Shown piece after piece: positions 1 through 64,000 of a stretch of 64,000 bases of DNA (position 1 is the stretch's first letter; the number at the start of each line of letters is the position of its first letter). The stretch lies in the sequence record NC_101842.1; one strand, given 5' to 3'. Origin of the DNA: a phage. Below the pieces are notes generated by a model. That model was not told the DNA's origin, made no database searches, and saw nothing but the letters and a program-made list of their open reading frames with translations. A program made the position numbers and the translations under genes.

Positions 1-280
1 ATGACGGTACAACAGAGTACTACGGATTCGAGGGTATCCGGTGCGGTGAGCTTGCTCGCGACCTTAAGGAAGATCCAGACCTGGAGGATCTACCCATAAC
101 CGTGAACGGTAAAGCTTACGTTAACCGTTAACCGTGAAAAAGATAATCATTACCTTGGGGATTGTGGCGGGATCGCTGGCGCTCTTTCCCCTTATGGTTA
201 GATATGTGCTGATCAGTATTGTCCTGGTGGTCAGTGATCTACTAGAAACGGTTGGCACCTTGTTTTAAAGAGCGATAAAA

Positions 281-472
281 ATGAATGTTGAACAAGTTAG
301 AAAGGTATTGGCGGTACTGCGTTATCATAATCATAGAAAGGTCATAGACGATCCTGATTATGTTGATTCAAGTCTGGAAGAGGATACACTACAAGCCATA
401 AGTAACATGCAAGAATTGCTAAAGCGCATGACAGAGAAAAACCGACCGGACTACATAGGCGAAAAAATATAA
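281..472 (+). CDS. hypothetical small protein (63 aa)
   Basis: ORF track; ATG at 281; followed by hairpin plus T-run at about 489-517. Confidence 0.4.
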   Translation: MNVEQVRKVLAVLRYHNHRKVIDDPDYVDSSLEEDTLQAISNMQELLKRMTEKNRPDYIGEKI

Positions 473-488
473 TCCTTATTAACTAGAA

Positions 489-517
489 AACAGGGCTTGC
501 AATGGTCCTGTTTTTTG
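489..517 (+). terminator. rho-independent terminator-like hairpin (acagg...cctgt + TTTTTT)
   Basis: 5-bp stem with T6 run directly after stop of ORF 281-472. Confidence 0.5.
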
Positions 518-600
518 TTATACTTATTACACGGCAGGCACCTGGCGACGGGGGGAGACAATCACCGGGCCTGCCTGTCATATAAGAACTATAAAAACCG

Positions 601-629
601 TTGACATCTGCCAGGTGGTGGGGTAACAT
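601..629 (+). promoter_or_regulatory. sigma70-like promoter candidate (TTGACA-17-TAACAT)
   Basis: TTGACA at 601, 17-nt spacer, TAACAT; upstream of ORF 684-956. Confidence 0.35.
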
Positions 630-683
630 TTATCTTGAAGGGGCAAAAGTGCCCACACAACAACCAGAAGAGAGGAAAACATT

Positions 684-956
684 ATGTCAAGCTGGATTAA
701 TCAAGAAGTCGAATCACGTTTTAATGCTATTTGGGATCTCATCGAAAAAGAGGACGGAACATCAAGCCCTTATCTCAATAATCTTGAATTCCATTTCGTG
801 GAAGCGATGAACGCAGAACATGATCACGAAGGTGGTGCGGATGAGTTCGCTAAATGGTATGGCTTCAACAATGCCAACGAAATGATCGAGGCGGTTGTAC
901 TCCAGGCTGAGGAAGATTATCAATTAAAAACGCTTGAATTCTGCCGCCGTAAGTAA
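684..956 (+). CDS. hypothetical small acidic protein (90 aa)
   Basis: ORF track; RBS-like agaggaaaa upstream of ATG. Confidence 0.45.
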   Translation: MSSWINQEVESRFNAIWDLIEKEDGTSSPYLNNLEFHFVEAMNAEHDHEGGADEFAKWYGFNNANEMIEAVVLQAEEDYQLKTLEFCRRK

Positions 957-1018
957 TAAGATAATGACACGGGCCAAAAGGCCCACTAAACAAAAACCAC
1001 ATAAAGAGGAAAAACATC

Positions 1019-1282
1019 ATGAAACGTCTTGACCAGCTCAAACTAGTTCAATATATGGCTTATCGTGTTCTGGAAGTCCAGAAAGGTAGCAAAAAAGAGG
1101 TTTGCGAGAAAGCTTATAAGATCTTTACCCGCAAAAAAGATGACTGGATGCTACGCCAGACCAAAAAGGCTGACATCTTGGGGTACCTGGAAGAAGAGAT
1201 CCGACTTGAAGAACAAGAAGAGATCCGCCGTAGTGAGGCAGATTATCAGGCAGCTTGGGAAAACTGGATGAGCAACAAATAA
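1019..1282 (+). CDS. hypothetical small protein (87 aa), charged
   Basis: ORF track; RBS-like aagagg upstream; terminator directly downstream. Confidence 0.45.
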   Translation: MKRLDQLKLVQYMAYRVLEVQKGSKKEVCEKAYKIFTRKKDDWMLRQTKKADILGYLEEEIRLEEQEEIRRSEADYQAAWENWMSNK

Positions 1283-1301
1283 TACAACAAGATGAACGGT
1301 C

Positions 1302-1327
1302 AGGGGCTTAAAGCCCCTTTCTTTTTG
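1302..1327 (+). terminator. rho-independent terminator (aggggc-ttaa-gcccct + T-run)
   Basis: 6-bp GC stem, tetraloop, T-rich tail immediately after stop of ORF 1019-1282. Confidence 0.65.
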
Positions 1328-1934
1328 TCTTCTCTTTTCCTACCATAAACGGCCCTACCTGGCAAGTGGAATAATTGACGAGCCATCAATCCCACACACT
1401 GTACAAATATACATGGAAAATAACTATTGCATAATTTTTCATTGTGTGGTAGCAAGGCCATTTTTACCCGTTTTACCTTCCAAAATTGCACGTAATGCCG
1501 CTATTGCACAAATTTTAACCTGATGCACATCTCCAATATCTTGTCAACAACTAAAAATCTTTATAAGTCATGCACTTACATAACCACAAAAGCGTGTTCT
1601 ACGTGAAAAATCGAGTATAACTATAGCCGCCAGATCTCAGAATTTACGTACGCTCACCAGTCTATAGCCTGCTAAGTATTTATTCCAACCATAGAATAAC
1701 GGAATAGTCAATACCTGCATAAAATAATTATTCGTGTAAACTGCATAACATAAATCGGCTAGGATGTCAACATTTTTCGTAAACAGCTCGAAATTATAAC
1801 GGTGAGTTATAATAAACAGAGAAATCTTTAGTCGTCTAATGTTTACTGTACATTACTATACTGACTGGAATCATTAGATGACTAAGAGAAAGATAAGAAA
1901 TCATTAACAATGCAATTGTTTTATTCGTAACAAT

Positions 1935-2112
1935 AAGGCAACTATGCAAACGAATGGCATGGCGCGACGGAGTCGCGACATAATATAAAAGCAGTAACCA
2001 TCACCCCCGTGATAGTTTGTCTGCAAACTATTAATCAGATCATAGTTGCCTTGTATTTAGTTAATCATGACATAACAAGCAAGGCAACTATAGATCTGCT
2101 AATAGTTGCCCT
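1935..2112. repeat. two inverted-repeat pairs of AAGGCAACTAT / ATAGTTGCC
   Basis: AAGGCAACTAT at 1935-1945 and 2071-2081; inverse ATAGTTGCC(T/C)T at 2042-2052 and 2102-2112. Confidence 0.7.
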
Positions 2113-2194
2113 GCTTTTATATTATGTCATGCTAATTATAATCAGTGCGATTATTGTCATGTATAATTATTGTCATGCAAACGAATGGCATGGC
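1944..2194. repeat. 20-bp perfect direct repeat ATGCAAACGAATGGCATGGC (two copies)
   Basis: copies at 1944-1963 and 2175-2194; second preceded by tandem ATTATTGTCATG x2. Confidence 0.7.
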
Positions 2195-2204
2195 TGATTA
2201 TCGG

Positions 2205-2296
2205 TGTGTAAACAGTCAATCATGTAAATGGTTAGCATGTGAACAATCAGGAATGTAAACAATCCAGTGTGTAAACTAATAGGTGTGTAAAAGTGT
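2205..2296. repeat. six iteron-like direct repeats of consensus RTGTAAAC
   Basis: gtgtaaac, atgtaaat, atgtgaac, atgtaaac, gtgtaaac, gtgtaaaa spaced about 15 bp. Confidence 0.6.
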
Positions 2297-2854
2297 CATG
2301 TTGTGTCAGTTAGGTCACATTATGTCAGACAAGTTTTTCCCCTCTTTGTCAAGTGCTGCATGAAAAATTTACAAGCTTGTATGGTAGCATTTTTGCGGCC
2401 CTGTTTACATTCAGGAGTGTATGTATAATCCTTGGTGTGTGGGCGTTTAGACGTCTAGACGGTTGGAAGTATGCAGGTCAATATCTAATCTATTGGCTGC
2501 TAACTATATCCCACACAAATGATAAGAAATATAATTGTTATATGCGTAAACTGTAACTCATGTTATCAATCCCTGTATGTATCGCCAGTGGTGCGCATAA
2601 TGGGTATTATGTTAAATTGCCCGTAATGATAACTATTCTCACAATGATAGGTATTCTCATTCACCCCCACAAGATAGGTTGCAAATGTTGTGCCACTGTG
2701 TGAACGGCCTAGCCTATTAATTTGCCTCACTGCCTTGATATTTGAGAATTGTTATAAGAATGAGAAGTATTCCCATTTCGTCCGCCTGGCAGCACTCCTG
2801 TAGGTCAGGTCAAAATCGTGGTAGAATTGGGCCTGTTCAGATATTTCTGGCTGA

Positions 2855-4064
2855 CTCTTCAGGTCTGTGTGGGAAAAGCCAACCTCTCCGGCGGGGCATG
2901 GGGTCATGACGGGAAAATTGCAGGTCAATTAAAAAATTTACGTGGTGTATGAAGCGCTCTTCAGGTAAGGCATGTATTATGGGATGAAACCCTCTTCAGG
3001 CAATGATATTTGTGGGTGTGATATTTGCTGGAAAGCCAGATATGACGGGACTCCCGGCGGGGCAGGGGTAGTACAGACAGGGAAAATATGGAGGATGTGG
3101 TTGGGTAAATTGATCAGGCAGGTAGAGTATGGAATATGTTACAGGTATGTTAAATAGGGAGGCTGAATATCTGTAGGATTTGTGTGTAAAATCAAAGACT
3201 TAAGTGGTGTTGTGGTATTTTCTATAAATAATTCAAGTTTAATAGGTAATATTTGTCTCTATTCGCTTTGTGTGGTAAACAGATTCAGATGAGATTGGTT
3301 TACAAGTGTATACATAATATACAAATTAAAGATACAAGAAACCCCCCTCCCCCTTCGGCTACCATTCACCTTTTCCTCTGACTGGTACTTAAACACTTAT
3401 TCAGACTCTTCAGGTTATCACCCATATATCATATGGCAGTGACTGGTGTCCTCCGGCCCCTCTTTCGTCACCCGTCCGCTTCGCCATGCTAATGCCATAG
3501 CCAATGGTTCGGTTGTTCACCCTGCTCACTCAGGTGTATCTCCATACCCCTTCAAACCGAAGAGAACAGAAAACCCGAATTACTCGGTAAAAGAAAAGAG
3601 AAGAACTTAATTTTATCAGGATAGGCAAGAATGTCAAGGCATGACTGCTCACTAAACAAGCAAACAGTCATGTGTGGGAGGTAAGTGATTGTGGTGGTGG
3701 GAAATTTAGTTGAAAGATGTGCTACAGGTGCGCTTCCAGCACTTTAGCAGGGCAGCTAATTGTGTGTCAGTCCAGCGGTTCATCCTCTACTTCACTGAAA
3801 TCAATGTTCATGGTCTCTTCCCAACCATCGATCTCAGCACAAGAGTGGAGTTCTTTAGGACTTACTCCCAAAGCATCAGCAACAGAGTCCATATTTAACA
3901 CCTCTGGCAGGTATGATTCATCGAATTCAAGGTAAATCAGGCCACGAGTGTTGTCAGCTCCACCAAATATTTCTATCTTCATGAAATCTCCTCTGGAAAT
4001 GAGAGTGTGAACAGGGTTTTATACGTTCCGATGCACAGGAATTATGCACGTTTGCCTCTTCAGG
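2855..4064. repeat. dispersed 9-mer CTCTTCAGG (5 copies) plus duplicated CCGGCGGGGCA(T)GGGG block
   Basis: CTCTTCAGG at 2855, 2957, 2992, 3406, 4056; ccggcggggcatgggg at about 2886 and ccggcggggcagggg at about 3052. Confidence 0.65.
3767..3982 (-). CDS. hypothetical small acidic protein (71 aa)
   Basis: ORF track; N-terminus MKIEIFGG resembles other MK(I/V)E(I/L) small proteins in the array. Confidence 0.4.
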   Translation of the reverse strand: MKIEIFGGADNTRGLIYLEFDESYLPEVLNMDSVADALGVSPKELHSCAEIDGWEETMNIDFSEVEDEPLD

Positions 4065-4103
4065 TCATGCTTTAGCATGAGGAACCTGTGTGGGCTCGGT
4101 GCT

Positions 4104-4316
4104 TCATAGTCTACCACCCCTGAACTCTTCGTGCTCAGGCATAATAGAGAACCAGATATCTACGATGTCCTCCCACGTCAGGTCATCAGCCTCAGGATCT
4201 GTCTGGGACGAAGATGAAGAGTCCTCAGAATATAAGTTTTCCTCTTTAACTGGCTCATCCAAGGGACATATGGTCACTCCTTCGGATGTCTCTTCAGATA
4301 CATGTGTGTTGATCAT
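4104..4316 (-). CDS. hypothetical small acidic protein (70 aa)
   Basis: ORF track; very acidic, Ser-rich. Confidence 0.35.
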   Translation of the reverse strand: MINTHVSEETSEGVTICPLDEPVKEENLYSEDSSSSSQTDPEADDLTWEDIVDIWFSIMPEHEEFRGGRL

Positions 4317-4402
4317 GTTCCACCCGTGAGTATTCCGGCAACAGCCGCTATGGAAGTAATGATCATCAGGATCACCACTAAAACTTCAGACAATGTTCTC
4401 AT
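4313..4402 (-). CDS. putative 29-aa single-pass hydrophobic peptide (MRTLSEVLVVILMIITSIAAVAGILTGGT)
   Basis: hand-translated; ATGA start/stop overlap with ORF 4104-4316; promoter-like TTGACA-17-TAGTAT upstream on minus strand. Confidence 0.3.
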   Translation of the reverse strand: MRTLSEVLVVILMIITSIAAVAGILTGGT

Positions 4403-4618
4403 TGTGTATTCCATATTCTCCAAACTGTGTGGATACTATCACGGTAGCGGTAATGTGTCAACAGAAACGCCGCGAGGGTTTGGTTAAAATCCGAGCGTAT
4501 GGTGATTTGGGTCAAAACGGACGTGCGTTCTCGCTACGCTCGAAAGAGAGATTTGTTTGTAGGAAGCTCTTAAACGCTCTGTAATGAGATTATCTGTCCA
4601 AGGTATGCAATCGTGCAC

Positions 4619-4650
4619 CAGATAAAGAAAAGGACGCCACAGAGCGTCCT
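4619..4650 (-). terminator. rho-independent terminator-like hairpin (minus strand)
   Basis: 7-bp stem aggacgc/gcgtcct; T-rich tract follows on minus strand; after ORF 4675-4986. Confidence 0.45.
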
Positions 4651-4674
4651 AGGTGTCTTAAATTTGATATTTTG

Positions 4675-4986
4675 CTATACCCATGAGGGCTTATCAAGGT
4701 TGGAGTAGCTGAAAGGTGTCAAAAGGTGACTGTCAAAATCTCTCAAACTATCTAAATCTTTTTCCTCGTCCTGACACCATCTGTGCCTACATTTATTGTT
4801 GTAGTGCATAGAATGCATAGCGTTCTGCAATTTAACAGGCACAAGTGATTCAGGAGTAGATAGTATTGTTGGGTATGCCAGAACCACCTCAAACAGTGGA
4901 AACACATCGAAACTAAAGTCTACCTCTGCAGAGGTTGATGGCATGTAAGAGTATTTAGCCGCCTTTGTAGACATAATCCACCTCAC
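4675..4986 (-). CDS. hypothetical protein (103 aa)
   Basis: ORF track; 4-nt overlap with upstream ORF. Confidence 0.4.
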   Translation of the reverse strand: MRWIMSTKAAKYSYMPSTSAEVDFSFDVFPLFEVVLAYPTILSTPESLVPVKLQNAMHSMHYNNKCRHRWCQDEEKDLDSLRDFDSHLLTPFSYSNLDKPSWV

Positions 4987-5309
4987 ACAGGTTTGATAAT
5001 ACCTTTACCGAATAACTCTTCGTATCTAATCTTATCCGGATCCCACTCCTGGATAATTTCGAAGACAATATCCAACCCTGGGATAATCACTTCTCCAGTG
5101 TCGAGCTTAGCAAGAACAAAACCGGAAGGTTGAATGGTTTCCCAGTTGCGCCGATTGGAATAGAAGACCTCGAAAATATCGCCGACCTTTATCTGTTGAT
5201 CAAGATGTTCAAGATTCTCTTTCATATAGACGCAGCGGATTTTTCGTGCAGGCCATAGACCACCTGCATCACGTTCATTTAGCTCTTTTACAGTAATCGG
5301 TATACCCAT
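4983..5309 (-). CDS. hypothetical protein (108 aa)
   Basis: ORF track. Confidence 0.45.
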   Translation of the reverse strand: MGIPITVKELNERDAGGLWPARKIRCVYMKENLEHLDQQIKVGDIFEVFYSNRRNWETIQPSGFVLAKLDTGEVIIPGLDIVFEIIQEWDPDKIRYEELFGKGIIKPV

Positions 5310-5332
5310 CTCAAATCTCCTTCATAGATAGT

Positions 5333-5362
5333 AAAAAGAGGGGCCCAAGCCCCCCCTCTTTG
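5333..5362 (-). terminator. terminator-like GC hairpin flanked by A-run and T-run (possibly bidirectional)
   Basis: aaaaagagggg-cccaagcc-cccctcttt between ORFs 5366-5671 and 4983-5309. Confidence 0.45.
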
Positions 5363-5365
5363 TCA

Positions 5366-5671
5366 TTATTCTACAGAGCGTTTGAACAGAATGTCTGCCT
5401 CAGACATGTGCTCAACCTCTTCTTCGATTTTAGCGCGACGTTTTTCAGCCTCATAGCGAATATCGAACTCGGTAGCCACCAGAGATTTGATGAATTTAGG
5501 AGAATACAGGTGATCCTGCTTCTCAACGAGAATGATATCCTTAATGGCATCTTTCAGATCTTTAATCTGAAGTTGGAGTTCTACCAGTTCTTCGATTGTT
5601 TTGCGAAGGCGATCACGCTCTGCAGTGTCAGAAGGAAGAGAGGTGAACAGTTCAACTTTAGATTTAGCCAT
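5366..5671 (-). CDS. hypothetical coiled-coil protein (101 aa)
   Basis: ORF track; charged heptad-like sequence. Confidence 0.45.
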   Translation of the reverse strand: MAKSKVELFTSLPSDTAERDRLRKTIEELVELQLQIKDLKDAIKDIILVEKQDHLYSPKFIKSLVATEFDIRYEAEKRRAKIEEEVEHMSEADILFKRSVE

Positions 5672-5699
5672 AGTAAGAGTCTCCTTATATTGTTTTAAA

Positions 5700-5951
5700 T
5701 TAACGTTCTACAAAAATACCGTTCAGTTCAATAACCAGGAATTTCTGGTCTTCACTATCGTCTCGTGCCAGCACCTCACAGACGTATCGGTCATCCCCAT
5801 CATCATCGCAGTCAAATACAAGACTGAGGACTTTATCATGGTAAACCTTCGCCACTACCGCCTCGTAAGTATTGCCGATTGTGAATCCAAGATAATCTCC
5901 GATGCATTTGACAACAACATGGTCTCCAGCATTTAAGTCAATCTTCGTCAT
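5700..5951 (-). CDS. hypothetical protein (83 aa, start refined to MTKIDLNAG)
   Basis: internal ATG preceded by aaggag RBS; listed longer ORF start lacks RBS. Confidence 0.4.
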   Translation of the reverse strand: MTKIDLNAGDHVVVKCIGDYLGFTIGNTYEAVVAKVYHDKVLSLVFDCDDDGDDRYVCEVLARDDSEDQKFLVIELNGIFVER

Positions 5952-6106
5952 TACTGCGCTCCTTGGGTAATAATACTGTATGTAAAACTTTAACCAGAGA
6001 TGTGAATAACGCCCCAAAACACACCGATAGCGCTAAAACAGACAAGGCCATCATTAAAGCTTCAGTAAAATCAGTCATTCCTCACCTCTTGTTAGTCACT
6101 ATACTA

Positions 6107-6370
6107 TCATTTATCCTTGTCGTCAAGAACTTTTTTAAATCTTTCAGGGATATCTCCCGTTCTTAGATAGTTCATGACCTCGCAAGGTTCCCACTTGAAT
6201 TTCTTACAGAGCAGGGCGGCTGAGATTGTTTCATTGCGAAAAGAAAGGATATTAATATCCCACTCTGAGAACCCCAACTTCCGAAGGGTAGCTACAGAAA
6301 TCCTCACCGCAACCCAGCAGCAAAAACATGCAACAAACGCCACTGCTACAACCCACATCAGGATGTTCAT
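6107..6370 (-). CDS. hypothetical membrane protein (N-terminal TM helix)
   Basis: MNILMWVVAVAFVACFCCWVAV hydrophobic N-terminus. Confidence 0.4.
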   Translation of the reverse strand: MNILMWVVAVAFVACFCCWVAVRISVATLRKLGFSEWDINILSFRNETISAALLCKKFKWEPCEVMNYLRTGDIPERFKKVLDDKDK

Positions 6371-6459
6371 ATAAGCACCTTACTGAAATACAAGACACAG
6401 TGTTAAGGTTACTGACCAGCAAATAATTAGCAGGACCATTGCAACCTTGGCAAGATTTA

Positions 6460-6747
6460 TCATAGTGCCTCTAAGATTTCATATCCTTCAGGTCGAAATA
6501 CAAGCCACTCCGTGGCTCCGTTTGGTCGATACGCTTTATACAGAACAACCTGATCTCGGCACATGCACATGGCTACATAGTTTTCATCCACACCTGCAGC
6601 CTGCATTGCATCTTCTTCTCCGGCAACTGCTTTGCTTACAACTTCCTTGGTAGGCAGGTGTGCGATCAGCTCGTCACCATCATTAATTCCAAAATGACTG
6701 AGTTCTCCATTGGTATCTTTAATCTTAATCTTAACCAGATCTTTCAT
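6460..6747 (-). CDS. hypothetical small acidic protein (95 aa)
   Basis: ORF track; start codon overlaps upstream stop. Confidence 0.45.
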   Translation of the reverse strand: MKDLVKIKIKDTNGELSHFGINDGDELIAHLPTKEVVSKAVAGEEDAMQAAGVDENYVAMCMCRDQVVLYKAYRPNGATEWLVFRPEGYEILEAL

Positions 6748-7076
6748 TAGTCTTTCTCCAGGTTCAAAGGTCCTAAGATTTCATATGCCAGATTAGAAGT
6801 TACCAGAGGGTCTTCTGCATCTTTAGTATTGTACCACCCGTGAATAACCAGAGTCCCACTTTGTTTCATATCCAACTGGAACTGTTCTGCAGTTTCCTCA
6901 TCCAGCTCCAAGATTTCCATAAGGTATTTGATGTTAGGAAGGTATGCAGCTGTTACAGTTCCCTCCACCAAACCTTCGGGCCAACCTACATCCGGATGAC
7001 AAGTAGGAACCAGGTTGGTCAACTTAATGGTGTACGCTTTTTCTGCACGAGCCTTCAGTAACGGGTCAATCTTCAT
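6747..7076 (-). CDS. hypothetical small acidic protein (109 aa)
   Basis: ORF track; start codon overlaps upstream stop. Confidence 0.45.
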   Translation of the reverse strand: MKIDPLLKARAEKAYTIKLTNLVPTCHPDVGWPEGLVEGTVTAAYLPNIKYLMEILELDEETAEQFQLDMKQSGTLVIHGWYNTKDAEDPLVTSNLAYEILGPLNLEKD

Positions 7077-7426
7077 TATTCGTCCTCCTCTTCGGTGCCT
7101 GCTTCCAGTAATAAGTTAAGAATATCTTCTGCACAAGGCTCATAGAACTCTTGGCCTTCATTATCGATGATTTTGTAGTCATCTCCACGAATAATCAGGG
7201 GATCACTCTCAAAATTATCGAGACCTTTAACAACGACAACACGATCGATTGCCATCATTGTAAGAACTTTATCGACATCTTCCTCTGCTACACCATACTG
7301 CAGCAGAATGTCTTTGGTAGGAGGAACAGCATCCACCACAACGCCGTTACCAAAACCTTCTGGAAGTTTAGCTAAAATATCTTCCGGAACCACATTCACA
7401 TCAAAACCGGTAATTTCTACTTTCAT
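7076..7426 (-). CDS. hypothetical small acidic protein (116 aa), MKVEITG N-terminus, acidic C-tail
   Basis: ORF track; resembles neighbours 7427-7687 and 8851-9120. Confidence 0.5.
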   Translation of the reverse strand: MKVEITGFDVNVVPEDILAKLPEGFGNGVVVDAVPPTKDILLQYGVAEEDVDKVLTMMAIDRVVVVKGLDNFESDPLIIRGDDYKIIDNEGQEFYEPCAEDILNLLLEAGTEEEDE

Positions 7427-7687
7427 TTACAGCACCTCTTCGTCAACTACTTCATAAAAATGGCCTGGGATTGCAATAGCGTTCTCACCTTCACCTACAA
7501 ACACAGTTCCGTCAAGAATCAACATCATAAGAATTTCTGTAATATCCTCTTCCGGAACGTTGCCAAAACCTTTAATCAGCTCGTAGGTTGGAATATTTAC
7601 CTCTAAGATGTCACCATCTTTAGAACGGAAATCAACACCGTCCTGAATCTCTGCCGTTTCAAGGTTTTTCAATTTAATCTTCATCAA
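7427..7687 (-). CDS. hypothetical small acidic protein (86 aa)
   Basis: ORF track; MMKIKLKNLE start, EVVDEEVL end. Confidence 0.5.
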   Translation of the reverse strand: MMKIKLKNLETAEIQDGVDFRSKDGDILEVNIPTYELIKGFGNVPEEDITEILMMLILDGTVFVGEGENAIAIPGHFYEVVDEEVL

Positions 7688-7763
7688 TCGGTCTCCTGTC
7701 TTGTTAAGATGAAGGTATTATTTCACACAGGGTTGGCGTTGTCAACACCTGTGTGCAAGAAAA

Positions 7764-8159
7764 TTACTGAAACAGTGCGGATAAATTACCTTCTGGTGGG
7801 AACTTATCTGCCAAAAACGGTGTTAGCACAGTAGCCTTCTGAAGATCTGGGGTCCACTCGTTGTTCAGAACATCCCAGTAGTACGCAATGTTGCTGTGTG
7901 GGTGCCGCATTACGAACTTTTTCCCTTCGTAGTCGTCTGAAACCTCTACAGAAGAAATAACAACAGAATCTTCAAGGGTTTCTTCATAGAAAGATCCCCC
8001 TTCAAATTTCCAACGAGATGCAAGAGCCCCTGCCTTGAACGCTGCAGATAACGGACTGTCGGCAAGAACATACATTTCTTGCACTCTGTCGCTGCGATCT
8101 TTGCTTCTTACGTTGTATACAGTATCTGAGCTATACTCAACACGGTATAGGCTTACCAT
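7764..8159 (-). CDS. hypothetical protein (131 aa), paralogue of 9966-10364
   Basis: shared motif HP(H/D)S..YYW/HYW....(E/K)TWTP with ORF 9966-10364. Confidence 0.5.
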   Translation of the reverse strand: MVSLYRVEYSSDTVYNVRSKDRSDRVQEMYVLADSPLSAAFKAGALASRWKFEGGSFYEETLEDSVVISSVEVSDDYEGKKFVMRHPHSNIAYYWDVLNNEWTPDLQKATVLTPFLADKFPPEGNLSALFQ

Positions 8160-8518
8160 TACCGCACCTCCTCAATAACTTCCACATCTGAACCTACCAC
8201 AAATGCAAAAGGACAGGTTTCATGAAAGACATCTGGATCGCCGCCAAGCTTGCTAACAATCTCTCCACCACTAATAAACACAAGCTCACCGATATTCATC
8301 AGATTGCTGAAATAGTACCCATAATGATTAAAGAATGCAGCAGGGTCAGGTAGACTGGTAGCCTCAAGCACTACATCGGTTGAGGTTACTTTCTTATCAT
8401 AACCTCTCGCCTTTTGAGATGCAAGATCTGCAGAATCCTCAGGAGACCGGAGATGCACAGGAATTGTTTCACCAATAAAGCGTACTTTCATATTATCACC
8501 CAACAACCATAGCTTCAA
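8159..8518 (-). CDS. hypothetical small protein (119 aa), member of MK(V/L)-...VEVIEE family
   Basis: C-terminal GSDVEVIEE resembles GSDADIVEL and GEDVEIVED of ORFs 10377-10631 and 10621-10848. Confidence 0.5.
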   Translation of the reverse strand: MKLWLLGDNMKVRFIGETIPVHLRSPEDSADLASQKARGYDKKVTSTDVVLEATSLPDPAAFFNHYGYYFSNLMNIGELVFISGGEIVSKLGGDPDVFHETCPFAFVVGSDVEVIEEVR

Positions 8519-8759
8519 AAGGAGTCATGAACGAATAAACGGCATCATCATCTGCTTCAGGGAATGCTCCCAAAGACTTCATATCTGAACCCTTGACAAA
8601 TACAAGGTTTTGATCAAAGGCTTCTTGGGGGTCAATCCGATACATATTTCGTAGAATATCGCTTACCTCCTCATCAAGAGGTGAGTATGCTGTGCACGTT
8701 TTTCCGATCAAGCTTTGAGAATCAGGGTATCCACCTGAAGTTTTAAAATAAACAATCAT
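8496..8759 (-). CDS. hypothetical small protein (87 aa)
   Basis: ORF track; overlaps upstream ORF by 23 nt. Confidence 0.4.
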   Translation of the reverse strand: MIVYFKTSGGYPDSQSLIGKTCTAYSPLDEEVSDILRNMYRIDPQEAFDQNLVFVKGSDMKSLGAFPEADDDAVYSFMTPFEAMVVG

Positions 8760-8850
8760 ATAGTATCACCTCTGGTAAGAGATTGGGATTCCTTTCCCAC
8801 AAATAATTACAAATCTTCCTTATCGAGGAAGTATGCTAATCCAAGCAGGA

Positions 8851-9120
8851 TTATTCCTCTACAATCTCATACACATCAGGAGTTACAATCAATTCTTCTC
8901 CGTTACCCGGTGCAACAAACACCACCAAACCTTCAGGTGTGTGCTTTTTAGCCATCTCGATAACATCTTCTCGCAGAGCTGGCTCCATCAGATCAAAACC
9001 TTCACCCAGGGCATCACGAACCACCTTCATATAGTCCACTGGTTGTGCTTCAACAATCATGCCTTCAACCAGTCCACAGTTTTTGTCTGCCAGCTCAGTT
9101 TTGAATAATTTAATTTTCAT
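8851..9120 (-). CDS. hypothetical small acidic protein (89 aa)
   Basis: ORF track; MKIKLFKTEL start, YEIVEE end. Confidence 0.5.
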   Translation of the reverse strand: MKIKLFKTELADKNCGLVEGMIVEAQPVDYMKVVRDALGEGFDLMEPALREDVIEMAKKHTPEGLVVFVAPGNGEELIVTPDVYEIVEE

Positions 9121-9257
9121 TTAGAGGTCTCCTCAATTATTTGATATTAATAGCCGTAACCTAACACATTAACTACAACTGCGATTGCAAACATAATTTC
9201 AAAGCATGCAATCTCTACATTTGGGACTAATTTCTTAATCACACCCATTGTAGCACC

Positions 9258-9575
9258 TCATTCTCCAAAGTCAATCTTTACTTTGCCTTTCCCCTTACCT
9301 TTCTTTCCACCGCATTTAGCCAGCTGACGTGCTGCAACATCTACCATACGGTCAGTTGCCTCGTAAGCATCACTACCTTTAGCCTTGGCAATAACTTCTT
9401 TTCCAGAATTGTCAAAAATGAACGCCATAACTTCCTGGTGATCATTTTCAACTTTTACACTCACACGTGCATAGTTGGCAGAGGGGTGCAAACGCTCCAG
9501 TTTAGACATTTTGTTGGAAATGAAAGACACCATACCTTCAGTGATTTCTACGTTGCCAGTGATTTCAATTTGCAT
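9258..9575 (-). CDS. hpf: ribosome hibernation promoting factor / RaiA (YfiA) family homologue
   Basis: MQIEITGNVEIT...KLE...VSVKVE...KAKGSDAYEATDRMVDVAARQL aligns along its length with E. coli HPF (MQLNITGNNVEIT...KLEQY...VVLKVEK...SAEGQDMYAAIDGLIDKLARQL); Lys/Gly-rich C-tail. Confidence 0.75.
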   Translation of the reverse strand: MQIEITGNVEITEGMVSFISNKMSKLERLHPSANYARVSVKVENDHQEVMAFIFDNSGKEVIAKAKGSDAYEATDRMVDVAARQLAKCGGKKGKGKGKVKIDFGE

Positions 9576-9657
9576 AACGTGTTCCTTTTAAAGAAGAGGG
9601 AACCAAACCCTCTTTGAAAACAATGATACTAAATCTGAAGCGTTGTGTCAACAGTTT

Positions 9658-9948
9658 TTACAGATTGTTGTCGATAGTTTTTAAAATATCCACAGCAAGA
9701 TCTGCCATTTTTCGAACATACTCTGCAAACTCAACAGGATCCTTGATCAAAGAATTCACAGGGTCGTACCCTAGAGCGTTCAAAATGGCTGCAGCATCTA
9801 CAACCTTCTCATCATTTGCGAAGATCTCTCCATCAAACTTGTAGGTCCATTTTGAGTCAATCTTGGCAGGGAAGGATTGGTCAACGCTTGTTACACCATC
9901 CTTTTTAAACGCTCCGGTGTTATCAGTGTCCAGAACTAAATCCATCAT
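9658..9948 (-). CDS. hypothetical protein (96 aa)
   Basis: ORF track. Confidence 0.45.
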   Translation of the reverse strand: MMDLVLDTDNTGAFKKDGVTSVDQSFPAKIDSKWTYKFDGEIFANDEKVVDAAAILNALGYDPVNSLIKDPVEFAEYVRKMADLAVDILKTIDNNL

Positions 9949-9965
9949 GTTAGTACCCCACTGTT

Positions 9966-10364
9966 TCAGTTTAGCTTTTCTTCAACAACCCCATAGCTCG
10001 GGACAGAGTCAAGAGCTTTCTGGTTTAAAAGTGGTGTAGCAGAATCTGCAAACGGTGTCCAAGTTTTTGTTCTGGCATTCCAGTAATGCTTCACTCTGGA
10101 ATCTGGATGCACTATAACAAAAACTTTTTCACTTGTCAACACATTAATTTCTTCTACACCCTTGCTGATAATTTCTCCGTCATAGCCCCCAGTCTGGTAT
10201 CCTTCGTACCAGGTTCTTGCATAGGCATAGCCAGCTTGCCAGCATGCAGCCTCCTCCGAGGTGGAGACTACGTAGAAGTCTTTCTCAAATTCTGGAATAC
10301 GCCCTTGCTTTATGCTCCAAGCTCCGCGAATTTTCATTGTAACTTTGAACAGTTTATTTTTCAC
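9966..10364 (-). CDS. hypothetical protein (132 aa), paralogue of 7764-8159
   Basis: shared HPDS..HYW....TWTP motif. Confidence 0.5.
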   Translation of the reverse strand: MKNKLFKVTMKIRGAWSIKQGRIPEFEKDFYVVSTSEEAACWQAGYAYARTWYEGYQTGGYDGEIISKGVEEINVLTSEKVFVIVHPDSRVKHYWNARTKTWTPFADSATPLLNQKALDSVPSYGVVEEKLN

Positions 10365-10376
10365 AACGGTTACCCA

Positions 10377-10631
10377 TCACAGCTCTACAATATCTGCATC
10401 TGACCCTACCCCAAAGGCATAATAGGACTCTTCCCCGAAATAATATTCAGGTGCACCAGCGGTGATCAGGTCTGCTCCTAAGATAAACACTACGTTGTGG
10501 CCTACATAACTGTGATGTTGCCGAACAGGATCATCCCACGGCAACCCTTCAAAGTATACCGCAGGAACGACCTTTCCCTTCAGGAAGGATTGTCCCAAGT
10601 AGACGTTAGAATCAAGAATTTTAACCTTCAT
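10377..10631 (-). CDS. hypothetical small protein (84 aa), MKVKILDS family
   Basis: near-identical N-terminus pattern to 10621-10848 (MMKVKVLDSSFYIGQ) and 14279-14512. Confidence 0.5.
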   Translation of the reverse strand: MKVKILDSNVYLGQSFLKGKVVPAVYFEGLPWDDPVRQHHSYVGHNVVFILGADLITAGAPEYYFGEESYYAFGVGSDADIVEL

Positions 10632-10848
10632 GATTGTCCTCCACTATCTCTACATCCTCACCTAGGGCAAAGTTGTAGGTCCACTGACTGTCAAAGCATT
10701 CCTGAGATGCACCAGCGGCAATAAGATCTGCCCCTTTTATTTTTAAAAGGTCGGGGTAATCTTCGTTAGGGACAGCAGTAAACACTTTCCCCACTAAGGG
10801 CTCCTGACCAATATAGAAGCTTGAATCTAAAACTTTAACTTTCATCAA
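10621..10848 (-). CDS. hypothetical small protein (75 aa), MKVKVLDS family
   Basis: paralogue of 10377-10631. Confidence 0.5.
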   Translation of the reverse strand: MMKVKVLDSSFYIGQEPLVGKVFTAVPNEDYPDLLKIKGADLIAAGASQECFDSQWTYNFALGEDVEIVEDNHEG

Positions 10849-11132
10849 CGGTCTCCATCAGGTGGTTGTGGGACGTAAACACTGTTACGAATATCGTCCG
10901 CAGTATAGTAATAAGTGTCTCCAACCCTATCTCTGGCTGCAATGTACTCTGCTATACCAATAAGTGCCATTGATTTGGTGGCGTATCTTCCCCACTCGTT
11001 AGCTCCCCAGTAGAATTTAGACCAGTAAGGAATAAGACCGAACAAATATACCTTTTGACGAACTTCCCAGTAAGTGCCTTTTCCGACAAGTTTAAACTCG
11101 ACTTCACTACTGTTAATCTTTTTCATTATCAA
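10845..11132 (-). CDS. hypothetical protein (95 aa), aromatic-rich
   Basis: ORF track. Confidence 0.45.
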   Translation of the reverse strand: MIMKKINSSEVEFKLVGKGTYWEVRQKVYLFGLIPYWSKFYWGANEWGRYATKSMALIGIAEYIAARDRVGDTYYYTADDIRNSVYVPQPPDGDR

Positions 11133-11425
11133 TCTCCCTCTACCGTGGTAGGATTGTCAGTAAGAAATTGAGCATTGGCTGGAGGCACGCCTGACATTTT
11201 CCACACAACCATAAGTTTGTAACCAGGCACTCTATTAAGTGCAGATCGAGTAGAGTTTGTGCACGTATACTTTCGCTTTCCAAACCCGTTCTCCATCATA
11301 ATCCAGTACCCAGTATCTTTGTCACCAGGTATCGGTAGACCACCTTCATCAACCCACTGAATGGACCACGGCACGATGGCTACAGCTTTATATTTAAACT
11401 TTTTAAACCACTCAAAAAGTTTCAT
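11129..11425 (-). CDS. hypothetical protein (98 aa)
   Basis: ORF track. Confidence 0.45.
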   Translation of the reverse strand: MKLFEWFKKFKYKAVAIVPWSIQWVDEGGLPIPGDKDTGYWIMMENGFGKRKYTCTNSTRSALNRVPGYKLMVVWKMSGVPPANAQFLTDNPTTVEGD

Positions 11426-11520
11426 AATTCAGCCTCGCATAGACATAATCACTATAAACAGGCAAACAATGAATCCGAATGCCACGCCACCCATAAACGT
11501 TAATATTGATGCAATCATAG

Positions 11521-11706
11521 TCAATCAGCCTCGCTTGGCAACTCTTCTACCTTAACATGCCGAAAAGTGTTACCGTAATGGTTGATCCATGACATCAGCT
11601 CGCTTTCTTGCTCTTCCTCTGGGATGAACTCTCGAATGCTGACAAGTTTTAAGAAAACCCAATCACAATCTGCACCCATTCTACCAGACAGGCAATAGTG
11701 CTTCAT
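11521..11706 (-). CDS. hypothetical small protein (61 aa)
   Basis: ORF track. Confidence 0.35.
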   Translation of the reverse strand: MKHYCLSGRMGADCDWVFLKLVSIREFIPEEEQESELMSWINHYGNTFRHVKVEELPSEAD

Positions 11707-11724
11707 AAAACCCTCCCGCCTGGT

Positions 11725-11919
11725 TTAGAATATTGCTTCTTCCATTGCGCCTGAGAGCAACAAAGAGGTGATCTGGCTAACATTCATCTCAGACTCTACT
11801 TCCTCCCCTTTGAAAGGTTCGCGGCAGAATAGGACTGTTTCAGGACTTTTACTTCGAACAATATAATACAAATCATTCAATGTGTTGTAGTAATAAGTGT
11901 TAAAACGTAAGTTTTTCAT
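11725..11919 (-). CDS. hypothetical small protein (64 aa)
   Basis: ORF track. Confidence 0.35.
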   Translation of the reverse strand: MKNLRFNTYYYNTLNDLYYIVRSKSPETVLFCREPFKGEEVESEMNVSQITSLLLSGAMEEAIF

Positions 11920-12203
11920 TTTCTAGTCCTCTTCTTAGATTTTTGGGGAGAAACGCTTTCTGCAATACGAGACAGACGTTCTTCTGAAGCCTTACCTACT
12001 CCAGGTTTTTTGAGTGGATTATCTTTATGACCACAATCCAACTGGATATTGGATACCTCTCCAACTTTGTAAGTCAATTCTAGCAAAAGGTTGTCGTCCT
12101 TGTCAAATGTTTTTACGATAAATTTTTTATCGTTCTCCTGAACTTCATATCTGGTACCTGCAGTATACAGCATGGTGCCATCAGCATAGGATATCCAAAT
12201 CAT
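11916..12203 (-). CDS. hypothetical protein (95 aa), basic C-tail
   Basis: ORF track. Confidence 0.45.
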   Translation of the reverse strand: MIWISYADGTMLYTAGTRYEVQENDKKFIVKTFDKDDNLLLELTYKVGEVSNIQLDCGHKDNPLKKPGVGKASEERLSRIAESVSPQKSKKRTRK

Positions 12204-12547
12204 TGAGCCTCCTTTTGCTGCAACAGCATTAACTCTTTGTTAGAAATCTTTACTGCTGTTTTTATTGTTCCATCTTCACGAAACCACGACCAGAACTCTA
12301 CAGTGTCACCACTATCAAGTAAAGCATGCCCATGGTAAAAATCTTTGTCCTTAGACAGTTTCTCATCTATATCTGCATCAACACATTCGTGATCCATAGC
12401 ATTTTGCCTGAACGCATCGGTTATGCCAATGCACGCCTTGCTCTCAAGACTGGTATATCCGATATCTTTTAATTCAGTTTCCCAAGTCCAGTACCCTATA
12501 AAAGCTAAAACAGCTACCCACAGTAATAACGTTTTAATCTTTGGCAT
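12200..12547 (-). CDS. hypothetical exported or membrane-anchored protein (N-terminal signal anchor)
   Basis: MPKIKTLLLWVAVLAFIGYWTW hydrophobic N-terminus. Confidence 0.45.
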   Translation of the reverse strand: MPKIKTLLLWVAVLAFIGYWTWETELKDIGYTSLESKACIGITDAFRQNAMDHECVDADIDEKLSKDKDFYHGHALLDSGDTVEFWSWFREDGTIKTAVKISNKELMLLQQKEAQ

Positions 12548-12609
12548 TCTCTCTACCTCTTTCTTAGTTTATTTCACTATGGCACATCCTTTGTGCCATA
12601 TCTCAACTA

Positions 12610-13080
12610 CTATTTAAATAGTAGTTCAAAATAGTGCAAAATTAACAGAAGTTGAACTACACCTAGTGCAACGGCGAGTATGTTAATCTTAGAATCGAAA
12701 AACTTCTTAACTTTTACTCTAAAAGGTTCCTTAATGTCCTTTACGATCCTATCTATAGATGACCTCATATCTCTGATTACCATCCTGAACATTAAAGACG
12801 GATGCTCCCCCATCTCTGTAACGGAATCGAAAACATACTCTCTTCGGTCATAAGGGCCGCCAGCTCTGCGTATTAACCTCTCCACAGAGACCTCGAACGT
12901 CACACCTGTAACGTAATCATCTATAACAAGTCGTGACGGGTCTTTACCTTTACTATCAAGAGGTATCAAAGTTATCTTTCCAGATTTTGTTAAAATTTCC
13001 CCTTTTTCAAGCAAGGTGTACCAATGCTCTCTGCCAAGACTGTTGAGGCACGTTTTTACATATTTAACAAACATCGTCAC
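12610..13080 (-). CDS. hypothetical tail-anchored membrane protein (C-terminal TM helix)
   Basis: C-terminal ILAVALGVVQLLLILHYFELLFK. Confidence 0.45.
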   Translation of the reverse strand: MTMFVKYVKTCLNSLGREHWYTLLEKGEILTKSGKITLIPLDSKGKDPSRLVIDDYVTGVTFEVSVERLIRRAGGPYDRREYVFDSVTEMGEHPSLMFRMVIRDMRSSIDRIVKDIKEPFRVKVKKFFDSKINILAVALGVVQLLLILHYFELLFK

Positions 13081-13280
13081 CCCTCATCGCACGTCTGATA
13101 TAACCACTCTATAAAATCTTGATACCATTCGCCCTCTGAGCGCTCCGTAGGCCAATAATCTTCACCCTCTCGTGCATTAAAATCTGAGTATTCAACTTTC
13201 CACTCCTTTACCAGCTCGTGGAGAAGGTTTTCAGCCTGCTCTAAAGATTTATTTTTTACCATTGCTGTCTCCTTTTTCAA
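13077..13280 (-). CDS. hypothetical small protein (67 aa)
   Basis: ORF track. Confidence 0.4.
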   Translation of the reverse strand: MKKETAMVKNKSLEQAENLLHELVKEWKVEYSDFNAREGEDYWPTERSEGEWYQDFIEWLYQTCDEG

Positions 13281-13481
13281 GATAGTTATACATCAGAACT
13301 GCACCACCTAAGATGGCTACCAGTAACAATACCCCAGATAGCATCTCAATAAACATGGCTTGAAACACTGGAAGGCCTCCCTAAATTAACGCACCATTTT
13401 AAATACATGCTCTTTTCCCATAAAGGTGCCTGGCTAAGATCTGCGTAGAACGCAATCTCTTTAAGAACAGTATAAACAGTT

Positions 13482-13718
13482 TTAGGTGCGGTCTCCATCC
13501 CTACCCTCCTTTTTCTCCTTACGGATATTCTTGTAGTAATCAACCAGGCACATTATCACGATGAAGATAACAACAGGCCAAAAAGGTGCAGCAGTGATGA
13601 TGGTGATAAAATCATCAAACTTCACCCTTCGTCTGGACACGATGCATACACCTGTCAAGAATACCGCTGTTATAACGGACATTACCAGGTAACCTATTAG
13701 CACAACATTTATACTCAT
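13482..13718 (-). CDS. small two-TMD membrane protein with charged C-terminus (holin-like topology)
   Basis: two hydrophobic segments then KNIRKEKKEGRDGDRT; not adjacent to the endolysin. Confidence 0.3.
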   Translation of the reverse strand: MSINVVLIGYLVMSVITAVFLTGVCIVSRRRVKFDDFITIITAAPFWPVVIFIVIMCLVDYYKNIRKEKKEGRDGDRT

Positions 13719-13748
13719 TGGTCCTCCCTTTGTAGGTTAAATTGTATA

Positions 13749-14282
13749 CTACAAATGGCAACTGAGGGTGTCAAGAAAATTATCCCGTTCTTTCTCAGAG
13801 TTTTCATGGGTGTAGCTGAAAAACATATCGAGAATAACCTTATTGATATATTCCAGCTCCTCTGTGTTCAGATGCTTAGCAGGATCTACAATGACATCCC
13901 AAATATCATACAGACCACACTCATGATACCCATAACGCCACTCAATTGTCAAGCTGAGCGGCAAATCTTTACCGTCACAAACAACCTTCCATCTACATAT
14001 GTTGGTATCTGGTCGTATCTGTGCACGGTACACCTGTACAAAATCCAATTTGAATTTGAGGTACTCGTCATACAATTTAAGCACAAAGCTCTCGATTTGT
14101 GGAGACACTTTTGCAGCAAACTGTGCGTATTTGTACTTGCACTGGATGATCTTTCTGCGTTTTGCAGTTAAATTTTTTGCCGCCAGTTGTTCTTCAGTGT
14201 ATCTCCACCTACGATCAACAAACGCAACAGGGTCTTTGTCCCCATAGAGGTCTTCCCAGTTAATCAGAAGCATACCTGTCAC
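13749..14282 (-). CDS. hypothetical protein (177 aa)
   Basis: ORF track. Confidence 0.45.
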   Translation of the reverse strand: MTGMLLINWEDLYGDKDPVAFVDRRWRYTEEQLAAKNLTAKRRKIIQCKYKYAQFAAKVSPQIESFVLKLYDEYLKFKLDFVQVYRAQIRPDTNICRWKVVCDGKDLPLSLTIEWRYGYHECGLYDIWDVIVDPAKHLNTEELEYINKVILDMFFSYTHENSEKERDNFLDTLSCHL

Positions 14283-14512
14283 TCCTCCACAACTTCAAGG
14301 CCTTTACCGCCTCGCTCTGGCAGATTACTTAAAGATAGGTAATACATATAATCAGGAGAGATCCTGCCAGACTCTGCACCTGCAGCTAGTAAATCCTTCC
14401 CTTTAACCAGGACAACATTCTCGTTTGCAGATAGCTGTTTTGCTTCCACAATTTTACCAACACAGTCAACCAAGGAAGGGTACCCTAAATCTGTAAGAAA
14501 TTTAACTTTCAT
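14279..14512 (-). CDS. hypothetical small protein (77 aa), MKVKFLTD family
   Basis: MKVKFLTDLGYP...LEVVEE resembles 10377-10631 family. Confidence 0.5.
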   Translation of the reverse strand: MKVKFLTDLGYPSLVDCVGKIVEAKQLSANENVVLVKGKDLLAAGAESGRISPDYMYYLSLSNLPERGGKGLEVVEE

Positions 14513-14551
14513 GCTACCTCCTGCTTCTACCGTCCCTGGTAAGATAAATTA

Positions 14552-14953
14552 TTACTGAACAGAGCGCGGGGCTAGGAAGGATAACTCTTCTAAAGAGAAG
14601 ATTTCATTTCCTACCACCCAAGTTGCTGGATCATCTGGGTCAACAGGCTGGATAATCATTACCTCATCCGCCTCGCACACACGTTTCCCACCTATAGTAG
14701 CGGAGTCAGCCACTAGCATACGAGGCTCTTCAGAAATGCACAGGTAACCTCCTCGGCCCACTGTTCCTTCCACAGGATCCTGCCCTTTGACCACAATGAA
14801 TACCTTCTCTCCTGTGGCGATATTACTTTGCACACTAACAGTTTGACCAACTTTAGATGTACCGATCTTGGTGGCTTCAAACATTAAATCCCGAATTACT
14901 GTTGCATAGTTGCCGGACACTTTCTTACCTTCTTTAGTAATCTCAATCTTCAT
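14552..14953 (-). CDS. hypothetical protein (133 aa), MKIEITKEG N-terminus
   Basis: ORF track. Confidence 0.45.
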   Translation of the reverse strand: MKIEITKEGKKVSGNYATVIRDLMFEATKIGTSKVGQTVSVQSNIATGEKVFIVVKGQDPVEGTVGRGGYLCISEEPRMLVADSATIGGKRVCEADEVMIIQPVDPDDPATWVVGNEIFSLEELSFLAPRSVQ

Positions 14954-15225
14954 AATCTAGGCTCCTTAAATGAATCTATGTAATCAATTAAATCCCAAGC
15001 ATCGCGATGGGCTGTCAGAGGGTATACTTCTCCGAGAGGGATCATAGCAATAAGTCTATCAAAAACCCAGTCTGGACGCAACATTTTATGGTGATATTCC
15101 CACTCACCTTCCACAGATTTTTTCTGAGTGATCAGGATCTCTGTGTAGTGTTTCGACTGTCTTGAGTAGATTGAAAATGACTTGTACATAAATGACCCCC
15201 TCTTGTTGAAAACAACAATACACAA
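14950..15225 (-). CDS. hypothetical protein (91 aa)
   Basis: ORF track. Confidence 0.4.
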   Translation of the reverse strand: MCIVVFNKRGSFMYKSFSIYSRQSKHYTEILITQKKSVEGEWEYHHKMLRPDWVFDRLIAMIPLGEVYPLTAHRDAWDLIDYIDSFKEPRL

Positions 15226-15510
15226 CTACCAGGTTACTGTCAAGTAGGCAACCGTATTATTTTTCTCTGGGGAGATGCCAACAACATCTACCTGCAGACC
15301 TCCTGCCCTTAAATCTCCAACAATGTGCGGGAAGTAATCTGAGAGATGCGATGGTAGATTTATCGAAAATCCGCACCCCAGAAAGCCTGCTAACGCTTTA
15401 TTTTGTATCTCCCCTACAATCGCATCATAAATAGAGTTAAGCTCGTCAGGAAGCGTTACAGGACGTTTTAGCGCTAACTGGTGTAATTTGTCCTTAGCAC
15501 TCATTTTCAT
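15226..15510 (-). CDS. hypothetical protein (start refined to MKMSAKDKL, ATGA overlap with upstream stop)
   Basis: upstream gene ends at 15507, so start at 15510 is the first ATG compatible with coupling. Confidence 0.4.
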   Translation of the reverse strand: MKMSAKDKLHQLALKRPVTLPDELNSIYDAIVGEIQNKALAGFLGCGFSINLPSHLSDYFPHIVGDLRAGGLQVDVVGISPEKNNTVAYLTVTW

Positions 15511-16040
15511 TTCAGGTCTACCTCTGGAGGTGCCAACCACATAAATGGCGGCAAGTCTAAACGGTTTTTCTTATCCCAGACAAAATATGCATATGCTTGC
15601 CCGTCAGTTCTGCCATTTGATTGAAAAGATGGACGCTTAGATATTGTGATCACAGTGGTAGGTGCATTATCAAGCCACCATTCAAATCTGGCTTTGCTTT
15701 CCAGAAAATTAAGACGCAAAAGCATAATAACTACGTCAGCATCTTTCAACGCCTTGTCTACAAACTCACGAGCCAAACTGTATGGTGGGTTGGTGATAAT
15801 ACAGTCAACATGGTTGTATTCTGTATTCAGATAGTCAACACCTTCTTGGATTTCTCCCCATGCAGATCCTAACGGCATACGTGAGTAGAACACACCTGAG
15901 GCACTATTCCTGCAAGGCTCTAAATAGGTCCAGTCTTCTGGGAACGTAATAAGGTCATACAGCCCTTCTGCACACCACTCCGGTGTCACATACTCATCGT
16001 AAGCGTTACGTTGTTCATCAGGTTTTCTAGCACAAGTCAT
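15507..16040 (-). CDS. DNA N6-adenine methyltransferase (small, NPPY motif)
   Basis: YVTPEW, EPCRNSASG, IITNPPYS motifs. Confidence 0.6.
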   Translation of the reverse strand: MTCARKPDEQRNAYDEYVTPEWCAEGLYDLITFPEDWTYLEPCRNSASGVFYSRMPLGSAWGEIQEGVDYLNTEYNHVDCIITNPPYSLAREFVDKALKDADVVIMLLRLNFLESKARFEWWLDNAPTTVITISKRPSFQSNGRTDGQAYAYFVWDKKNRLDLPPFMWLAPPEVDLK

Positions 16041-16055
16041 GCAAATCTCCAGATC

Positions 16056-16081
16056 ATAAAAGCCCTCCGAAGAGGGCTTTA
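16056..16081 (-). terminator. intercistronic GC hairpin (aagccctc-cgaa-gagggctt)
   Basis: 8-bp stem, tetraloop, between ClpP-like gene and methyltransferase. Confidence 0.4.
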
Positions 16082-16091
16082 GAATTAATGT

Positions 16092-17138
16092 TTAAGCTTC
16101 TTCGACAATTCCTGCACCCAGGATTTTTTCATTGAGCTCTTTTGCTGTTTTAATAATATTGTCCACCAGACGCTTGCGAGTCTTATCTTTTACCTTAACC
16201 TCTTCACCGCCGTTCAGGGTTGTCTTCAATTGGGACAGAATGTCTTGAAGTTCAACGACAGAGAATCGCTGCAGATCTTCTGAGGTAATCTCACCTAAGG
16301 CAATCTTAATGGTCTCACCACTTTCCATCTGCAGATTTAGGAACACAGTGTGAACATCACCTTTCGAACCAACCGCTTTCGCAGATTCAACAGCATGAAC
16401 TAGCTCATCTAAAGAGGTGCACTGGTGAATCTCAGGAAGACCTGCTTCACCTAACACGCCTTCATCACCTTTTGCCAGAAGCTTTTTAGGTTTTTGTCCG
16501 TTCTGGATGCGCTGTATGTTACCTTCATCCAGAATGATGGCTCCAGTTCGAGCTGCCAGCTCCTCTCCGTCCAACCACACTTCACCACCAGCTGTGATGG
16601 ATGCGATCTCATCTTCTGTCAGCACCCCACCGTAGTATTTTTCGATCAGGCGTTCAAAACGTTTTTTCCAGTAGCTGACCTGAGTATTCATGTTCACACC
16701 GTTACCATAAGTGCCACCTTGATAGTAGTGGAACATAAATTCTGTGTCCGGAGCCACAGTGCGTTCTTTACAACCCAGCCATAAGATTGTTCCCGCAGAG
16801 CAGCACATCCCTTCAGCATGTGCAACAACGCTTGCCTGAGACTCGCGGAATGCCTGTAGATAAGCCATTGCAATGTGCACGCAACCACCAGGGCTATTGA
16901 TGATCACCCGAATGCTTTCTTCCGGCTGAGCCATACGGATCGTCTGCAGACGAGACATATGATCCTGCAGGTCTTCCAAATCGTCGATATAAAGAACGTG
17001 GTCAACAACAGGTGTTGGGTAGCTGTATGTTTCCATGATACCGCCCGGCATACCAAACATTTTATTACTCATAGGTTCGAAACCGTTCTGTTTTTCTTTC
17101 ATGCCGTGTACCATGGTGCTGCGAGGTGTTAAATTCAT
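16092..17138 (-). CDS. ClpP / S14-family serine peptidase homologue with about 150-aa C-terminal extension
   Basis: VIINSPGGCV...GMCCSAGTILWLG...FMFHYYQGG aligns with E. coli ClpP INSPGG...GQAASMGAFLL...VMIHQPLGG. Confidence 0.65.
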   Translation of the reverse strand: MNLTPRSTMVHGMKEKQNGFEPMSNKMFGMPGGIMETYSYPTPVVDHVLYIDDLEDLQDHMSRLQTIRMAQPEESIRVIINSPGGCVHIAMAYLQAFRESQASVVAHAEGMCCSAGTILWLGCKERTVAPDTEFMFHYYQGGTYGNGVNMNTQVSYWKKRFERLIEKYYGGVLTEDEIASITAGGEVWLDGEELAARTGAIILDEGNIQRIQNGQKPKKLLAKGDEGVLGEAGLPEIHQCTSLDELVHAVESAKAVGSKGDVHTVFLNLQMESGETIKIALGEITSEDLQRFSVVELQDILSQLKTTLNGGEEVKVKDKTRKRLVDNIIKTAKELNEKILGAGIVEEA

Positions 17139-17198
17139 GAGAAATCCTTAATATTGGAAGTTGAAAGCTATTTATTTAAACCTGATTCACATTTACCT

Positions 17199-17510
17199 TT
17201 ATTTAGCAATCACTATGGAATACTTACGATTGTCAGAAGCATCACAACTCAATGATTGCCAGTCTACCACATACCACGTATCATTGTCAACAATTACTTT
17301 ATCGCCTGTTCTGTAGCAGGTGCTGCTTTCAATAATTCGAGACTCGATAAAGAATCTGTGTCGGCGCTCACGTAGCAACGCTAAGTTGATTATATTACCA
17401 CCACTGTCCTTGATCCACACATTCTTGGATCCTTTATTTGCCAAAATTGTCTCACCGTTGTAGACGAACAGGCAGTATATTTTATTCAGTCTCTCTTGTA
17501 TTGTAGCCAT
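17199..17510 (-). CDS. hypothetical protein (103 aa, start refined to MATIQERL)
   Basis: aaggagaaggag RBS immediately upstream of internal ATG. Confidence 0.4.
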   Translation of the reverse strand: MATIQERLNKIYCLFVYNGETILANKGSKNVWIKDSGGNIINLALLRERRHRFFIESRIIESSTCYRTGDKVIVDNDTWYVVDWQSLSCDASDNRKYSIVIAK

Positions 17511-17614
17511 ACTATCTCCTTCTCCTTGTTTTGTCCGATGATAATATCTAAAGCTTACCTGTTTGTCAACAACTGTTTTAGATATTTTAAGGGTGGAATA
17601 ACCACCCTTCTGTA

Positions 17615-18403
17615 TTACTCGGAAACAGGGGTCCAAATATGATTTGCACGATCTTCAATAAGATTGAGTGCAATCTGACGACCCAACCCGGAACGAACGA
17701 CATCGTCTGGACTATCAAAGCTAATCATTCCAACCTCAGGATCTGGATGACGAGTAAAGAAATCCGTCACCCATGCGAGGCCAGATTTACCAGGGATGTC
17801 ACGTTGGCTATTATCACCCATAATTACAAGGGTGGCTTGATCAGAGATCCTTGTGATAATTGACAACATTTCTTCAGGGTTAGTTTGCTGTGCCTCGTCA
17901 ATCAGGACAAAGCATCGCTCATCGAAACTACGACCACGAATGCTTTCAACTTCACAAATCTCGATACGACTGTTCTGACCGTCTCCCAGCATTGCGGTAA
18001 AAGCACCTTTGCCAACACGACGACAAATCGTGTCCATCATGCTTCGAAGATAGGGCCACAGTTTCTGCATTGCATTTCCGGGTTTAAATCCTGAAGTCTT
18101 TCCTGTCTGGACGTAAGGACGTGCAACAATGATCTTATCAATCTCGTTCTTACGCAGAAGATCACCTGCATATGCAGATGCCATAAATGTCTTACCGGAT
18201 CCAAACACACCGTTTACAATAATAATCTTACGTGACCCTAGATAATCAAGATACTTTTGCTGCTTCTTATTCATTGGTCGGAGAGCTGGAGCGGTGTGCT
18301 CTCTTTCGTCAGCAAATTTCTCAGCAGCCTTACGCAGGCGATCAGATTTGCGAGCCTCTCTAGCTTCATCACGCATGCGTTTTGTTTCTTTAGCTCGACC
18401 CAT
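17615..18403 (-). CDS. phoH: PhoH-like ATPase
   Basis: Walker A GVFGSGKTF, LIDEAQ motif, PhoH-like length. Confidence 0.8.
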   Translation of the reverse strand: MGRAKETKRMRDEAREARKSDRLRKAAEKFADEREHTAPALRPMNKKQQKYLDYLGSRKIIIVNGVFGSGKTFMASAYAGDLLRKNEIDKIIVARPYVQTGKTSGFKPGNAMQKLWPYLRSMMDTICRRVGKGAFTAMLGDGQNSRIEICEVESIRGRSFDERCFVLIDEAQQTNPEEMLSIITRISDQATLVIMGDNSQRDIPGKSGLAWVTDFFTRHPDPEVGMISFDSPDDVVRSGLGRQIALNLIEDRANHIWTPVSE

Positions 18404-18441
18404 GTTGGGACTCCTTTCAGATTGAGATGTGCCAAGTACTT

Positions 18442-18792
18442 TTACTGCAACAGTTTTTCAATAGCCGCTTCCATGCTGCTTGCAACAGCCTGAACTCGGA
18501 TATTCATCTCTTCTTGGTGGATCAGCTCCTTAAGCTCTTTAATGGTAAATTCTTTAGAGAAACCTTCCACCATAATCTTGTGCAAGGCTTCTTGCGTGTC
18601 TACTTGCAAGAACTTTTCCAGTTTGTTGGCAGAGGCTTCTAAATCAGCCCGAATACGAGGGTCATCTGTGCGATTCAGCATTAGGCGTAAGCCATCAAGA
18701 TTAGTAGAAATAGCATCTGCATGTTGAGTAACTAACCGTGGCAAAATGAGATCTACAAACTTATTAGCCAAATCGATACGTTCTTGTGTCAC
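18442..18792 (-). CDS. hypothetical protein (GTG start)
   Basis: ORF track; small Lys-rich upstream ORF ends with GTGA overlap. Confidence 0.4.
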   Translation of the reverse strand: MTQERIDLANKFVDLILPRLVTQHADAISTNLDGLRLMLNRTDDPRIRADLEASANKLEKFLQVDTQEALHKIMVEGFSKEFTIKELKELIHQEEMNIRVQAVASSMEAAIEKLLQ

Positions 18793-18964
18793 TGTTGCAC
18801 CCCCTCTTCATCTTCATGATGTTTATTTTCACGCTTGTGTTTTTTCTTAAGCTCAAGCGCAATCTCTTTCTTGTACGCCTTCTTCAAGGCTTTTTTAGCC
18901 ATTTGGCACCTCCTCTGCTTTCATTACGACAATTATAACCGACTTAACAAAGCTTTGTCAACGA

Positions 18965-19438
18965 TTAGTCAACCTGAACCCAACCATCTGCTACCTTTTT
19001 AAACATTCTTTGGTTATCACTGCCTCTAAAGGGTTTTTTGGTGGGGTTATCTTTTTCGTACTTACCGTCCATAATGTAATCAACACTATCTTTAATGTAA
19101 TCGGGGACTTCTTCAAACAAATACCCTGTGTACACCCAGATAGTTTTTGTGTTGCCGAAGCGTTCACGGATAGCGCAAATGATTGAATACATACCATCAA
19201 TATTGTAAGGTGCTAAAGGCTCTCCACCGCATAATGTAACGCCGGTAATATGGTTTGGTTCTATAGAGCTAAGTATGCTCTCGATTGTGTCATTTGTTAA
19301 CGGTTCCCCTTTAGCGGGGGACCAAACACTTTTGTTTTGGCAACCGACGCAGTGATGTGGACAACCAGAACAGAACACCGTTGTCCTGATACCTGGGCCG
19401 TCAACCATGCTACACTCTATAATATTGACAACATTCAT
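18965..19438 (-). CDS. nrdG: anaerobic ribonucleotide reductase activating protein (radical SAM)
   Basis: Cys cluster FCSGCPHHCVGC near N-terminus; about 157 aa; adjacent to nrdD. Confidence 0.75.
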   Translation of the reverse strand: MNVVNIIECSMVDGPGIRTTVFCSGCPHHCVGCQNKSVWSPAKGEPLTNDTIESILSSIEPNHITGVTLCGGEPLAPYNIDGMYSIICAIRERFGNTKTIWVYTGYLFEEVPDYIKDSVDYIMDGKYEKDNPTKKPFRGSDNQRMFKKVADGWVQVD

Positions 19439-19671
19439 TCCTTACCCTCTTTGAGATAGGGATATTCAGGCCCACAATAAGCTCTATCTAAGAAAACAGC
19501 TTCTTCCCCTCTGGAATCAGTAGATCTATAATACCCATCACCCTGGTAACTAACGAACCAGTAGCACCCATCATTACTTTCTACTGTTGTGGCTCTGTCC
19601 GAATGAAAGATAATTTCGTAATCCTTACCGAATGTAAACCATCTGTTAGCTTTTACACAGACACCTATCAT
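19435..19671 (-). CDS. hypothetical protein (78 aa)
   Basis: ORF track; ATGA overlap with nrdG. Confidence 0.4.
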   Translation of the reverse strand: MIGVCVKANRWFTFGKDYEIIFHSDRATTVESNDGCYWFVSYQGDGYYRSTDSRGEEAVFLDRAYCGPEYPYLKEGKE

Positions 19672-19822
19672 AAGGAACCTCTCTTCTGTGGTGTGCTTCT
19701 ATTCAAGATAAACTTATAAAAGTCCATTTGATGAAGCCGTATAACTTTTTATACTTACGCTTCAGTGCTAACAATTTTATCTTGATTTTCTTGATAGATT
19801 TCCGCATTTCGACCCCTTATGC

Positions 19823-19939
19823 TTATAAGTACTCCGCATCGCATTCAGGGCAATGCCAAATAAAATCGTCCAGTGCCTTGCACCAACGAAGATTGCAATG
19901 ACAGCCGCACTTGCAAATTTTATAAATACCTGTAGACAT
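19823..19939 (-). CDS. putative 38-aa Cys-rich zinc-ribbon peptide
   Basis: hand-translated MSTGIYKICKCGCHCNLRWCKALDDFIWHCPECDAEYL; strong RBS aggaggtg; between nrdD and nrdG. Confidence 0.35.
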   Translation of the reverse strand: MSTGIYKICKCGCHCNLRWCKALDDFIWHCPECDAEYL

Positions 19940-20008
19940 ACTGCACCTCCTACTCCTAGCTCACTGTGTGTCAATAATATGCCACATCCTTGTGGCTTTT
20001 GTCAAGTA

Positions 20009-22132
20009 TCAGCAACCACAACTTCCGTAGTGCTTAACTCGCTCGATAACTTCCGCTTGCTTACCTTTATTGTAAGGACGAGAGTTAGGACTGGAAAGGT
20101 ATCCAGACACACGTCGAATTACGCTGATCGTTCCCTCTTCATGGTTTCCACACTCTGGGCATACAAAGCCTTTAGCTGTTGCACTGAACTCACCAGAGAA
20201 ACCACACTTGAGACATTTATCCACAGGCTGGTTGATACCAAAATACATAATGTGTTTATATCCGAAATCAACAAGAGCTTCCAAAGCATCTAAGTTGTTT
20301 TTCAGATTTGGTGTCTCTACGTATCCGATGTTGCCACCAGAGGAGATCATAGCAAAACCTTCCTCATACTCCCACTTATCAAAAGGAGAGCTATTGATCC
20401 ATACTGGCTGATGGAAACTGTTGGTGAGATATTCATGCTCGTGCTTCAACACTTCAGGATATTCACGATCCAGACAGGTTGCAGCTTTATAGCATAGACT
20501 CTCAGAAGGGGTGCCGTACAAGCTAAACGCTAGTCTACTTTCCTTCTTGTATCTCTCACAAGCATCTCTCATGTGCTGAAGTATTCCAAGAGCTAAAGCC
20601 TTGTCACCCTCCCTGCCCAAAATCTGACAGGTTTCATACACACCAATATACCCAATACTGATGGAAGCGTACCCGTCGTAGAAGAGTTTATCAATACTCT
20701 CTTCAGGGTCCAGGCGAGCAAGAGCGCCTTCACACCACATGATAGGGTTCTGCCCTGCCTTTGTCCCTTTTAGACGATTAACCCTTACAAGGTGAGCCTC
20801 GTATGCAAGATCCAGGTATTCGTCAAGAACTGCAAAGAAATCAACACCTTCCGTTTTAGCTTTTGCCGCAATCATTGGCAGATTAAGGCTAACAACGCCT
20901 AAGTTAAATCTGCCAAGGTATTTCTCCTCGCCTGTTTCCAAGTCATTGTATTTGCTAAGAAAACTCCGGCAACCCATGCTCGTTACTTTACCATCTGTCG
21001 AGCCTGTCACTTTACGATTTAGTGGAACAGAAACAAAGTCAGGATAAATCCGCTCTGCAGAGCATTCCAGAGCTAATCGTTTCAAATCATAGTTAGGATC
21101 TCCAGGGTTCATGTTGACACCCTCTTCTAGGAAGAACAACACTTTAGGGAACACAGGTGTGATACGTTCTTCACCAAGACCCATTTTGTGGACTTTCAAG
21201 TAGTTTTTGGTAATCATTCTACCAAAGACTGAGGTGTCCAGACCTAAACTTAATGTGATGAATGGGGTTTGCCCGTTGACAGAAGTTAACGTATTGATTT
21301 GATAGAGTAAAGTCTGCATGCTGTCAAATACGTCTTTATCTGTCATCTGCATTGCAACAGTCTCAGCATCTGGCAACCAATGTTCCTGGCAAAATTTAAG
21401 GTTCTTCTCATAAGTCGCCTCAGCATACTGTGCCAGATAATGATCAATATGGCTCATAGTCTGACCCCCATATTGAGCACTAGCTACCGCACTAGAGATT
21501 TGGCTAAGGATTGTTGTTGCAACCCCTATTGACTTCGGCTTACTGACATGGGCGTTACCAATGTTGAATCCGTTTTCCAACATATCTGGATAATTTACCA
21601 AACAACAGTTTGTTAACGGACTGATCAAGTAGTCAAGATCATGCACATGGATGAAGCCTTTATTGTGCTCTTCTGAGACACGGTCTGGCAGGATCTGTGT
21701 TGATGCAAGGTGTTTGCTAAGGATGCCTGCAAGCAGGTCACGATGAGTGTGTACATGATTGGTAGGCTTATTTGCGTTTTCTTTTGTAAATTCATCACAA
21801 GTTCGATCCAAGAAGCCACTAATATCTGCAAGCAGTTTTCCACCTGCCTCTCTGTTATTATCTCTTGTCTGTCTATACTGGATGTATTCTCTGGCTGCAC
21901 ATTTTAAACCCATATCCATAAGAGCATCTTCAACAAGGATATGGATATTTTTTACAGAGATCGTGCACTGGTCGGTTGGTAGATTGTTAGCAACAACTTC
22001 ATTAACCGCACAAGCGATCCGGTAAGCTTCTTCTTCAGTATGTCCAGACTCAAGTAAGGCGGACTCTGCCGCCTTGATCACCTTAATTCCGTTATAGAAC
22101 TCTTCTCTACCGTCCCGTTTTACAACTTTCAC
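20009..22132 (-). CDS. nrdD: anaerobic ribonucleoside-triphosphate reductase (class III)
   Basis: N-terminal ATP-cone (MKVVKRDG), C-terminal glycyl-radical motif RRVSGY and Cys zinc ribbon; 707 aa. Confidence 0.85.
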   Translation of the reverse strand: MKVVKRDGREEFYNGIKVIKAAESALLESGHTEEEAYRIACAVNEVVANNLPTDQCTISVKNIHILVEDALMDMGLKCAAREYIQYRQTRDNNREAGGKLLADISGFLDRTCDEFTKENANKPTNHVHTHRDLLAGILSKHLASTQILPDRVSEEHNKGFIHVHDLDYLISPLTNCCLVNYPDMLENGFNIGNAHVSKPKSIGVATTILSQISSAVASAQYGGQTMSHIDHYLAQYAEATYEKNLKFCQEHWLPDAETVAMQMTDKDVFDSMQTLLYQINTLTSVNGQTPFITLSLGLDTSVFGRMITKNYLKVHKMGLGEERITPVFPKVLFFLEEGVNMNPGDPNYDLKRLALECSAERIYPDFVSVPLNRKVTGSTDGKVTSMGCRSFLSKYNDLETGEEKYLGRFNLGVVSLNLPMIAAKAKTEGVDFFAVLDEYLDLAYEAHLVRVNRLKGTKAGQNPIMWCEGALARLDPEESIDKLFYDGYASISIGYIGVYETCQILGREGDKALALGILQHMRDACERYKKESRLAFSLYGTPSESLCYKAATCLDREYPEVLKHEHEYLTNSFHQPVWINSSPFDKWEYEEGFAMISSGGNIGYVETPNLKNNLDALEALVDFGYKHIMYFGINQPVDKCLKCGFSGEFSATAKGFVCPECGNHEEGTISVIRRVSGYLSSPNSRPYNKGKQAEVIERVKHYGSCGC

Positions 22133-22407
22133 TTTTTCTCTCCAAAACCATTCTTAACAAAAGAGATGAAATCGTCGGCACCGCCTATATGGATACTGTC
22201 AAGATCGCTTTCTAAGAAGATCTGCGGCAACGTTCTGGGGACGATTGGACTACACTTCTCAATAAGCTCTTCTTTTGTGTATCCCTCGCCAAGTGTCTTA
22301 TATACAAAAGGCAGACCTTTGCTGATTGCAAATTCTTTTGCTCTGACACAATGTGGGCAGTTATCCTTACCGTAAATGATGATGAAAAAAGATTTTTCGC
22401 AGCTCAT
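22129..22407 (-). CDS. glutaredoxin-like redoxin (CPHC)
   Basis: NCPHCVRAKEF, TLPQIF, HIGGADDF resemble T4 NrdC-type redoxin. Confidence 0.75.
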   Translation of the reverse strand: MSCEKSFFIIIYGKDNCPHCVRAKEFAISKGLPFVYKTLGEGYTKEELIEKCSPIVPRTLPQIFLESDLDSIHIGGADDFISFVKNGFGEKK

Positions 22408-22410
22408 ATA

Positions 22411-23499
22411 TTAAAACTCCCAAATTTCTTCTTCAGCGTCGTTAACAGTTGTGTTGACGCGGTAGTCAGTGTTCGACATTTCTTGGTTCGCCGTCTGTTG
22501 CAATGAAGGTTTCATCCACACCTGCATAAACGGTAGCGGGTCCTTTGTTGGCGGCACAAAGTCTTTGTCGATGTCGTAGTAATCATAAATCGGTGAACAG
22601 TTATAGTCAACCCATTCTTTAAGCAACGGTGAGTTAAGACCTATAATCGCTCTTCCTTCGCTGAAAATATAGTCACTCCAACCGTACTCTTTGGTTCGTA
22701 CTTCATCAAGAATCTCTTTTAACTCCCCTTTTATCTCCAGGAAGCTTTTCTCCCATGCGGGATCGTTAAGCAAGATATCAATGATGGCAAAATCACCTTT
22801 CGAATGTAGCATTTCGTCAAGCATGATTTTTTGAACAAGCTGCGCCACCTGAACAAAAATACCCTGTTCAGCTACTGCGAAAGTGCATGCAAAACTTGCA
22901 ATAAACTCAATACTTTCCAGGGCTAAAAGTGCAAAAAGCGCTCTAAGAATGCATTTCCGCACAATATCTTCTTCAACACTAGAAGGATCCAGTCGGTATT
23001 TTGCACCAATAACCTCAAGCTCTTGCATGTATTTGACAATAACGCCAGATCTGCTCAGAACGTTTTGGTTTTCCTGAATCTCTTCTATAATCTCACGGGC
23101 ATTGGGGAGGCATTGTCTAACAATCTCTGAGTAAGTTAGTGCGTGAAGAACTTCAATCTCTGACTGTTTCATCAATAGAGTGAAAAGCTCACTATTAGTG
23201 ATGAATGGTGAAAAGAGGCAGATGATCGATCTTGCCGCAACGCTATCAGCCTCCCATTGCCACATCAAGGTCTGCACCATCACGTCATAAGTTGACTTTG
23301 AGCATGTTACAAAATCTGAAATAGATTGCGACAAATCCACTTCATCCTCTGCCCAATCTTGCTCTTTTTGTTTTTTGTATAGTTCAAACAGTTGTGGATA
23401 TTTTTTGTTGATAGAGTCGTACATACCCATTTGCTGTCCCAGAAACAGCGGATAGTCACCAGTTTTATGAGCGGTGTTCTCAGCATTAAATACAGCCAT
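22411..23499 (-). CDS. nrdB: ribonucleotide reductase class Ia beta subunit
   Basis: ferritin-like R2 pattern; start refined to MAVFNAENT at RBS. Confidence 0.8.
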   Translation of the reverse strand: MAVFNAENTAHKTGDYPLFLGQQMGMYDSINKKYPQLFELYKKQKEQDWAEDEVDLSQSISDFVTCSKSTYDVMVQTLMWQWEADSVAARSIICLFSPFITNSELFTLLMKQSEIEVLHALTYSEIVRQCLPNAREIIEEIQENQNVLSRSGVIVKYMQELEVIGAKYRLDPSSVEEDIVRKCILRALFALLALESIEFIASFACTFAVAEQGIFVQVAQLVQKIMLDEMLHSKGDFAIIDILLNDPAWEKSFLEIKGELKEILDEVRTKEYGWSDYIFSEGRAIIGLNSPLLKEWVDYNCSPIYDYYDIDKDFVPPTKDPLPFMQVWMKPSLQQTANQEMSNTDYRVNTTVNDAEEEIWEF

Positions 23500-23537
23500 T
23501 ATTCTACCTCTAAAATGGGGCCGAAGCCCCTTTAAAA

Positions 23538-25853
23538 TTATAGTGCACAGCTTTCGCAATACGGATCTTCAACTGAACTATCTGCAATCAAAGGATAGTT
23601 CTTTCTGGTTTCATCTTCAGCCTGTTTCTTGGCATGAAGTTCCTCTGCCAAGGAGTCACCAGCACCAACCCTAGAGTTTAAATAATACCATGTCTTCATC
23701 CCGAATTTAGTGGCACGGATAAGGTACCCTAGCTGCTCCTTCATTGAAATTTTACCATCTTTCAACTTGGTGTAGTCTATGTATAAATCCGCGCTGATTG
23801 CCTGACCTGTGAATTTTTGAATCACAGCATACATATCGATCATGTCGTTAGTATCAACGTCCCAAGCCGAAGTGTAATACTCTTTCAACTCATCGTATTC
23901 AGGAACGATAAACAGCACCTGCCCTTGTGGCGACTTTTTAAAGATAATGTGCTCACGGACAGGATAAACCCCGTTAGTGGTGTTTGTTGCCAGCGAAGAG
24001 CTTTCATTAGGCATATATGCTTCAAGAACGCTATTACGTAGCCCACCATTTTCAATGATTTCTTTACGTAACCCTTCCCAATCCTGTTTAAGAGAAGGAT
24101 CTTTCACCACACTATCGACCTCTTTGTTATAAGTGTCGATTGGTAACCAACCTTCTGGATATTTTGTTTTATACATCCACTCGCAGACACCACGCTCTTT
24201 TGCCAACCGTAAACTTGCCTTATGCAAGCTGTAGCTGTGAAGTTCTGCAAGATCGTGAACAAGCTGTTTACTTTCAGGAGATCCGTAAGTAACCTTGTGG
24301 CTGGCAATAAAATGTGCAACATTGGTAAGGCCAACCCCGATGGATCTGCGTTTTTTAACAGTACTCTCCATGTTTTCATACGGATATGTCATGATTTCCA
24401 TAACATTGTCAATCATAAGCACCGTGTAGTATGCAACATCCTCATACTCCTCTGGGGTAACCCTTCCAGCTACAAGAGATGACAGGAAGCACAATGCAAC
24501 CTCACCATCATCAACATCGTACTTGAAGATATTACGCATATCTGAATAGCCTTTTGTCGGGAGGGCTATTTCTGCACACAGGTTGCTTGAATAGATCACA
24601 TCTTTAAAAGGTGTATGTCTATTCATCTCATCTGTCCAGTATACGTACAGCCTTCCCACCTCAGTACGCTGCGTGATCAGCTCAACAGCAAGATCTCTAG
24701 CCCGGATCCATGTCTTAGGAATACTGTCATCTTTAGCAATACGCTCAACCTCTGCATCGAACTCCTCCATAGACATGGTGAAGATACCCTCATGCAGTTG
24801 AGGAGCGTGCTTATAAGAAACAAGCATCCAATCTAAATTCTTAGCCACACGGTTGATAAACGACCTATTAATACCGATGGAGTAGTCCATGGTGTTGATT
24901 CTTTTTGAAGCAACAGTCATAGGGTTTCTCAAACGGATTAGCTCATCAATCTGCGGGTCCAGTGCAAGGAATGATACTGTTGCAGAACCGCCACGTGATT
25001 GTTGTCTGTTCTCCTTAACACCAGCATCAATACCTCGATAATATGGAATCTTACCCATGTGTTTAATAGTGTTACCGCGAACACCATCACCTGCAGATCT
25101 TGATGATAAATAGTAGCCGATACCTGCTTGGTTAACCGTCATTGTGTACGCAACTTCACGTGCCACACCAATAGATTTTGCTGTATCGTCAGCTTTTATT
25201 ACACAACAAGATGCATACCCTGTCTTACCTGTGCGCAGCCCGTTTAAGTACGGTGTCGGGGCATTGATCTTTAAGTCGGACAGATAAGTGTATAATTTTA
25301 CAACATCGTTGATACGACGTTCTTTCGGCATATTCTTCATGACAGCCATTGCTATCCCCATAAACATCATCTGGGGAGATTCAAACAAGGTGTCTTTAAG
25401 AGTATCCTTGATCCCGTATTTGTCGCGAAACTGTTTAAGGACTGCATAGCCATAACCGAGATCTTTACTGTGGTCAATAACAGCGTCTAAAGTGTTTAGC
25501 TCGGTAAAGCTATATCCCATATCCTCCCAATACCCTTTCTCAACCATGTCGTTGTAAAATGATGGTAAGGAAGGGATCTTTGTAAACCCTCCAAAAGCCT
25601 CTTTATAAATCTGACCAATAAGAACACGACCAGCCATACGGGAATGTGCTTCGTCTTTACGGCTAACACAGGAGTCTATGATAGCTTGGTTAACTTCTTT
25701 GGTTGTACATCCATCATACAGTCGTTTGTATGCATCCAGTGCAATATGTGACCAATTGCCGTTACCGTCGTCACCGAAAATAGCTGCCTTATTTAAACGT
25801 TCTGGATCGAATGCCACTTCACATCCGTTGCTTTTAATTACCTTGGTGATCAA
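23538..25853 (-). CDS. nrdA: ribonucleotide reductase class Ia alpha subunit
   Basis: ATP-cone (VIKSNG), 771 aa, C-terminal Cys pair. Confidence 0.85.
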   Translation of the reverse strand: MITKVIKSNGCEVAFDPERLNKAAIFGDDGNGNWSHIALDAYKRLYDGCTTKEVNQAIIDSCVSRKDEAHSRMAGRVLIGQIYKEAFGGFTKIPSLPSFYNDMVEKGYWEDMGYSFTELNTLDAVIDHSKDLGYGYAVLKQFRDKYGIKDTLKDTLFESPQMMFMGIAMAVMKNMPKERRINDVVKLYTYLSDLKINAPTPYLNGLRTGKTGYASCCVIKADDTAKSIGVAREVAYTMTVNQAGIGYYLSSRSAGDGVRGNTIKHMGKIPYYRGIDAGVKENRQQSRGGSATVSFLALDPQIDELIRLRNPMTVASKRINTMDYSIGINRSFINRVAKNLDWMLVSYKHAPQLHEGIFTMSMEEFDAEVERIAKDDSIPKTWIRARDLAVELITQRTEVGRLYVYWTDEMNRHTPFKDVIYSSNLCAEIALPTKGYSDMRNIFKYDVDDGEVALCFLSSLVAGRVTPEEYEDVAYYTVLMIDNVMEIMTYPYENMESTVKKRRSIGVGLTNVAHFIASHKVTYGSPESKQLVHDLAELHSYSLHKASLRLAKERGVCEWMYKTKYPEGWLPIDTYNKEVDSVVKDPSLKQDWEGLRKEIIENGGLRNSVLEAYMPNESSSLATNTTNGVYPVREHIIFKKSPQGQVLFIVPEYDELKEYYTSAWDVDTNDMIDMYAVIQKFTGQAISADLYIDYTKLKDGKISMKEQLGYLIRATKFGMKTWYYLNSRVGAGDSLAEELHAKKQAEDETRKNYPLIADSSVEDPYCESCAL

Positions 25854-26080
25854 TTTGCTTCCTCCACTTCATCAACGTATTTATCAAGGCAGGTATCAGT
25901 ATCTTGCTGGATAAAGGTATCCTCTTCTACAGAGATATTTATAATTTTGCCTGTATACTCGTCATAATAAACATCATCATACATTTTAATATCGTTTGTC
26001 AGGCCGTTGAACCAAAGCCAACCAACATACTCTGACCGACTTGCAAAACCAAGATCCTTCCACTTGGAGTTATGACTCAT
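25850..26080 (-). CDS. hypothetical protein (start refined to MSHNSKW at aggtgg RBS)
   Basis: ORF track with refined start. Confidence 0.35.
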   Translation of the reverse strand: MSHNSKWKDLGFASRSEYVGWLWFNGLTNDIKMYDDVYYDEYTGKIINISVEEDTFIQQDTDTCLDKYVDEVEEAN

Positions 26081-26090
26081 CTTCACCACC

Positions 26091-26564
26091 TTAGCTTTCA
26101 ATACCGAATAATTTTTCCAGGCGATGCAGATCTTCAAAATTGAAAGGTTCATCAACAATATGAATATCTTCAGCCTTTTCAGATTGTTTTGTATACTTTC
26201 TTACATTAACACGATCCTCTACAGGAATATCATACGGAAGATCTTGAACAAGCATTGCCTCACCAGGTGCTTTATCCACATCTAAAATATCTACACCGTT
26301 ATACATTTGCGGGTATCTAAAGTCTGCACGCATGACACCAGCAAATACATCTGCCTTTCGATAATGTGTTGGCTTATTTTTGCATCGAACGTTTTTTCCA
26401 CGAAGAACATCAATACTTTTTAAATCAAACCCTACGGCAAAGAGTGCAGCTCGGAGACCGTTTCGTGTGCGAACGTTAAACCCGGGAACGGTAGATAGGA
26501 AATCCAAAGTAACTGAAATAAATGTCTTTTTAGGAATCATAACATTACTCATATCTGTCTCCAT
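26091..26564 (-). CDS. hypothetical protein (start uncertain)
   Basis: ORF track; ggtgag SD-like sequence before internal Met. Confidence 0.4.
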   Translation of the reverse strand: METDMSNVMIPKKTFISVTLDFLSTVPGFNVRTRNGLRAALFAVGFDLKSIDVLRGKNVRCKNKPTHYRKADVFAGVMRADFRYPQMYNGVDILDVDKAPGEAMLVQDLPYDIPVEDRVNVRKYTKQSEKAEDIHIVDEPFNFEDLHRLEKLFGIES

Positions 26565-26650
26565 TTCTGGCTCACCAACAAAGTGAGCCATTATTATAGA
26601 TTATCTAATACTATTAGTCAACACAAAAGTTACCTATCGCTGTGATAGGA

Positions 26651-27634
26651 TTAACCTTTCACGAAGTGGTTATTAAGCAGTTGTCTGTGCTGAACCCACC
26701 CACAAAAGTTGGCAGACCAGAATTTACCATCACGGTCTTGATGGGTTACACCTTCCTGCCAAGTACTGATGTCTTGTGTGATTTCACATGAAGACAGGTA
26801 GTAGTTTAAACGTTCCATTGCGTTATCGTGATCCATAGGTGTTGCCTGGTGCTCGTAAGGGCTTGCATGAATACGATCCCCACCAATCAATTTTTTAGCC
26901 ACACTGTCTGCCTTTTCAAACGTGCTGTCAATATTTCGATAAGATACTTGTGCACAGCAACTAGCACTGATAGACAGAGCTTCTTTAGTATCGAGAATGC
27001 AGAGCTTTCCTTCTGTGTCACGTACAGCGTAGTTAAACTCCCCGTCCAAATAAACGTGCTCTACATATGGAGTGTGCCATTGACCCGGTTTAAGGATTTC
27101 AGGAGTGCTATTCACAAGAGCCTCCCACATACAATTAGCTAACATCTGAATCGTAGGATCCGCATCGTGCCAGCAACGGAGGTGGAAAAAATTATTCCAC
27201 TCGGTGCTTGTTACAACTGTTTTCATGCGCTGAAAAGGCTCCACTAAGCGGTTACATACTTGCTTATGGTAACCAGCAAGGGCAAACTTCTCTGCATGCC
27301 AAGCGGCGTTTTTTGCAGCTTCTTTCCAAAACTCTTCCGGAGTTAGCTCCATATCAGTGTACTCTACACGGATCTTTTGATCGTGTTCCCCACCATCTTC
27401 CATTCCTCGCTTATTTACACCGAAGCGAACTGGCATTGCCGGATTCTCCACAATCTGTTGCAGCATCTTTCCGACAGGCACTGCACGGGAAGACATGGCG
27501 TTTCGGCTGAACACTCGGTGCGTCATAAGCTCTGAGTGAATAATTCGAGGATACTCTAGCTCAAAAGTGGTGATGCGCTTACCTTTCTCGGAAATGCTGT
27601 CAGCAATGATCTTTGCAGTGCACAGTTTTAGCAT
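26651..27634 (-). CDS. thyX: flavin-dependent thymidylate synthase ThyX-like, with C-terminal extension
   Basis: THRVFSRNAMSSR matches ThyX RHR-x7-S signature; 327 aa is longer than typical. Confidence 0.7.
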   Translation of the reverse strand: MLKLCTAKIIADSISEKGKRITTFELEYPRIIHSELMTHRVFSRNAMSSRAVPVGKMLQQIVENPAMPVRFGVNKRGMEDGGEHDQKIRVEYTDMELTPEEFWKEAAKNAAWHAEKFALAGYHKQVCNRLVEPFQRMKTVVTSTEWNNFFHLRCWHDADPTIQMLANCMWEALVNSTPEILKPGQWHTPYVEHVYLDGEFNYAVRDTEGKLCILDTKEALSISASCCAQVSYRNIDSTFEKADSVAKKLIGGDRIHASPYEHQATPMDHDNAMERLNYYLSSCEITQDISTWQEGVTHQDRDGKFWSANFCGWVQHRQLLNNHFVKG

Positions 27635-27834
27635 TATTTAGCTCTCCTTGTTTTAATTTTGGAAATTTCGTCTGGGTTTATGTTGGCCTTAAATGCAAGG
27701 TATCTGTTGAACATATCGGAGCACATGTCTTGGGTGATCCTGGAGGCATACACCAGCTTACCTCCCAGATCATACACCTCTAGCCAGTCACCGTATCTGA
27801 CTACAGGATCGCCACCTTTAGAACATCTGCCCAT
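27634..27834 (-). CDS. hypothetical small protein (66 aa)
   Basis: ORF track. Confidence 0.4.
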   Translation of the reverse strand: MGRCSKGGDPVVRYGDWLEVYDLGGKLVYASRITQDMCSDMFNRYLAFKANINPDEISKIKTRRAK

Positions 27835-27835
27835 T

Positions 27836-28429
27836 TCAAATACCTTCTAAAAACTTTCCTATTTTATACCAGCTATTAGCGGTATAGTCAACACTGACCT
27901 TTAACTCCTCAAATTGCTCATAAGGCGTATCTTTTAGGATTTTAATAACTTCAGGGCGTGAAGCGAATTGGTTCAGGTATTCATGCCTGTCGTCAATTAT
28001 AACATCTACAGCCACATTTCCCTTGAAATGCGTGGCGTAGAAGCCGTGACCCTGGGTGTGATCGTCCAGATCCATAAAATCACTAGTCCAACGCTTTAAG
28101 AACCTTGATTTAGATGCAAGGTGACCTTTCTTGCATACCGAGATAAATGCAAGCTTGTGACCACGAGCCACCAAATCTTTCATAACCTCAATAGCCCCCT
28201 CTTCAGGCTTAAGAAAGTCGTAGAGGAACGGGTCACTCCAGAAATCAAAAGGCCCTATGATGTTTTCTTTGGGGCGATCAGGCCAATACTTTGACAGATC
28301 GTAATACATTAACCCATTAGAAGGTTTAGTGACTGTCTTACTGGCTGGACCATATAAACGCTCCAACCACTCCCACCATGCTGTTCCTGAATCTACCAGT
28401 GTCAAATCTACATCAATACCGATTAACAT
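27836..28429 (-). CDS. HAD-superfamily phosphatase (putative nucleotidase)
   Basis: N-terminal IGIDVDLTLVDS DxDxT motif. Confidence 0.55.
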   Translation of the reverse strand: MLIGIDVDLTLVDSGTAWWEWLERLYGPASKTVTKPSNGLMYYDLSKYWPDRPKENIIGPFDFWSDPFLYDFLKPEEGAIEVMKDLVARGHKLAFISVCKKGHLASKSRFLKRWTSDFMDLDDHTQGHGFYATHFKGNVAVDVIIDDRHEYLNQFASRPEVIKILKDTPYEQFEELKVSVDYTANSWYKIGKFLEGI

Positions 28430-29040
28430 TCTTCTTGGGCCTCTTTAGCATCAATATACTTGCACACAATCTCCGATGCACATTCCCAAGGTGCACCTTC
28501 AGGGTTTACAACATCGAACTCAATTCCTTTTATTCCGTTCTTTTCCAGACTTAGATAGGTTCTGGAATCATTTCCCCAGTCATATCCGACACGGTGAATA
28601 CGGAACAACAACAGATCTCCACCTGTGCTGTACGCGTACTCGCTAAGGCATGCCAGCTCCTCTTTGAATCCACCATCGGAGTAAACAACAACCCCTTTAC
28701 CTTTAGGGAAATCTTTCTTCAAAGATGCGACTGCGGCTTTACCGAAAGCATCTTCACCAAAGATAGGTTTAATCAGATTTTCACTACAATGGATCATCCA
28801 TTCTCGCGGAGAAACATGCTTGCCGTCTATCATTAAGAAAGGGCAAGGCTCTTCTTTGTAGTGGCGGTCATAAAGTGCATTCCAGAGTTGAGGAGTTACA
28901 CCAGCTGCCTTAATTGCCACACTGAAGAGCATCTCCTTAACCTCACGGTGGTGTGAGTTAGGAATAGCTTCCAACAAGAGATCTGCAATGTGATCCTTAC
29001 CACTGCTGGGTGGGGCGTTAAGAACAATAATATCCATCAA
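28423..29040 (-). CDS. P-loop nucleotide kinase, dNMP-kinase-like
   Basis: N-terminal LNAPPSSGKD P-loop as in T4 gp1 (SGVKRSGKD). Confidence 0.5.
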   Translation of the reverse strand: MMDIIVLNAPPSSGKDHIADLLLEAIPNSHHREVKEMLFSVAIKAAGVTPQLWNALYDRHYKEEPCPFLMIDGKHVSPREWMIHCSENLIKPIFGEDAFGKAAVASLKKDFPKGKGVVVYSDGGFKEELACLSEYAYSTGGDLLLFRIHRVGYDWGNDSRTYLSLEKNGIKGIEFDVVNPEGAPWECASEIVCKYIDAKEAQEEC

Positions 29041-29240
29041 AAACCTCCGTGGTATTCTTCAACTGCATCAATAATACTTTTACACTTATCTACCAGCTCG
29101 TTAGCCACTACAGCATCGTCTTCCCAAACAGCTTCCTCGATCTGATCAAGCAATGATCGCATCTTACCCATCATTTCTGGGATAAAGTCTTCTGAAAAGC
29201 TGTCTGGAATTGTTAACTTTAGTGTCATTGCGTTCTCCAA
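29037..29240 (-). CDS. hypothetical small acidic protein (67 aa)
   Basis: ORF track. Confidence 0.4.
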   Translation of the reverse strand: MENAMTLKLTIPDSFSEDFIPEMMGKMRSLLDQIEEAVWEDDAVVANELVDKCKSIIDAVEEYHGGF

Positions 29241-29255
29241 TCATACTATGCGTTA

Positions 29256-29714
29256 TTAGAAGTTTGTTTTTACACGTCCCTTTTCATCAACCTCGTTGTT
29301 GGCTAGAAGCGTTACAAAGTCTGTGAAACGGACATGAAGAACTCTTTTCTTATCAAGGTATCCTAAAGCCACCCCTGAGAAATTTAGCATCAAAGGGGCT
29401 AAAGAAGCTCTGGCACTGAAATGCTGTTGTTCTACCCTTCCAACACCCTTAGTGTAGGATGGGTTAAGATTGTAAGTTCTGAATCCCAGTTTTGTTGGAG
29501 CTTTAGAATTAAAAACAACTTTATAGCGTTTCTTACTCAACTTATGCTCCAGGATAAGCATTCCCTTATCACCCTTGATAAGTTGAAAATCTGTAAAGTG
29601 CTCTTTTAATACGAAAGGTAGTGCCAGTCCCATCGCCTGCCCCCTTTGTACCGCTGTCTCACCAAAAGCTTTTGCATCAGTAAGTTCTTTGGTCAAGTCT
29701 ATGCTTTTGATCAT
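29256..29714 (-). CDS. hypothetical protein (152 aa)
   Basis: ORF track; start may be internal. Confidence 0.4.
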   Translation of the reverse strand: MIKSIDLTKELTDAKAFGETAVQRGQAMGLALPFVLKEHFTDFQLIKGDKGMLILEHKLSKKRYKVVFNSKAPTKLGFRTYNLNPSYTKGVGRVEQQHFSARASLAPLMLNFSGVALGYLDKKRVLHVRFTDFVTLLANNEVDEKGRVKTNF

Positions 29715-30525
29715 ACCTAGTCTCCAAAATGTATTGTAGTTCTTTCTTACCTATACTCTTCATTCCGGCAGTCTTACCTGCTTCTTCTTGAAAAGAAGAA
29801 TAGCATTCAGCAAACACTCTGTCAACACCGTCAACTAAAGATTTTATGAAATATGTTGATTCTTCAGATTTTGGGTCATCCTCCCCCAATACTTTTCCAG
29901 CATTATACCCAACACGTCTTACACAGAAGTCGTAGTCATCTGGAGTGCTAAAAGAAAATAACTTATTCTCCCCAATCTCTACAGGATCCCTGTTGCACGC
30001 CTTTTTCTCCCAAATTTGGAAAACACACGGCACGTCATAAGGTTTGCCATTAAGTAGAAACGAGTTCTTAGGGCACCTTTCACTGTAGACAAGGTGCATC
30101 GACATGTCCAGTTTGTTTGCAAAAAATATTTTTTCAAATGTCCGTGGCAAGATGAAGGCTATAGCCCCTCCAAGCTCTAGCAATGATGCACAATGGTTAA
30201 AGAATTTGCAAGCTAAAGATGAATTCTTGCCAAATGGTGGGTTACCTATGAAGACATCTGCCTTGGGATGCACCTCCAAGAAGTTTGCCTGAATGCACGG
30301 TGTTGGTCCTTCAAATTCAGGATCTGGTACTAGATCGTAAGACAGTATCTCTGAAAATAGTTTTGAAAAAGAACCCCTTCCAGCAGAAGGCTCAACGTAT
30401 GCACAATTTCCATACTTATCTTTTACTTTACCAACAAGATATTCTGCATACTCAGGGTTTGTGTAATATTTGTCGTTGGACTCTTTCTTGCTCAAAGTGC
30501 CTCCAAAAGGAAAAGGGAGGCGCAA
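29677..30525 (-). CDS. DNA N6-adenine methyltransferase (second)
   Basis: YYTNPEYAEY, VEPSAGRGSF, FIGNPPFG motifs. Confidence 0.7.
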   Translation of the reverse strand: MRLPFPFGGTLSKKESNDKYYTNPEYAEYLVGKVKDKYGNCAYVEPSAGRGSFSKLFSEILSYDLVPDPEFEGPTPCIQANFLEVHPKADVFIGNPPFGKNSSLACKFFNHCASLLELGGAIAFILPRTFEKIFFANKLDMSMHLVYSERCPKNSFLLNGKPYDVPCVFQIWEKKACNRDPVEIGENKLFSFSTPDDYDFCVRRVGYNAGKVLGEDDPKSEESTYFIKSLVDGVDRVFAECYSSFQEEAGKTAGMKSIGKKELQYILETRYDQKHRLDQRTY

Positions 30526-30541
30526 GCCTCCCTATACTTGA

Positions 30542-31531
30542 TTAGATTATCTGAATCAGGGTGTTTTTCATTTCTTCTCTGGTACGGATGTTGTTACGGT
30601 CACGAACAACAGATCCACAACCTTCGCAGCGATATGTTTTAAATGCACTCAGTTGAGTATACGCCAAAGCTTCTTCCTCGTGAAGGTGTTCTCCACCGCA
30701 GCGTGGGCAACGAACTTTTGGCTCCTCATCCTGGTAGTACAATGACATGTTGGGGTGCTGCTTAGCAAACGGGCGTGCCAGCAAATACAGGCCTTCCAGA
30801 GATAGGATATCACCAACATTGTACTCCCGCATCTGTTTAAACGCCTCAAGATCACCATGAACACACTTGATCCACATTTCAAATGTGTGGTCAATCAGTT
30901 TCTGTCGGGCAAGTTGGAAGTATTTGCATGCATACTCCAAAGTGTTTGCATTCAAACGGAATGCCTTCTTGATCATTTTAAGGGTGTCAACCTCTTTGTA
31001 TGGGCTTGTTGGAGGCAACCCGTGAAATGCAAATCGTTGGTTTGCCCACCCACAGTCAAAACCTGAATTGTGGGCTACTGCGACATCACATTTATCCAGA
31101 TAATACCACAAGTCCTGAATCAATTCGAGGTCATTGTGAATATCCTCATCCCACATTTTGTAATCGGGAAGAGCGCAGTCAACCACACTAGGACTGTCTA
31201 ACCACTTACCTGCGAAAGTTAGCATATAGGGCATAATTTCAATACCGCAGGTTTGAATGTTGGTCTTATAGTGCCCAAAGAACCAGCCGTTTGTTGGTGA
31301 TGTTTCTGTATCATACACCCAAACTTTAGCTCCTTTGTGTTCTTCAAGGAAGCGCTCCGTTGCTTCTCCTACAATCTCTGACATATTCTCTTGTGCACGT
31401 TTAAGCTGTAGTCGGATCCAACTCTCACGTGACTCACGGCCTAAAAATTCACGAGCAATTTGTCTATTAGTGTATCCCTGCTGCTTTAGTGTTAAAATTT
31501 GCTCAAGAGTTAACTTTGTCATCATCGTCAA
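30542..31531 (-). CDS. DEDD-type 3'-5' exonuclease with N-terminal HTH and C-terminal Cys4 zinc ribbon
   Basis: VWVYDTETS, HNSGFD, CPRCGG...CEGCG. Confidence 0.5.
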   Translation of the reverse strand: MTMMTKLTLEQILTLKQQGYTNRQIAREFLGRESRESWIRLQLKRAQENMSEIVGEATERFLEEHKGAKVWVYDTETSPTNGWFFGHYKTNIQTCGIEIMPYMLTFAGKWLDSPSVVDCALPDYKMWDEDIHNDLELIQDLWYYLDKCDVAVAHNSGFDCGWANQRFAFHGLPPTSPYKEVDTLKMIKKAFRLNANTLEYACKYFQLARQKLIDHTFEMWIKCVHGDLEAFKQMREYNVGDILSLEGLYLLARPFAKQHPNMSLYYQDEEPKVRCPRCGGEHLHEEEALAYTQLSAFKTYRCEGCGSVVRDRNNIRTREEMKNTLIQII

Positions 31532-31537
31532 AATTCC

Positions 31538-31759
31538 TTAGTAAAACTGAAGAATGTCTTTTAAAGCGAAGTCACGATATTCGCCCTTGTCTACATCAAA
31601 GGCATGCATCAACCACTGCTCTTCTTTATGATACTCTGTAGAGCCAAACCATAAATTAGGCTCAGTAACGCAGCGATCTGCAACAACACCTTTCCAGTTA
31701 CGGTATTTCATCCTGATCAGGACTGAGTCGCAAGGATTGAATACCTTTTTCATCCCCAT
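31538..31759 (-). CDS. hypothetical small protein (73 aa)
   Basis: ORF track. Confidence 0.35.
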   Translation of the reverse strand: MGMKKVFNPCDSVLIRMKYRNWKGVVADRCVTEPNLWFGSTEYHKEEQWLMHAFDVDKGEYRDFALKDILQFY

Positions 31760-32303
31760 AGAAATCTCTCTCCTCAGTTTTCTTTATAAACTCCTGCATG
31801 TAGGACTCAATAGCCTCATGCTTGGTGCACTCTGGATTAATGACAAGATTGAGATCTGATTCTGCTCGTGCAATAATCGTAGCTTTAGAGCATCTCCTCA
31901 AGAACTTTGTCATATCATCTCTGTAGTTTTTGTGGAGCGGGAAGTCGCTGTAGTCTTTCTCCAGATAGTCAGCCATCCGGCGCAACGCCTCTGATAAACT
32001 GCAATCTGTATACTCGTTACAGTATTTCATCCAGTATTTAAGCACATACCCCTCAAAGGTATTAGTGCACTGAGACAAAACACCCCTGCAACGACCAGTC
32101 AGATGATCATGATCTAAACAAGGCTTACGAAGTGGCTCGCACAAGATCGGATCAAGACCATCCTGCTCCTCTGACAATTCTTTTCGAAAGTTGGCTATGT
32201 CCTTAGAATCTTTTAGCCACCCGCTATGAACGGGGGCTTTGACAGCTTTCTTTCTTATTTTACGCTTTGCGATAACCCCTCCAGATGCGCCCTGCCTATC
32301 CAA
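31698..32303 (-). CDS. recombination endonuclease VII-like Holliday junction resolvase
   Basis: CLDHDHLTGRCRGVLSQCTNTFEG matches T4 endonuclease VII HLDHDH...RGLLCNLCN core; start uncertain. Confidence 0.65.
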   Translation of the reverse strand: MDRQGASGGVIAKRKIRKKAVKAPVHSGWLKDSKDIANFRKELSEEQDGLDPILCEPLRKPCLDHDHLTGRCRGVLSQCTNTFEGYVLKYWMKYCNEYTDCSLSEALRRMADYLEKDYSDFPLHKNYRDDMTKFLRRCSKATIIARAESDLNLVINPECTKHEAIESYMQEFIKKTEERDFYGDEKGIQSLRLSPDQDEIP

Positions 32304-32884
32304 TAAGCATCTGCGAGATCGGCCTTACCTTGTACCAAATTGATCCCATCTAGGAACCCAGGTTCAGATACTTCGCAGGCCTTAACCATCAACTTTTTAT
32401 CCATCGTAACAGGTTTCTTCACAGTATGCTCTTTACCTGTCTTTTTGTCAAGCTTTTTCTTCTCCTCAAAAGCAAGTTCCTCAGGAAGATGACTACGAGC
32501 AAACTTTTTGGCAGTTGTTGGTGTCACGGTGTGGACCTTAAACAGGCCGTCATTTTCACAATCAGCTAAAGCATCCCAAAGCATAACTTCAAGACCGTAA
32601 AACAACCCAGCCAGTTCGCGTGTGGCATCCCCGCGTGATCCAAAGGAAAGCCCTTCCATAACCACGGTGTCAACGCCGTGCGTGTGGATGTAATATCTGA
32701 CCTGTTTGCAGATCCAGTCAATACGCTCAGCAGCTGTTGCAAAAGAAACCGTCCCTGGTTTCTTCTCTTTTGCAGATGAGCTTTGAGTTCGTAACACAAC
32801 CTTATGAACAGGCTTTCCATCGTCCCATACAACGCAAGCTGTGTGTGTCAACGACTGGTCTATGGATAATAGACGCTCTCTCAT
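32255..32884 (-). CDS. RuvC-like resolvase (RNase H fold)
   Basis: LSIDQSLTHTACVV, MEGLSF, ADLADAYWIG parallel RuvC motifs. Confidence 0.5.
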   Translation of the reverse strand: MRERLLSIDQSLTHTACVVWDDGKPVHKVVLRTQSSSAKEKKPGTVSFATAAERIDWICKQVRYYIHTHGVDTVVMEGLSFGSRGDATRELAGLFYGLEVMLWDALADCENDGLFKVHTVTPTTAKKFARSHLPEELAFEEKKKLDKKTGKEHTVKKPVTMDKKLMVKACEVSEPGFLDGINLVQGKADLADAYWIGRAHLEGLSQSVK

Positions 32885-33213
32885 GCTTCCTCGTCCTCCT
32901 CTCCTTCATCAGGAGCATAAGCCTTATCTTTGAACAAGACGAGAGAGCAAAGCTTAACATCTGTTTCCACACTGGTGAACATGCATAACCGCTCGCCCTC
33001 AATCAGCTCACAATCCTCTTTTAAAACAGCAGACCATACACGGTCATCTGCGTAATCATCCGTGTACAGGATGTATGAAATGGTGTCATCTTCATACAAC
33101 CGCCACATACCTGTGGCAACAACGAATGTATTTTTTGTTTTAAGTGTCCCTGTTGTGTGATCATCCTCAAAAACAGCTTCCATAATTGCGTTATCTACAG
33201 CATTTTTAGTCAT
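32881..33213 (-). CDS. hypothetical acidic protein (110 aa)
   Basis: ORF track. Confidence 0.45.
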   Translation of the reverse strand: MTKNAVDNAIMEAVFEDDHTTGTLKTKNTFVVATGMWRLYEDDTISYILYTDDYADDRVWSAVLKEDCELIEGERLCMFTSVETDVKLCSLVLFKDKAYAPDEGEEDEEA

Positions 33214-34352
33214 CAGATTGCTCCAACATTTCTAAGAACGTTAACAAGTTTTGTCTGGTCATTAAATGTCCGCTTCATATACAAACAGTCAAAAATTATA
33301 CTCATCCATTGACCTACGGAAATTCTACGATCAATACCATTGAAGTCAGTATACTTAACAACACCTTTCGGGAACCACTTCTTGTACTGATCAATAATAG
33401 CCACCCACATCTCCTTTGGAGTGCTGCACTGAGACAGTAGGTAGAATGCTGAGGCATCCCCGAACTTACCCTTACCGATAAGTCCTTGATACGGCTTGAT
33501 GTTGTCAGCAGAGTCACCACACAGCATTTGGTATCCGAAGAACAGCATACCGTAACCGCCAACCTCTCCATTAGGCTTCATGAAGATGTTCCCCATACCG
33601 TTATCGATCAGCATAGGGGTTTCCCTTACAAAATCTCCCTTATCGTTTCGCATGGGATCGAACACAAGCCCCGGTAGTGTTCTTTGGTCCTTATCAATAG
33701 AGATAATAAACTTGTTGAACTTACCTGTTTTTTGGTAGTGGTTCCAACCTTCAAATTGCTGGATAGCTAACCAGTCGTCAGCCTCGATACCGTTGATCAC
33801 TTGAGCATTGTACTGCTTTTGGAGATACTGTCTTGCATCTCCAAGCAGCAGTGGTCGAAGAGTATTGTTACGGTTGGCTTTATATCTTTCCGGCATGGGA
33901 AGATCTAGTCTGAAATTACCTGTGCCTCCAAGTACCCCCACGCACCGATCTTCCGGAATACCGAGATAATTAAGGACTGCATTAGCTTTACACTTAATTG
34001 TGTGCAAGCAGTTCTCTACAGGATCAGGGGTTTGGATATCCAAGACATCGAAATCTTCTCGTGTCCACGGAATAAACTCCTTGCCAGCCTTTTTACATGC
34101 AGCTTCACGGTTGGTATTCTCAGCTTTTAACCAACCACCAACGGTGTTCTTCTGCCGCCCCCAGAACTCTGTTCGTGTTTTAAACATCTTCTTACGTCCG
34201 GAGGCTTTGTGTGTTACCTCAATTGTCCTTTTTTCACAACTTGCTGCAGCTTGATATGCAACCTGATCGAAGTCATAATAAACTATAGCGTCAGGTTCAA
34301 GAAGATCAGCTAGACAATCTATGGACTCAATAAGTGGATATTCTCTACTCAA
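33213..34352 (-). CDS. 5'-3' exonuclease / flap endonuclease-like nuclease
   Basis: GIEADDWLA, ISIDKDQ, CGDSADNIKPYQGLIGKG resemble T5 D15 / T4 RNase H motifs. Confidence 0.55.
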   Translation of the reverse strand: MSREYPLIESIDCLADLLEPDAIVYYDFDQVAYQAAASCEKRTIEVTHKASGRKKMFKTRTEFWGRQKNTVGGWLKAENTNREAACKKAGKEFIPWTREDFDVLDIQTPDPVENCLHTIKCKANAVLNYLGIPEDRCVGVLGGTGNFRLDLPMPERYKANRNNTLRPLLLGDARQYLQKQYNAQVINGIEADDWLAIQQFEGWNHYQKTGKFNKFIISIDKDQRTLPGLVFDPMRNDKGDFVRETPMLIDNGMGNIFMKPNGEVGGYGMLFFGYQMLCGDSADNIKPYQGLIGKGKFGDASAFYLLSQCSTPKEMWVAIIDQYKKWFPKGVVKYTDFNGIDRRISVGQWMSIIFDCLYMKRTFNDQTKLVNVLRNVGAI

Positions 34353-34653
34353 AGACCCTCCTGTTAGTTATTCTGCAAGATGGTTGGATGCTGTAATGAA
34401 ATGCATCATCACTCTCTGCAATAAGTGACTCAACATCCCAATACTTTTCAAAAAGGAACGGATTAGACCCCCAGTGGTGGGTTATTTTCATCAATGAGTC
34501 TGGTAGCAGATAGCCACAGATCTTAATTACATCACCAGGTTGAATTGTGTTTTCATAGAGGTTGCTTTCCTTCTTCAGAATAATACCTTTATGATTCTCG
34601 TTTGCATACAACTGGACAATATCTTTATCTTCAACAATAAAAATTTTAAGCAT
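34345..34653 (-). CDS. hypothetical protein (102 aa)
   Basis: ORF track; promoter with overlapping palindrome upstream. Confidence 0.45.
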   Translation of the reverse strand: MLKIFIVEDKDIVQLYANENHKGIILKKESNLYENTIQPGDVIKICGYLLPDSLMKITHHWGSNPFLFEKYWDVESLIAESDDAFHYSIQPSCRITNRRVFE

Positions 34654-34683
34654 GTCTAGTTCTCCTAGTTTATAAATATCTGA

Positions 34684-34716
34684 CTGATAATATCAGATTA
34701 ATAACACTTTTGTCAA
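34684..34716 (-). promoter_or_regulatory. minus-strand promoter (TTGACA-17-ATATTA) overlapped by palindrome CTGATA-A-TATCAG
   Basis: rc of 34711-34716 is TTGACA; 13-bp palindrome at 34684-34696 covers the -10 region. Confidence 0.4.
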
Positions 34717-35009
34717 GACTTTTTAGTCTTTCTTGGAGAGCTTTTTGTTGATCTTTTCCTTTTGTGGTAGATTCCAAGTGCAGCGTTTTCTTGGGCGCAC
34801 GTTTTAACAGTTCTCAGAGAAGAACTTTCAGCTTTAGGCAGGTTTAACTCCCACCAACCGAGCCAGTAAAGTTCTGATTCCGACAGCTGCTCAGATTCAG
34901 CCTTCCGATACAATGATTGCATACCTCTAATGATGTCGTCCAGAGGTGTATCGAATACAAAAGCTGTCTTATCAAATTTCTCTTTTACAGGTTTCTTAGC
35001 CATGCTCAC
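34713..35009 (-). CDS. hypothetical basic protein (98 aa)
   Basis: ORF track. Confidence 0.45.
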   Translation of the reverse strand: MSMAKKPVKEKFDKTAFVFDTPLDDIIRGMQSLYRKAESEQLSESELYWLGWWELNLPKAESSSLRTVKTCAQENAALGIYHKRKRSTKSSPRKTKKS

Positions 35010-35880
35010 CTCTCACACAATCATCCACTGACTTCATAAACTCTTGCACCCAAAGTGCCCCTATTTGAGGAACTATGGCGTTACCGAAGCCTTTGTGGCG
35101 AGACAATCCCATTGGGGTGGATAGCCCATCAACCAACAAGGGAATGCCGGGTTCAGGAAGTTTACGCCATTTTCCGTCTCGGCATAGATACTGTCTTGTA
35201 TGCTCCCACACCCGTAATACATCCTCACCTGCTCCCACAGATTCCCAGGACTTAATGACTTCCTGCCAGTTGCTAAGCGTTGTTGCTTGCGCCTTTCCAT
35301 CGCTTCCTGAGATCTGCACCCTACCTGAGTTACCGTAGGGGTTAACCACGTTGCTAACTGCCCCGAAGTAAAGTCGTTCGCGGCGGTGCGGGGCGTTGAG
35401 GATTGCAGCATTAAGTATGGAAGCCCCGAAGCTGTAACCAGCGTTTTCCATTTCATTCTGCATATCGTCGAGCCATCCGGATTCAATCGCTTTTGCAACC
35501 TGCTCTCCAAACATGAACTCAGGTTTAAGCTGTTTAACGAGCCGGAGGTATGTTGGTGCAAGATGTCTTGGGTCAAATTTTCCACGTTGCTTACCTGCTT
35601 GAGAGAAAGGTTGGCAGCACGGAGATCCTGTGCATACCGACCAAGTTTCTGGAATGCCAGCAAGTTTCAAGGCCAAAGGCCATCCACCTATGCCAGCGAA
35701 GAAGTGCCACTGTGTGAAACCTCTAAGATCTTCTACAGTAACCTCTGTAATAGAACGATCATCCACCTCGCCTTGAGGAAGTAGTCCTAAAGATATTAGA
35801 TTCTTCAACCAAGCAACTGCATCTTTATCATTGTCATTGTAGTATACCACACTTAATTCTCCAAATACTGATGTATCCAA
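34996..35880 (-). CDS. DNA cytosine-5 methyltransferase
   Basis: motif I FAGIGG, motif IV GSPCCQPFS, ENV-like FGEQV, HRRERLY, GFGNAIVPQ. Confidence 0.8.
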   Translation of the reverse strand: MDTSVFGELSVVYYNDNDKDAVAWLKNLISLGLLPQGEVDDRSITEVTVEDLRGFTQWHFFAGIGGWPLALKLAGIPETWSVCTGSPCCQPFSQAGKQRGKFDPRHLAPTYLRLVKQLKPEFMFGEQVAKAIESGWLDDMQNEMENAGYSFGASILNAAILNAPHRRERLYFGAVSNVVNPYGNSGRVQISGSDGKAQATTLSNWQEVIKSWESVGAGEDVLRVWEHTRQYLCRDGKWRKLPEPGIPLLVDGLSTPMGLSRHKGFGNAIVPQIGALWVQEFMKSVDDCVRGEHG

Positions 35881-36368
35881 GAAAAGTCAGTCTTCCATTC
35901 CGGAACCTTGCTAAGCTCCCGCCACTCTGCAAAGCAGTCTCGATAATAAGCCTCTGCCATGCCCTTGGTGATCTTATTCACCTTAGCCAACTGATTAACT
36001 GCCTGAGCATACTTTCCACGGATATTTGCTAACCCAGGGTGCACCGATGTGTGACAATCCGGGCACAACGCTATCAGTCCGACAAGACGGATCACTCCAT
36101 CTTCGAAAGTGTAAAGTTCATGACACTCCACTGGGTGTTTGCTGCCCTTACCGCCGCACACCTCACAAGTGTAGTTGGCTTCTCTGTAGCACTTCTTACG
36201 GATCTTATCCCACTCACTCTTCTTCACAGCGTTTCGGAGGTTATTATACCAAGCTGTTTCTGGGATCAGTTGCACAATAAGCCTGCGTTCAGACTTCATT
36301 AAACGTCCGTCTTCCACGTGTTCTCCCTCATTCAAAGAAATGGGTGCGAGGGCAGGAACCTGCCTCAC
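35853..36368 (-). CDS. HNH endonuclease-like protein
   Basis: CEVCGG...HPVECHELY...CPDCH; overlaps start of C5-methyltransferase gene. Confidence 0.55.
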   Translation of the reverse strand: MRQVPALAPISLNEGEHVEDGRLMKSERRLIVQLIPETAWYNNLRNAVKKSEWDKIRKKCYREANYTCEVCGGKGSKHPVECHELYTFEDGVIRLVGLIALCPDCHTSVHPGLANIRGKYAQAVNQLAKVNKITKGMAEAYYRDCFAEWRELSKVPEWKTDFSWIHQYLEN

Positions 36369-36534
36369 CTTGTTTCACAAGCTCGTAGAGCTCACCTTGG
36401 CTTGTCTCATAAAGGCAAATACGTTTACCATTGTCCCGATATACATCGACAAGATACGCTGTTTCACCTGCAAACACGACACCACAGGCCAGACATGCTG
36501 TCATGAACAAAATTGCCAACAGAAAATCTTTCAT
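36328..36534 (-). CDS. small secreted or lipoprotein candidate (68 aa)
   Basis: hydrophobic N-terminus with Cys (MTACLACG); directly downstream of lysozyme. Confidence 0.4.
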   Translation of the reverse strand: MKDFLLAILFMTACLACGVVFAGETAYLVDVYRDNGKRICLYETSQGELYELVKQGEAGSCPRTHFFE

Positions 36535-36597
36535 GGTTAAACCCTCCTAAACATTTTATGAGGTAACAATACCACGTCCGTGTGGTTATGTCAATGA

Positions 36598-37068
36598 TCA
36601 ATCCAGGACAACGCCACCTGCTTTTTTAAACACATCGATCAACTTCTCGATCTTCTGTTCATGCTGACCATATCCAGCACCAGGTAACGAAGCCCAGCGG
36701 GAACGGCATTTGTGGATAGCTTCGTGGATACGCCCTTCGTCAATGTCAGCGAGAGCCTTGCACTCACGGATCAGTTGCAACGCAATCTTGTCCTGACTGG
36801 CAGGGCCAAAATCTGGTAATCCTAGCTGCTTCATATAGTGTTTAGCGAACTTCTCCAAAACCTGGTAACGCCCAGCAGCGGAGGAGGTAAGTTTAGCATT
36901 TAGCTTAACGTAAACACCGGGATGCTTGCTGTAATCGCTGAACAGCTTGCCACCGACTATGACATCGTATCCACGATCCTTGGTAGGTTGTCTACCATTA
37001 TCTGTGCCTTCCGAATATGCGATCATATCCAAGAAAGCTTTTCGTTGAACATTTTTATCAAGTTTCAT
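36598..37068 (-). CDS. endolysin, lambda R-type lysozyme (lytic transglycosylase)
   Basis: QRKAFLDMIAYSEGTDNGRQ...YDVIVGG...AAGRYQVL...RWASLPGAGYGQ closely parallels lambda R. Confidence 0.9.
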   Translation of the reverse strand: MKLDKNVQRKAFLDMIAYSEGTDNGRQPTKDRGYDVIVGGKLFSDYSKHPGVYVKLNAKLTSSAAGRYQVLEKFAKHYMKQLGLPDFGPASQDKIALQLIRECKALADIDEGRIHEAIHKCRSRWASLPGAGYGQHEQKIEKLIDVFKKAGGVVLD

Positions 37069-37136
37069 TTTTCATACTCTCCAGTTTACTCATAACTAAC
37101 CCGATCAACAACACTGCATAGTGTGGTTATGTAGGT

Positions 37137-37165
37137 GCCAATTGAAAAACCATCATTCAATTGGC
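37137..37165. promoter_or_regulatory. perfect 10-bp inverted repeat GCCAATTGAA-N9-TTCAATTGGC
   Basis: between ligase stop and lysozyme start. Confidence 0.4.
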
Positions 37166-37192
37166 TACCGTTGCCTACTAAACCTTCCTACA

Positions 37193-38476
37193 TCATTCCA
37201 GAACCTCCCAAGTGTCTGGGTTAACATTCCGGACGCAGATACCGACAGGGAATTGGTAGTTGTTGTCTTCTGTCCTTGCTTGATATTTGAAGGTGACAAA
37301 CTTGCCGATCATTTCCTGCATTCTGTCATAGCTACGCTCCTCGTGCGTACCTTTCATCTTCATTTTAACAACAACACCTTCCTTGTCAACACAGATAAGA
37401 ACACCTTCATCATTCTTATCTTTCTCAACGTCAATAACTTTCACCTCTGCGTCGTTGAACTTTTTCCATTTCAATGCTTCAGATGTTCGCTGACCATACT
37501 CATATTTACCGCAGAAATTACGCATGATAGTACCTTCATATCCTTCGGACATGAATATACCAACAGATTCTTCGCAATGATCAACTGTGTACGCAAGCTC
37601 TGCGTCAACAACCTTGATATGATCAAGCATCAGAGTGGTAACGGTATCCTCTGCATCCATAAGATCCTTGCAGCGTCCAGACTCTGTTTCTGGATCCCAC
37701 CACACCTTGTCGCTAGGAATATCAAAAATGTGATACTCCAGATCGTAGCTACAGTATCCACCGTAACGCAAATCATCACGAACAGGCTCAACATCGACAG
37801 GAATATCTACCTTGTTGAAGTTTTTGTATGTTGATAAGCCTGCCTTAATTGCTGCATGACGGCGTTTTTTATCTGCCTCATAGTCTTTATCGATCTCGGC
37901 CTGAATCTCTTCCTGTGTGCGCCACCGTTTAGCAAGAGACACTATTTTCTGCAAAGGAAGACCATGAATGTATAGTTCCCCGTCAAGTTGTTTAATCCCA
38001 GTGGTAGAATGGAAAGAACGAAGTTGCTCTAAAAGCTTTCCTTGAATAGGGTAGGACTTATTACCACGGGAAATAAATTTAGGCTCACCATTTTGGAAAA
38101 CAACAAGCAGACGAAGGCCATCTAACTTACGCAAGATCCAGCAAGGTAATTTAAGTGCCTTGCCACGCTTCAGGTAGTCATGCACCAGCATAGGTAAAAG
38201 ATCAACACCCTGCTCGCAATCTTCCATGTTTTCAACATACCCCAGACGGACTTGTTTTTCCCACTTGCTGATAGCCTCAAGCTCGGCCTGTTGCTCAGCT
38301 GTAGTCTCGTTGGCACGACCTACGTTTTTAGGTGTGCATACCGTCTCTTTGTACTGCAATTTACCGTCAAGCTTGCCAAACTCTACGATAACCTTTTCGC
38401 CATCAGTGAATACTTTCCACTGTTGGTAGCTGCCATCTTTGTTCAGTGCGTACAGTGTTGTTTTGATTTGATGCAT
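37193..38476 (-). CDS. ATP-dependent DNA ligase
   Basis: motif I KLDGLR, motif III DGELYIHG, motif IV EGTIMRNF, motif V KWKKF. Confidence 0.75.
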   Translation of the reverse strand: MHQIKTTLYALNKDGSYQQWKVFTDGEKVIVEFGKLDGKLQYKETVCTPKNVGRANETTAEQQAELEAISKWEKQVRLGYVENMEDCEQGVDLLPMLVHDYLKRGKALKLPCWILRKLDGLRLLVVFQNGEPKFISRGNKSYPIQGKLLEQLRSFHSTTGIKQLDGELYIHGLPLQKIVSLAKRWRTQEEIQAEIDKDYEADKKRRHAAIKAGLSTYKNFNKVDIPVDVEPVRDDLRYGGYCSYDLEYHIFDIPSDKVWWDPETESGRCKDLMDAEDTVTTLMLDHIKVVDAELAYTVDHCEESVGIFMSEGYEGTIMRNFCGKYEYGQRTSEALKWKKFNDAEVKVIDVEKDKNDEGVLICVDKEGVVVKMKMKGTHEERSYDRMQEMIGKFVTFKYQARTEDNNYQFPVGICVRNVNPDTWEVLE

Positions 38477-38745
38477 TACTCGGCCTCTTCCTTAAAAATT
38501 TTAAACATCTCTTCTTTACTCATTACCAACCAGTCTCCCATAAAGTCAACTAACCAATCTCCCTGGTACAAAACCAAGTTGCCAAACGGCTCAACAAGCT
38601 CACACATGCGACGAATATCTCTGGTCCGAACAGGTGACGATGTAAACACACCTGTATCAATCCACCGTTGCAGATCAGATACTGATGAAGAGCTTCCATC
38701 AAACTGGTGTGCTTCTACAGGTTTAGCAAGATTAAATAACGGCAT
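38476..38745 (-). CDS. hypothetical protein (89 aa)
   Basis: ORF track. Confidence 0.4.
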   Translation of the reverse strand: MPLFNLAKPVEAHQFDGSSSSVSDLQRWIDTGVFTSSPVRTRDIRRMCELVEPFGNLVLYQGDWLVDFMGDWLVMSKEEMFKIFKEEAE

Positions 38746-39040
38746 TGCAGTCCTCCTTCTGTAGTAGGTCTTTTATAGGATAAACAAGTAAGTGTGGATC
38801 GGAATAACGTATAGTCCTATTCTGCCACACTATGAACTTTATTACAACCAAATTTACAATATCTTTATCACCATGTAGCCCAACACACACATTTGTCCAT
38901 ATTTTGTGGTTGAAGATCTTGCTATCGATGTAGATTTTAGTGTCAAACTTATCTTCCATTCTACCTATAAGTTTGATCAGCTCCTTCATCTGGTCGCCAA
39001 ACACAGCATCTTTTTCAAGATCTCTGGAATGCTTGTACAT
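38732..39040 (-). CDS. hypothetical protein (102 aa)
   Basis: ORF track. Confidence 0.4.
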   Translation of the reverse strand: MYKHSRDLEKDAVFGDQMKELIKLIGRMEDKFDTKIYIDSKIFNHKIWTNVCVGLHGDKDIVNLVVIKFIVWQNRTIRYSDPHLLVYPIKDLLQKEDCNAVI

Positions 39041-39102
39041 AACTAACTACCTCACTGCATACTTTCCATAATAAGTAAAGCCGGGTAATCCCGGCTATGT
39101 TG

Positions 39103-39816
39103 TTAAATATACTCTGTTACATCCTTGAAGCTCGAAGGCTTCATAATCTTACCTTTACTGTCAAGGAATATAATAACTTTATTACCGTTGTAGAACTCCT
39201 CTTTAGCAACGAAACCTTCGTAGCGACCACCAAAACGACGCTCAAGATCTTCAATCTCTAACTCTATGAGCAATTCAGTAGACATATCTGCACTGGCACC
39301 GTGAGAATATCGTAGATGGTTGATCCGTGCAAACTTGCTGTCATTAGATTTGAGAACCTTCCGCATCATCCCACACACATCGCCGCGAAGCTGGAACAGC
39401 AAAGCTGTTGACAACTCCGCTAAGCGGTAAGCTGACGCTCTTTGCTTGGATGTGTTTTTCGCAGCGATCAGTGTATCATAGAACTCACCGATCTTGAACT
39501 TAAGACCTCGTGGATTATCAAACAGGTTTGACCACTTTTCGTGATTATCATTAACAAGATAAGCGGCATAACTTGTGACAACGTGAAGATCGCAGGCCTC
39601 TTTTAGCAGGTGATCTCCACCATCACCTTTCTCCAGCTCTTCCAAAACCTCATTGAACTCTTCCTCAATGAAGCTAAGCTGTAATTCGAATGGTGTGTAT
39701 GATTTTTTCACTTTAGCTGCCACACGGTTCCAGTTTTCCACCCAGTTGGCAGACCAAAGGTAGTTTTCAGGCTGAGACAGTTTTTCCAGGTTGTCGATCA
39801 GTTTAGTATTCAGCAT
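39103..39816 (-). CDS. MazG-like / all-alpha NTP pyrophosphohydrolase-like protein
   Basis: FIEEEFNEVLEEL...EACDLH resembles EExxE...ExxD metal-binding pattern. Confidence 0.4.
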   Translation of the reverse strand: MLNTKLIDNLEKLSQPENYLWSANWVENWNRVAAKVKKSYTPFELQLSFIEEEFNEVLEELEKGDGGDHLLKEACDLHVVTSYAAYLVNDNHEKWSNLFDNPRGLKFKIGEFYDTLIAAKNTSKQRASAYRLAELSTALLFQLRGDVCGMMRKVLKSNDSKFARINHLRYSHGASADMSTELLIELEIEDLERRFGGRYEGFVAKEEFYNGNKVIIFLDSKGKIMKPSSFKDVTEYI

Positions 39817-39829
39817 TAAAGGTCTCCTT

Positions 39830-40591
39830 TTAAAGTTCCATAAAGTTTTCTACAGTTTCAATAAATGCTTTATCAGAGAAAGCGTCAACAGCACCGTTAA
39901 ACCATACAGGGATCCCGCGATCCTCATATTGATAAAGGTCGCTACGTGAAATGCCACTTCCATCTGCACTCTGCGAGTCATACTTGTTTACAATCAGCAG
40001 TTTTGTGCCTTTACAAGTAGCAGGAAACAATTCCCAGTTAAAATTAATAACTGTGTTAGAACAACCTACTAGGATCACCATATCATTGCTTGTGAGAGAT
40101 GTCAACAGGTCATACATGTCTGTATACTTAGGAGCAACCTCACCGAAGAACACTACATTGGGCTTAACCCAGGTATACTTGCCTGTATCTACCTCCGTGT
40201 ATCCGATATTTTTAATTACATCATTACCTTCAGCATCTTCGTAGGTGATTTCAGGCAAATACCCGTGGACATGTAAAATATCTTCATGTTTTACACCAGC
40301 ACGCTCCAGCAAATCATCTACATTGGTGGTAAGGTTGATCACACGACCAGACCAGCGGGAATACCACTCAGCGATCCGAAGATGTGCAAGGTTAGGATCA
40401 ACACTGCCCAGAGCTACACGACGTGCATTGTAAAAGTCATGCACCTTATAGTAATTCTTGGCAAAGGTGTGGATGTTGCACACCTCATCGATGCTGAAAT
40501 TCTCCCACATTGCAGTGCTACCAGATCGGAAAGTGGGAATACCAGATTCAGCGCTCAAACCAGCACCGGAGATAATAATCAGTCGTCGCAT
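39830..40591 (-). CDS. Sir2/CobB-family NAD-dependent sirtuin-like protein lacking zinc-ribbon cysteines
   Basis: GAGLSAESGIPTFR, FYNARR, TTNVDDLLERAG, HVHG, PNVVFFGE parallel E. coli CobB; no CxxC pairs where the Zn module should be. Confidence 0.75.
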   Translation of the reverse strand: MRRLIIISGAGLSAESGIPTFRSGSTAMWENFSIDEVCNIHTFAKNYYKVHDFYNARRVALGSVDPNLAHLRIAEWYSRWSGRVINLTTNVDDLLERAGVKHEDILHVHGYLPEITYEDAEGNDVIKNIGYTEVDTGKYTWVKPNVVFFGEVAPKYTDMYDLLTSLTSNDMVILVGCSNTVINFNWELFPATCKGTKLLIVNKYDSQSADGSGISRSDLYQYEDRGIPVWFNGAVDAFSDKAFIETVENFMEL

Positions 40592-40599
40592 AAGTGTCC

Positions 40600-40950
40600 T
40601 CAGTAGATGTTTTGTTTAATCTCTATTCCAAACTTCTTGAATGAGTCAGCAGCAAGCATAAATTTACGAGCTGCCGATGGATTAGAAGTATGCACGAAAA
40701 TAATCACGTTGTCAATAAGTGGTGGCTTTCCGAATACAAGTTTCTCCTCTAGCGCAGAGAAGCAGTCGTACCCTTCAAGCACTTCACCTAGATCATTGTC
40801 AAAATACCACTCAGATACGCGTCTGTAGAGCTTTCTCTTATCATTAAGAAAATCCATAAACTCAGAAGAATTCTTTAGCCACAGAGCGTCTAGGAGTCCA
40901 TAATCTGACGGATCTCTAAAATCATCAAGCCACACAATCCACTTCTTCAT
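40600..40950 (-). CDS. hypothetical protein (116 aa)
   Basis: ORF track; ATGA overlap with upstream gene. Confidence 0.45.
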   Translation of the reverse strand: MKKWIVWLDDFRDPSDYGLLDALWLKNSSEFMDFLNDKRKLYRRVSEWYFDNDLGEVLEGYDCFSALEEKLVFGKPPLIDNVIIFVHTSNPSAARKFMLAADSFKKFGIEIKQNIY

Positions 40951-41882
40951 TGCATATAGTCCTCGTTGTGGAAATAGCAGTCAAGTATCTCACGGCGTTC
41001 CTGCTCCAGGAGGCAGTTCCATACATCCTCTGTGTAGTTGTTACGAATGAAGTTTACCATGCCGTAAAACTCTTCGTCAACACGTTTAAAGATATCATCA
41101 TCCCAAATCTTCCAAGCTTTACCCCTCATTACGGCCTTTCGTGCCAGATAGTATGGAGACTTGATCTTCAACTGCAGATCATAAGGGTAGTAAGGCTTAC
41201 GAATCATATATCCTTCACCTCTTGTTTCTGCAGCTAACTCTTTTGCATAGCTGAACGGAATTTCACGCACAGTGTGAGGACGTTTTGCACCAAGGTATTT
41301 GGCAATCCCATCTAAAGCGGCTTCTGGTAGCATTATTCCAGAATCATTATATCTGCAACCTATCAAATATGCGCCATGATCTTCCTGAACAATATGCGGA
41401 TCTGAAGGGTGACAAATTTCAAACATGAATGTCATGTTTTCATTGCCCATAACCTTCTTGATAAGATCTAAATTACCGCATTGCTCCTGGATGGTTTCCT
41501 TTGCAAGGTTACAATATGGGGAATCAAGAGACCCGGTTGTTGAGAACAATAGTTCACCTTTATGAGATGACACCACACCAAGGAATCCGTTCTTTTTCTC
41601 TACCGCCGTCACAAGCTTATTGTCAGGCAGGTTGGTGGAGTTTTCTCCCAAGTTAAACACTTTTGTGAAGGGCCATGCCACAACATTTCCTTCATTACCG
41701 ACAACAATGCCTCGGCACTCCAGTAATCGAGGAGACAAATGCCATAAGTTGTTGTAGAATACTTTTCTGGCATATTTATAGATCTTTAACCCAAGATCTG
41801 GGTAATATCTGCTGGTTACAAGACCTTTGTCAACTAGGTCGTCTGCATTAAAATACTTCATCATACGTTCCTCATTTGTCAT
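40947..41882 (-). CDS. RNA ligase, T4 Rnl1-like
   Basis: LSPRLLECRGIVV and KVFNLGEN match T4 Rnl1 LPDALECRGIMF and KFFNLNEN; motif I lysine in VEKKNGFLG. Confidence 0.7.
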   Translation of the reverse strand: MTNEERMMKYFNADDLVDKGLVTSRYYPDLGLKIYKYARKVFYNNLWHLSPRLLECRGIVVGNEGNVVAWPFTKVFNLGENSTNLPDNKLVTAVEKKNGFLGVVSSHKGELLFSTTGSLDSPYCNLAKETIQEQCGNLDLIKKVMGNENMTFMFEICHPSDPHIVQEDHGAYLIGCRYNDSGIMLPEAALDGIAKYLGAKRPHTVREIPFSYAKELAAETRGEGYMIRKPYYPYDLQLKIKSPYYLARKAVMRGKAWKIWDDDIFKRVDEEFYGMVNFIRNNYTEDVWNCLLEQERREILDCYFHNEDYMQ

Positions 41883-41925
41883 TTTGTCCCTTTATCCTGC
41901 CACACAAATAACCCAGTGTCAACAC

Positions 41926-41954
41926 TTGAAATTAACAAAACAGTTAGGTATACT
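41926..41954 (+). promoter_or_regulatory. sigma70-like promoter TTGAAA-17-TATACT
   Basis: consensus-like hexamers, 17-nt spacer, about 30 nt upstream of kinase start. Confidence 0.55.
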
Positions 41955-41982
41955 ATCATTGAAATTAAAACGGAGGGTTACT

Positions 41983-42390
41983 ATGTCTAAAATGCTATAT
42001 ATCGTGCGTGGTCTACCAGGGTCTGGCAAATCAACACTGGCAAATGCGCTATCTTTAGAAGGTCTGTACCCACATTTTGAGAACGACATGTTCTGGTACG
42101 ACGATGACGGCAATTACAACTGGGATGCAAGTAAAGTAACACTTGCAGCAAAATGGTGCAAAGATCACGTAGAAGATATGATGCGTATGGGATACGACCG
42201 TATCGTGGTAAGTAATACGTTTACAAAAGAAAAATACGTGCAAAAATATATTGACATGGCAATCAGCTATGGGTATAGTTATACCGTAATCGTGGTTGAA
42301 AACCGCCACGGTAATAAAAGCATTCATGCTTCAGACGAGGTTGTGGATCGTATGGAGCGCCAGCTTAAAAACTGCATCAAACTTAAATGA
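41983..42390 (+). CDS. polynucleotide 5'-kinase-like P-loop kinase
   Basis: LYIVRGLPGSGKST resembles T4 Pnk kinase N-terminus; start refined to ATG after acggaggg RBS. Confidence 0.65.
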   Translation: MSKMLYIVRGLPGSGKSTLANALSLEGLYPHFENDMFWYDDDGNYNWDASKVTLAAKWCKDHVEDMMRMGYDRIVVSNTFTKEKYVQKYIDMAISYGYSYTVIVVENRHGNKSIHASDEVVDRMERQLKNCIKLK

Positions 42391-42397
42391 GGAATGT

Positions 42398-42952
42398 ATG
42401 AAATACTTTGTAACAAGCGACACACACTTTCTCCACCAGCGGGTCATGGAGTTTGATTCATGTCAAAAACACAGATCTCAATATGATCACAATCTTGACA
42501 GTATGAATGCGGGAATCATCACCAAGTGGAACTCTGTTGTGTCACCTGCAGACACTGTGTTCCACCTGGGAGATATTGCGTGCACTAATGATAAGAATAT
42601 CAACAACTTACTTCCAGATATTCTAAATATGTTGAACGGACATATTATTCTTGTTCGTGGCAACCATGACACAAGGACGACTGTCAGAATTATGAAAGAG
42701 TTCGGTCATGAGGTTGTAGATTATTACGAGCTTCGCCACAACAAGAATTTGATCTGTATGAGCCATTACCAGTTTGCAAAGTGGAACAGAAAGCCTCACG
42801 GATCAGTCCAACTGTTCGGTCATGCTCACGGAACCACACAACAGTTGTTTGGCAGACAGTTTGATGTCGGTTGGGATGTGTGGGGGAGACTCTTACCATT
42901 AGAAGAGGCATACCGTATTGCAATGAGTTTTGCTATTGACAGCGGGGAGTAA
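42398..42952 (+). CDS. calcineurin-like metallophosphoesterase
   Basis: SDTHF, GDIACTN, GNHD, GHAHG motifs; start refined to MKYFVTSD. Confidence 0.7.
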   Translation: MKYFVTSDTHFLHQRVMEFDSCQKHRSQYDHNLDSMNAGIITKWNSVVSPADTVFHLGDIACTNDKNINNLLPDILNMLNGHIILVRGNHDTRTTVRIMKEFGHEVVDYYELRHNKNLICMSHYQFAKWNRKPHGSVQLFGHAHGTTQQLFGRQFDVGWDVWGRLLPLEEAYRIAMSFAIDSGE

Positions 42953-42999
42953 TCCCTGCTATTTTAAAGAAAATTGCCACACAAGGAGAATCAGGAGAT

Positions 43000-43350
43000 A
43001 TGAAAGATGGGGATAAGCTGCTATATCTTAAAGTCCCCCTTGAAATACTATCTATGTCAAAAGTTTTGAATGACACAACTGGGGAGGTTGTTGTTCTTGA
43101 CTTGTATGACAAGATCGTATACTGCTACCTGCACAACTGGTATAAGCTTGGAGGAAGTTCACGCTTCACACCCAGCACAAGGAAAATTGCAGCAGATGTT
43201 GGAATAAAGAAAACAAAAGCAGCAGCGTGCGTTAAAACTTTAGAATGTGCGGGAGTGGTTGAAATATCCACACAAGGGAGAGGTAAAAGATGCACATTTT
43301 CCAAAGTTTTGCCACCAGAAGAAGTTATTCGAATGTCAACAACTGGTTAG
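43000..43350 (+). CDS. small putative HTH DNA-binding protein (116 aa)
   Basis: helix-turn-helix-like segment TRKIAADVGIKKTKAAACVKTLE; tandem palindromic repeats immediately downstream. Confidence 0.4.
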   Translation: MKDGDKLLYLKVPLEILSMSKVLNDTTGEVVVLDLYDKIVYCYLHNWYKLGGSSRFTPSTRKIAADVGIKKTKAAACVKTLECAGVVEISTQGRGKRCTFSKVLPPEEVIRMSTTG

Positions 43351-43425
43351 ACCAGTAAAAACTTAAATATCTGTACTATAAGGATTCGTATGTTTTATGT
43401 TCGCTCTGGAGCAGAGGTTAGTAAC

Positions 43426-43507
43426 TGTCCGTGATACGGACACTACTGTCCGTCACGCGGACACATCTGCCCGTAATACGGACACTAACTGTCCGTGATA
43501 CGGACAC
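43426..43507. repeat. four tandem 18-bp palindromic iterons (TGTCCGT-N-ACGGACAC), period 21-22 bp
   Basis: copies at 43426-43443, 43447-43464, 43468-43485, 43490-43507. Confidence 0.8.
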
Positions 43508-43640
43508 ATAAAGAATATAACTAAAATAACTAAATAATAAAAAATAAAAGATCTAGTACTTATGGTACTAAGTACATATACTTAACTTATGTAGAATATA
43601 CTAGATCCTAAGTACCATGTTTTAAATTTATTACTTACTA
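43508..43640. other. AT-rich tract with short inverted repeats, adjacent to iterons
   Basis: strongly A+T-biased with TAGTAC/GTACTA and CTAAGTAC repeats. Confidence 0.5.
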
Positions 43641-43905
43641 TGGGCAGTGTCGGCCCTTCATTGGCACTCGCCTACGAGGGGCGAGATGCCGGGCCTCTTT
43701 GGTGCACACAATAACAGAAGTTCATACATACAGGTCTGTTAACATGTGTGGGAGCGAAGCGATAGCGCAGGCCAAAGGCCGAGCACTGATGTGGACCACC
43801 GACGAAAGCTTGCCAGCGCCGTAAGGAGTCGGTTGAGAGTCTCCCGCGCGAGCTTGGATGAAGTTTATGTGTGGAAACTGACAAGAAGGCCCCTAAATCG
43901 CTCCA
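43640..43905 (+). ncRNA. candidate structured non-coding RNA (G+C-rich island with nested stems); strand unknown
   Basis: G+C-rich relative to flanks; nested pairings ggccc/gggcc, ggca/tgcc, ctcgcc/ggcgag at about 43650-43695; only ORF is an antisense low-complexity frame. Confidence 0.25.
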
Positions 43906-44010
43906 CAGCTATATAAACTATACCAGGTAATGCAATCGCACCAGTTTGGTAGAAAAGCTCGTTACAAAGCGATACAGTGAGTTTTTCTATAACTTGAAGA
44001 GGAGGCAGCT

Positions 44011-44589
44011 ATGGGTTCACGCAAAGATGACCGTGAAAAGATTGCAAAACGTTATCAGAATGAAGAACAGATGGAGAAAACTTTCAAGTGGAAGCCCGGT
44101 TTCCAGCGTAATCATTCTAACGCTCGTGATCGTAAGCATCCGGATAAGTGGCTAACACCGCCAAATGATGGCATGCAGGTTGGGGATGAGAAGGAGATGT
44201 CGCCTGGAAAAGATGGCAACTACATTCGCACTAAGGACGCTGGTCCAAAGGATGACAGCTATCTTGTAGATAAGGTTCTTGATGGTATCAATGTAGATGT
44301 TGACACTGCACGAAACCTTTTTCTTGGGTGGTATCGCACAGGTTTTTTCGACATCAAGGCTATTCGTCGTGTTTGTGATATTAAAAAGTCTGCATATGAT
44401 GACGACTCGTTACATCGCACCCTGAGACAATATTCAGAAAGATATGGTCATCCGGTTATCACTCTTGACGATGTTAACGAAGTGATGTATCATGCAGAGG
44501 TTGTTGCAGGAAGATTTGGTGATGCATATCTTGATATCCTTTCTGCAAAGGATGAGGTAATGTTAAATAAGATTTACTATGAACGCTGA
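44011..44589 (+). CDS. hypothetical protein (192 aa)
   Basis: ORF track; strong RBS gaggagg. Confidence 0.5.
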   Translation: MGSRKDDREKIAKRYQNEEQMEKTFKWKPGFQRNHSNARDRKHPDKWLTPPNDGMQVGDEKEMSPGKDGNYIRTKDAGPKDDSYLVDKVLDGINVDVDTARNLFLGWYRTGFFDIKAIRRVCDIKKSAYDDDSLHRTLRQYSERYGHPVITLDDVNEVMYHAEVVAGRFGDAYLDILSAKDEVMLNKIYYER

Positions 44590-44788
44590 GGAGCGCTTAA
44601 TGAACAACCCGGTAGCAAAGAACTGTAATAAGTTCAACAAGTCTGCAATTCACACTGACAGGAAAAAGAGCTGGTCTCCTGACATTGACGAGGAGCTTGA
44701 GAGTTACTTTGAAGACCTGGTCACTAATGCAGATGAGGTTGCGATTAAAGAATACGCAGACAGGAAGGATAAGGCCGGAATCTGTTGA
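44579..44788 (+). CDS. hypothetical small protein (69 aa)
   Basis: ORF track. Confidence 0.4.
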   Translation: MNAEERLMNNPVAKNCNKFNKSAIHTDRKKSWSPDIDEELESYFEDLVTNADEVAIKEYADRKDKAGIC

Positions 44789-44864
44789 CAAAAATAGTGT
44801 TACCTGATAAGATCTGCAATATGATGTGATGCAATTTTAACTTACGAGGTCTACAGGTAATGCT

Positions 44865-45107
44865 ATGTTTAAGGTTAAGCTCGTTTTTCGTTCCATGAAT
44901 GAGGATTATTTAGAAGATGAAGGTGAATTTCGTGCACTGGATGATGCAATAGATTTTGCCAACGACTTAGCTTGTATGAATACGGGTTATGGGCTATGCT
45001 GTTGGGATGGTGGTGTTCAGATCGGTGATAGCAAGATCTTCTACTTCTACCCTGAGCCTGATAACAAACAAATTAAGTATGTTTTATTTATTTGTGCTTT
45101 ACAATGA
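44865..45107 (+). CDS. hypothetical small protein (80 aa)
   Basis: ORF track. Confidence 0.4.
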   Translation: MFKVKLVFRSMNEDYLEDEGEFRALDDAIDFANDLACMNTGYGLCCWDGGVQIGDSKIFYFYPEPDNKQIKYVLFICALQ

Positions 45108-45139
45108 GGTTGTTTTCGTGTATCATGATGAATATCCAA

Positions 45140-45420
45140 TTTAAAGATGAATTTGATGGCTTTATCTCCGGATGCTTTGAAACAGGGTTCGGAGAAGGCT
45201 GAGTTCCCCTTAGAGGGCTTGATAGTGCACCACACTTAAAATGGTAGGGGCAGCCAGCACATGACGATGTGACCCCGGCCAACCTGTAATAAGGTCGAGC
45301 CAAAGTGCGGTAATGGGCTCTGGTAACCCACTTGTTGGGTCTTGCTGGTCCAGGACGCTGGACAAGTCGCATGGAATACCACCCTGCGGCGAACTTGACA
45401 ATCAGTATTTGCTATGATAA
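45140..45420 (+). ncRNA. candidate structured non-coding RNA (second G+C-rich island); strand unknown
   Basis: four overlapping minus-strand ORFs in different frames over the same span indicate stop-codon depletion from composition. Confidence 0.25.
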
Positions 45421-45452
45421 AATCCACCTATCACGTGATAATGGAGGAAACA

Positions 45453-45790
45453 TGGCGGATACAACTAAAAAGCGTCGCCGTAGAGGCAGACCTCTGAAAG
45501 AGGAGTCCAACGCCATTCAGCTAGAGAAGAACATCCTTGATATGAAGGAATCTTTTATAGCGATGGTTCCAGAAGCTCACAAAGTTTTAAGAGAGCTGAT
45601 GTTGGACCCGAAAACCAAACAAAATATTCGTCAAAGCATTGCAGAGTATGTTCTTGATAAGGCAGACCGAATGCAGGAAGAATATGATGAGATGTTTGGT
45701 GAAGAGGAAGAGGTGGTAGTAGAAGAGGCTGAAAAACCAGCACCTTTTATGCCATTTACCACAGAAATACAACCTGTTAGCAATAGCTAA
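45453..45790 (+). CDS. hypothetical protein with N-terminal basic RGRP (AT-hook-like) motif and acidic C-tail
   Basis: MADTTKKRRRRGRPLKEES...; RBS ggagga. Confidence 0.5.
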
Positions 45791-45799
45791 AATATTTTC

Positions 45800-45828
45800 T
45801 TGACAAACTTTGCTTAACAGTGTAATAT
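45800..45828 (+). promoter_or_regulatory. sigma70-like promoter TTGACA-17-TAATAT upstream of tRNA cluster
   Basis: consensus -35, 17-nt spacer, TG immediately before -10. Confidence 0.6.
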
Positions 45829-45886
45829 TGTAAACATGGTCTCCCACCTTTTCTGGCGGCTAAGGTGTAAAAGAAAGCCACCCAGT

Positions 45887-45961
45887 GCCCTGTTAGCTTA
45901 GTGGATAAAGCAGCGGCCTTCTAAGCCGTTGACACTGGTTCGAGTCCAGTACGGGGTGCCA
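45887..45961 (+). tRNA. tRNA-Arg (anticodon TCT)
   Basis: hand-folded cloverleaf: acceptor gccctgt/acggggt, anticodon loop cttctaa, T-loop ttcgagt, encoded CCA. Confidence 0.7.
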
Positions 45962-45965
45962 AATT

Positions 45966-46052
45966 GGGGAGTTATCCCGTAGGGGTAGCGGTGTAGACTG
46001 TAAATCTATTGTCATTGCGACTCGGGTGGTTCGACTCCACCACTCCCCACCA
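45966..46052 (+). tRNA. tRNA-Tyr (anticodon GTA), long variable arm
   Basis: acceptor ggggagt/actcccc, anticodon loop ctgtaaa, T-loop ttcgact, encoded CCA. Confidence 0.75.
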
Positions 46053-46166
46053 AATTTATAGTTTTAAATGCATAAATCATACAGATAATGGCATTGATAT
46101 TTATCGTCGTTTATACTAGTCACTAACTGCTCGAAAATCAGTGTCATTATTAGTATTGTTTATAAA

Positions 46167-46257
46167 TGAGGGTAGGGAGCAATGGTGCTCAAGCGGTCTT
46201 GAAAACCGTCCCGTTGAGGATGACTTGATGATGGTTCGATTCCATTACCCTCAGCCA
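46167..46257 (+). tRNA. tRNA-Ser (anticodon TGA), long variable arm
   Basis: acceptor tgagggt/accctca, 3-bp D stem, anticodon loop cttgaaa, T-loop ttcgatt, discriminator G, encoded CCA. Confidence 0.65.
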
Positions 46258-46355
46258 TATTGTTGACCTTGTAATTAAGCGAAAGCCGGAAGCAGAACCG
46301 GATTATCAAATGTTACAGTCGTCATCGCCGACTAGCAACATGGTCAACATACTGA

Positions 46356-46452
46356 GCTAGGTAAGCCCTTTGGCAAGGGCGAGGATTTTTAATCCTGAAA
46401 ATAGACGAGGTAGTCGTTGAATACATAGGTGGTTCGATTCCATCACCTAGCA
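46356..46452 (+). tRNA. atypical tRNA-like element (97 nt)
   Basis: perfect 7-bp acceptor gctaggt/acctagc, canonical T-arm, D-arm-like hairpin, but irregular anticodon arm and about 29-nt variable region; no CCA. Confidence 0.4.
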
Positions 46453-46459
46453 CCTTTTT

Positions 46460-46535
46460 GCTGATGTAGCACAATTGGTAGTGCAATTGATTTGTAATCA
46501 ATAGGTTGCAGGTTCAAGTCCTGCCATCAGCACCA
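46460..46535 (+). tRNA. tRNA-Thr (anticodon TGT)
   Basis: acceptor gctgatg/catcagc, anticodon loop tttgtaa, T-loop ttcaagt, encoded CCA. Confidence 0.75.
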
Positions 46536-46536
46536 T

Positions 46537-46611
46537 GGCCCTGTAGCTGGAAGGTTCAAGCAAGCGACTCATAATCGCCAGACGGTGGTTCAATTCCACC
46601 CAGGGCCACCA
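46537..46611 (+). tRNA. tRNA-Met or tRNA-Ile2 (anticodon CAT), elongator type
   Basis: acceptor ggccctg/cagggcc with G1-C72, anticodon loop ctcataa, T-loop ttcaatt, encoded CCA. Confidence 0.65.
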
Positions 46612-46622
46612 AATAATAAATA

Positions 46623-46699
46623 CTCCGCGTAGCTCAGCTTGGTAGAGCGCCTGATTTGGGATCAGGAGGTCGAGTGTTCGAATCACTCCGTGGAGACCA
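46623..46699 (+). tRNA. tRNA-Pro (anticodon TGG)
   Basis: C1-G72 start, D-loop agcttggta, anticodon loop tttggga, T-loop ttcgaat, encoded CCA. Confidence 0.75.
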
Positions 46700-46745
46700 C
46701 TTTCAGTTATACTTTAAACATATACAAACAAAAGGAACCTTTAAA

Positions 46746-47015
46746 ATGTATACACTTAAAATTGTAGAGCGTGTAAATCCAACCCATACCGTAGATTTTC
46801 GTGACGATTTCAATCCTCTGGCTGTAAATCTTCGAGAGTCATATCATGAACTCAGCTGCGATGCAGTGGTGGTCTTTTTTGAAGACAACTCTGAAGGGGC
46901 GGTAGCTTGTGTTGTTGATAGTGAGCAGAAGTTTTATATTTACAGAGATGTAGATGCATACTTGATGAATGAAAATGCAGTTACTGTTAGAATCATCCAC
47001 CGAGTGCCTCGATAA
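46746..47015 (+). CDS. hypothetical protein (89 aa, start refined after tRNA-Pro)
   Basis: listed ORF start overlaps tRNA-Pro; internal ATG has aaggaa RBS. Confidence 0.45.
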   Translation: MYTLKIVERVNPTHTVDFRDDFNPLAVNLRESYHELSCDAVVVFFEDNSEGAVACVVDSEQKFYIYRDVDAYLMNENAVTVRIIHRVPR

Positions 47016-47071
47016 GTATTAGTCTCCTTTTAGTTAGTTTCGATCTATTTAGGTTACTCAATTTTAACCCG

Positions 47072-47103
47072 CCCCGTTAGCTGTATAGCTGCGGGGTTTT
47101 TTC
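47072..47103 (+). terminator. rho-independent terminator (ccccg...cgggg + TTTTTT)
   Basis: GC stem enclosing inner agct/agct palindrome, then T6. Confidence 0.65.
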
Positions 47104-47120
47104 GTTTCTGGAGCCTTAAA

Positions 47121-47519
47121 ATGATTTCAGTTTTAACATGGCTGAGCAGGTATAGAGGGATCATAAAAGGTTTAGTTTTTGCAGCTGCGATAGGTACAGC
47201 TTATCTTGGGGCCGTGTATTGGTTTAACTCTAAGCTTAATGATGCCTACCAAGAAGGTGTGTCAGCAACAGAGTTAAAGTGGGAACGGATCCTTGATCAG
47301 CAACAAAAGCAGGCCGACAAAATTAAAATGGGCCACGCAGAGGAGGTTAAAAACCTTGAAAAATCCCTTTCTGATCTACAGGATAAATTAAATATGGCTG
47401 AGAAGGCAGGTAAAGAAAAGCAGATTATTTACCTCCAGTCACCTGAGGGTAAGAAGTCAACACTCCCTGATCAGCTTATAGATATTTATAATGAGAGTAT
47501 TAATCAGGAGGGTAGATGA
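47121..47519 (+). CDS. i-spanin-like protein (N-terminal TMD plus coiled coil)
   Basis: TM helix GLVFAAAIGTAYLGAVYWF then charged helical region; ATGA overlap with next gene. Confidence 0.55.
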   Translation: MISVLTWLSRYRGIIKGLVFAAAIGTAYLGAVYWFNSKLNDAYQEGVSATELKWERILDQQQKQADKIKMGHAEEVKNLEKSLSDLQDKLNMAEKAGKEKQIIYLQSPEGKKSTLPDQLIDIYNESINQEGR

Positions 47520-47803
47520 GAGTTGCTACACTGTTTATTGTGTGCTTGTTATTATGTGGGTGTGCAACCAGCGTTGAGAGAGAATACAAGATTGACCCTC
47601 CGGATGTAGGAAGGTTGATTGTTAAACCCCCGGAAGGTGCCATGAAACCACCTGCTAAAGCTATGCCTTTGAAGAAAGGTGCGCCAGATGCAGTGAATTC
47701 TGGCATTATGAGGGATAATAATCTGTCTTGTAGCAATGATAGAGCTAAATTGATCATTTTGCAAGACTATATTAGAACACTGTTTCCAAAGGAGAGAGGT
47801 TAA
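47516..47803 (+). CDS. o-spanin-like outer-membrane lipoprotein (Pro-rich)
   Basis: signal with LLLCGC lipobox-like site, Pro-rich mature region. Confidence 0.55.
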   Translation: MRVATLFIVCLLLCGCATSVEREYKIDPPDVGRLIVKPPEGAMKPPAKAMPLKKGAPDAVNSGIMRDNNLSCSNDRAKLIILQDYIRTLFPKERG

Positions 47804-49350
47804 TGTCTAAGATTTACGGACCGTGTTCTGAAAAGCAGAAGATGATCCTAGAAAACGATGCAGATATTTTGGTAATCGGCGGTGCCGCAGGGTCTGGCAA
47901 GTCGTTCCTCTTGCAGTTGATGCCACTTAAAATTATTGATGACCCCCACAGCTCTGTGGTTATGTTCCGAAGAACAACCCCACAGTTGGAAGGTGAGGGT
48001 GGACTATGGCCTAAAGCAGTAGCTATTTATAGTGATCTGCCTGAAAACATTAAGCCAAAGTTCAGAGAGAAGGATCATAAGTTCATTTTTCCACGGTTTG
48101 ATCCGAACACTGGTAAGTGGGATAGAAGCAAAAAGGGAGCTGTTGTAAAATACTGCCATATGGAGTATGTACAAGATAAGCTTAACCATCAGGGGCTTGA
48201 GTACACCATGGTTTGCTTCGATGAGGGCACGCAGTTCGAATGGGAGCAGATAGACTATCTGATGTCTCGTCTGCGATCTCAGTCAAAGTATCCATCAAGA
48301 ATGGTTATCAGCTGTAACCCCGATTCAGAACACATGCTTGCCAAACTGGTTAGATGGTGGTTGGACGATGAAGGGTATCCAGATCCGGAGAAATGCGGTA
48401 AGAAAAGATATTTTATCCGACGCGACGGTGAATTTATCTGGGGAGACTCTAAAGAAGAGTTGATAGAGAAATACACCACGGTTAACGGACTTGGCGTAGA
48501 GATCAAGCCAAGACCGTTGTCATTCTCGTTCATAGGCGCAACAATATTCGATAATCCTGTCTGTTTGAGAGACAACCCAGAATACCTTGCTTTCCTCGAA
48601 GGTCTACCAGAGCTGGAAAAAGCTCAGCTTCTCCATGGTAACTGGTTTGCAAAGCCTGAGGGTGCAAACTATTTTCAAAGATCTTTCCTTCGTGATGCCG
48701 ATAGAGTACCTCTTGGGTCAGTATCTTGCAGGGCATGGGATAAGGCAGGAACCGAGAGAACTTCCGGTAATAAATTTCCTGACTTTACTGCCAGTATTAA
48801 GGTAAGTAAAGATAGCGACGGCTTTTATTACCTGTCCGGTGATTATTGTCCTGAGAACGTGGATGACGGGAGGTATTCCACAGGTCTGGAAGGCAAGTTC
48901 TGTAAAAAGGCTGGTGAACGAGATGTGATCATCAGGAAACAGGCGCAGTTCGATGGTGATGATTGCATAATCGTCTTCTCTGTGGACCCAGGGCAGGCAG
49001 GTAAGAGTGAGTTCTTAACCTCCTCCAGATCCTTGCTTGCCGAAGGGTTCAGGGTTGAAGAAGACCCAATGCCTTCCAACAAGTCTAAACTGACAAGGTT
49101 CTCACCTTTTGCCAATCTTGCCCAACAAGGAATGGTGAGGATTGTAAAATCCAGTTTCCATCCTGATACTCTGGAAGCATTTCTGACTGAACTTGAAAAA
49201 TTCAACGGGGAAAGATCAACATTTAACAGAAAAGACGACTGGGCCGACTGTGTAGCTTCTGCGATTAATTTCCTAGAGAAAGAGGAGGTAGCACTTCCTT
49301 GTGTGATTCCATCAATCTCATCACCTTCTATGTTCAAGCGTTTTATCTAA
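47803..49350 (+). CDS. terminase large subunit
   Basis: Walker A GGAAGSGKS near N-terminus, 515 aa, directly upstream of portal. Confidence 0.8.
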   Translation: MSKIYGPCSEKQKMILENDADILVIGGAAGSGKSFLLQLMPLKIIDDPHSSVVMFRRTTPQLEGEGGLWPKAVAIYSDLPENIKPKFREKDHKFIFPRFDPNTGKWDRSKKGAVVKYCHMEYVQDKLNHQGLEYTMVCFDEGTQFEWEQIDYLMSRLRSQSKYPSRMVISCNPDSEHMLAKLVRWWLDDEGYPDPEKCGKKRYFIRRDGEFIWGDSKEELIEKYTTVNGLGVEIKPRPLSFSFIGATIFDNPVCLRDNPEYLAFLEGLPELEKAQLLHGNWFAKPEGANYFQRSFLRDADRVPLGSVSCRAWDKAGTERTSGNKFPDFTASIKVSKDSDGFYYLSGDYCPENVDDGRYSTGLEGKFCKKAGERDVIIRKQAQFDGDDCIIVFSVDPGQAGKSEFLTSSRSLLAEGFRVEEDPMPSNKSKLTRFSPFANLAQQGMVRIVKSSFHPDTLEAFLTELEKFNGERSTFNRKDDWADCVASAINFLEKEEVALPCVIPSISSPSMFKRFI

Positions 49351-49353
49351 GTG

Positions 49354-49382
49354 TTGCCAATCTTAATTAGATGTGGTACAAT
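49354..49382 (+). promoter_or_regulatory. promoter candidate TTGCCA-17-TACAAT
   Basis: between terminase and portal; followed by hairpin agccctc/gagggct with T-run at about 49399-49424. Confidence 0.4.
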
Positions 49383-49450
49383 AAAGTAATTGGAGATACT
49401 AGCCCTCTGACGAGGGCTATTTTGTTATACTGTTTTGAGGGGTAAAGCTT

Positions 49451-51007
49451 GTGTCCAAAAAGAACCGCAGGAAACACAACGCCACAGCCAAAACTGTGAA
49501 TAAATCTGGGAACGCAGGCGCACCAACTCATAATGTTCGTATGAGTGAGATCGGTTCTGGCGCACTTTCCCAAATTATGGCAGAATCGCAATCTATGATG
49601 GTTGAGGAATTGCGTTGGCCTCAGCTGATTGCCACAGTGGAGACTATGAAATGTGATTCCACAGTTGCTACTGCCTTAGATACAAAATATGTTTTCATCA
49701 CGAAAGCATTCAATGATTTTAAGATCCTTTATAATGTTAAAAGTGAAGACTCTAAGAAAGCTGCCGAGCTTATAGAGTATTCTTTGCGTAATTTGGCAAA
49801 CCAACAAACTCTTCGAGATATTGCAAGAAGCGCAGCTACCTTTAACGAGTATGGTTTTTCACTGTTTGAGAAAGTATACCGCAGAGAGAAAGAAGGTAAA
49901 TATGCCGGGATGCTTCTTATCGATAAAATTGCATTCCGACCTCAGGCCAGCCTGTCCAGATCAGAGCCGTTTGTTTTTGATAAGAATAGCAGAACACTGA
50001 CAGGTATTTATCAGTCACCTAATGCATTTCTAAACACTCAGAATGCACGCTGGGCTGGACCTCTTGCTGCAATGCCTTCAAAAGGCTTTAATGAGCCTGA
50101 AATTTTCATCCCTGCTAAAAAGCTTATGCTCATGACCCTGTCAGGAACAGAATCTAACCCTGCAGGTGTGTCACCTATGATAGGTTGCTACAGATCTTTC
50201 CGTGAGAAAGTTCTGATTGAAAACCTTGAGGTTGTTGGCTGTTCCAAAGACCTTGGTGGTGTGCTTGAGCTGAAAATTCCTTCCAATATTTTGAACAAGG
50301 CCAGCATTGACCCGAATTCAATGGAAGGGAGAATGGTTGCAGACCTTATGCTTGACGCAGCAAACGCCCATAGTGGTGAGCAAAGTTTCTTTATACTTCC
50401 GTCTGATAGAGATAAGTCTGGTAAAGAGCTTTACTCCATGACCCTGAAGGGGGTTGACGGTATGGGTAAGCAGTATTCCACTAAAGATTTGATTGATGCC
50501 CGTAAGAAGGCGATTCTTGACCGTTTCGGTGCTGGCTTTATTAACCTCGGTAACGATAACGTTGGATCCTTCTCTCTGTCTGAGTCAAAACAGTCTATCC
50601 ATGGTCATTTTGTTCAGCGTGATATAGATATTATCACTGAAGCCTTCAATAAGGATCTTATTCCACAGCTTCTGGCATTGAATGGTATCATCCTTGAAGA
50701 TGATGATATGCCTAAACTGAAACCTGGTCTGATTGAAGAAGTGGATATGGAGAGCTTCTCCAAGTTTGTCCAGAGGATCGGTGCTGTAGGTTACTTGCCA
50801 AAAACTCCTGCAGTAATTAATAAGATTCTTGAAGTAGGCGGGTTTGATGAAAGATTTGACGAGGACATGGATCAGGAAGAGCTGATGAAGCTCTTGGGCC
50901 AGGACATCAGTAGAGCTGGTGATGGAATGGCTGCAGGATCCACTGGCAACGGCACTTCTAAGATATCATCAACCAGAGATAATTCCATATCCAACATGGA
51001 AAATTAA
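49451..51007 (+). CDS. portal protein (putative; GTG start)
   Basis: 518 aa immediately after large terminase, acidic C-terminus; assignment by synteny and size. Confidence 0.55.
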   Translation: MSKKNRRKHNATAKTVNKSGNAGAPTHNVRMSEIGSGALSQIMAESQSMMVEELRWPQLIATVETMKCDSTVATALDTKYVFITKAFNDFKILYNVKSEDSKKAAELIEYSLRNLANQQTLRDIARSAATFNEYGFSLFEKVYRREKEGKYAGMLLIDKIAFRPQASLSRSEPFVFDKNSRTLTGIYQSPNAFLNTQNARWAGPLAAMPSKGFNEPEIFIPAKKLMLMTLSGTESNPAGVSPMIGCYRSFREKVLIENLEVVGCSKDLGGVLELKIPSNILNKASIDPNSMEGRMVADLMLDAANAHSGEQSFFILPSDRDKSGKELYSMTLKGVDGMGKQYSTKDLIDARKKAILDRFGAGFINLGNDNVGSFSLSESKQSIHGHFVQRDIDIITEAFNKDLIPQLLALNGIILEDDDMPKLKPGLIEEVDMESFSKFVQRIGAVGYLPKTPAVINKILEVGGFDERFDEDMDQEELMKLLGQDISRAGDGMAAGSTGNGTSKISSTRDNSISNMEN

Positions 51008-51074
51008 AAATTATCAACACAGGGGGTTGCAAAACCTCCTTTGGCGTGATAAAATAATCCACATGGGGAATAAG

Positions 51075-51494
51075 ATGCCACAGGAAGAAATGATTTCCTA
51101 CGAAATCATCTACGAGCCTGACACTAAAGATGCTCACGGTGAGTGGATGAGTAAAGACACCATCAAAAAGGCTAAAGATAACTGGGACGCAGCATACGCT
51201 GCAGGCCTAGTTTCTGAAAACCTTTTCCACTTGACCTCTACAGATGCTTTCACTATTGAAAAGACGTGGATTCAAGAAGAGTTTGATGTTGTAGTAATTG
51301 GCACTGAGCAGGTCATCAAGGCTGGCTCTTGGGTTGCTAAAGTTAAATACAATAATCCTGAATTATGGGAAGCTAAGAAGGCTGGCATTGTTGGTGGCCT
51401 AAGCATTCAGGCAACAGGTAATGTTGATGAAGAAACTGGTGAAATTACCAACGTAAACTTCGGGATCAGTGTTGTAGAAGAGGGCAATGAATAA
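51075..51494 (+). CDS. hypothetical head-module protein (about 139 aa; start uncertain, 51063 also possible)
   Basis: ORF between portal and scaffold; no protease motifs recognised. Confidence 0.4.
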   Translation: MPQEEMISYEIIYEPDTKDAHGEWMSKDTIKKAKDNWDAAYAAGLVSENLFHLTSTDAFTIEKTWIQEEFDVVVIGTEQVIKAGSWVAKVKYNNPELWEAKKAGIVGGLSIQATGNVDEETGEITNVNFGISVVEEGNE

Positions 51495-52471
51495 TGTCTG
51501 AAAAAACGATTACTATTAAAGAGAAGGGGATTGCCCTGTGCCATAAGGCGCAAGGCTATAGCGCTAACAACAGACCTGTATCTCTTTTGATGAAGAGTGA
51601 TCTTAAGCCTGAGCAGTTAACAGACGATATTGTTAAGGCACTTCGCCAAGTTACTGTGGAGCTTAGTTTTGAAGAATACCTGCGTCGTTTCTTCGATATG
51701 TGGTATGATGATGCTAAAGCACTTGCACACATGCTTGGTTTTGAGATTGAAGAGGAGGCTTGGGCTAAAGAGCATCCTGATTGGGAATGGGCGCAAGCTG
51801 ACGCAGAGTCTTGTATTGCATGGCTGGAAGAGCGTTGTGATAACGTGACCATTCATAAGGCTGCAAAAGAAGGCAAGCAGCTTAGTGTAGTAGATCAGTA
51901 CAGCCTGTTAAAAACACAACAGATTTTTGAACAAGTAACCGCTGATCTCTTCGATAAAGAAGGGAACCTGATCAAGGCGGTACAGGAACCTGCTGAGGTG
52001 GATAAAACTACCGAGGTGGATGATGTTGCAAAATCCGCAAATACCGAGGAGAATCCGGTGGACGTAACCAAAACTAAAGAGTATCTGGATCTGCTGAAGC
52101 AAGTAGAAGAGCTGAAAGCAACCCAGAGTAAAGCTGAAGAAATCATCAAGGCCCAGGTTGAAGTTGAAAAAGCTAAAATGCTGACTAAGGCTCAAGCTTT
52201 AAGCTTTGTTGGTGAAGAAGATCATGCAACCCTGGTTGACTTCATGCTGGAAAAAGCTAACGAACCTATCGTAGCTATGCTGGAGAAAGCTCAAGCAAAA
52301 ATTGAAGAGCTGGAAGCAGAGGTGCATAAAACCAAAGAAGAGTTTGCCACCACTGAACATGGTAATGATGGCGAACCTGTTGTGGATGATATTGCAAAAT
52401 CCGCAGAAGAAATTCTTGCTGAAAACGTTGCAAAAGCACTTGCTCGTGCACGTGCAGAATCTACCAAATAA
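51494..52471 (+). CDS. capsid scaffolding protein (putative)
   Basis: acidic, helical, E/K/A-rich with repeated VDD(V/I)AKSA motif; between portal and major capsid. Confidence 0.55.
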   Translation: MSEKTITIKEKGIALCHKAQGYSANNRPVSLLMKSDLKPEQLTDDIVKALRQVTVELSFEEYLRRFFDMWYDDAKALAHMLGFEIEEEAWAKEHPDWEWAQADAESCIAWLEERCDNVTIHKAAKEGKQLSVVDQYSLLKTQQIFEQVTADLFDKEGNLIKAVQEPAEVDKTTEVDDVAKSANTEENPVDVTKTKEYLDLLKQVEELKATQSKAEEIIKAQVEVEKAKMLTKAQALSFVGEEDHATLVDFMLEKANEPIVAMLEKAQAKIEELEAEVHKTKEEFATTEHGNDGEPVVDDIAKSAEEILAENVAKALARARAESTK

Positions 52472-52491
52472 GACATTAACGGGGGAAATAA

Positions 52492-52881
52492 ATGATTACC
52501 GCTCAATATTCTGATATCGTGCTCGGCAAAGTTGATTCTAGCGATGCTGGCTACAATTTTAAAGAGATGGAAATTACACTGACAGAGCACCATCATGCTG
52601 GCACGGTAGTGACAAAAGATGGTAGCATTGCCAATCAGGACGGTTCAGACGCATATGGCGTTCTGGTGGATCGTGCTTTAATTCCAGACTCTGCTGGTAA
52701 AGTACATATCGCTGAACCTCTTGGCACAAAGAAATATAAACTGGTTGTTGCTGTGCGTGGTGTTACTTTTGCCAAGGATAAATTACTGGCAACTGGTGGC
52801 GCTAAAGCAGCACAGGCTGTGTTAGACAAGCTTGAGGCTCTGGGTAACAAGGTTCAAGTCCAGACCCTTGGTGATGAGTAA
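52492..52881 (+). CDS. hypothetical capsid-associated protein (possible decoration protein)
   Basis: 129 aa directly upstream of major capsid gene. Confidence 0.35.
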   Translation: MITAQYSDIVLGKVDSSDAGYNFKEMEITLTEHHHAGTVVTKDGSIANQDGSDAYGVLVDRALIPDSAGKVHIAEPLGTKKYKLVVAVRGVTFAKDKLLATGGAKAAQAVLDKLEALGNKVQVQTLGDE

Positions 52882-52929
52882 GCCCTAAATTGTTCGGGAA
52901 AATATTTAAGTTTTACTTTGGAGAAATAA

Positions 52930-53940
52930 ATGATTACTCGTAAAGATGAATTCGGCATTGTTGATTTAGGTGCTACTCTGGACCTTGTTCCTCGCCAATT
53001 CCGACCGATTACCGGTATGGATCTGTTCGAAACCCGTCTCGGCACCTCAACGATTGCTCAGATCGAGCGTGTTGATGAAGTTGTAACCGACATTCCGGCA
53101 CGCCGTCGTGGTGGTGAGCGTAACTACGTTGGTAGTGAACGTGCTCAGGTTAAAAACCTGAACATCCCGTTCTTCCCTCTGGACAAAGGCATCACTGCCG
53201 CAGATGTTCAGAACTTCCGTCGTTACTTCACCCCTGATGCTCCGAAAACTGTTCAGGACGTAGTAACCCGCGTTGTTCGCCGTATCCGTGTTTCTCATGA
53301 AGCACTGCGTGAGAAAGCGCTGTTCCAGGCTATTCTGGGTAAATCCTATGCACCTGGTGACACCACTTGTCAGTATGATTACTACACTCTGTGGGGTGTG
53401 TCTCAGAAATCTGTTGAAATTGATCCTGCAAAAGCAGATCAGGATCCTATGGAGGTTCTGGAAGAAGCTCGTCTGCACATCGCGCTGCAGGCTGGCGATA
53501 ACGCAGCTGGCTATCGCATCGTAGCCCTGTGCTCACCAGAGTTCTTCAGTGCTATTACCCATCACCCGCTGGTAGAACTGGCATACACCTATTATGGCTC
53601 TGCTCAGGAACCTCTGCGTCGCCGTCTGGGTGCTGGCGGTCAAGACAGCGTATACCGTGTGTTTGAGCATAAAGGTATCACCTTTATCGAAGATATCTCT
53701 GGCAATATTCCGAAGAAAGAAGCTCGCATTCTGCCGATGGGTATTGATCAGATGTTCCAGCTGCACTTTGCTCCGGCAGACGATGTTAACGAAGCAAACA
53801 CTCCAGCACAGGAACTGTACATGTGGTATAAACACTCTGCATACCTGCGTGAAGAGAAGATCGAATCTGAAACTTCTATGCTGGCAGTTAACACCCGTCC
53901 AGAGCTGGTTGTTAAAGTAACTCTGAAAAACGGTGACTAA
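52930..53940 (+). CDS. major capsid protein (putative)
   Basis: 336 aa after scaffold, strong terminator downstream, codon usage shifted relative to early genes. Confidence 0.65.
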   Translation: MITRKDEFGIVDLGATLDLVPRQFRPITGMDLFETRLGTSTIAQIERVDEVVTDIPARRRGGERNYVGSERAQVKNLNIPFFPLDKGITAADVQNFRRYFTPDAPKTVQDVVTRVVRRIRVSHEALREKALFQAILGKSYAPGDTTCQYDYYTLWGVSQKSVEIDPAKADQDPMEVLEEARLHIALQAGDNAAGYRIVALCSPEFFSAITHHPLVELAYTYYGSAQEPLRRRLGAGGQDSVYRVFEHKGITFIEDISGNIPKKEARILPMGIDQMFQLHFAPADDVNEANTPAQELYMWYKHSAYLREEKIESETSMLAVNTRPELVVKVTLKNGD

Positions 53941-53964
53941 TCACTAAGGTGATTCATCCCATAC

Positions 53965-53995
53965 GGGGAGGGGGTTCTCCCCTCCCCTTTTTATT
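53965..53995 (+). terminator. strong rho-independent terminator (ggggaggggg-ttct-cccctcccc + T-run)
   Basis: about 9-bp GC stem, tetraloop, T-rich tail after capsid gene. Confidence 0.8.
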
Positions 53996-54020
53996 TATTA
54001 GGGCTTAACAGGAGTGTCCC

Positions 54021-54866
54021 GTGAAGAGAGCTGTATATCCAGTTGAGTATGATCCTCTATTAAGAGTTTTCAACAATCAGTTAAGTTTTTATCAATTTTT
54101 AGCACAATATAACCCAGAAATCAATGTTGGTTTATCAGCCCTGCTGCCACCAACAGAATTCGTTATTGGCAGTGTTCACTATCCATGCAGAACGATTGTA
54201 GACTTCTTCGAGAAGATTGCAAAACATACAGGTCTGCCAATTGATACTGGTATTTCAACTATCCGTATGGGTGTTATTCTTCTGTTCTTCACAGAGAACC
54301 TTGATGAAAGCACTTTAACACTGCAAAGCGGGGATGTCAATATCACCCTCACCCCGTCAGTGTTTAAAGAGGTAGATGCTGCTTTCCAAGTTTCCGTGGC
54401 AGAGGGGCATCTATGGGACCCTGTAGGGATGCCTAAAAAAGTGACCATAAACGATGAGCAATGCAACATTGTTTATGAAGAAGATACCCAAACTTTCACC
54501 ATTGAGTGGCCTAAGAAACGTTCTCAGGTTGTAAATCTTGGACTGGTTTCTACGATAGCTCCACCGCCTGAACCGGAACCGGAGCCGCCTGTAGGTCCTA
54601 CTGAACCTGGTGGTGACGGTGAAGAATCCCCAGATCCGGCTGCACCGGGAGGCACTGAGCAGGATCCTGAACAGGCACAAGAATCAAGATCTTCTCGCAG
54701 TGATATTGATGCTATACTACAGCATGCCGCAGCTCTTAACAACGAAGATGACAAAAGTGGTTCAAAAGATGCACTTCAAGCCTTCGCTAAAGAGTACGGT
54801 GTTACCTTAAGTAAGGCAAAAACTTTCCAAAATATGATGAAAGATTTTGAGGCTGCACTGGCATAA
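54021..54866 (+). CDS. hypothetical structural protein with Pro/Glu-rich linker (GTG start)
   Basis: PPPEPEPEPPVGPTEPGG linker between two domains. Confidence 0.45.
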   Translation: MKRAVYPVEYDPLLRVFNNQLSFYQFLAQYNPEINVGLSALLPPTEFVIGSVHYPCRTIVDFFEKIAKHTGLPIDTGISTIRMGVILLFFTENLDESTLTLQSGDVNITLTPSVFKEVDAAFQVSVAEGHLWDPVGMPKKVTINDEQCNIVYEEDTQTFTIEWPKKRSQVVNLGLVSTIAPPPEPEPEPPVGPTEPGGDGEESPDPAAPGGTEQDPEQAQESRSSRSDIDAILQHAAALNNEDDKSGSKDALQAFAKEYGVTLSKAKTFQNMMKDFEAALA

Positions 54867-54875
54867 TTTTGTTAA

Positions 54876-54910
54876 GGCCCCTTCCAAATCAGGAATGGGG
54901 CTTTATTTTT
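54876..54910 (+). terminator. rho-independent terminator (gcccc...ggggc + T-run)
   Basis: hairpin then ctttattttt. Confidence 0.55.
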
Positions 54911-54925
54911 ACGAGGTATTTTCAA

Positions 54926-55546
54926 ATGGCATGGTATGAAGATGAAGAGATTATCCCGTCCCCGCCTAACCATGATGGTGTAGTCGATACCCCAGAAGAA
55001 CCACCAAAAGAAGATCCTGTACTTCCGGAACCTGATCCAGACCAACCTCTTATTAATATTATGAGGTTGTTGCTCGGCAATGTTGATGAGGAAACTCTCC
55101 CTGATGAGGTAATTAAAACATTCCTTGACATGGAGAAGTTGAAACTAAATTATCCGGCAGACCCTGATAAGCTACCTCTGCTTAAGTACAATGTACTTGT
55201 GCAGCTTGTGCGGTGGCTAATGATGCAGGAAGTGTCCAGCGGTAATGCAAGTATAACTTCCCGTCTGGAAAAAATAGGTGATGAGACCATAGAGATTCGT
55301 GGAGGATCTTCCTACGCCCAATGGAAAGATTTCCTTGATTGGCTGCTGGCACACCCAGACTATGTAGATTCTGAGCTAGATGCTTACAGCAGAATGATTA
55401 TCATTGGTGGTGTTCGTGTAGATGAAGGAATTCGGGTTAAATTTAATGAAAACAGCAACGGACCGTTCGATGTCCAGGGGATTACACCTATCAGTGGTCT
55501 AAATAACCAACCTCCTCGACACCCAAGACGCAAACGCAGTTTTTAA
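54926..55546 (+). CDS. hypothetical structural protein (start refined to MAWYEDEE)
   Basis: listed start lies inside terminator; refined ATG has gagg RBS. Confidence 0.45.
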   Translation: MAWYEDEEIIPSPPNHDGVVDTPEEPPKEDPVLPEPDPDQPLINIMRLLLGNVDEETLPDEVIKTFLDMEKLKLNYPADPDKLPLLKYNVLVQLVRWLMMQEVSSGNASITSRLEKIGDETIEIRGGSSYAQWKDFLDWLLAHPDYVDSELDAYSRMIIIGGVRVDEGIRVKFNENSNGPFDVQGITPISGLNNQPPRHPRRKRSF

Positions 55547-55552
55547 AAATTG

Positions 55553-55581
55553 TTGCTTTTGATGTATCTTTGTGGTAAAAT
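55553..55581 (+). promoter_or_regulatory. promoter TTGCTT-17-TAAAAT with TGG immediately upstream of -10
   Basis: -10 context tgGTAAAATAC shared with promoter at 59074-59102. Confidence 0.5.
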
Positions 55582-55599
55582 ACATTAGTGAGGGATATA

Positions 55600-56058
55600 A
55601 TGCTAAAGGTTAAATGTCAAACAAGGTTCAACCTAAAGCGTTTAGATCGCTTCTACAAAGAACTTGTGAGACTTGAAAGTAAAACAATAACCTACGGCTT
55701 TTATGACGAACCTCACCCGTCAGGCTTAAATATGGCAACATTGGCAGCCATTCACAACTTCGGTTGGAACGGGCTGCCTGTTCGCAATTTCATGGAGACA
55801 GCTTTTGCATTTCACAGCACTCAACTACAGACCTTGACAGAAAAATTGTTGAGAGCTATGGCTAGAGGATCAAGTGCAGAGGCTATTCTTAAGCAGATGG
55901 GGGACACAGGGGCCAAAGCTATCCAGTTTGTTATTGAGGCTGGGCAGTTTAGTAATCCTACTGTTAGTGAGCAGTGGGCACAAGAGAAAGGCTTCAACGA
56001 GGCTATGCGGCATTACGATGTGCTGCTTGAATCTGCAACCTTTAAAATCGGACAGTAA
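55600..56058 (+). CDS. hypothetical head-tail joining or structural protein (start refined to MLKVKCQ)
   Basis: ATG with gaggga RBS. Confidence 0.4.
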   Translation: MLKVKCQTRFNLKRLDRFYKELVRLESKTITYGFYDEPHPSGLNMATLAAIHNFGWNGLPVRNFMETAFAFHSTQLQTLTEKLLRAMARGSSAEAILKQMGDTGAKAIQFVIEAGQFSNPTVSEQWAQEKGFNEAMRHYDVLLESATFKIGQ

Positions 56059-56073
56059 AAATAAGGGGGTTGA

Positions 56074-56499
56074 GTGGCAGCAGGTTATAAGCTGATAGGA
56101 AAGAACAGACTAATACCTCGTAAAACATTCAAAGGTCGCCACAGAGTGTATAACAAAACAGTTGGTGGCCCTTTTGCCAACGAGGGGTTAGAACTTGAGT
56201 ATGAAGAGTTTGATGTCTTAGAGTGTGTTGTGCAGCCGTTGACAGGAAGGGCAGCTAAAGATTACTCCTCTCAAATAAACCCCGAAGGTGACAGACAGTA
56301 CGAGGCTTTTACAGTTTACTCCTCAACCAAGTTGTATAGTCCGGACGAAGGAACATATGCAATGGCTGACCAAATTCAGCTGCCTGACATTCGTGGTGAC
56401 TTGAAATGGTTTACCGTTTTAAAATGCGATGCATATGTTACCTCTGGTGGTGGAAGATATAGATTTTTTGTGGTAGAAGAGCCTGAAGGAGAAAACTGA
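56074..56499 (+). CDS. hypothetical structural protein (GTG start)
   Basis: ORF track; RBS aaggggg. Confidence 0.4.
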   Translation: MAAGYKLIGKNRLIPRKTFKGRHRVYNKTVGGPFANEGLELEYEEFDVLECVVQPLTGRAAKDYSSQINPEGDRQYEAFTVYSSTKLYSPDEGTYAMADQIQLPDIRGDLKWFTVLKCDAYVTSGGGRYRFFVVEEPEGEN

Positions 56500-57050
56500 T
56501 GGAAGCTTTCGAAAAAGTTTTTTCTGATCTTGAAACAACCATTGCTAAGCTCGTCAAAGTTGCCACAGGAAGAACTGTAGTTCTGGCAGAAAGCTCTACC
56601 ATACCGAAGCCGGAAGGTGAGTTTGTACTTTTACAAACCTTGGCGATCAATCCCACCACTTGGGAAGATAATGAGTTTCAAGATGCGGAGGGTAATGCTT
56701 ACGTCACCCACAGCTACACTGTTACTTATCTGTTAACAGCTTATCGTGGCAGGGCATATGCTGCACTTAGCAGAGTATTGCAAGCAATAAACCTTCCAAT
56801 GTTTTATGACAAGTATTTCCCTCTGGGATCGTGCTTTGCCTACTCTAACAATTCAACAATCTCACCTCAAAGAGTGCCGTTGAATAAACAGACGTATGAA
56901 AATAGAGCCACTGTGATGCTGACATTTAACGTAAGGTTTGTTGAAACAGACATTGGGGCTTTTGAGGATCTTCAGGGAATTAAGGCTGAAATAACCACAC
57001 ACTTCCCTTCACCCAATTCTGGTAAAGCGGTTACAGACAGTGGTCAGTAA
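56499..57050 (+). CDS. hypothetical structural protein (183 aa)
   Basis: start codon overlaps upstream stop. Confidence 0.45.
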   Translation: MEAFEKVFSDLETTIAKLVKVATGRTVVLAESSTIPKPEGEFVLLQTLAINPTTWEDNEFQDAEGNAYVTHSYTVTYLLTAYRGRAYAALSRVLQAINLPMFYDKYFPLGSCFAYSNNSTISPQRVPLNKQTYENRATVMLTFNVRFVETDIGAFEDLQGIKAEITTHFPSPNSGKAVTDSGQ

Positions 57051-57122
57051 TCGTTATAATTGTGTAGTGTAATGATTACACTGCGTGTTTGATATCCGTG
57101 CACAGATATTAAGAGGAAACAA

Positions 57123-58499
57123 ATGCCATATTTAGATAAAGTGGTAGATGTTACAGTTAACCTCGGAACCCAGCCTATTGACACTGTAGGTTTCGAAACT
57201 CCCCTGTTCATCGCTATCCACAACAACTTTACTGAGCGAGCTCGCGTATATGCAGAGCTGGATCAGATGGTGGAAGATGGTTTCGCACAAGGCTCTGCAG
57301 CGTATGAGTTTGCAGCAAAAGCTTTTGGTGGTGTATTCCCTCCACAATACGTTATGATCGGCAGACAGGCCAAAGAAAAGACCACTGTAGATTTTAAAGG
57401 TATTGCTGCCGCAGCTGATACCGATGTCGTAATGACTATTGCAAAAGGTAGCTACAATACCTCTTTGATAGTCCCTATCTCTGGTGGAACAGCTGCAACT
57501 CAGATTGCAGAGTCAATGAAGGCTAAAATCGAAGCAGATGATAACTTGGACGATATCACTGTAGAGGCTGCTGATGGTGTTATCACCATCACTGGTGACT
57601 GTACTGTTGGTTACCATACTGGTAACTATACAATCAAAAATATCGCCAATGCTGAAAAACCTTCTACAGTAGTTGATAAGATCAATGCTGAGCGTGACAA
57701 TTGGTACTTCCTGTGCCATGAAGACCACACCGACATTGAAGCATGTGCTAAGTGGGCTCAGGCTAACTACAAGCTGCATGTCTACTCTACTGCAGAAGAT
57801 GTGACTGGTAAAGATAATAACATCGCCACCAAACTGAAAGCTGCACAATATGACAGTGTCGGCATGTACGATCCTCGTGCAGATAAGGACTTCCCGGAGG
57901 GTGGTATCATAGGTGCTATGGCATCCAACGATCCGTCTTACGGCGACAGCTTGCACTTAAAACAGATGCCAGGTGTGATTGCACCGTCTCTGACTTTAAC
58001 TCAGCGTATGGCTATTTGGGAAAACCACGTTAACTTCTACAGAATGATTAACGGTGTTGGCGCTTTCTGGGAAGGTAAGTGTGCTTCAGGTCAGTATGCA
58101 GACGCTATTCGTTTTGCACACTGGATCAAGTTCAGATCTGAAGAATCTATGTTTGGGTACATGCATCGTCGCTCCAACATGGGTTTAAGCATGAAGATGT
58201 CTGATGATGATCTTCCGGTTATCAAGTCTGTCCTGATGAACAACCCAATCAACACTGGCATTAAGAATGGTGCGATCCTGACAGGTTTCGACGAAGACAA
58301 TAATGTATTCTACGACCCGATCATCACAGTTCCTAAACGTGCAGAAATCCCAACCAATCAGTTGGCTGCTCGTGTTCTGGAAGGTGTGAAAGTAGAACTG
58401 GTGTATAACAACGCCCTGCACTTCGTTCGTATCCGGATCAACGTCCTTCTGGACAAAGTTGGTTCTAAATCCACCAATGCTGTTGCAATGACTGAATAA
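57123..58499 (+). CDS. large tail or virion structural protein (possible major tail tube protein), 458 aa
   Basis: position between head-tail genes and chaperone/tape-measure block; codon usage like capsid gene. Confidence 0.4.
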   Translation: MPYLDKVVDVTVNLGTQPIDTVGFETPLFIAIHNNFTERARVYAELDQMVEDGFAQGSAAYEFAAKAFGGVFPPQYVMIGRQAKEKTTVDFKGIAAAADTDVVMTIAKGSYNTSLIVPISGGTAATQIAESMKAKIEADDNLDDITVEAADGVITITGDCTVGYHTGNYTIKNIANAEKPSTVVDKINAERDNWYFLCHEDHTDIEACAKWAQANYKLHVYSTAEDVTGKDNNIATKLKAAQYDSVGMYDPRADKDFPEGGIIGAMASNDPSYGDSLHLKQMPGVIAPSLTLTQRMAIWENHVNFYRMINGVGAFWEGKCASGQYADAIRFAHWIKFRSEESMFGYMHRRSNMGLSMKMSDDDLPVIKSVLMNNPINTGIKNGAILTGFDEDNNVFYDPIITVPKRAEIPTNQLAARVLEGVKVELVYNNALHFVRIRINVLLDKVGSKSTNAVAMTE

Positions 58500-58509
58500 G
58501 GAAGACTAG

Positions 58510-58983
58510 ATGGAAACTCAAATTTTAACTCCTTATGCTTATGATCCTAAAAAGGTCAAACTGTATCTGATGCAGCAGCGTGTCACTGGCTTCGCTGCTG
58601 ACACCAAGATCGTTGTTTCAAGAAACGAAGACAACATCTACCCTCACGTTGGTGTGGATGGCGAAATGTCTGCTGCCCTGTCTCGTAACCAATCTGGTGT
58701 TATGACTGTATCTTTGCAGAACACTTCTGTATGGAACGCTTACCTTTCTGACTGGCAGAAACAGGCATCGATTACTGGCCTGGTATTCTTCCCGGTTCTG
58801 CTGGAAGGTAGCCAGGGCCCTGGTATTTCCACAATTGGTTGGATCCAGAAACAGCCTGACCTGACTTACGGAACCGAAGTAGGTCAGCTGGACTGGGATA
58901 TCGGTATTCTGGATGCATGGCTCAACCGTGATAACATCACTGGTGCTCTTACTGGCCTCGCAGGTCTTGCAGGTATTATCTAA
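58510..58983 (+). CDS. tail structural protein (possible major tail subunit), 157 aa
   Basis: followed by terminator and new promoter before chaperone genes. Confidence 0.35.
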   Translation: METQILTPYAYDPKKVKLYLMQQRVTGFAADTKIVVSRNEDNIYPHVGVDGEMSAALSRNQSGVMTVSLQNTSVWNAYLSDWQKQASITGLVFFPVLLEGSQGPGISTIGWIQKQPDLTYGTEVGQLDWDIGILDAWLNRDNITGALTGLAGLAGII

Positions 58984-59002
58984 GGGCACACTTTAGCATA
59001 CG

Positions 59003-59027
59003 CCTCACCTTCGGGTGGGGCTTTTTG
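59003..59027 (+). terminator. rho-independent terminator (cctcacc-ttcg-ggtgggg + T-run)
   Basis: 7-bp stem with two G-U pairs, tetraloop, T5. Confidence 0.6.
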
Positions 59028-59073
59028 CTTTTATGGTTTTGACACACGTTCTTGAATTGCTTGAAAGGTTAAA

Positions 59074-59102
59074 TTGACAATGCACCATAATCATGGTAAA
59101 AT
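59074..59102 (+). promoter_or_regulatory. promoter TTGACA-17-TAAAAT with TGG upstream of -10
   Basis: consensus -35, 17-nt spacer; -10 context catgGTAAAATAC. Confidence 0.6.
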
Positions 59103-59145
59103 ACACAAATATGGTGCACAACATGACTAATAAGGATGCTATAAA

Positions 59146-59619
59146 ATGGCTATAAACTTTAGACCTACAACAGAGATTGATTTAGCAGGGCACAACTTTG
59201 TGATCACCCACTGGGGACCGATGAAAGCAATGAAAAACATGCCTAAAATCGGTAAGATTGTGGCTGTCCCGCTAGGTGCTATCGGTGGATCTATTATCTC
59301 TGGTGGTCAGAATATGGCAGAGGTCCTTCCTACTGCTCTGGCTTACCTGTTCCAAGAACTTGATGATAGCTCTATTGAAGAGTTATTTAAAATCTTGTTC
59401 GAAGATATTACCGTAGATGGTGTGGATAAGCTTAACCCAGATGTTGTGTTTGCAGGGCATCTGCTGGAGATGATTAAGCTGGCAGGTAAGGTTCTGGAGG
59501 TTAACTACGGCTGTTTTTTCACACAAGACGGTTTAGGAAGCCTTCTGGAGATGTTACAGCAGATGGGTATGATTCAGCAGGTGAACAACCTGGATCAGAC
59601 TCCGGAAGAGCAGGAATAA
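59146..59619 (+). CDS. tail assembly chaperone (G-like)
   Basis: 157-aa acidic protein immediately upstream of tape measure; contains slippery heptamer near 3' end. Confidence 0.6.
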   Translation: MAINFRPTTEIDLAGHNFVITHWGPMKAMKNMPKIGKIVAVPLGAIGGSIISGGQNMAEVLPTALAYLFQELDDSSIEELFKILFEDITVDGVDKLNPDVVFAGHLLEMIKLAGKVLEVNYGCFFTQDGLGSLLEMLQQMGMIQQVNNLDQTPEEQE

Positions 59620-59879
59620 GCAAGGTTGTTGTGAGGGCCAGTGAGTGGGCAGCCAAGAACAGTTCACTCAACTGGTTCGACTTTCTTTGGTGTAGGGTGC
59701 TCAAGAATTTCAAAGGGGAAAATTTTGAATCGCTAAATCTTGCAGATATGGCGTATTTCCTGAAGCTCTGTGAGTATCTTGATATCGAAGAATTCCTAGA
59801 TACCGTCCAAAACAGGGAAATGGAGCGGGAGCAGAAGGCTGCCGCAGCTGCTGCGAAAGCTAAGCGCAGGAGAGGATAA
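59146..59879 (+). CDS. tail assembly chaperone -1 frameshift product (GT-like fusion), slip at TTTTTTC 59514-59520
   Basis: T_TTT_TTC in the zero frame; -1 frame open from 59505 to stop at 59879. Confidence 0.5.
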
Positions 59880-59884
59880 TCTAA

Positions 59885-59921
59885 GGGCCGGATTCCTTTT
59901 CTGGGATCTGGCCCTTTTTAT
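59885..59921 (+). terminator. terminator-like hairpin (gggcc...ggccc + T-run)
   Basis: hairpin followed by ttttta after frameshift product stop. Confidence 0.45.
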
Positions 59922-59933
59922 TATGAGGAAACC

Positions 59934-62270
59934 ATGGCTACAAACAAAATAGTTGCCACAACAGTCAACAAGATTGGCTTTGAGATAGAGAACTCCTCCT
60001 ACAAAAAAGCTGTAGAGAAAATTCGCAGTATTGGGAGGGAGTTCAGGAAACTGGGCGAGGATTTTAACTCAGCCAACCCCATGAGTAGATGGCAGGCGGT
60101 AGCTGTTAAAACCCAGCAGACAATGCAGAGGGTTGCCAGACAGCAATCTCAGGCAAATGCTAAACTGCACAGAGAGAGCGTAGCACAGGCCAAGAAAGAG
60201 GCTGCAGTAAGGGCTGCAATAGAACGTAGGGAGAATGCGAGACGTAAACAAGCTGTAGGTAATCTTACCGCTAAAAATCCAGAAATGGCTAGGATGCGTA
60301 AGTTCTACCAGCAGCAAGCTAAAGAGGCCAAAAAGGCTGCCAAATCTGCACCAGTGTCTTACGGTGGTTATAAGGCACCTAAGGCAAGAGTTTTGGCTAA
60401 TGCCAAATCTTTCAAATATATCCCCGGTAACCCTAATATGGGTGGTGTGGCTTCCGACCCTAACCTTGTAAAAGCTCAGACAGCCGCTATGAATCGTTAT
60501 CATAGACAGCTAAGAAGAGACAGTAAAGCTGGTATGGATAATAGGCTTATGTCGGATCGTGAGGCAAGGAGAACCCACCTATACAACTCCGCGATAAGAC
60601 TTTCTGCCAAGTATGGGGCCGGATTCCGTGGAAGCTTGCCAGGATACTCAGAGTTAGAGTCCAGGTTTGCTCGCGGGGAGATGAAGAAGTCAACCTTTAA
60701 CGCCCACCTGTCAGCGCTGCAGTCTGGGTTTAAAAGCGCCACCAGCCAAACGCTTACACTAGGCGATGCCATGAGAGACTTACGTAGATCTGTTATTAAT
60801 GCAACAGCTGCGTATACAGCTTTTTCTGGATTTGCTGCGGTTAACAGATCCGGTCACATGATGGAGGGGGCAAGTGCTGCTCTTACTGCTGTTACTGGAG
60901 ATCCAAACAAAGCCAACAGTGAGGTTGCGTTTGTCCAGCAAGAGGCTATGCGTCTTGGTTTTGATCTCAAATCTGGTCTTCAAGGTTACGCCCAGATGTC
61001 GGTAAACGCCAAAAACCAGATGACAAATCAGGAAGTGCATGAGCTGTTTTCTGCATACTCCCAGTATGCTGCTGCTTATGGTGCCGATGAGGTAAAATAC
61101 CAGCGCGGTATTATGGCAATCCAACAGATGCTCGGTAAAGGGCAAGTAATGTCCGAAGAACTGAAGCAACAACTTGCTGAAGCATTGCCTGGTGCATACG
61201 AACCTTTTATCAAGGCCACCAAAGAGGCTTTTGGTCTTTCTGAACTCTCCATGGATCAGTTCATGGACATGATGAAGAAAGGTGAGGTTAAAACAGCCAA
61301 GATCATGAAGTATGTGGCTAAGTACATGAACGAGGCATCTGCAGCTGGTTATGAAAGAATGCAGAAGTCTAACGTGCTGGCAGAAAACAGGCTGAAAACC
61401 TTCATCGAACTGACTCGTCAGAAACTGTTCACCCGTTGGTCTGACGAACTAACAGAGTTCTATTATACACTAATCCGCACTGGTGAGACTCTGCAATTTG
61501 TGTGGGATGCCTCTGGTGATTTTGTTAGCGGGTTTGTGAGAGGCCTTAACTGGGTAGTTGGTGAACTAAACAACACTATAGTCAAGATCCGCATGTTTTT
61601 CCTTGAATGGGGGATTAAATGGGGATTCATAACAGCTAAGACGAAGGAATATTCTGAAGAGCTTCATGACACCTTTAGCTATGCTAAATGGGCAGGGTTT
61701 GCTGCTGCCATCATGCTGGTAGTCAATGCCCTAACAAAAGGTTTTGTCATGGCATCCATGCTTGTAAAAACCTTTAAATTCCTTAACTCTCTAAGGGGTG
61801 CAGCTGGAGCAGCGGGTGCCGCTACTACAGAAGGATCTGGTGGTGGAGCTCCGGCAGGAAAAGGTGGTGGTGGCCTCAAGACACCTGGTGGCAAAGTTGG
61901 TCTGCTCGGTAAGCTGGGCATTATCGGTACAATACTAAGCGCCGGGGAATTATTTAATGACCGTTACAACCCACTAAGTGAAAGAAATCAGCAGCTGGAT
62001 ACTATCAGCGATATGATTCGCAAAGATATCATATCGGGAGGTAACGGGTTTGTTAATCCTTTGGACACCTTACCGGGCGGGACTCTTCCGTTGCCGGGTG
62101 GCCCTGGTTTTGCTTCTCAATTAAGAACTATGGAAATGCTACCTTTAGAGATCAGTGATGGGAAAATCACGATTTCAATAGATGAGGGTGAGTTTAACAA
62201 AATATTTGATGCAAAACTTGAGTGGGAGAACAATAAAGATATCAACTTCATGTCTACCGACCTTTGGTAA
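59934..62270 (+). CDS. tail tape measure protein
   Basis: 778 aa, helical and Ala/Gln/Lys-rich, Gly-rich hydrophobic segment, directly after chaperone pair. Confidence 0.8.
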   Translation: MATNKIVATTVNKIGFEIENSSYKKAVEKIRSIGREFRKLGEDFNSANPMSRWQAVAVKTQQTMQRVARQQSQANAKLHRESVAQAKKEAAVRAAIERRENARRKQAVGNLTAKNPEMARMRKFYQQQAKEAKKAAKSAPVSYGGYKAPKARVLANAKSFKYIPGNPNMGGVASDPNLVKAQTAAMNRYHRQLRRDSKAGMDNRLMSDREARRTHLYNSAIRLSAKYGAGFRGSLPGYSELESRFARGEMKKSTFNAHLSALQSGFKSATSQTLTLGDAMRDLRRSVINATAAYTAFSGFAAVNRSGHMMEGASAALTAVTGDPNKANSEVAFVQQEAMRLGFDLKSGLQGYAQMSVNAKNQMTNQEVHELFSAYSQYAAAYGADEVKYQRGIMAIQQMLGKGQVMSEELKQQLAEALPGAYEPFIKATKEAFGLSELSMDQFMDMMKKGEVKTAKIMKYVAKYMNEASAAGYERMQKSNVLAENRLKTFIELTRQKLFTRWSDELTEFYYTLIRTGETLQFVWDASGDFVSGFVRGLNWVVGELNNTIVKIRMFFLEWGIKWGFITAKTKEYSEELHDTFSYAKWAGFAAAIMLVVNALTKGFVMASMLVKTFKFLNSLRGAAGAAGAATTEGSGGGAPAGKGGGGLKTPGGKVGLLGKLGIIGTILSAGELFNDRYNPLSERNQQLDTISDMIRKDIISGGNGFVNPLDTLPGGTLPLPGGPGFASQLRTMEMLPLEISDGKITISIDEGEFNKIFDAKLEWENNKDINFMSTDLW

Positions 62271-62280
62271 TAAACTGTGC

Positions 62281-62306
62281 AGGGGGCTCCGGCCCCCTTT
62301 ATTTTA
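62281..62306 (+). terminator. rho-independent terminator (agggggc-tccg-gccccct + T-run)
   Basis: 7-bp GC stem, tetraloop, T-rich tail after tape measure gene. Confidence 0.7.
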
Positions 62307-62374
62307 TCGGTGTTGTAAAAACAGCTATTTTATGATACAATATCTAGATGGTATAGGAGTGTCCTGGAGAGGTT

Positions 62375-63259
62375 ATGCCAAGCAATATAGTTGATGAAAA
62401 AGACCTGTACAAGCCTCAAGAGGTTAAATCTCCAAAGGCTGAAAAGGCAGAGCAGCAAACTGAAAGCGATGTAAAGTATACTATGTTTGTCAGCGGTCTT
62501 AACTATGGTGGTCGCAATACGGAGATGAAGGGTAAAAACTTTACTAACGATCTTGCCATTATCTTCGACCAGGTTGAGAACTATTCTTTCAAACATTCTG
62601 TTGATAAAACTGGTTTTGCAGTGGAAGATAAATCTACCATGTCAGACCACGCTGTAATTAAAGATGGTGTATTTTCTTTTACTGGTAGGGTAAATACATC
62701 CCCACATATAATTTATGAGCAAAACTACATTGATAGGAATACTGACTCTAAAAACCCTGCAGCATCTATGCGACCAGGTGCCGCACTGGAGGCTTTGACT
62801 GAGATCATTAATAAGCGACAGTTGGTTTCTTTGGTTACCGAGGAGAGACTTCTTGAGAACTACATCATAACCAGCCTTTCTGCCAGCAAGTCTGTTGGTG
62901 AAGGTGCTGCAATGGTTTTTGATGTAGAACTTACAGAGTTCCGCACATTCTACTTGAACAAGGTTGTTAATGCAACCGTATACAGCAACCCTAAGAAAGT
63001 AGGCAAGACCCAACAAAAAGGTGCTGTCAACGACTGTAAGAATGGTAGTAACGTAGGTAACAAGAGGGACACAGGGGCATTTGCAGACACTGCATCCACA
63101 AATGCTGCAGAGGAGTGGCAGCCATATAAATCTATGATGTGGACAGATGAAAACGGTGTCACCCAATCGGCTGCTGATTGGTATTATCAAGAATATGGAA
63201 GACCTTCTACCATAGTCCCATCTGAGCAGGGAAACTACGACAAAGTTAACGGGAAATAA
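62375..63259 (+). CDS. distal tail protein candidate (294 aa)
   Basis: first gene after tape measure; assignment by synteny only. Confidence 0.4.
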   Translation: MPSNIVDEKDLYKPQEVKSPKAEKAEQQTESDVKYTMFVSGLNYGGRNTEMKGKNFTNDLAIIFDQVENYSFKHSVDKTGFAVEDKSTMSDHAVIKDGVFSFTGRVNTSPHIIYEQNYIDRNTDSKNPAASMRPGAALEALTEIINKRQLVSLVTEERLLENYIITSLSASKSVGEGAAMVFDVELTEFRTFYLNKVVNATVYSNPKKVGKTQQKGAVNDCKNGSNVGNKRDTGAFADTASTNAAEEWQPYKSMMWTDENGVTQSAADWYYQEYGRPSTIVPSEQGNYDKVNGK

Positions 63260-63271
63260 GGGGAGCGTATA

Positions 63272-63652
63272 ATGGAGCTTAAAGATTGGTGCATAATCAC
63301 CTTTGTGTGGGACATTGACGGCTTTCCTGATCAAACCATGCGTGTTGTTTTAGACAACGAAACGTATGAAATGCGTATGCAATGGAATGAGAGGGATGAG
63401 TCCTGGTGGTTATCTCTTGGCCCAGTAGGTGACAGCCCTTTAGTAACTAGAAAAGTAACAGCTTGCCAAGATATTTTAGACGGACTGCATTACAGAGATG
63501 ATTTACCGAAAGGTAGACTGATGGTGCTGTCGTTTAAAGACGATCAATATTGGGGTAGGGTTGGAAGATATAACCTTGGTGCGAGATCTGAGCTACAACT
63601 TGTATACGGCACCCCGGTTGATCTTTACAAGGAACAGCAAGGGTTAGAATAA
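63272..63652 (+). CDS. hypothetical tail protein (126 aa)
   Basis: ORF track. Confidence 0.4.
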   Translation: MELKDWCIITFVWDIDGFPDQTMRVVLDNETYEMRMQWNERDESWWLSLGPVGDSPLVTRKVTACQDILDGLHYRDDLPKGRLMVLSFKDDQYWGRVGRYNLGARSELQLVYGTPVDLYKEQQGLE

Positions 63653-64000
63653 TGGCAGAGTACAGACGTAGAACATGGCGATTATTGTTTGGTCGTCCGG
63701 TAGAGCATGGCGGTAAATCAAAAACCAATATCCCAAAATCTGTTGAAAAGAAAGGGGAGAGTGATTCCGGAGTTTATGAAGTTAGCTCAGACACTGGTGC
63801 CGCCAATATAGAGTTTGACATACAAAAGGACAATACCAAAGAGCCAAACAAAGGTTATGTGACAGTTTACAACCTGTCTGACGATACAGTTAACTATCTG
63901 GATATGCATCAGGCTGATGCCCTTGCAGTTATGTTTGAAGCTGGCTATGATGATGAGAACCAGTTGATATTCTCCGGAACTGTAGAGTTTGTTGAAGACA
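63652..64000 (+). CDS. tail protein, 5' partial (runs off window end)
   Basis: ATG overlapping upstream stop (TAATG); open to window end. Confidence 0.4.
   Translation, partial: MAEYRRRTWRLLFGRPVEHGGKSKTNIPKSVEKKGESDSGVYEVSSDTGAANIEFDIQKDNTKEPNKGYVTVYNLSDDTVNYLDMHQADALAVMFEAGYDDENQLIFSGTVEFVED

Follow-up and report, generated by a model that had tools for sequence, protein, structure and literature searches.

The gene cluster at positions 39103-42952 of the analysed window (64,000 nucleotides of the phage sequence record NC_101842.1) is probably a phage RNA break-repair cassette of the heal-and-seal kind, which most likely re-joins tRNAs cut by host defences; we put the probability of this reading at roughly 0.7. 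Its core consists of an Rnl1-like RNA ligase, a minimal polynucleotide-kinase-like protein and a metallophosphoesterase (MPE). These three genes keep company in most of the ligase lineages that we compared, and in some viruses and bacteria the proteins are fused.

The source of the sequence is a Vequintavirus (an rV5-like phage of E. coli), with 96-100% identity to public genomes bearing these annotations, and 119 phage records keep the ligase, kinase and MPE genes at 90-100% nucleotide identity. E. coli K-12 supports the growth of the BASEL isolates of Vequintavirus (Bas48-Bas59). Iyer, Burroughs, Anantharaman and Aravind (2022, Viruses 14:1977, PMC9503650) predicted NAD-dependent RNA repair for the V5-type, sirtuin-centred phage neighbourhood, with "Escherichia phage V5" and Proteus phage Mydo as the prototypes of type 2. 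In this type, found in medium-sized proteobacterial phages, the genes for sirtuin, cREC, T4-like ligase, nucleotide kinase and MazG lie together, and a calcineurin-like phosphoesterase gene may accompany them. We found all six genes between 39103 and 42952 in this rV5-like phage, which places it within type 2; the cluster is the system of PMC9503650, with no essential difference. The genes had thus been annotated before and the RNA-repair role is already known as a prediction, so that the discovery value of the present analysis is limited. Literature searches found no experiments on RNA repair in Vequintavirus, and no biochemical or genetic data for any component of the cassette.

Gene order and transcription signals

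The first-pass annotation described a module of ligase, kinase and phosphoesterase at 40947-42952. The coordinates of the three reading frames were all confirmed, but this delimitation is too narrow, because the ligase gene overlaps the cREC gene by 4 nt and sirtuin and MazG-like genes follow. On the minus strand, the ligase (40947-41882), cREC, sirtuin and MazG-like genes form a tight leftward array. The cREC protein (cyclic-phosphate processing receiver-like, 116 aa, 40600-40950, minus strand), whose ATG shares the overlap with the stop codon of the ligase gene, matches PF20274 (E 1.8e-13). The sirtuin (SIR2, 253 aa, 39830-40591, minus strand) matches PF02146 (E 6.9e-28) and phrog_2162 (E 1.5e-108) and carries the GAGxSxxxGIPxFR, TTNVD and HG motifs; the Cys4 zinc module is absent from its sequence. 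The MazG-like nucleotide pyrophosphohydrolase (237 aa, 39103-39816, minus strand) was assigned through phrog_671 (E 5.7e-22), the Pfam search giving no match, and a MazG gene is listed among the neighbourhood components in PMC9503650. A terminator-like hairpin on the same strand (39079-39096; a 7-bp stem with 6 G-C pairs), 7 nt past the MazG-like stop codon, probably ends this leftward unit.

A consensus promoter had also been proposed between the divergent genes, and the 100-nt intergenic gap indeed holds a near-consensus sigma-70-like match for the kinase and MPE genes, TTGAAA-17-TATACT (41926-41954, plus strand, 10/12 match). Promoter-like matches are frequent in this region (32 found in 8 kb, against 16.9 +/- 4.1 expected), and the weight therefore rests on the position and conservation of this one. 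Both hexamers, as well as the GGAGG lying 6 nt 5' of the kinase start, are invariant in five Vequintavirus genomes, with substitutions confined to the spacer, although such conservation is weak evidence because the genomes compared are 90-100% identical. Next to the rightward -35 element, and facing away from it, lies a TTGACA hexamer on the minus strand (41917-41922), which is also invariant in the five genomes. A canonical -10 element is absent at 16-18 nt from it, the best candidate being GATAAA, 19 nt off; for the leftward ligase operon, the search of the intergenic gap gave no canonical sigma-70 promoter, only this TTGACA, whose -10 partner at 19-20 nt is poor.

A cluster of seven tRNA genes (45887-46699, plus strand) starts 2.9 kb past the MPE gene, close to the 3 kb first estimated. 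The tRNAs are Arg-TCT, Tyr-GTA, Ser-TGA, an atypical Lys-TTT, Thr-TGT, one with the anticodon CAT, and Pro-TGG. Since the kinase and MPE genes are read rightward from the sigma-70 promoter and the tRNA cluster lies on the same strand, all of them are probably expressed early. The phage tRNA genes provide context for the cassette, and tRNA may be what it repairs. The immediate neighbourhood showed no Hen1 gene.

The ligase, the kinase and the metallophosphoesterase

Profile and structure comparison upheld the protein identities originally assigned to the three reading frames. The ligase, an Rnl1-like ATP-dependent RNA ligase of 311 aa, matches Pfam PF09511 (RNA_lig_T4_1, E 6.4e-15) at 56 bits, above the cutoff of 28.3, and scores 39.3 bits against the NCBIfam equivalog TIGR02308, far below the cutoff of 242; judged by sequence, it is a member of the superfamily and not an RnlA equivalog. 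A Shine-Dalgarno-like GAGGA (41873-41869) favours a start 6-7 codons further downstream; the alternative start at 41864 would give 305 aa, the length annotated in phage Bas48. Searched as single sequences against solved structures, neither the ligase nor the kinase had a useful match, and such matches were obtained for both with profiles built on their homologs. With a profile of 45 homologs, the ligase matched T4 Rnl1 (2C5U, E 1.1e-12), which was the only ligase to reach E <= 1. In a Foldseek search with its AlphaFold model (pLDDT 93), the top match was again T4 Rnl1 (E 6e-12), followed by Rnl3 and the ligase domains of Trl1 (E 3e-11 for the latter).

The ligase has motifs I, III, IV and V of the covalent nucleotidyltransferases, and the motif I lysine, K96 (K96xNG99), is the predicted site of adenylylation. 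Residues R57, K74, F76, K96/G99, E155, E223/G224 and K239/K241 are invariant in the 45 homologs, their T4 counterparts being, in the same order, R54, K75, F77, K99/G102, E159, E227/G228 and K240/K242. Mutagenesis by the Shuman laboratory reportedly found R54, K75, F77 and K119 of T4 Rnl1 to be essential; R57, K74 and F76 are conserved in the ligase homologs and the position of K119 is occupied by an invariant threonine (T116). The all-helical C-terminal domain of T4 Rnl1 (about 120 aa, residues 255-374) confers tRNA specificity. In the ligase studied here, only about 65 residues follow motif V, modelled by AlphaFold as four short helices at 243-305, so that the C-terminal domain is about half as long as that of T4, and positions 250-373 of TIGR02308 are unmatched. 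Thus, the ligase differs from T4 Rnl1, with which it shares about 18-20% identity, in its position below the equivalog cutoff, in the lack of K119 and in its shortened C-terminal domain.

The kinase (135 aa, 41983-42390, plus strand) is a stand-alone, polynucleotide-kinase-like P-loop kinase matching Pfam AAA_33 (E 8.5e-11). Its P-loop from G10 to T18 (G10-LPGSGKS-T18) and D35, which aligns to the catalytic D35 of T4 Pnk, are invariant in 39 homologs, and it also carries E106-N-R-H109. The best match of the kinase profile among solved structures was 9D8A (E 1.7e-6), a stand-alone RNA 5'-OH kinase from Rhizopus (PMC11571804), and Pnkp1, T4 Pnk, PSTK and CthPnk were further top matches; the best ones are RNA or polynucleotide kinases. 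The kinase has no arginine at the position of the acceptor-binding R38 of T4 Pnk; this region has an aromatic residue instead (W38 here; F or Y in homologs). As had been proposed, the phosphatase is separate from the kinase: the MPE has its own reading frame, and the kinase, which stops at residue 135, has no second domain and hence no fused C-terminal 3'-phosphatase of the HAD type (DxDxT).

The MPE gene (184 aa, 42398-42952, plus strand) begins after a gap of 7 nt from the kinase stop codon. The protein scores above the Metallophos_2 and Metallophos cutoffs and shows the full motif of a dinuclear metal site (DxH, GD, GNH[DE], H, GHxH), with all seven metal ligands (D8, H10, D59, N89, H123, H142 and H144), and likewise the N89-H90 pair, invariant in 38 homologs. 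It belongs to the uncharacterised aq_1665 subfamily. Assignment to the lambda-phosphatase/CthPnkp type was considered and rejected, as neither the signature GDxHG/GDxxDRG/GNHE nor a nearest structural likeness to lambda phosphatase or 4J6O was found. The context of the gene suggests that the MPE would remove 2',3'-phosphates.

Linkage, fusions and alternative readings

When the ligases were grouped into clusters at 60% identity (35 lineages), a kinase gene was found within 3 kb of the ligase gene in 29 lineages, an MPE gene in 30 and both in 25; the three genes are a conserved core. The emphasis thus differs from that of PMC9503650: seen from the ligase, the constant partners are the MPE and the kinase, whereas sirtuin and cREC are restricted to two or three of the 35 lineages, and most lineages have the core trio without sirtuin, cREC and MazG. 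The trio is almost always co-directional, and the divergent arrangement is specific to the rV5 group. Of the "non-canonical split layout" claimed in the first-pass annotation, the divergent orientation therefore stands as a peculiarity of this group, but separate genes are the norm in a widespread phage clade.

Proteins in which kinase and ligase are fused were found at eleven viral loci and four loci of Cardiobacteriaceae. A phosphatase hidden between the two domains of the viral fusions (420-430 aa) was ruled out, since the kinase directly abuts the ligase. Among the fusions, a phosphatase domain occurs only in the 710-aa cyanobacterial proteins, from Leptolyngbyaceae, which join a CthPnk-like kinase (E 3.5e-11) and a CthPnkp-type phosphatase (4J6O, E 2.5e-24) to a ligase of the same clade. 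The heal-and-seal function originally proposed is therefore backed by linkage in dozens of phage lineages as well as by natural fusions.

Loci were also scanned with the kinase or the MPE at their centre. At 78 kinase-centred loci, an MPE was present in 50, an Rnl1-like ligase in 26 and an unrelated RNA ligase (PF09414) in 25. The MPE scan was seeded with a narrower alignment, the broader first one being too divergent; a ligase was present at 32 of 79 loci, and 25 of these 32 also had a kinase-like reading frame (kinase-profile match, E <= 0.01). Three such frames of about 153 aa, scanned singly, are AAA_33 kinases with PNK-like best matches. Where the flanks of an MPE-centred locus were complete (42 loci), an RNA ligase was present in only 16, and about half of the MPE family lacks any ligase; the family is therefore not dedicated to RNA repair.

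Many relatives of the MPE are in fact phosphodiesterases acting on small molecules, and one alternative is that kinase, MPE, sirtuin, cREC and MazG serve small-molecule metabolism or anti-signalling; their substrates would be nucleotides, or immune signals derived from NAD/ADP-ribose or made of cyclic nucleotides, and the ligase would be functionally separate. The place of cREC, sirtuin and MazG within the NAD/ADP-ribose network of PMC9503650 agrees with this, as does the position of the module near NAPRTase, PRPP-synthetase-like and Macro genes in relatives; furthermore, Nudix is the commonest same-strand neighbour at kinase-centred loci without an Rnl1-like ligase (25 of 52). However, the kinase-ligase and kinase-MPE-ligase fusions point to a common polynucleotide substrate and the core trio mostly occurs without sirtuin, cREC and MazG, and we regard this alternative as unlikely. 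Slightly less likely again is a role in DNA-end processing, in which kinase and MPE would clean 5'-OH and 3'-phosphate DNA ends for replication or recombination, as part of a general nucleic-acid repair island. The fused or adjacent partner of the kinase always belongs to an RNA-ligase family (Rnl1-like or PF09414), the DNA ligase is neither adjacent nor fused, and the nearest kinase relatives of solved structure are RNA 5'-OH kinases. That the ligase mainly catalyses tail-fibre attachment, as T4 gp63 does in its second activity, with the kinase and MPE nearby by accident, is very improbable, as the PHROG and GenBank labels that read RNA ligase and tail fiber attachment catalyst are inherited from T4 gp63, the gene lies among early nucleotide-metabolism genes and not tail genes, the adenylyltransferase residues are all strictly conserved, and the linkage and fusions are with the kinase and not with structural genes.

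Proposed pathway and relation to known repair systems

If the cluster is an RNA-repair cassette, the 135-aa kinase would phosphorylate the 5'-OH end of the broken RNA, the aq_1665-type MPE would remove the 2',3'-cyclic or 3'-phosphate to leave a 3'-OH, and the Rnl1-like ligase, adenylylated on K96, would join the 3'-OH to the 5'-phosphate. The comparisons show the folds of the proteins, their intact catalytic residues, the anatomy of the operons, and the evolutionary linkage and fusions; each enzymatic step, tRNA as substrate and the counter-defence role are inferred. The ligase gene of Vequintavirus and its nearest relatives is probably co-transcribed with those for cREC, the sirtuin and the MazG-like enzyme, and for these PMC9503650 predicted an NAD-dependent branch, in which the cyclic phosphate would be opened by cREC and the 2'-phosphate stripped by the sirtuin in the manner of KptA/Tpt1.

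Like T4 Pnkp and Rnl1, the cassette would provide a 5' kinase and 3' phosphate removal, together with a ligase of the Rnl1 fold with the same catalytic residues. The T4 proteins form a tRNA-Lys repair pathway that counters the anticodon nuclease PrrC. A similar counter-defence against anticodon nucleases is plausible for the present cassette. Reports of tRNA-cleaving defences in enterobacteria have grown in number of late, and those named in a 2026 preprint include PrrC/RloC, PARIS, retron-Septu, Old, Cas13 and HepS. Unlike in T4 Pnkp, the phosphatase is a separate MPE instead of a kinase-fused HAD domain, and the kinase is minimal and without an equivalent of R38.

In fungi and plants, Trl1 and Tpt1 carry out a ligation that retains the 2'-phosphate, followed by its NAD-dependent removal. 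The ligase model matches the Trl1 ligase domains nearly as well as T4 Rnl1, and the best match of the kinase is a fungal stand-alone RNA kinase; the sirtuin and cREC have been proposed as the counterparts of Tpt1 and the cyclic phosphodiesterase, respectively (PMC9503650). However, neither a 2H cyclic phosphodiesterase nor a KptA/Tpt1 gene is present here, and the sequence profile of the ligase matches T4 Rnl1 and not Trl1. Bacterial Pnkp already provides a healing phosphatase of the MPE type (PMC2190708). In Clostridium thermocellum Pnkp/Hen1 (PMC2190708, PMC1920235), a dinuclear MPE heals the ends and works together with a ligase and a P-loop polynucleotide kinase; the present cluster has proteins of the same three kinds. 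The cyanobacterial fusions, in which CthPnkp-like kinase and phosphatase domains are joined to this ligase clade, extend the likeness, although CthPnkp is one polypeptide and three separate genes are found here.

As a tentative proposal, to which we would not give even odds, the aq_1665-type MPE may represent a third class of enzymes that heal RNA 3' ends, recruited independently, besides the HAD phosphatase of T4 and the lambda-phosphatase-like one of CthPnkp. With the minimal kinase (130-155 aa) and the Rnl1-like ligase, it might make up a cassette sufficient in itself for tRNA repair, carried by over 600 sequenced phages whose hosts include Escherichia, Pseudomonas, Vibrio and Streptomyces. 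The Vequintavirinae would add the cREC/sirtuin branch to this cassette, as a eukaryote-style (Trl1/Tpt1-like), NAD-dependent 2'-phosphate pathway in a bacterial virus. To our knowledge, tests of phage repair systems are essentially confined to T4 Pnkp/Rnl1. Should the prediction for the rV5-type cassette hold, phages would have a second and far more widespread solution to the repair problem, and a function could be given to the aq_1665 MPEs, so far an orphan family, as well as to the sirtuin and cREC proteins of phages.

Gene layout and promoters

The phage is an rV5-like myovirus (Vequintavirus), and the 2.35 kb around the module is 90-100% identical in 119 GenBank phage records, where the labels "RNA ligase", "polynucleotide kinase" and "phosphoesterase" already exist. 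Profile searches matched the ligase (40947-41882, minus strand) to PF09511 (E 6.4e-15), the kinase (41983-42390, plus strand) to AAA_33 (E 8.5e-11) and the metallophosphoesterase (MPE; 42398-42952, plus strand) to Metallophos_2 and Metallophos (both above cutoff), and all three positions agree with the first-pass annotation. Some 18-23 of the GenBank records matched by 40600-42952 are named 'Campylobacter phage' (e.g. MG065652, MG065666) and are 90-98% identical to this E. coli Vequintavirus; both descriptions examined are UNVERIFIED, none of those listed carries annotation, and the host labels are probably wrong or from contamination.

Only 7 nt separate the kinase stop codon from the MPE start codon, with a GAGGA overlapping the kinase 3' end. 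On the leftward strand, the start of a 116-aa cyclic-phosphate processing receiver-like protein (cREC; PF20274, E 1.8e-13) overlaps the ligase stop codon by 4 nt, followed by a sirtuin after 8 nt (PF02146, E 6.9e-28), a MazG-like pyrophosphohydrolase after 13 nt (phrog_671) and, 7 nt past the stop codon of the latter, a G+C-rich hairpin. Ligase, cREC, sirtuin and MazG-like genes look like a single four-gene leftward transcription unit, opposite the rightward kinase-MPE pair. The three genes originally proposed as the module were correctly placed, but its boundaries were incomplete, since the other three genes appear to belong to the ligase array. The tRNA cluster (45887-46699) follows the kinase-MPE pair on the rightward strand.

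In the 100-nt gap between ligase and kinase, a promoter-like TTGAAA-17-TATACT lies at 41926-41954 (plus strand, 10/12 match), and GGAGG stands 6 nt ahead of the kinase ATG. Sigma-70-like matches are common at 39000-47000 (32 observed against 16.9 +/- 4.1 in shuffled sequence, about twofold), so that the case for a kinase promoter depends on the position and invariance of its elements. TTGAAA, TATACT and GGAGG are unchanged in five of five genomes compared, with substitutions only in the spacer, which is modest evidence because these genomes are merely 0-10% diverged. A minus-strand TTGACA (41922-41917) lies next to the plus-strand -35 element and faces away from it; no good -10 was found at the canonical distance from it in the gap. 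Several 10-11/12 matches also occur on the plus strand at 42.2-45.8 kb, which is consistent with an early region transcribed by host RNA polymerase.

Four tandem 21-22-nt repeats, each with the palindrome TGTCCGT-N4-ACGGACA, lie at 43422-43507 in a 660-nt ORF-free gap. This gap comes directly after an HTH_36/DUF6945 gene (43000-43350) whose family, phrog_12838, is labelled 'replication initiation protein'. Not far away, at ~42 kb, the cumulative GC skew reaches its minimum at the point of divergence between the leftward and the rightward genes. The repeats are candidates for an iteron-type origin or an array of operators.

Ligase, kinase and phosphoesterase

Escherichia phage EdH4 encodes an identical ligase protein (100%). 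Against solved structures the single sequence gave no match, and a profile of 45 homologs matched T4 Rnl1 (E 1.1e-12) and no other ligase. The confident AlphaFold model (pLDDT 93) also gave T4 Rnl1 as its top Foldseek matches (5TT6, 9DO4, 2C5U), with Rnl3 and fungal Trl1 ligase domains close behind. Since the clade shows no variation at the positions aligned with T4 R54, K75, F77, K99/G102, E159, E227/G228 and K240/K242, the protein should be an active adenylyltransferase. However, the T4 K119 position is an invariant Thr in this clade, the NCBIfam equivalog model for T4 Rnl1 gives 39 bits, far under its 242-bit cutoff, and motif V is followed by only ~65 helical residues, compared with the 120-aa C-terminal domain of T4. 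The tRNA preference of T4 Rnl1 is reportedly conferred by that domain, according to work from the Shuman laboratory. The clade is found in 665 phage records (Escherichia, Pseudomonas, Vibrio, Streptomyces, Klebsiella, Acinetobacter and others) and is rare in cellular genomes (33 loci among 185,579 species).

The kinase family is very abundant (>7,900 matches), the majority being stand-alone proteins of 130-135 aa. Its invariant positions are the P-loop, D35, an NTF motif, ENRH (106-109) and H115. When the family profile was compared with solved structures, almost every top match was a polynucleotide or RNA kinase; these matches include the Rhizopus stand-alone RNA 5'-OH kinase (9D8A, E 1.7e-6; PMC11571804), Pnkp1, T4 Pnk, PSTK and the kinase domain of CthPnk. 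In the alignment D35 corresponds to the general base of T4 Pnk, also D35, and an Arg equivalent to T4 R38 is absent. As for the third protein, "calcineurin-type phosphoesterase" is correct at the superfamily level; it is not, however, a homologue of the one MPE subfamily with demonstrated RNA end healing (PMC2190708), and belongs to the uncharacterised aq_1665 subfamily.

Gene neighbourhoods and fusions in relatives

In a ligase-centred set of 84 loci (the window, three further loci and 80 IMG/VR loci with ligases 35-49% identical to that of the window), the kinase profile matched 77 and the MPE profile 65. Clustering at 60% identity reduced these to 35 lineages: a kinase lay within 3 kb of the ligase in 29, an MPE in 30 and the two together in 25; a sirtuin was present in only three and cREC in two. 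By these counts the constant partners of the ligase are MPE and kinase, not the sirtuin. The gene order is MPE-ligase-kinase or kinase-ligase-MPE on one strand; within this set, kinase and MPE oppose the ligase strand only in the window, the Vequintavirus Bas48 and a single contig that is 89% identical. In the closest outgroups, phages of 145-149 kb, all genes run in one direction, in the order MPE, ligase, cREC, kinase, sirtuin, DNA ligase, MazG. The novelty first claimed for the split layout does not hold: given the order in relatives, the "split, divergent" arrangement is a derived, rV5-group-specific rearrangement rather than a design principle.

Of 78 kinase-centred loci, 50 also contain the MPE, 26 an Rnl1-like ligase and 25 an unrelated RNA ligase (PF09414 plus PHA02142 OB fold); the ligase-free loci number 33, only 14 of which are flanked by 5 kb on either side. 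The commonest same-strand kinase neighbour where the Rnl1-like ligase is absent is a 139-aa Nudix hydrolase (25/52 loci; e.g. 2529-2948 of relative L149). The Rnl1-like ligase occurs in 32 of 79 MPE-centred loci, and 25 of those 32 have a kinase-profile ORF (E <= 0.01). Three of the recurrent ~153-aa ORFs, scanned individually, were all AAA_33 kinases (E 1e-17 to 1e-21), and the one compared with solved structures matched mammalian PNKP, CthPnk and T4 Pnk best. Because any RNA ligase occurs in only 16 of 42 full-flank MPE-centred loci, the MPE family also has further contexts.

Kinase and ligase are also joined in single proteins. Eleven viral loci encode fusions of the two, 420-430 aa long, and a similar one in Cardiobacteriaceae contigs has an aq_1665-type MPE downstream. 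Leptolyngbyaceae cyanobacteria encode ~710-aa three-part proteins with a CthPnk-like kinase (E 3.5e-11), a CthPnkp-type phosphatase (4J6O, E 2.5e-24) and a ligase of the window's clade.

In two relatives with ligases 45% identical (L002:2715-5378 and L003:9973-14489), the ligase-kinase pair lies a few kb from NAPRTase and PRPP-synthetase-like genes, and L003 additionally has a Macro-domain gene and another Metallophos gene. These neighbours hint that RNA repair and NAD salvage are repeatedly linked.

Proposed function

The proposed function of the module draws its main support from comparative genomics. Kinase and phosphoesterase occur together, are steadily linked to one of two RNA ligase families, and show fusion to the ligase or replacement by bona fide Pnkp healing domains, as would be expected for an end-healing pair serving a sealing enzyme. 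On this pattern, repair of RNA breaks is the likely function (probability roughly 0.7): the kinase would act on the 5'-OH end, the MPE on the 2',3'-cyclic or 3'-phosphate, and the ligase would seal via K96-AMP. That the substrate would be tRNA and the role counter-defence rests on the precedent of T4 and PrrC, on the neighbouring tRNA cluster and on the large number of defences that cleave tRNA.

An atypical tRNA of 97-99 nt (46356-46454) folds into a cloverleaf whose anticodon loop carries UUU (Lys), and its variable position holds an extra ~28-nt region that includes a 5-bp hairpin; ARAGORN reads a 4-base anticodon, the Rfam tRNA score is 35.5 bits, and Bas48 annotates it as tRNA-Lys. Because PrrC and PARIS target tRNA-Lys, this odd-shaped tRNA might be a nuclease-resistant substitute. 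A tRNA-Thr(UGU) follows at 46460-46535.

The cREC/sirtuin/MazG branch was predicted by Iyer et al. 2022 (PMC9503650), and its tight operonic coupling to the ligase was confirmed in the window. The neighbourhood they described is this very locus; thus the module is already known as a computational prediction, and a literature search for experiments on this repair system found none. Gene identities and likely role in the first-pass annotation stand. What is newly emphasised is the constancy of the MPE and kinase partners, the kinase-ligase fusions, the uncharacterised MPE subfamily and the derived divergent layout; the cluster is not a new discovery, but a good, tractable experimental target.

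Follow-up and report, generated by a model that had tools for sequence, protein, structure and literature searches.

Organization of the locus

The DNA analysed here, referred to below as the window, is a 64,000 nt stretch of an E. coli phage, an rV5-like Vequintavirus (sequence record NC_101842.1; the genome of rV5 itself is 137,947 bp long), and it carries a compact module in which a small gene, the counterpart of rV5 ORF79, is followed by an array of palindromic repeats and an A+T-rich tract (Table 1). The earlier note had placed a 116 aa helix-turn-helix protein here, and this is borne out, the predicted product being a winged helix-turn-helix protein. A promoter annotated in the rV5 record (P76) occupies the place that matches the sigma-70-like promoter just upstream of the gene. 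No terminator-like site was found in a scan across 41500–45000, so that transcriptional read-through of the repeats and the A+T-rich tract is probable, and a scan of both strands of 43351–44010 found no sigma-70-like promoter, in agreement with Table S4 of the rV5 study. The neighbouring genes encode a polynucleotide-kinase-like ATPase (AAA_33), a metallophosphoesterase and a 192 aa protein, and the gene for the large terminase begins at 47803, at a distance of 4.3 kb from the repeats, with a tRNA cluster and the spanin genes in between.

Table 1. Coordinates of features at the winged-helix gene and the adjoining non-coding DNA (positions in the window)
Feature	Position	Strand	Remarks
Sigma-70-like promoter, TTGACA-18-TATTTT with TG	42936..42965	+	Consensus scan; just 5′ of the winged-helix gene
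Winged-helix gene, rV5 ORF79	43000..43350	+	116 aa; DUF6945 / PLE-RepA-N-terminal-domain-like
Variable spacer, stop codon to repeats	43351..43421		71 bp; approximately neutral rate
Iteron array, four 21–22 bp units	43422..43507		Palindrome TGTCCGT-N3-ACGGACA in each; 22 bp unit starts at 43422, 43443, 43464 and 43486
17 bp palindromes	43426–43442, 43447–43463, 43468–43484, 43490–43506		TGTCCGT-N3-ACGGACA
A+T-rich tract, candidate DNA-unwinding element	43508..43640		133 bp, 80.5% A+T
Two tandem ATAACTAAA 9-mers	43517–43534		Inside the A+T-rich tract
GATC sites	43550, 43604		At least 2 at this composition: P about 0.018
9 bp perfect inverted repeat, GATCTAGTA / TACTAGATC	43550–43558 and 43599–43607		Encloses further short dyads
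Conserved GC-richer non-coding stretch, A+T-rich tract to next gene	43641..44010		pi 0.063–0.075

The repeats are semi-palindromic and directly repeated, with 7 bp inverted arms in each of the four units. Four tandem palindromes had been noticed previously and are indeed present, although their description as an 18 bp element, TGTCCGT-N-ACGGACAC, does not hold, since the dyad consists of 7+3+7 positions and is thus 17 bp long. The spacing of 21–22 bp that was taken to put the repeats on one helix face is confirmed, as the centres of the palindromes lie 21, 21 and 22 bp apart (2.0–2.1 helical turns) and the half-site centres 10 bp apart. Units 1 and 4 are an exactly repeated 22-mer. When the 64 kb window was searched for the pattern with up to two mismatches, 11 matches were found against 0.65 expected (the largest value in shuffled sequence was 4), eight of them being the four sites read on both strands, and in the entire rV5 genome the array occurs only once, the locus corresponding to rV5 position 65.0–65.2 kb.

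The adjoining A+T-rich tract, whose length had been put at about 130 bp, is the least stable duplex in the window (z 5.2–5.5, against 3.7 for the next segment) and also in the whole rV5 genome (z 5.6–5.95, against about 4 for the runner-up). The short inverted repeats that the earlier note saw in it exist, and the 9 bp pair is unchanged in 11 strains. We reject a special cruciform or hairpin formed by these repeats, since the single-stranded DNA folds no better than shuffled sequence (z −1.3). The enrichment of GATC sites within the tract is a weaker point for an origin.

The iterons have a nucleotide diversity (pi) of 0.028 and the A+T-rich tract one of 0.034, compared with 0.15 in the upstream spacer and 0.125–0.16 at third codon positions, such that iterons and tract are both 4–5 times less variable than third codon positions. 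The motif CTG.CCG..A..CGGACAC is invariant in all copies and strains, and iteron variation falls in the central bases and in pyrimidine transitions of the left half-site. Judged by this sequence diversity, the iterons and the A+T-rich tract are under purifying selection. The conserved stretch beyond the tract may be part of the same element; it lacks the three-base periodicity of codons, and in a by-eye comparison its start (CTATGGGCAGTGTCGG) loosely resembles a motif, TCATAGAGYCRGTG, that comes after the A+T-rich tract in three other genera. A structured RNA in 43636–43990 was considered and rejected, both strands folding with unconvincing z values of −1.6 and −1.4, and Rfam searches of the whole window at gathering thresholds and of 43300–44100 at E-values up to 10 returned tRNAs and noise alone.

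There is no cluster of DnaA boxes at the locus; 39 DnaA-box-like 9-mers are scattered over the window, and those near the locus are single copies with one mismatch, inside the winged-helix gene. No IHF consensus is found at the locus, the nearest being at 42598. Sites for such host factors are not universal among phage origins. The cumulative GC-skew minimum of rV5 (at 66,689) lies 1.5 kb from the repeats, at a divergent transcription switch, but we do not accept GC skew as an origin marker since it tracks the direction of transcription and the global minimum in Henunavirus is elsewhere than at its repeats. The rV5 genome paper of 2013 likewise obtained only transcription effects from skew analysis and did not find the location of the origin (PMC3606486). 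Another possible place for it is a 2.6 kb non-coding block at rV5 104–106.6 kb. In the searchable literature, no origin, iterons or DUF6945 are described for rV5-like phages, and no binding, marker-frequency or origin-function test is reported for any phage of the Vequintavirinae.

The winged-helix protein and its relatives

The 116 aa protein scores slightly under the cut-offs of the Pfam families HTH_36 and DUF6945 and matches PHROG 12838 with an E-value of 8.5e-80. The PHROG families matched are annotated 'replication initiation protein', and in those with a profile longer than the protein the match is confined to the N-terminal half of the profile. By sequence and fold the protein is an origin-binding domain of the PLE-RepA or DUF6945 type, exemplified by structure 4RO3. 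This structure is that of the N-terminal domain of RepA from PLE, a satellite of Vibrio cholerae phage, in which both binding and origin function are experimental: full-length RepA shifts semi-palindromic iterons in EMSA, and the iterons are required for replication (PMC7145576). The PLE origin resembles the rV5 locus in having semi-palindromic direct repeats in non-coding DNA beside the gene, although PLE has three iterons with 13 bp sub-repeats around an A-tract, where rV5 has four sites with 7 bp arms and a 3 bp spacer. An SF1B helicase supplied by a phage is required for replication of PLE, and rV5 encodes an SF1B helicase of the PIF1/RecD-like kind; PLE, however, is a satellite that borrows a replisome, whereas the phage studied here is a 137 kb lytic phage with its own.

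ICP1 ORF88 is also a structural match, and the homologous domain of the ICP1 protein Odn guides a nuclease to the PLE origin (PMC8263062), which shows the domain moving among elements as a stand-alone module of iteron specificity. Odn has a T5orf172 nuclease domain with which it cleaves the origin of another element, unlike the rV5 protein, which lacks any catalytic domain and whose sites lie in the phage's own DNA. Fusions of the domain to GIY-YIG or T5orf172 nucleases are also known, one from metagenomes and one next to the repeats of Seunavirus. With PLE RepA and the anti-satellite nuclease Odn as the nearest characterized relatives, the locus might be a conflict module with an Odn-like function minus the nuclease, in which the stand-alone initiator domain, together with its sites, would act on the origin of a satellite or competitor by blocking, titrating or mimicking it, instead of serving phage replication. 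We think this very improbable, since the phage itself carries the cognate sites, and they adjoin the gene; moreover, no similar array was found in 5,426 complete E. coli genomes, in one genome per GTDB species or in 72,556 plasmids (a phage genome deposited as a plasmid being the single exception), and its absence from other elements weakens the satellite and decoy ideas.

The protein has no C-terminal domain after the DNA-binding domain, the ORF stopping at residue 116 and the predicted model being a single winged helix; PLE RepA, by contrast, has one. There is thus no domain to recruit a helicase or its loader. The 192 aa protein encoded downstream was considered as a split-off C-terminal domain of an initiator or as a dedicated partner, but this was ruled out because a homologue of 50% identity lies in a ligase/exonuclease cluster without a winged-helix gene or repeats. 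The Pfam search gave no match to the RepA_N family (PF06970), and the similarity of the protein to RepA_N structures is no greater than that to generic winged-helix regulators. The RepA_N initiators of staphylococcal plasmids (pSK41 and pTZ2162; 4PQL, 4PT7, 4PTA and 5KBJ) differ further in having a host-specific C-terminal domain, and their iterons reportedly lie inside the rep coding sequence. A scan of IMG/VR with the protein alignment gave no confirmed relatives.

Apart from 4RO3, the structure matches do not distinguish the fold from that of MarR-, CRP- or LexA-type regulators, and many GenBank records label the protein 'putative transcriptional regulator'. Both observations are compatible with the repeats being the operator array of a winged-helix transcription regulator that controls transcription only and has no part in starting replication. 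The protein would then be an autoregulator or roadblock between the upstream early genes and the downstream genes, or an activator of an unrecognized promoter in the A+T-rich tract. With no terminator separating the gene from those downstream, the array could form a roadblock once the protein is bound; repression of its own promoter is impossible in the window, since the repeats are 3′ of the stop codon, and the lack of a sigma-70-like promoter in the non-coding DNA beyond the gene tells against regulation there.

The same fold and family bear on two further readings. The rV5-like phages are reported to be circularly permuted headful packagers in which no small terminase subunit is annotated, one GenBank record has its start precisely at the first repeat, and in two metagenomic contigs the end falls within the array or shortly beyond it, as might be expected of a packaging initiation (pac) site bound by a small terminase-like protein. 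However, we do not regard these ends as physical genome termini, since records of the same series open elsewhere, and they are more simply explained by the exactly repeated 22-mer of units 1 and 4, which breaks assembly graphs. The winged helix is of the initiator or regulator kind, no terminase small-subunit family is present among the Pfam, PHROG and structure matches listed, and the distance to the large terminase gene, with tRNA and spanin genes between, also speaks against a pac site, which we consider very improbable. A plasmid-like partition (centromere) site with its centromere-binding protein could likewise have tandem in-phase repeats adjoining a small DNA-binding protein, and an rV5-like genome has been deposited as a circular 137.5 kb 'plasmid' of an E. 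coli isolate. Yet no ATPase of the ParA or ParM type lies in the vicinity, the fold is neither that of ParB nor ribbon-helix-helix, the annotation of this lytic phage includes no lysogeny module, and the extreme instability of the A+T-rich tract is not a centromere feature. The earlier note had proposed an origin or a partition site, and for these reasons the second part of that proposal falls away, a centromere being the least probable of the functions considered.

Related modules in other genera of the Vequintavirinae

In three other genera of the Vequintavirinae a small winged-helix gene lies beside palindromic repeats of a different sequence and an AT/GATC tract. The proteins of Henunavirus and Mydovirus, of 105–107 aa, are homologous to that of rV5 (hhalign probability 97.4%, E-value 1e-11), both score above the Pfam DUF6945 cut-off, and they cover positions 9–113 of the 337-position PHROG 8102 profile. 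In both genera the palindrome TGCTCAA-N-TTGAGCA adjoins the gene, with a second copy that is degenerate, and is followed by a 60 bp tract of 85–89% A+T with AGATCT motifs. The Henunavirus tract is the least stable segment of its 147 kb genome (z 5.6), such that in rV5 and Henunavirus alike the tract beside the sites is the genome-wide stability minimum. In rV5, where the sites are in helical phase, this is the layout of initiator sites and unwinding element in an iteron-type origin. In Seunavirus, ATTCCC-N4-GGGAAT repeats adjoin an unannotated 120 aa winged-helix ORF whose family matches are weak. The linkage of gene and repeats is kept across the genera though their relative order differs. 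No clear repeat arrays were found near the gene for a metagenomic 182 aa homologue or in Pseudaeromonas phage KLEP7, so the architecture is shown within the Vequintavirinae only.

The repeats of Mydovirus and Henunavirus sit in a transcribed leader, between a strong, consensus-like sigma-70-type promoter and the start of the winged-helix gene, which in turn heads an NAD-salvage operon with genes for ribose-phosphate pyrophosphokinase (Prs) and nicotinamide phosphoribosyltransferase (NAMPT). This position fits a plain autoregulated repressor equally well, and is a further point for the operator reading. On the other side, rV5 has neither Prs nor NAMPT genes and yet has kept the module, with four sites rather than two. 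Control of transcription also leaves unexplained both the genome-minimum stability of the tract in two distant genera and a conservation of the tract equal to that of the sites, and four in-phase sites with an A+T-rich tract are the layout of a lambda-type origin (PMC7466680). We therefore regard an array with a purely regulatory function as unlikely, though a serious alternative.

A candidate replication origin

Several known origins invite comparison. In P1 oriR/RepA and other iteron plasmids there is an A+T-rich region with GATC repeats, followed by the iterons and the rep gene, and the rep promoter is under iteron control. The same order is seen in Mydovirus and Henunavirus. P1-type origins contain DnaA boxes and require the DnaA and DnaB proteins of the host, and the Rep protein has two winged-helix domains; they thus differ from the rV5-like locus, where DnaA boxes do not cluster. 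There is also a likeness in layout to ori-lambda, where four iterons, all of them imperfect inverted repeats (of 19 bp in lambda), have an A+T-rich tract on one side; this origin is part of the transcription unit of its initiator, and transcription activates it (PMC7466680). The minimal unwinding unit of lambda, two iterons and the A+T-rich tract (PMC7466680), is matched by the two sites of Henunavirus, while Mydovirus has one clear site and a degenerate second. On the other hand, the lambda origin lies inside the O gene, the C-terminal domain of O recruits P-DnaB, and the host replisome is used. A weak relationship to the lambda O family is seen in matches of the Henunavirus and Mydovirus orthologues to 'Replication initiation O-like' PHROGs (E-values 1e-7 to 4e-4), which do not match the window protein.

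We consider it somewhat probable that the locus is an iteron-type vegetative replication origin of the rV5-like phages, or one of several, with a minimal origin-binding protein derived from an initiator. An origin is supported by the protein family, the unique in-phase sites, the most readily melted DNA of the genome, purifying selection and the architecture shared across genera; the first part of the earlier proposal is thus supported, short of proof, along several independent computational lines. A point against an origin is that the protein is a DNA-binding domain alone, without the part that contacts replication factors in RepA_N initiators or lambda O. Phages with a T7-type replisome can begin replication from transcripts without a dedicated initiator.

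At such an origin the 116 aa protein, which by fold and family corresponds to the origin-binding N-terminal domain of PLE RepA on its own, would bind as dimers to the four dyad-symmetric sites, as homology and site geometry suggest. With one helical turn between half-sites and two between sites, all dimers would lie on one helix face. The resulting protein–DNA array may bend or stress the DNA such that the A+T-rich tract, with its marked instability, opens. Since there is no C-terminal recruiting domain, loading of the phage replisome would have to depend on the melted DNA itself, where a gp4-like primase-helicase, a T7-like DNA polymerase and the PIF1/RecD-like SF1B helicase could be loaded, perhaps assisted by transcription through the region. 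As the same sites are in the gene leader of related genera, the protein probably autoregulates too, like plasmid Rep proteins.

More tentatively, and at present on the doubtful side, the Vequintavirinae may possess a new class of origin, in which an initiator DNA-binding domain of about 105–120 aa marks and destabilizes a cassette of iterons and unwinding element, and transcription together with phage SF1B and gp4-like helicases gives the replisome entry. Cassette and protein would be a swappable, co-evolving pair with an ancestry common to PLE RepA and Odn.

Isolates of rV5-like phages are widespread, and such phages find use in E. coli biocontrol and in therapy cocktails, yet their origin has never been located, and the locus described here offers a precise 220 bp candidate with a named, predicted binding protein. 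If correct, this would mean that the DNA-binding domain of an initiator is enough on its own to define the origin of a large lytic phage with a T7-type replisome, and would connect the origins of phages with two modules of the ICP1–PLE arms race, the satellite RepA and the anti-satellite Odn. It would also provide an engineering handle for origin plasmids, replication-dependent reporters and host-range-independent amplification.

The iteron array and its surroundings

Over 110 genomes of Vequintavirus, the rV5-like myophages of E. coli, match the 1.2 kb around the array at 98-99.8 % identity, and window position x is equivalent to about 108,658 - x on the opposite strand of the rV5 reference, NC_011041. 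The earlier note had described a 116-aa helix-turn-helix protein, four tandem 18-bp palindromes in helical phase, and about 130 bp of A+T-rich DNA with short inverted repeats, and this anatomy is borne out. The protein is a winged-helix protein, and 71 bases separate its stop codon from the first of four 21-22-bp units; the dyads within them were given the wrong length, each being 7+3+7 bp. From one centre to the next it is 21, 21 and 22 bp, close to two turns of the helix, and the half-sites of a dyad are centred 10 bp, or one turn, from each other. The A+T-rich tract carries short inverted repeats as described, together with two tandem ATAACTAAA 9-mers and two GATC sites.

Features of the module and its neighbourhood in the window, with diversity (pi) in the Vequintavirus alignment
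Feature	Position	Strand	Description	pi
RNA ligase, Sir2, DNA ligase and nucleotide metabolism genes	left of about 41.9 kb	minus		
Polynucleotide-kinase-like ATPase, metallophosphoesterase, 116-aa protein, non-coding stretch, 192-aa protein, in that order	right of about 41.9 kb	plus		
Winged-helix ORF	43000-43350	+	encodes 116 aa	
Spacer after stop codon			71 bp	0.15
Iteron array	43422-43507		four palindromic sites	0.028
Dyads	starts 43426, 43447, 43468, 43490		17 bp, TGTCCGT-N3-ACGGACA, one per unit	
AT tract	43508-43640		133 bp, 80.5 % A+T	0.034
GC-richer stretch	43641-44010			0.063-0.075
Four flanking genes			third codon positions	0.125-0.16
Small ORFs, seven tRNA genes, spanins, large terminase, structural genes	beyond the 192-aa gene	plus		

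With up to two mismatches allowed, the dyad is found 11 times in the window where 0.65 would be expected, eight of these falling in the four sites, and in the complete rV5 genome the array occurs once, with zero other sites at one mismatch or fewer. By nearest-neighbour free energy the AT tract is the least stable duplex of that genome at 60-, 100- and 130-bp scales (z 4.65, 5.56 and 5.95, vs 3.85, 3.96 and 4.13 for the best site elsewhere), and it is likewise the stability minimum of the window alone. The cumulative GC-skew minimum of rV5 lies 1.5 kb from the array at the divergent transcription switch, and carries no weight as origin evidence because skew follows transcription in rV5; the rV5 authors, who did not locate the origin, came to the same conclusion (PMC3606486).

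Both the array and the AT tract are under purifying selection among eleven distinct Vequintavirus sequences with protein identity down to 87 %. The string CTG.CCG..A..CGGACAC is unchanged in all copies and strains, the variation being in the central spacer and in T/C transitions in the left half-site, a pattern characteristic of protein-binding sites, and the AT tract is conserved in its sequence itself, beyond composition. A scan and rV5 Table S4 place neither a sigma-70-like promoter nor an intrinsic terminator within 43351-44010. Transcripts from the promoter at 42936-42965 probably read through the array region.

Several other features of the region were noted. The RBS/start region of the winged-helix gene (42971-43009; AAATTGCCACACAAGGAGA...ATGAAAGATG) is imperfectly duplicated at 43262-43292 (AAATATCCACACAAGGGAGAGGTAAAAGATG), inside the 3' part of the gene and out of frame, where it is followed by a 22-codon ORF ending at 43358. 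The 370-bp GC-richer non-coding stretch from the AT tract to the next gene is about as conserved as coding DNA; codon periodicity, an Rfam match and a significant RNA fold were all looked for there and none was found, and the 56-aa ORF78 annotated inside it in the rV5 record is absent from most other records. A 2.6-kb block without annotated genes between convergent transcription units (about 2040-4645; rV5 104013-106618) is the 'non-coding' box of the rV5 paper. A CTCTTCAGG-type motif is present there at least six times, along with several inverted repeats and the low-stability segments that rank second in the genome. The block may have a cis-acting role of its own, for example as a terminus or second origin, or may encode a non-coding RNA. 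Around the divergent promoter region, a few kb from the tRNA cluster, is an RNA-repair-like gene set (40947-42952) of T4 Rnl1-type RNA ligase, polynucleotide-kinase-like AAA_33 ATPase and metallophosphoesterase, with the Sir2 gene adjoining. The tRNA cluster includes a 99-nt tRNA-like gene (46356-46454) with a four-base anticodon (atcc) according to ARAGORN, which scores just 35.5 bits on the Rfam tRNA model and is variously labelled tRNA-Lys or tRNA-OTHER in GenBank.

The winged-helix protein and its relatives

Pfam gives sub-threshold winged-helix matches alone for the protein (DUF6945, 24.9 bits with a cut-off of 28, and HTH_36), and its family placement is PHROG 12838, 'replication initiation protein', a label that the gene already bears in RefSeq through PHROG transfer. 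Other initiator PHROGs match more weakly, and profiles longer than the protein are matched within their N-terminal half. The family is narrow, with ten HMMER matches among 1.84 billion representative proteins. The sole significant match in a PDB sequence search is 4RO3 (E-value 7.4e-6), which is also the top Foldseek match (E-value 2.4e-5, TM 0.68) to an AlphaFold2 model (pLDDT 80) with a short beta-hairpin and then a winged helix; the N-terminal domains of staphylococcal RepA (4PQL, 4PT7, 5KBJ) follow, and viral structure matches include ICP1 ORF88 and several stand-alone phage proteins of 105-136 aa.

4RO3 is the N-terminal domain of RepA from PLE, a phage satellite of Vibrio cholerae. RepA binds semi-palindromic iterons in a PLE non-coding region, and these are required for replication (Barth et al., PMC7145576); a related domain in Odn, the origin-directed nuclease of phage ICP1, guides the nuclease to the same iterons (PMC8263062). 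Because of the identity of 4RO3 and the iteron targeting by RepA and Odn, a specific statement of homology can be made: judged from sequence and predicted fold, the window protein consists of an iteron-binding initiator domain standing alone, without the C-terminal domain of PLE RepA. We note that one of the few distant relatives of the protein, metagenomic and 228 aa long, has a GIY-YIG nuclease and a C-terminal DUF6945 domain, an Odn-like chimera with the domain order opposite to that of Odn.

The earlier note had suggested an origin or a partition site. The origin is supported by protein family, uniqueness, helical phasing, melting, selection and the comparison of genera, but the partition site is not supported, there being no adjoining ATPase and the fold being wrong. 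The module is iteron-type and origin-like, and with moderate confidence, from computational evidence, we regard the phage's replication origin as its most likely role. Protein dimers would bind all four sites from the same side of the helix and promote opening of the AT tract, at which the phage's own replisome would enter; transcription through the region may help. Genes for that replisome (T7-like polymerase, gp4-like primase-helicase and PIF1/RecD-like SF1B helicase) are elsewhere in the genome, and the weakest link is that the protein has no recruiting domain. The closest textbook geometry to the rV5 array is that of lambda, whose transcription-activated origin sets four iterons, each an imperfect inverted repeat, beside an AT-rich tract, two iterons plus the tract being the minimal unwinding unit (PMC7466680). 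A packaging site is likewise unsupported, the protein family being wrong and the terminase gene 4.3 kb away.

Counterparts in other Vequintavirinae genera

The strongest line of evidence is the comparison across genera. In other genera no such module stands at the syntenic position beside the phosphoesterase gene, and homologues sit at the divergent promoter regions instead. Those of Henunavirus (Erwinia phage pEp_SNUABM_01, 107 aa) and Mydovirus (Klebsiella phage DP, 105 aa) are homologous to the window protein by hhalign (97.4 %, E-value 1e-11), exceed the Pfam DUF6945 cut-off and align to positions 9-113 of PHROG 8102, a 'replication initiation protein' profile with 337 positions. In the Seunavirus Salmonella phage SSE121 the corresponding place is taken by a winged-helix ORF of 120 aa that lacks annotation. 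Palindromic repeats adjoin every one of these genes and differ in sequence from those of rV5: TGCTCAA-N-TTGAGCA, about 23 bp apart, in Henunavirus and Mydovirus (second copy degenerate in both), and two ATTCCC-N4-GGGAAT sites 24 bp apart in Seunavirus, with a degenerate third copy further upstream. In all three genera the repeats are followed by a 60-bp tract of 84-89 % A+T with AGATCT/GATC motifs and then by a TCATAGAGYCRGTG-like motif common to them. This tract is again the least stable segment of the 147-kb Henunavirus genome (z 5.6 vs 4.4 for the next), where the perfect palindrome is nearly unique, the adjoining degenerate copy having three mismatches and a site at 101,696 one. The linkage of gene and repeats is kept despite differing gene order and orientation, and since homologous proteins accompany differing repeats in the same layout, protein and repeat sequence change together while the architecture is retained.

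The SSE121 ORF (L009:1782-2144, minus strand) adjoins a gene for a 186-aa protein (L009:1213-1773, minus strand) with a winged helix and a T5orf172/endonuclease domain, an architecture as in ICP1 Odn.

A sigma-70 promoter close to consensus reads, in Mydovirus and Henunavirus, across the AT tract and repeats and on into the winged-helix gene, which is the first of an operon that also includes genes for ribose-phosphate pyrophosphokinase and nicotinamide phosphoribosyltransferase. Iteron plasmids, P1 among them, have a similar order of AT/GATC region, iterons and autoregulated rep gene, but this is equally the layout of a simple autoregulated repressor, as a purely transcriptional role for protein and sites would have it. 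Vequintavirus, however, is without both metabolic genes and has its repeats downstream of the winged-helix gene, away from any promoter, yet it keeps the sites, doubled in number, plus an extreme AT tract; these points speak against regulation alone as the function, a reading of lower confidence than the origin. Origin and transcriptional roles are not mutually exclusive.

Sequence records and significance

Among 5,426 E. coli genomes, a collection of plasmids and one genome for each GTDB species, the array has a single match. This is CP057073.1, deposited as the circular 137,565-bp 'plasmid pRHB39-C03_2' of an E. coli isolate from cattle. It is in fact an rV5-like phage genome with 100 % identity across the array, which suggests that the phage accompanied the isolate, either in a carrier state or as contamination. 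Eighteen MG0656xx 'UNVERIFIED Campylobacter phage' records are also rV5-like E. coli phage genomes. The record of A141 (MG065672) opens exactly at the first base of the array, and two Logan metagenomic contigs stop at the equivalents of window positions 43463 and 43518. All three termini are best explained by the 22-mer that units 1 and 4 share exactly, at which the assemblies have probably broken. An anti-satellite or decoy role, raised by the PLE and Odn relatives, was unsupported.

A few GenBank records mark the array as an unexplained 'repeat_region', and in the searchable literature we found no account of origin, iterons or DUF6945 for rV5-like phages. Iteron origins that use winged-helix initiators are already known. 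What appears to be new is that a large lytic phage, equipped with a T7-type replisome of its own, would use a protein consisting solely of a putative DNA-binding domain and, as the comparisons suggest, a specificity-swapping cassette kept across the subfamily and related to satellite RepA and Odn.

Follow-up and report, generated by a model that had tools for sequence, protein, structure and literature searches.

A conserved hairpin element beside origin-like repeats in rV5-like phages and in small satellite-like plasmids of E. coli

Iteron-type replication origins place initiator-binding repeats ahead of an A+T-rich tract and a G+C-rich palindromic segment. Ori-lambda contains four iterons, an A+T-rich region and a palindrome, RK2 oriV an A+T-rich and then a G+C-rich region, and RSF1010 oriV iterons, G+C and A+T segments and the ssiA and ssiB hairpins. 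Short, stable hairpins on the origin side, the ssi and pas sites of G4, phiX174 and plasmids, are read by primase or by a helicase loader through their shape and a few of their bases. Satellites can share a cos or pac site with their helper, as P4 does with P2 and as the cos-type PICIs do. The rV5-like phages, myoviruses of E. coli grouped as Vequintavirus, are widely used candidates for therapy and biocontrol.

The locus reported here, in an rV5-like phage, has the order of the iteron origins, with putative initiator-binding repeats leading into an A+T-rich tract and then a G+C-rich palindromic segment, and has no sequence similarity to ori-lambda, RK2 or RSF1010. As in those origins, the repeats would be specific to the initiator, while the flank is common to replicons that would be served by one replisome. 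Unlike in those origins, the “initiator” of the phage is only a 116-aa DNA-binding domain, and the structured flank of this candidate origin is much longer (about 200–400 nt) and made of shuffled cassettes joined by TGTGTGG. The island resembles ssi and pas sites in being a set of hairpins beside a candidate origin, and the d(GCGAAGC) mini-hairpin sequence of ssi-type origins occurs in it; this GCGAAGC is not conserved in phage Aya. As in P4/P2 and the PICIs, a short non-coding sequence is common to a helper phage and a small element lacking terminase; here, however, that sequence is a covarying hairpin, the helper is virulent and packages by headful, and the small element, a plasmid, brings capsid and tape-measure genes of its own. 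Like ColE1 RNA II, the P4 CI and P1 C4 RNAs and phi29 pRNA, the island lies near replication functions and is a structured non-coding sequence whose loops are conserved while its stems vary; unlike them, it matches no Rfam family at E ≤ 10, C4 included, and its stems are nearly without G.U pairs. In a further difference from the ssi and pas systems, the primase-helicase of rV5 is of the T7 gp4 type (PMC3606486). The rV5 genome is circularly permuted (PMC3606486). An origin was sought in rV5 by skew analysis and not located (PMC3606486, 2013).

Setting and distribution of the island

The window, by which we mean the whole 64,000-nt stretch of phage DNA analysed (NC_101842.1), reaches its highest G+C content over any 266 nt at positions 43640–43905. 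The content there is 55.6%, against 43.0 ± 3.4% across all segments of that length, and only 0.016% of sampled segments, in essence those of the island, reach this value. An earlier note, made from the letters alone, had described this island as clearly richer in G+C than its surroundings and as lying 3′ of an AT-rich tract, and the tract (43511–43639) indeed has a G+C content of only 20.2%. Features of the locus are collected in Table 1.

The island is flanked by a winged-helix gene (wHTH) and by the gene for gp073. Further 5′ lie genes for an RNA ligase, a polynucleotide kinase and a phosphoesterase, and on the 3′ side a cluster of five tRNAs (45887–46696), which are the sole Rfam gathering-threshold matches in the window. 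All neighbouring genes from about 41.8 kb on are on the plus strand. The island heads the structural block, with the large terminase gene (47803–49350) about 4 kb to its 3′ side. No transposase or HUH nuclease gene was found nearby, and no small terminase was identified beside the island. The gp073 protein was considered for the latter role and set aside: it has no Pfam or PDB sequence match, and its single-sequence AlphaFold model was unusable (pLDDT 39.5).

The wHTH protein has matches in Pfam (HTH_36, E = 8e-5) and among the PHROGs (phrog_12838, “replication initiation protein”, E = 8.5e-80), and consists of the DNA-binding domain alone, with no second domain. Searches by tblastn found it in 118 records, all of Vequintavirus type, as for the island. 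Between its gene and the island are four iterons (family D1; spacings of 21, 21 and 22 bp, with inverted repeats I5–I7 inside); of five divergent phages compared, four conserve them at 96–100%. These four repeats, followed by 135 bp at 20% G+C, give the layout of an iteron-type origin.

With positions 43300–44100 as blastn query, 118 phage records were recovered at 88–100% identity, and the island is present in all of them. Every record whose taxonomy was checked belongs to Vequintavirus, several having been deposited as “Campylobacter phage”. Relatives of gp073 and of the wHTH protein are likewise confined to this one genus, so that a deeper comparison is impossible. Beyond it, a degenerate pattern searched against 185,579 representative genomes (GTDB) gave only chance matches in high-G+C sequence, and in metagenomes it gave five contigs, three of phage and two plasmid-like. 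In IMG/VR, a 15-nt core pattern gave chance matches only and a 25-nt pattern one rV5-like contig; the degenerate pattern gave no match there, although that contig should have matched. The distribution of the island is therefore narrow, covering one phage genus and, as described below, one plasmid family.

Table 1. Positions of the features of the island and its surroundings in the window
Feature	Position	Strand	Remark
Winged-helix (wHTH) gene, 116 aa, rV5 ORF 79	43000–43350	+	initiator-like DNA-binding domain
Four 21–22-bp direct repeats (iterons), TGTCCGTGATACGGACA	43422–43507		each an internal palindrome
A+T-rich tract, candidate DNA-unwinding region	43508–43645		20% G+C; inverted repeats I2, I16, I22
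Hairpin H1	43646–43697	+	three nested stems spanning 43652–43695
H1 run ggccc/gggcc	43652–56 / 43691–95		
H1 run ggca/tgcc	43663–66 / 43687–90		
H1 run ctcgcc/ggcgag	43667–72 / 43680–85		
Variable hairpin CACACA...TGTGTG	43698–43744	+	53–94% identity among phages; apparently unconstrained
Stretch of motifs and small hairpins	43745–43797	+	near-invariant in 16 phage variants
TGTGTGG motif	43745–51	+	
Long-range run gggag/ctccc	43750–54 / 43841–45		
Mini-hairpin GCGAAGC	43754–60	+	
Small hairpin GGCC-AAA-GGCC	43770–80	+	
ATGTGGA motif	43789–95	+	
Core hairpin, stem ACCGAC/GTCGGT	43798–43833	+	loop is GAAAGCTTGCCAGCGCCGTAAGGA
Core run ccgac/gtcgg	43799–803 / 43828–32		
24-nt core loop GAAAGCTTGCCAGCGCCGTAAGGA	43804–27	+	near-invariant; contains UAAGGAG
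GAGTCTCCCGCGC block	43837–43849	+	most widely shared sequence of the element
Downstream shared motifs	43868–43942	+	align with plasmid sequences CCCCCTAAATGGCC and GGTGCAATTGCATTACC, the latter the same site reversed
Second TGTGTGG	43868–74	+	
GGCCCCTAAATCGC	43888–901	+	
Quasi-palindrome GGTAATGCAATCGCACC	43926–42	+	
Downstream gene rV5 ORF 77 (gp073), 192 aa	44011–44589	+	phrog_12226 (unknown function)

Hairpins, compensatory changes and conservation

All of the complementary runs that had been picked out by eye are present at their places (Table 1). H1 folds well beyond expectation, with minimum free energies of −28.1 kcal/mol as RNA and −15.1 kcal/mol as DNA, and it does so on both strands alike (z against shuffles on the plus and minus strands, −3.6 and −3.7 as RNA, −3.9 and −3.8 as DNA). 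Neither the whole island (z = −1.4 on the plus and −1.8 on the minus strand) nor 43745–43860 alone (−0.8 and +0.3) stands out from its shuffles. Evidence for the core hairpin is therefore comparative and not thermodynamic, and thermodynamics alone proves little outside H1. For 43745–43860, the minimum-energy RNA fold of the plus strand equals the centroid structure and is closed by a G.U-containing helix (−40.3 kcal/mol, against −33.3 on the minus strand).

Comparison of phage copies with plasmid copies (described below), a sample of few independent lineages (the phage type, the plasmid type and the type of plasmid CP134895, hereafter L152), revealed pairing kept through change on both sides of a stem. 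The core stem, ACCGAC/GTCGGT in the phage, is GCTGCC/GGCAGC in most plasmids, around a loop that is the same but for one base; 3 of its 6 pairs are changed on both sides, 100% of cells (one sequence at one pair) remain paired, and none of 500 shuffles reached its covariation score. In H1, 2 of 15 pairs are doubly changed, from G-C to U-A, in plasmid NZ_CP020521 (L003), and 98.7% of cells are paired. Two further stems in paralogous plasmid cassettes have 6 of 12 pairs doubly changed with 100% pairing. As a control, the same structures slid by 1–3 columns pair in 0–50% of cells. Across the supported stems, 181 of 183 cells are Watson-Crick, the others being one G.U and one mismatch; phage Aya has an A-to-G polymorphism that creates a G.U pair when the plus strand is folded. 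Loops of 3 nt prevail among the hairpins. The two island stems, H1 and core, keep pairing through compensatory changes, as a structured functional nucleic acid, either RNA or single-stranded DNA, would. All the copies available for comparison amount to three near-identical types.

None of the long-range helices considered in the island gained support from comparison. The pairing of GUGUGGGAG with CUCCCGCGC is invariant apart from an unmatched single-base change in each of two phages; in the gggag/ctccc pairing, otherwise invariant, a single-base change falls on the 5′ strand in B9-1 and on the 3′ strand in phiWec193. A GGAGCGA/UCGCUCC helix has seven broken cells against one compensated change, and a CUUGC/GUAAG sub-helix inside the core loop is broken by a U-to-G variant.

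The most divergent phage, EcoIv14a_Aya, retains 98% identity in H1, 93% in the core and 96% in the iterons, compared with 74% and 83% at third codon positions of the flanking genes and 78% in a spacer. Since identity in H1 and the core exceeds that at flanking third codon positions, the island is under purifying selection. The variable hairpin at 43698–43744 drifts with 77% identity in the same phage, has lost 18 nt in rV5, Pr121LW and A135, and has internal changes that are not compensatory. The GAGTCTCCCGCGC block is identical in all plasmid types, L152 included, and varies in phages only at 43840 and at one base of phiWec193.

Searches for known RNAs agreed with the earlier note, which could not match the island by eye to tmRNA, RNase P, 6S RNA or a hammerhead core: Rfam 15 gave no gathering-threshold match and ARAGORN no tRNA or tmRNA there. 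Relaxing Rfam to E ≤ 10 over 43300–44100 added only chance-level sub-threshold matches, none of them centred on the island, and four plasmid loci gave no relevant match at E ≤ 0.1. Several motifs read by eye were rejected. A hammerhead-like CUGAUG...GAAA occurs only in the phage copy, similarity to the E. coli type I-E and I-F CRISPR repeats is a partial identity that does not keep the repeat hairpin, and the match to DnaA boxes is limited to the CCACA half. CYCTAAATNGC, another motif considered, shows no enrichment across the window.

Copies in small plasmids with phage-like genes

A blastn search of plasmids and complete E. coli genomes found pieces of the island in circular E. coli plasmids of 13.2–13.7 kb (NZ_CP020521, which also has H1; CP148565; NZ_CP035869; NZ_CP178698) and in the 39.6-kb NZ_CP043822, which holds three tandem units. 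L152 was recovered with a plasmid copy as query, and two metagenome contigs also carry the sequence.

These plasmids encode a major capsid protein with 24% identity to that of the phage, a homologue of the Neck1/tail-completion protein (48% over the aligned region, against window positions 55687–56028) and a baseplate-like protein (55% against 62504–62845, with a further stretch of 52% to 63061), along with a tape measure protein and an O-like replication initiator, a 298-aa Rep without relatives in the genome or viral collections. The N-terminus of this Rep shows weak homology to the 116-aa wHTH protein of the phage (27% identity, E = 1e-6). No terminase or portal gene was found in the plasmids. 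With capsid, tape measure and baseplate-like genes but neither terminase nor portal, the 13-kb plasmids resemble satellites of rV5-like phages or reduced relatives of them.

In each plasmid, a non-coding region of 2.2–2.4 kb contains iterons particular to the plasmid and, after them, the array of short hairpins in which the homology to the island lies. In most plasmids (L004–L006, L132, L134 and L152), the order is that of the phage and in the same orientation, from iterons through a short A+T-rich stretch to the hairpin array, while in L003 about 520 bp with other repeats separate the iterons from H1. The rep gene lies 3′ of the array, whereas the wHTH gene of the phage lies 5′ of the island. 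Iterons differ between phage and plasmids; the hairpin element is common to both, and in a blastn comparison of L004 with the 64-kb window it is the only non-coding stretch in common. The plasmids combine the hairpin cassettes differently, each opening with TGTGTGG(G), and TGTGTGG or ATGTGGA precedes every one. In L152, a third stem, TCCGGAT/ATCCGGA, with an unrelated loop takes the position of the core, between ATGTGGA and GAGTCTCCCGCGC.

Together these observations establish a real, previously undescribed, conserved structured element beside origin-like repeats. A literature search for satellites, non-coding RNA or RNA-seq of rV5 or Vequintavirus, or for the plasmid accessions, returned nothing relevant.

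Candidate functions of the element

Because the plasmids carry a copy, the element is probably a signal for the DNA machinery of the phage. As the best explanation, held tentatively, we propose a cis-acting signal on the origin flank, serving priming or helicase loading on a folded strand and copied by the satellites. The origin-like module runs from the initiator-like wHTH gene through the four palindromic iterons and a 135-bp tract at 20% G+C to the island. Once the A+T-rich tract opens, the adjacent strand could fold into H1 and the core hairpin, whose stems would supply shape, and the 24-nt loop with the flanking ATGTGGA and GAGTCTCCCGCGC would supply sequence. Replication proteins of the phage may then read the hairpins for loading of the T7-gp4-like primase-helicase or for starting a primer, much as would happen at single-strand initiation signals in the origins of plasmids and small phages. 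The satellite-like plasmids, with their own initiator and iterons, carry this hairpin signal too, and on the side of the iterons where the phage has it, so that the machinery of a helper phage could act on them through it. We infer all three of a working origin, DNA as the active form, and the identity of the protein that reads it.

Several observations count in favour of the origin flank. Iterons, A+T-rich tract and island are adjacent, the wHTH protein is homologous to the N-terminus of the plasmid Rep, and the hairpin element is common to phage and plasmids while the iterons differ. The order kept in most plasmids, the compensated stems and the conservation of H1 and the core point the same way. 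Nearly pure Watson-Crick stems, the strand symmetry of H1 and the 3-nt loops are DNA-like, and the lack of a consistent transcription signal in phage or L004 also counts for DNA. With iterons and an A+T-rich tract next to it, the island suits a DNA-level origin element at least as well as an RNA. Against an origin, the 116-aa protein is no more than a DNA-binding domain, the 21–22-bp palindromic sites would also suit a repressor-operator array, a gap of about 520 bp lies between iterons and H1 in L003, and satellites would need a common packaging signal more obviously than a common replication signal. T7-type primases are not known to need hairpins. Against DNA as the active form, the plus-strand fold of 43745–43860 is better by 7 kcal/mol and the polymorphism in Aya gives a G.U pair. 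Given the gene layout (PMC3606486) and no terminator, the island almost certainly lies inside a plus-strand transcription unit, so an RNA copy of it will exist, which also weighs against the DNA form.

It is conceivable, though doubtful, that the hairpins and their invariant loop act as a “password” by which the machinery of virulent rV5-like phages, for replication or for packaging, recognises plasmid satellites, and which in the phage marks the origin or pac region. For the origin and packaging start of rV5-like phages, the element offers a precise, mutable candidate of about 200 nt. It also ties virulent rV5-like phages to small satellite-like plasmids of E. coli; plasmid-borne satellites of 13 kb with capsid, tape-measure and baseplate-like genes would be a family so far undescribed. 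If the link is functional, this would be an unusual helper-satellite system, with a plasmid-resident satellite of a lytic myovirus, and the common hairpin would provide a handle on it.

A possible but uncertain alternative is that the island is transcribed and acts as a structured RNA. The RNA might be a fragment, stable or processed, of a polycistronic plus-strand transcript or, going by signals in the plasmids, a minus-strand transcript, and the 24-nt loop, in which UAAGGAG occurs, would be its binding site for a protein or a second RNA. Functional RNA hairpins are usually marked by covarying stems around a conserved loop, and the location within a plus-strand run of genes, with no terminator ahead of it (PMC3606486), suits this reading. 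So do the plus-strand fold of 43745–43860, the single G.U-forming polymorphism and, in one plasmid cassette, a cUUCGg loop. On the minus strand of L004, the array lies between a promoter-like site (7399→7372) and a hairpin that runs into a U-rich tail (6905→6877). Strand context differs, however, being plus in the phage and minus in L004; on the same strand as the element, L004 has a terminator 3′ of the upstream gene, and its strongest sigma-70 matches lie 3′ of the element. Around the phage copy, no sigma-70-like promoter was found within 600 nt 5′ of the island on either strand, in a scan confined to sigma-70-like promoters, and no intrinsic terminator on either strand in 42900–44700. The proposal of the earlier note, a non-coding RNA candidate, is supported in part, the segment being non-coding, conserved and able to form stem-loops, but no sigma-70-like promoter or intrinsic terminator brackets the island. 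The missing Rfam family, the rarity of G.U pairs among the supported cells, the predominance of 3-nt loops, the unremarkable folding of the whole island and core, and the failure of every long-range helix on comparison also speak against RNA. A search for targets of the 24-nt loop in the window and the plasmids found none that convinced, only its own antisense and weak complementary matches.

Less probable, in our assessment unlikely, is a pac site, at which terminase would start headful packaging and which terminase-less satellites would have copied in order to be packaged. The plasmids encode structural proteins (capsid, Neck1-like, tape measure, baseplate-like) without terminase or portal, and L004 has no non-coding DNA in common with the window apart from the element. 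The repeats of TGTGTGG and ATGTGGA are reminiscent of other pac sites, in which small terminase binds repeated sites. Further points in favour are the terminase gene downstream, the position at the head of the structural block and headful packaging itself, which follows from the circular permutation of Vequintavirus genomes (PMC8407724; PMC3606486). Covariation that preserves pairing, however, is not expected of a protein-binding site in double-stranded DNA. In addition, no small terminase has been identified beside the island, where gp073 gave no informative match, and L152 has a different core hairpin and loop in an otherwise similar element.

We consider it improbable that the element consists of selfish or neutral cassettes, in which TGTGTGG and a hairpin would form REP- or MITE-like, recombining palindromes that have spread through non-coding regions of phage and plasmids to the benefit of neither. 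The differently mixed plasmid cassettes with their common TGTGTGG start are of the expected kind, TGTGTGG occurs 27 times in the window, where 9.9 copies would be expected, and phage nomine has, in its large non-coding region, a pair of cassette hairpins also present in L152. But H1 and the core hold a fixed place in 118 of 118 phages and are conserved well above a neutral proxy, the 24-nt loop has been kept across phage and plasmids while its stem changed, and neither a transposase nor an HUH nuclease gene lies nearby.

That the island is instead a small protein gene, either rv5_gp074 or the antisense frame, is scarcely credible. The antisense ORF that the earlier note had pointed out exists, is 70 aa long (43672–43884, minus strand) and is interrupted by stops in 13 of the 16 related phages. 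The other frame, 43746–43916, is the hypothetical protein rv5_gp074 of NC_011041, is annotated in several other records and stays open in all but one of 16 phage variants; yet its variable columns fall on codon positions 1, 2 and 3 in the numbers 11, 17 and 10, with no third-position excess, nearly every change alters an amino acid, and B9-1 has a stop at codon 3. In the plasmid copy, the conserved core is in another reading frame (read by eye), and the island ORFs have no Pfam or PHROG match. Annotations of rv5_gp074 and its equivalents across the island are probably spurious; no ORF here behaves like a gene, and the element is non-coding. Of the motifs downstream of the core, the quasi-palindrome has a second copy in the window, at 4601–4620.

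Small plasmids that resemble satellites of rV5-like phages

Homologous copies of the G+C-rich island occur in a family of small circular plasmids (13.2-13.9 kb) from E. coli, which comprises loci L003-L006, L132, L134, L151, and L152 (records NZ_CP020521, CP148565, NZ_CP035869, NZ_CP178698, NZ_CP043822, and CP134895, along with two metagenome contigs). These plasmids encode a major capsid protein, a Neck1-like protein, a tape measure protein, a baseplate-like protein that shares 55% identity with that of the phage over the best stretch, and an O-like Rep, while neither a terminase nor a portal protein is among the genes of the family. From this gene content, they look like plasmid-borne satellites of rV5-like phages, and we found no paper describing them. 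One record (NZ_CP043822; 39,610 bp) holds three units of ~13.5 kb in tandem, the first of which contains truncated genes, and this array could be a genuine multimer or an assembly artefact.

Sequence elements shared between phage and plasmids

The window contains two copies of the quasi-palindrome GGTA(A)TGCAATCG(T)GCACCA. Its plasmid counterpart, GGTGCAATTGCATTACC, lies at the equivalent location in reversed orientation, which suggests that the quasi-palindrome is a protein-binding site. Plasmid CP134895 also has a pair of small hairpins, 27 nt in all (GGCCCGAAGGG / TAGCTGAAAGCTA), which recurs with a 96% match in some rV5-like phages, nomine among them, within their large non-coding region; the 64-kb window lacks it.

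Coordinates of the features discussed (positions in the window unless another locus is named).
Feature	Position	Strand	Remark
Stretch lacking ORFs >90 aa	1300-4600
TGTGTGG in this stretch	2436, 2866, 3269, 3671, 4087, 4426	+	spacing roughly 400 nt
Quasi-palindrome	4601-4620; 43926-43945
27-nt hairpin pair, plasmid CP134895 (L152)	2655-2681
27-nt hairpin pair, phage nomine (L153)	1501-1527
RNA ligase 1, polynucleotide kinase/phosphatase, and phosphoesterase genes	40947-42952		RNA-repair set
ORF rv5_gp074	43746-43916
tRNA-like gene	46356-46454		99 nt; within tRNA cluster

A stretch of ~3.3 kb in the window contains no ORF longer than 90 aa and probably corresponds to the box labelled "non-coding" in the rV5 paper (PMC3606486). 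It carries five copies of the motif CTCTTCAGG, which by eye is similar to lambda boxA, and GACACAAT-type repeats were seen in the equivalent region of nomine. The TGTGTGG heptamer occurs 27 times on both strands of the whole window, relative to 9.9 ± 3.3 expected, a count attained by none of 100 shuffles.

Neighbouring genes and record annotation

The RNA-repair set is followed directly by the origin-like module, and its distance to the tRNA cluster is ~3 kb. Within this cluster, the odd tRNA-like gene is assigned a 4-nt anticodon by ARAGORN and has an Rfam score of only 35.5 bits; other records label it "tRNA-OTHER" or tRNA-Lys. No coding signature is seen in ORF rv5_gp074, which the rV5 reference (NC_011041) lists as a hypothetical protein and which has annotated counterparts in some other records; the annotation is probably spurious. 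Eighteen MG0656xx records ("Campylobacter phage ...", UNVERIFIED) share 97-98% identity with this E. coli phage region. Their Campylobacter host labels are probably wrong, since the single record whose taxonomy was examined is filed under Vequintavirus.
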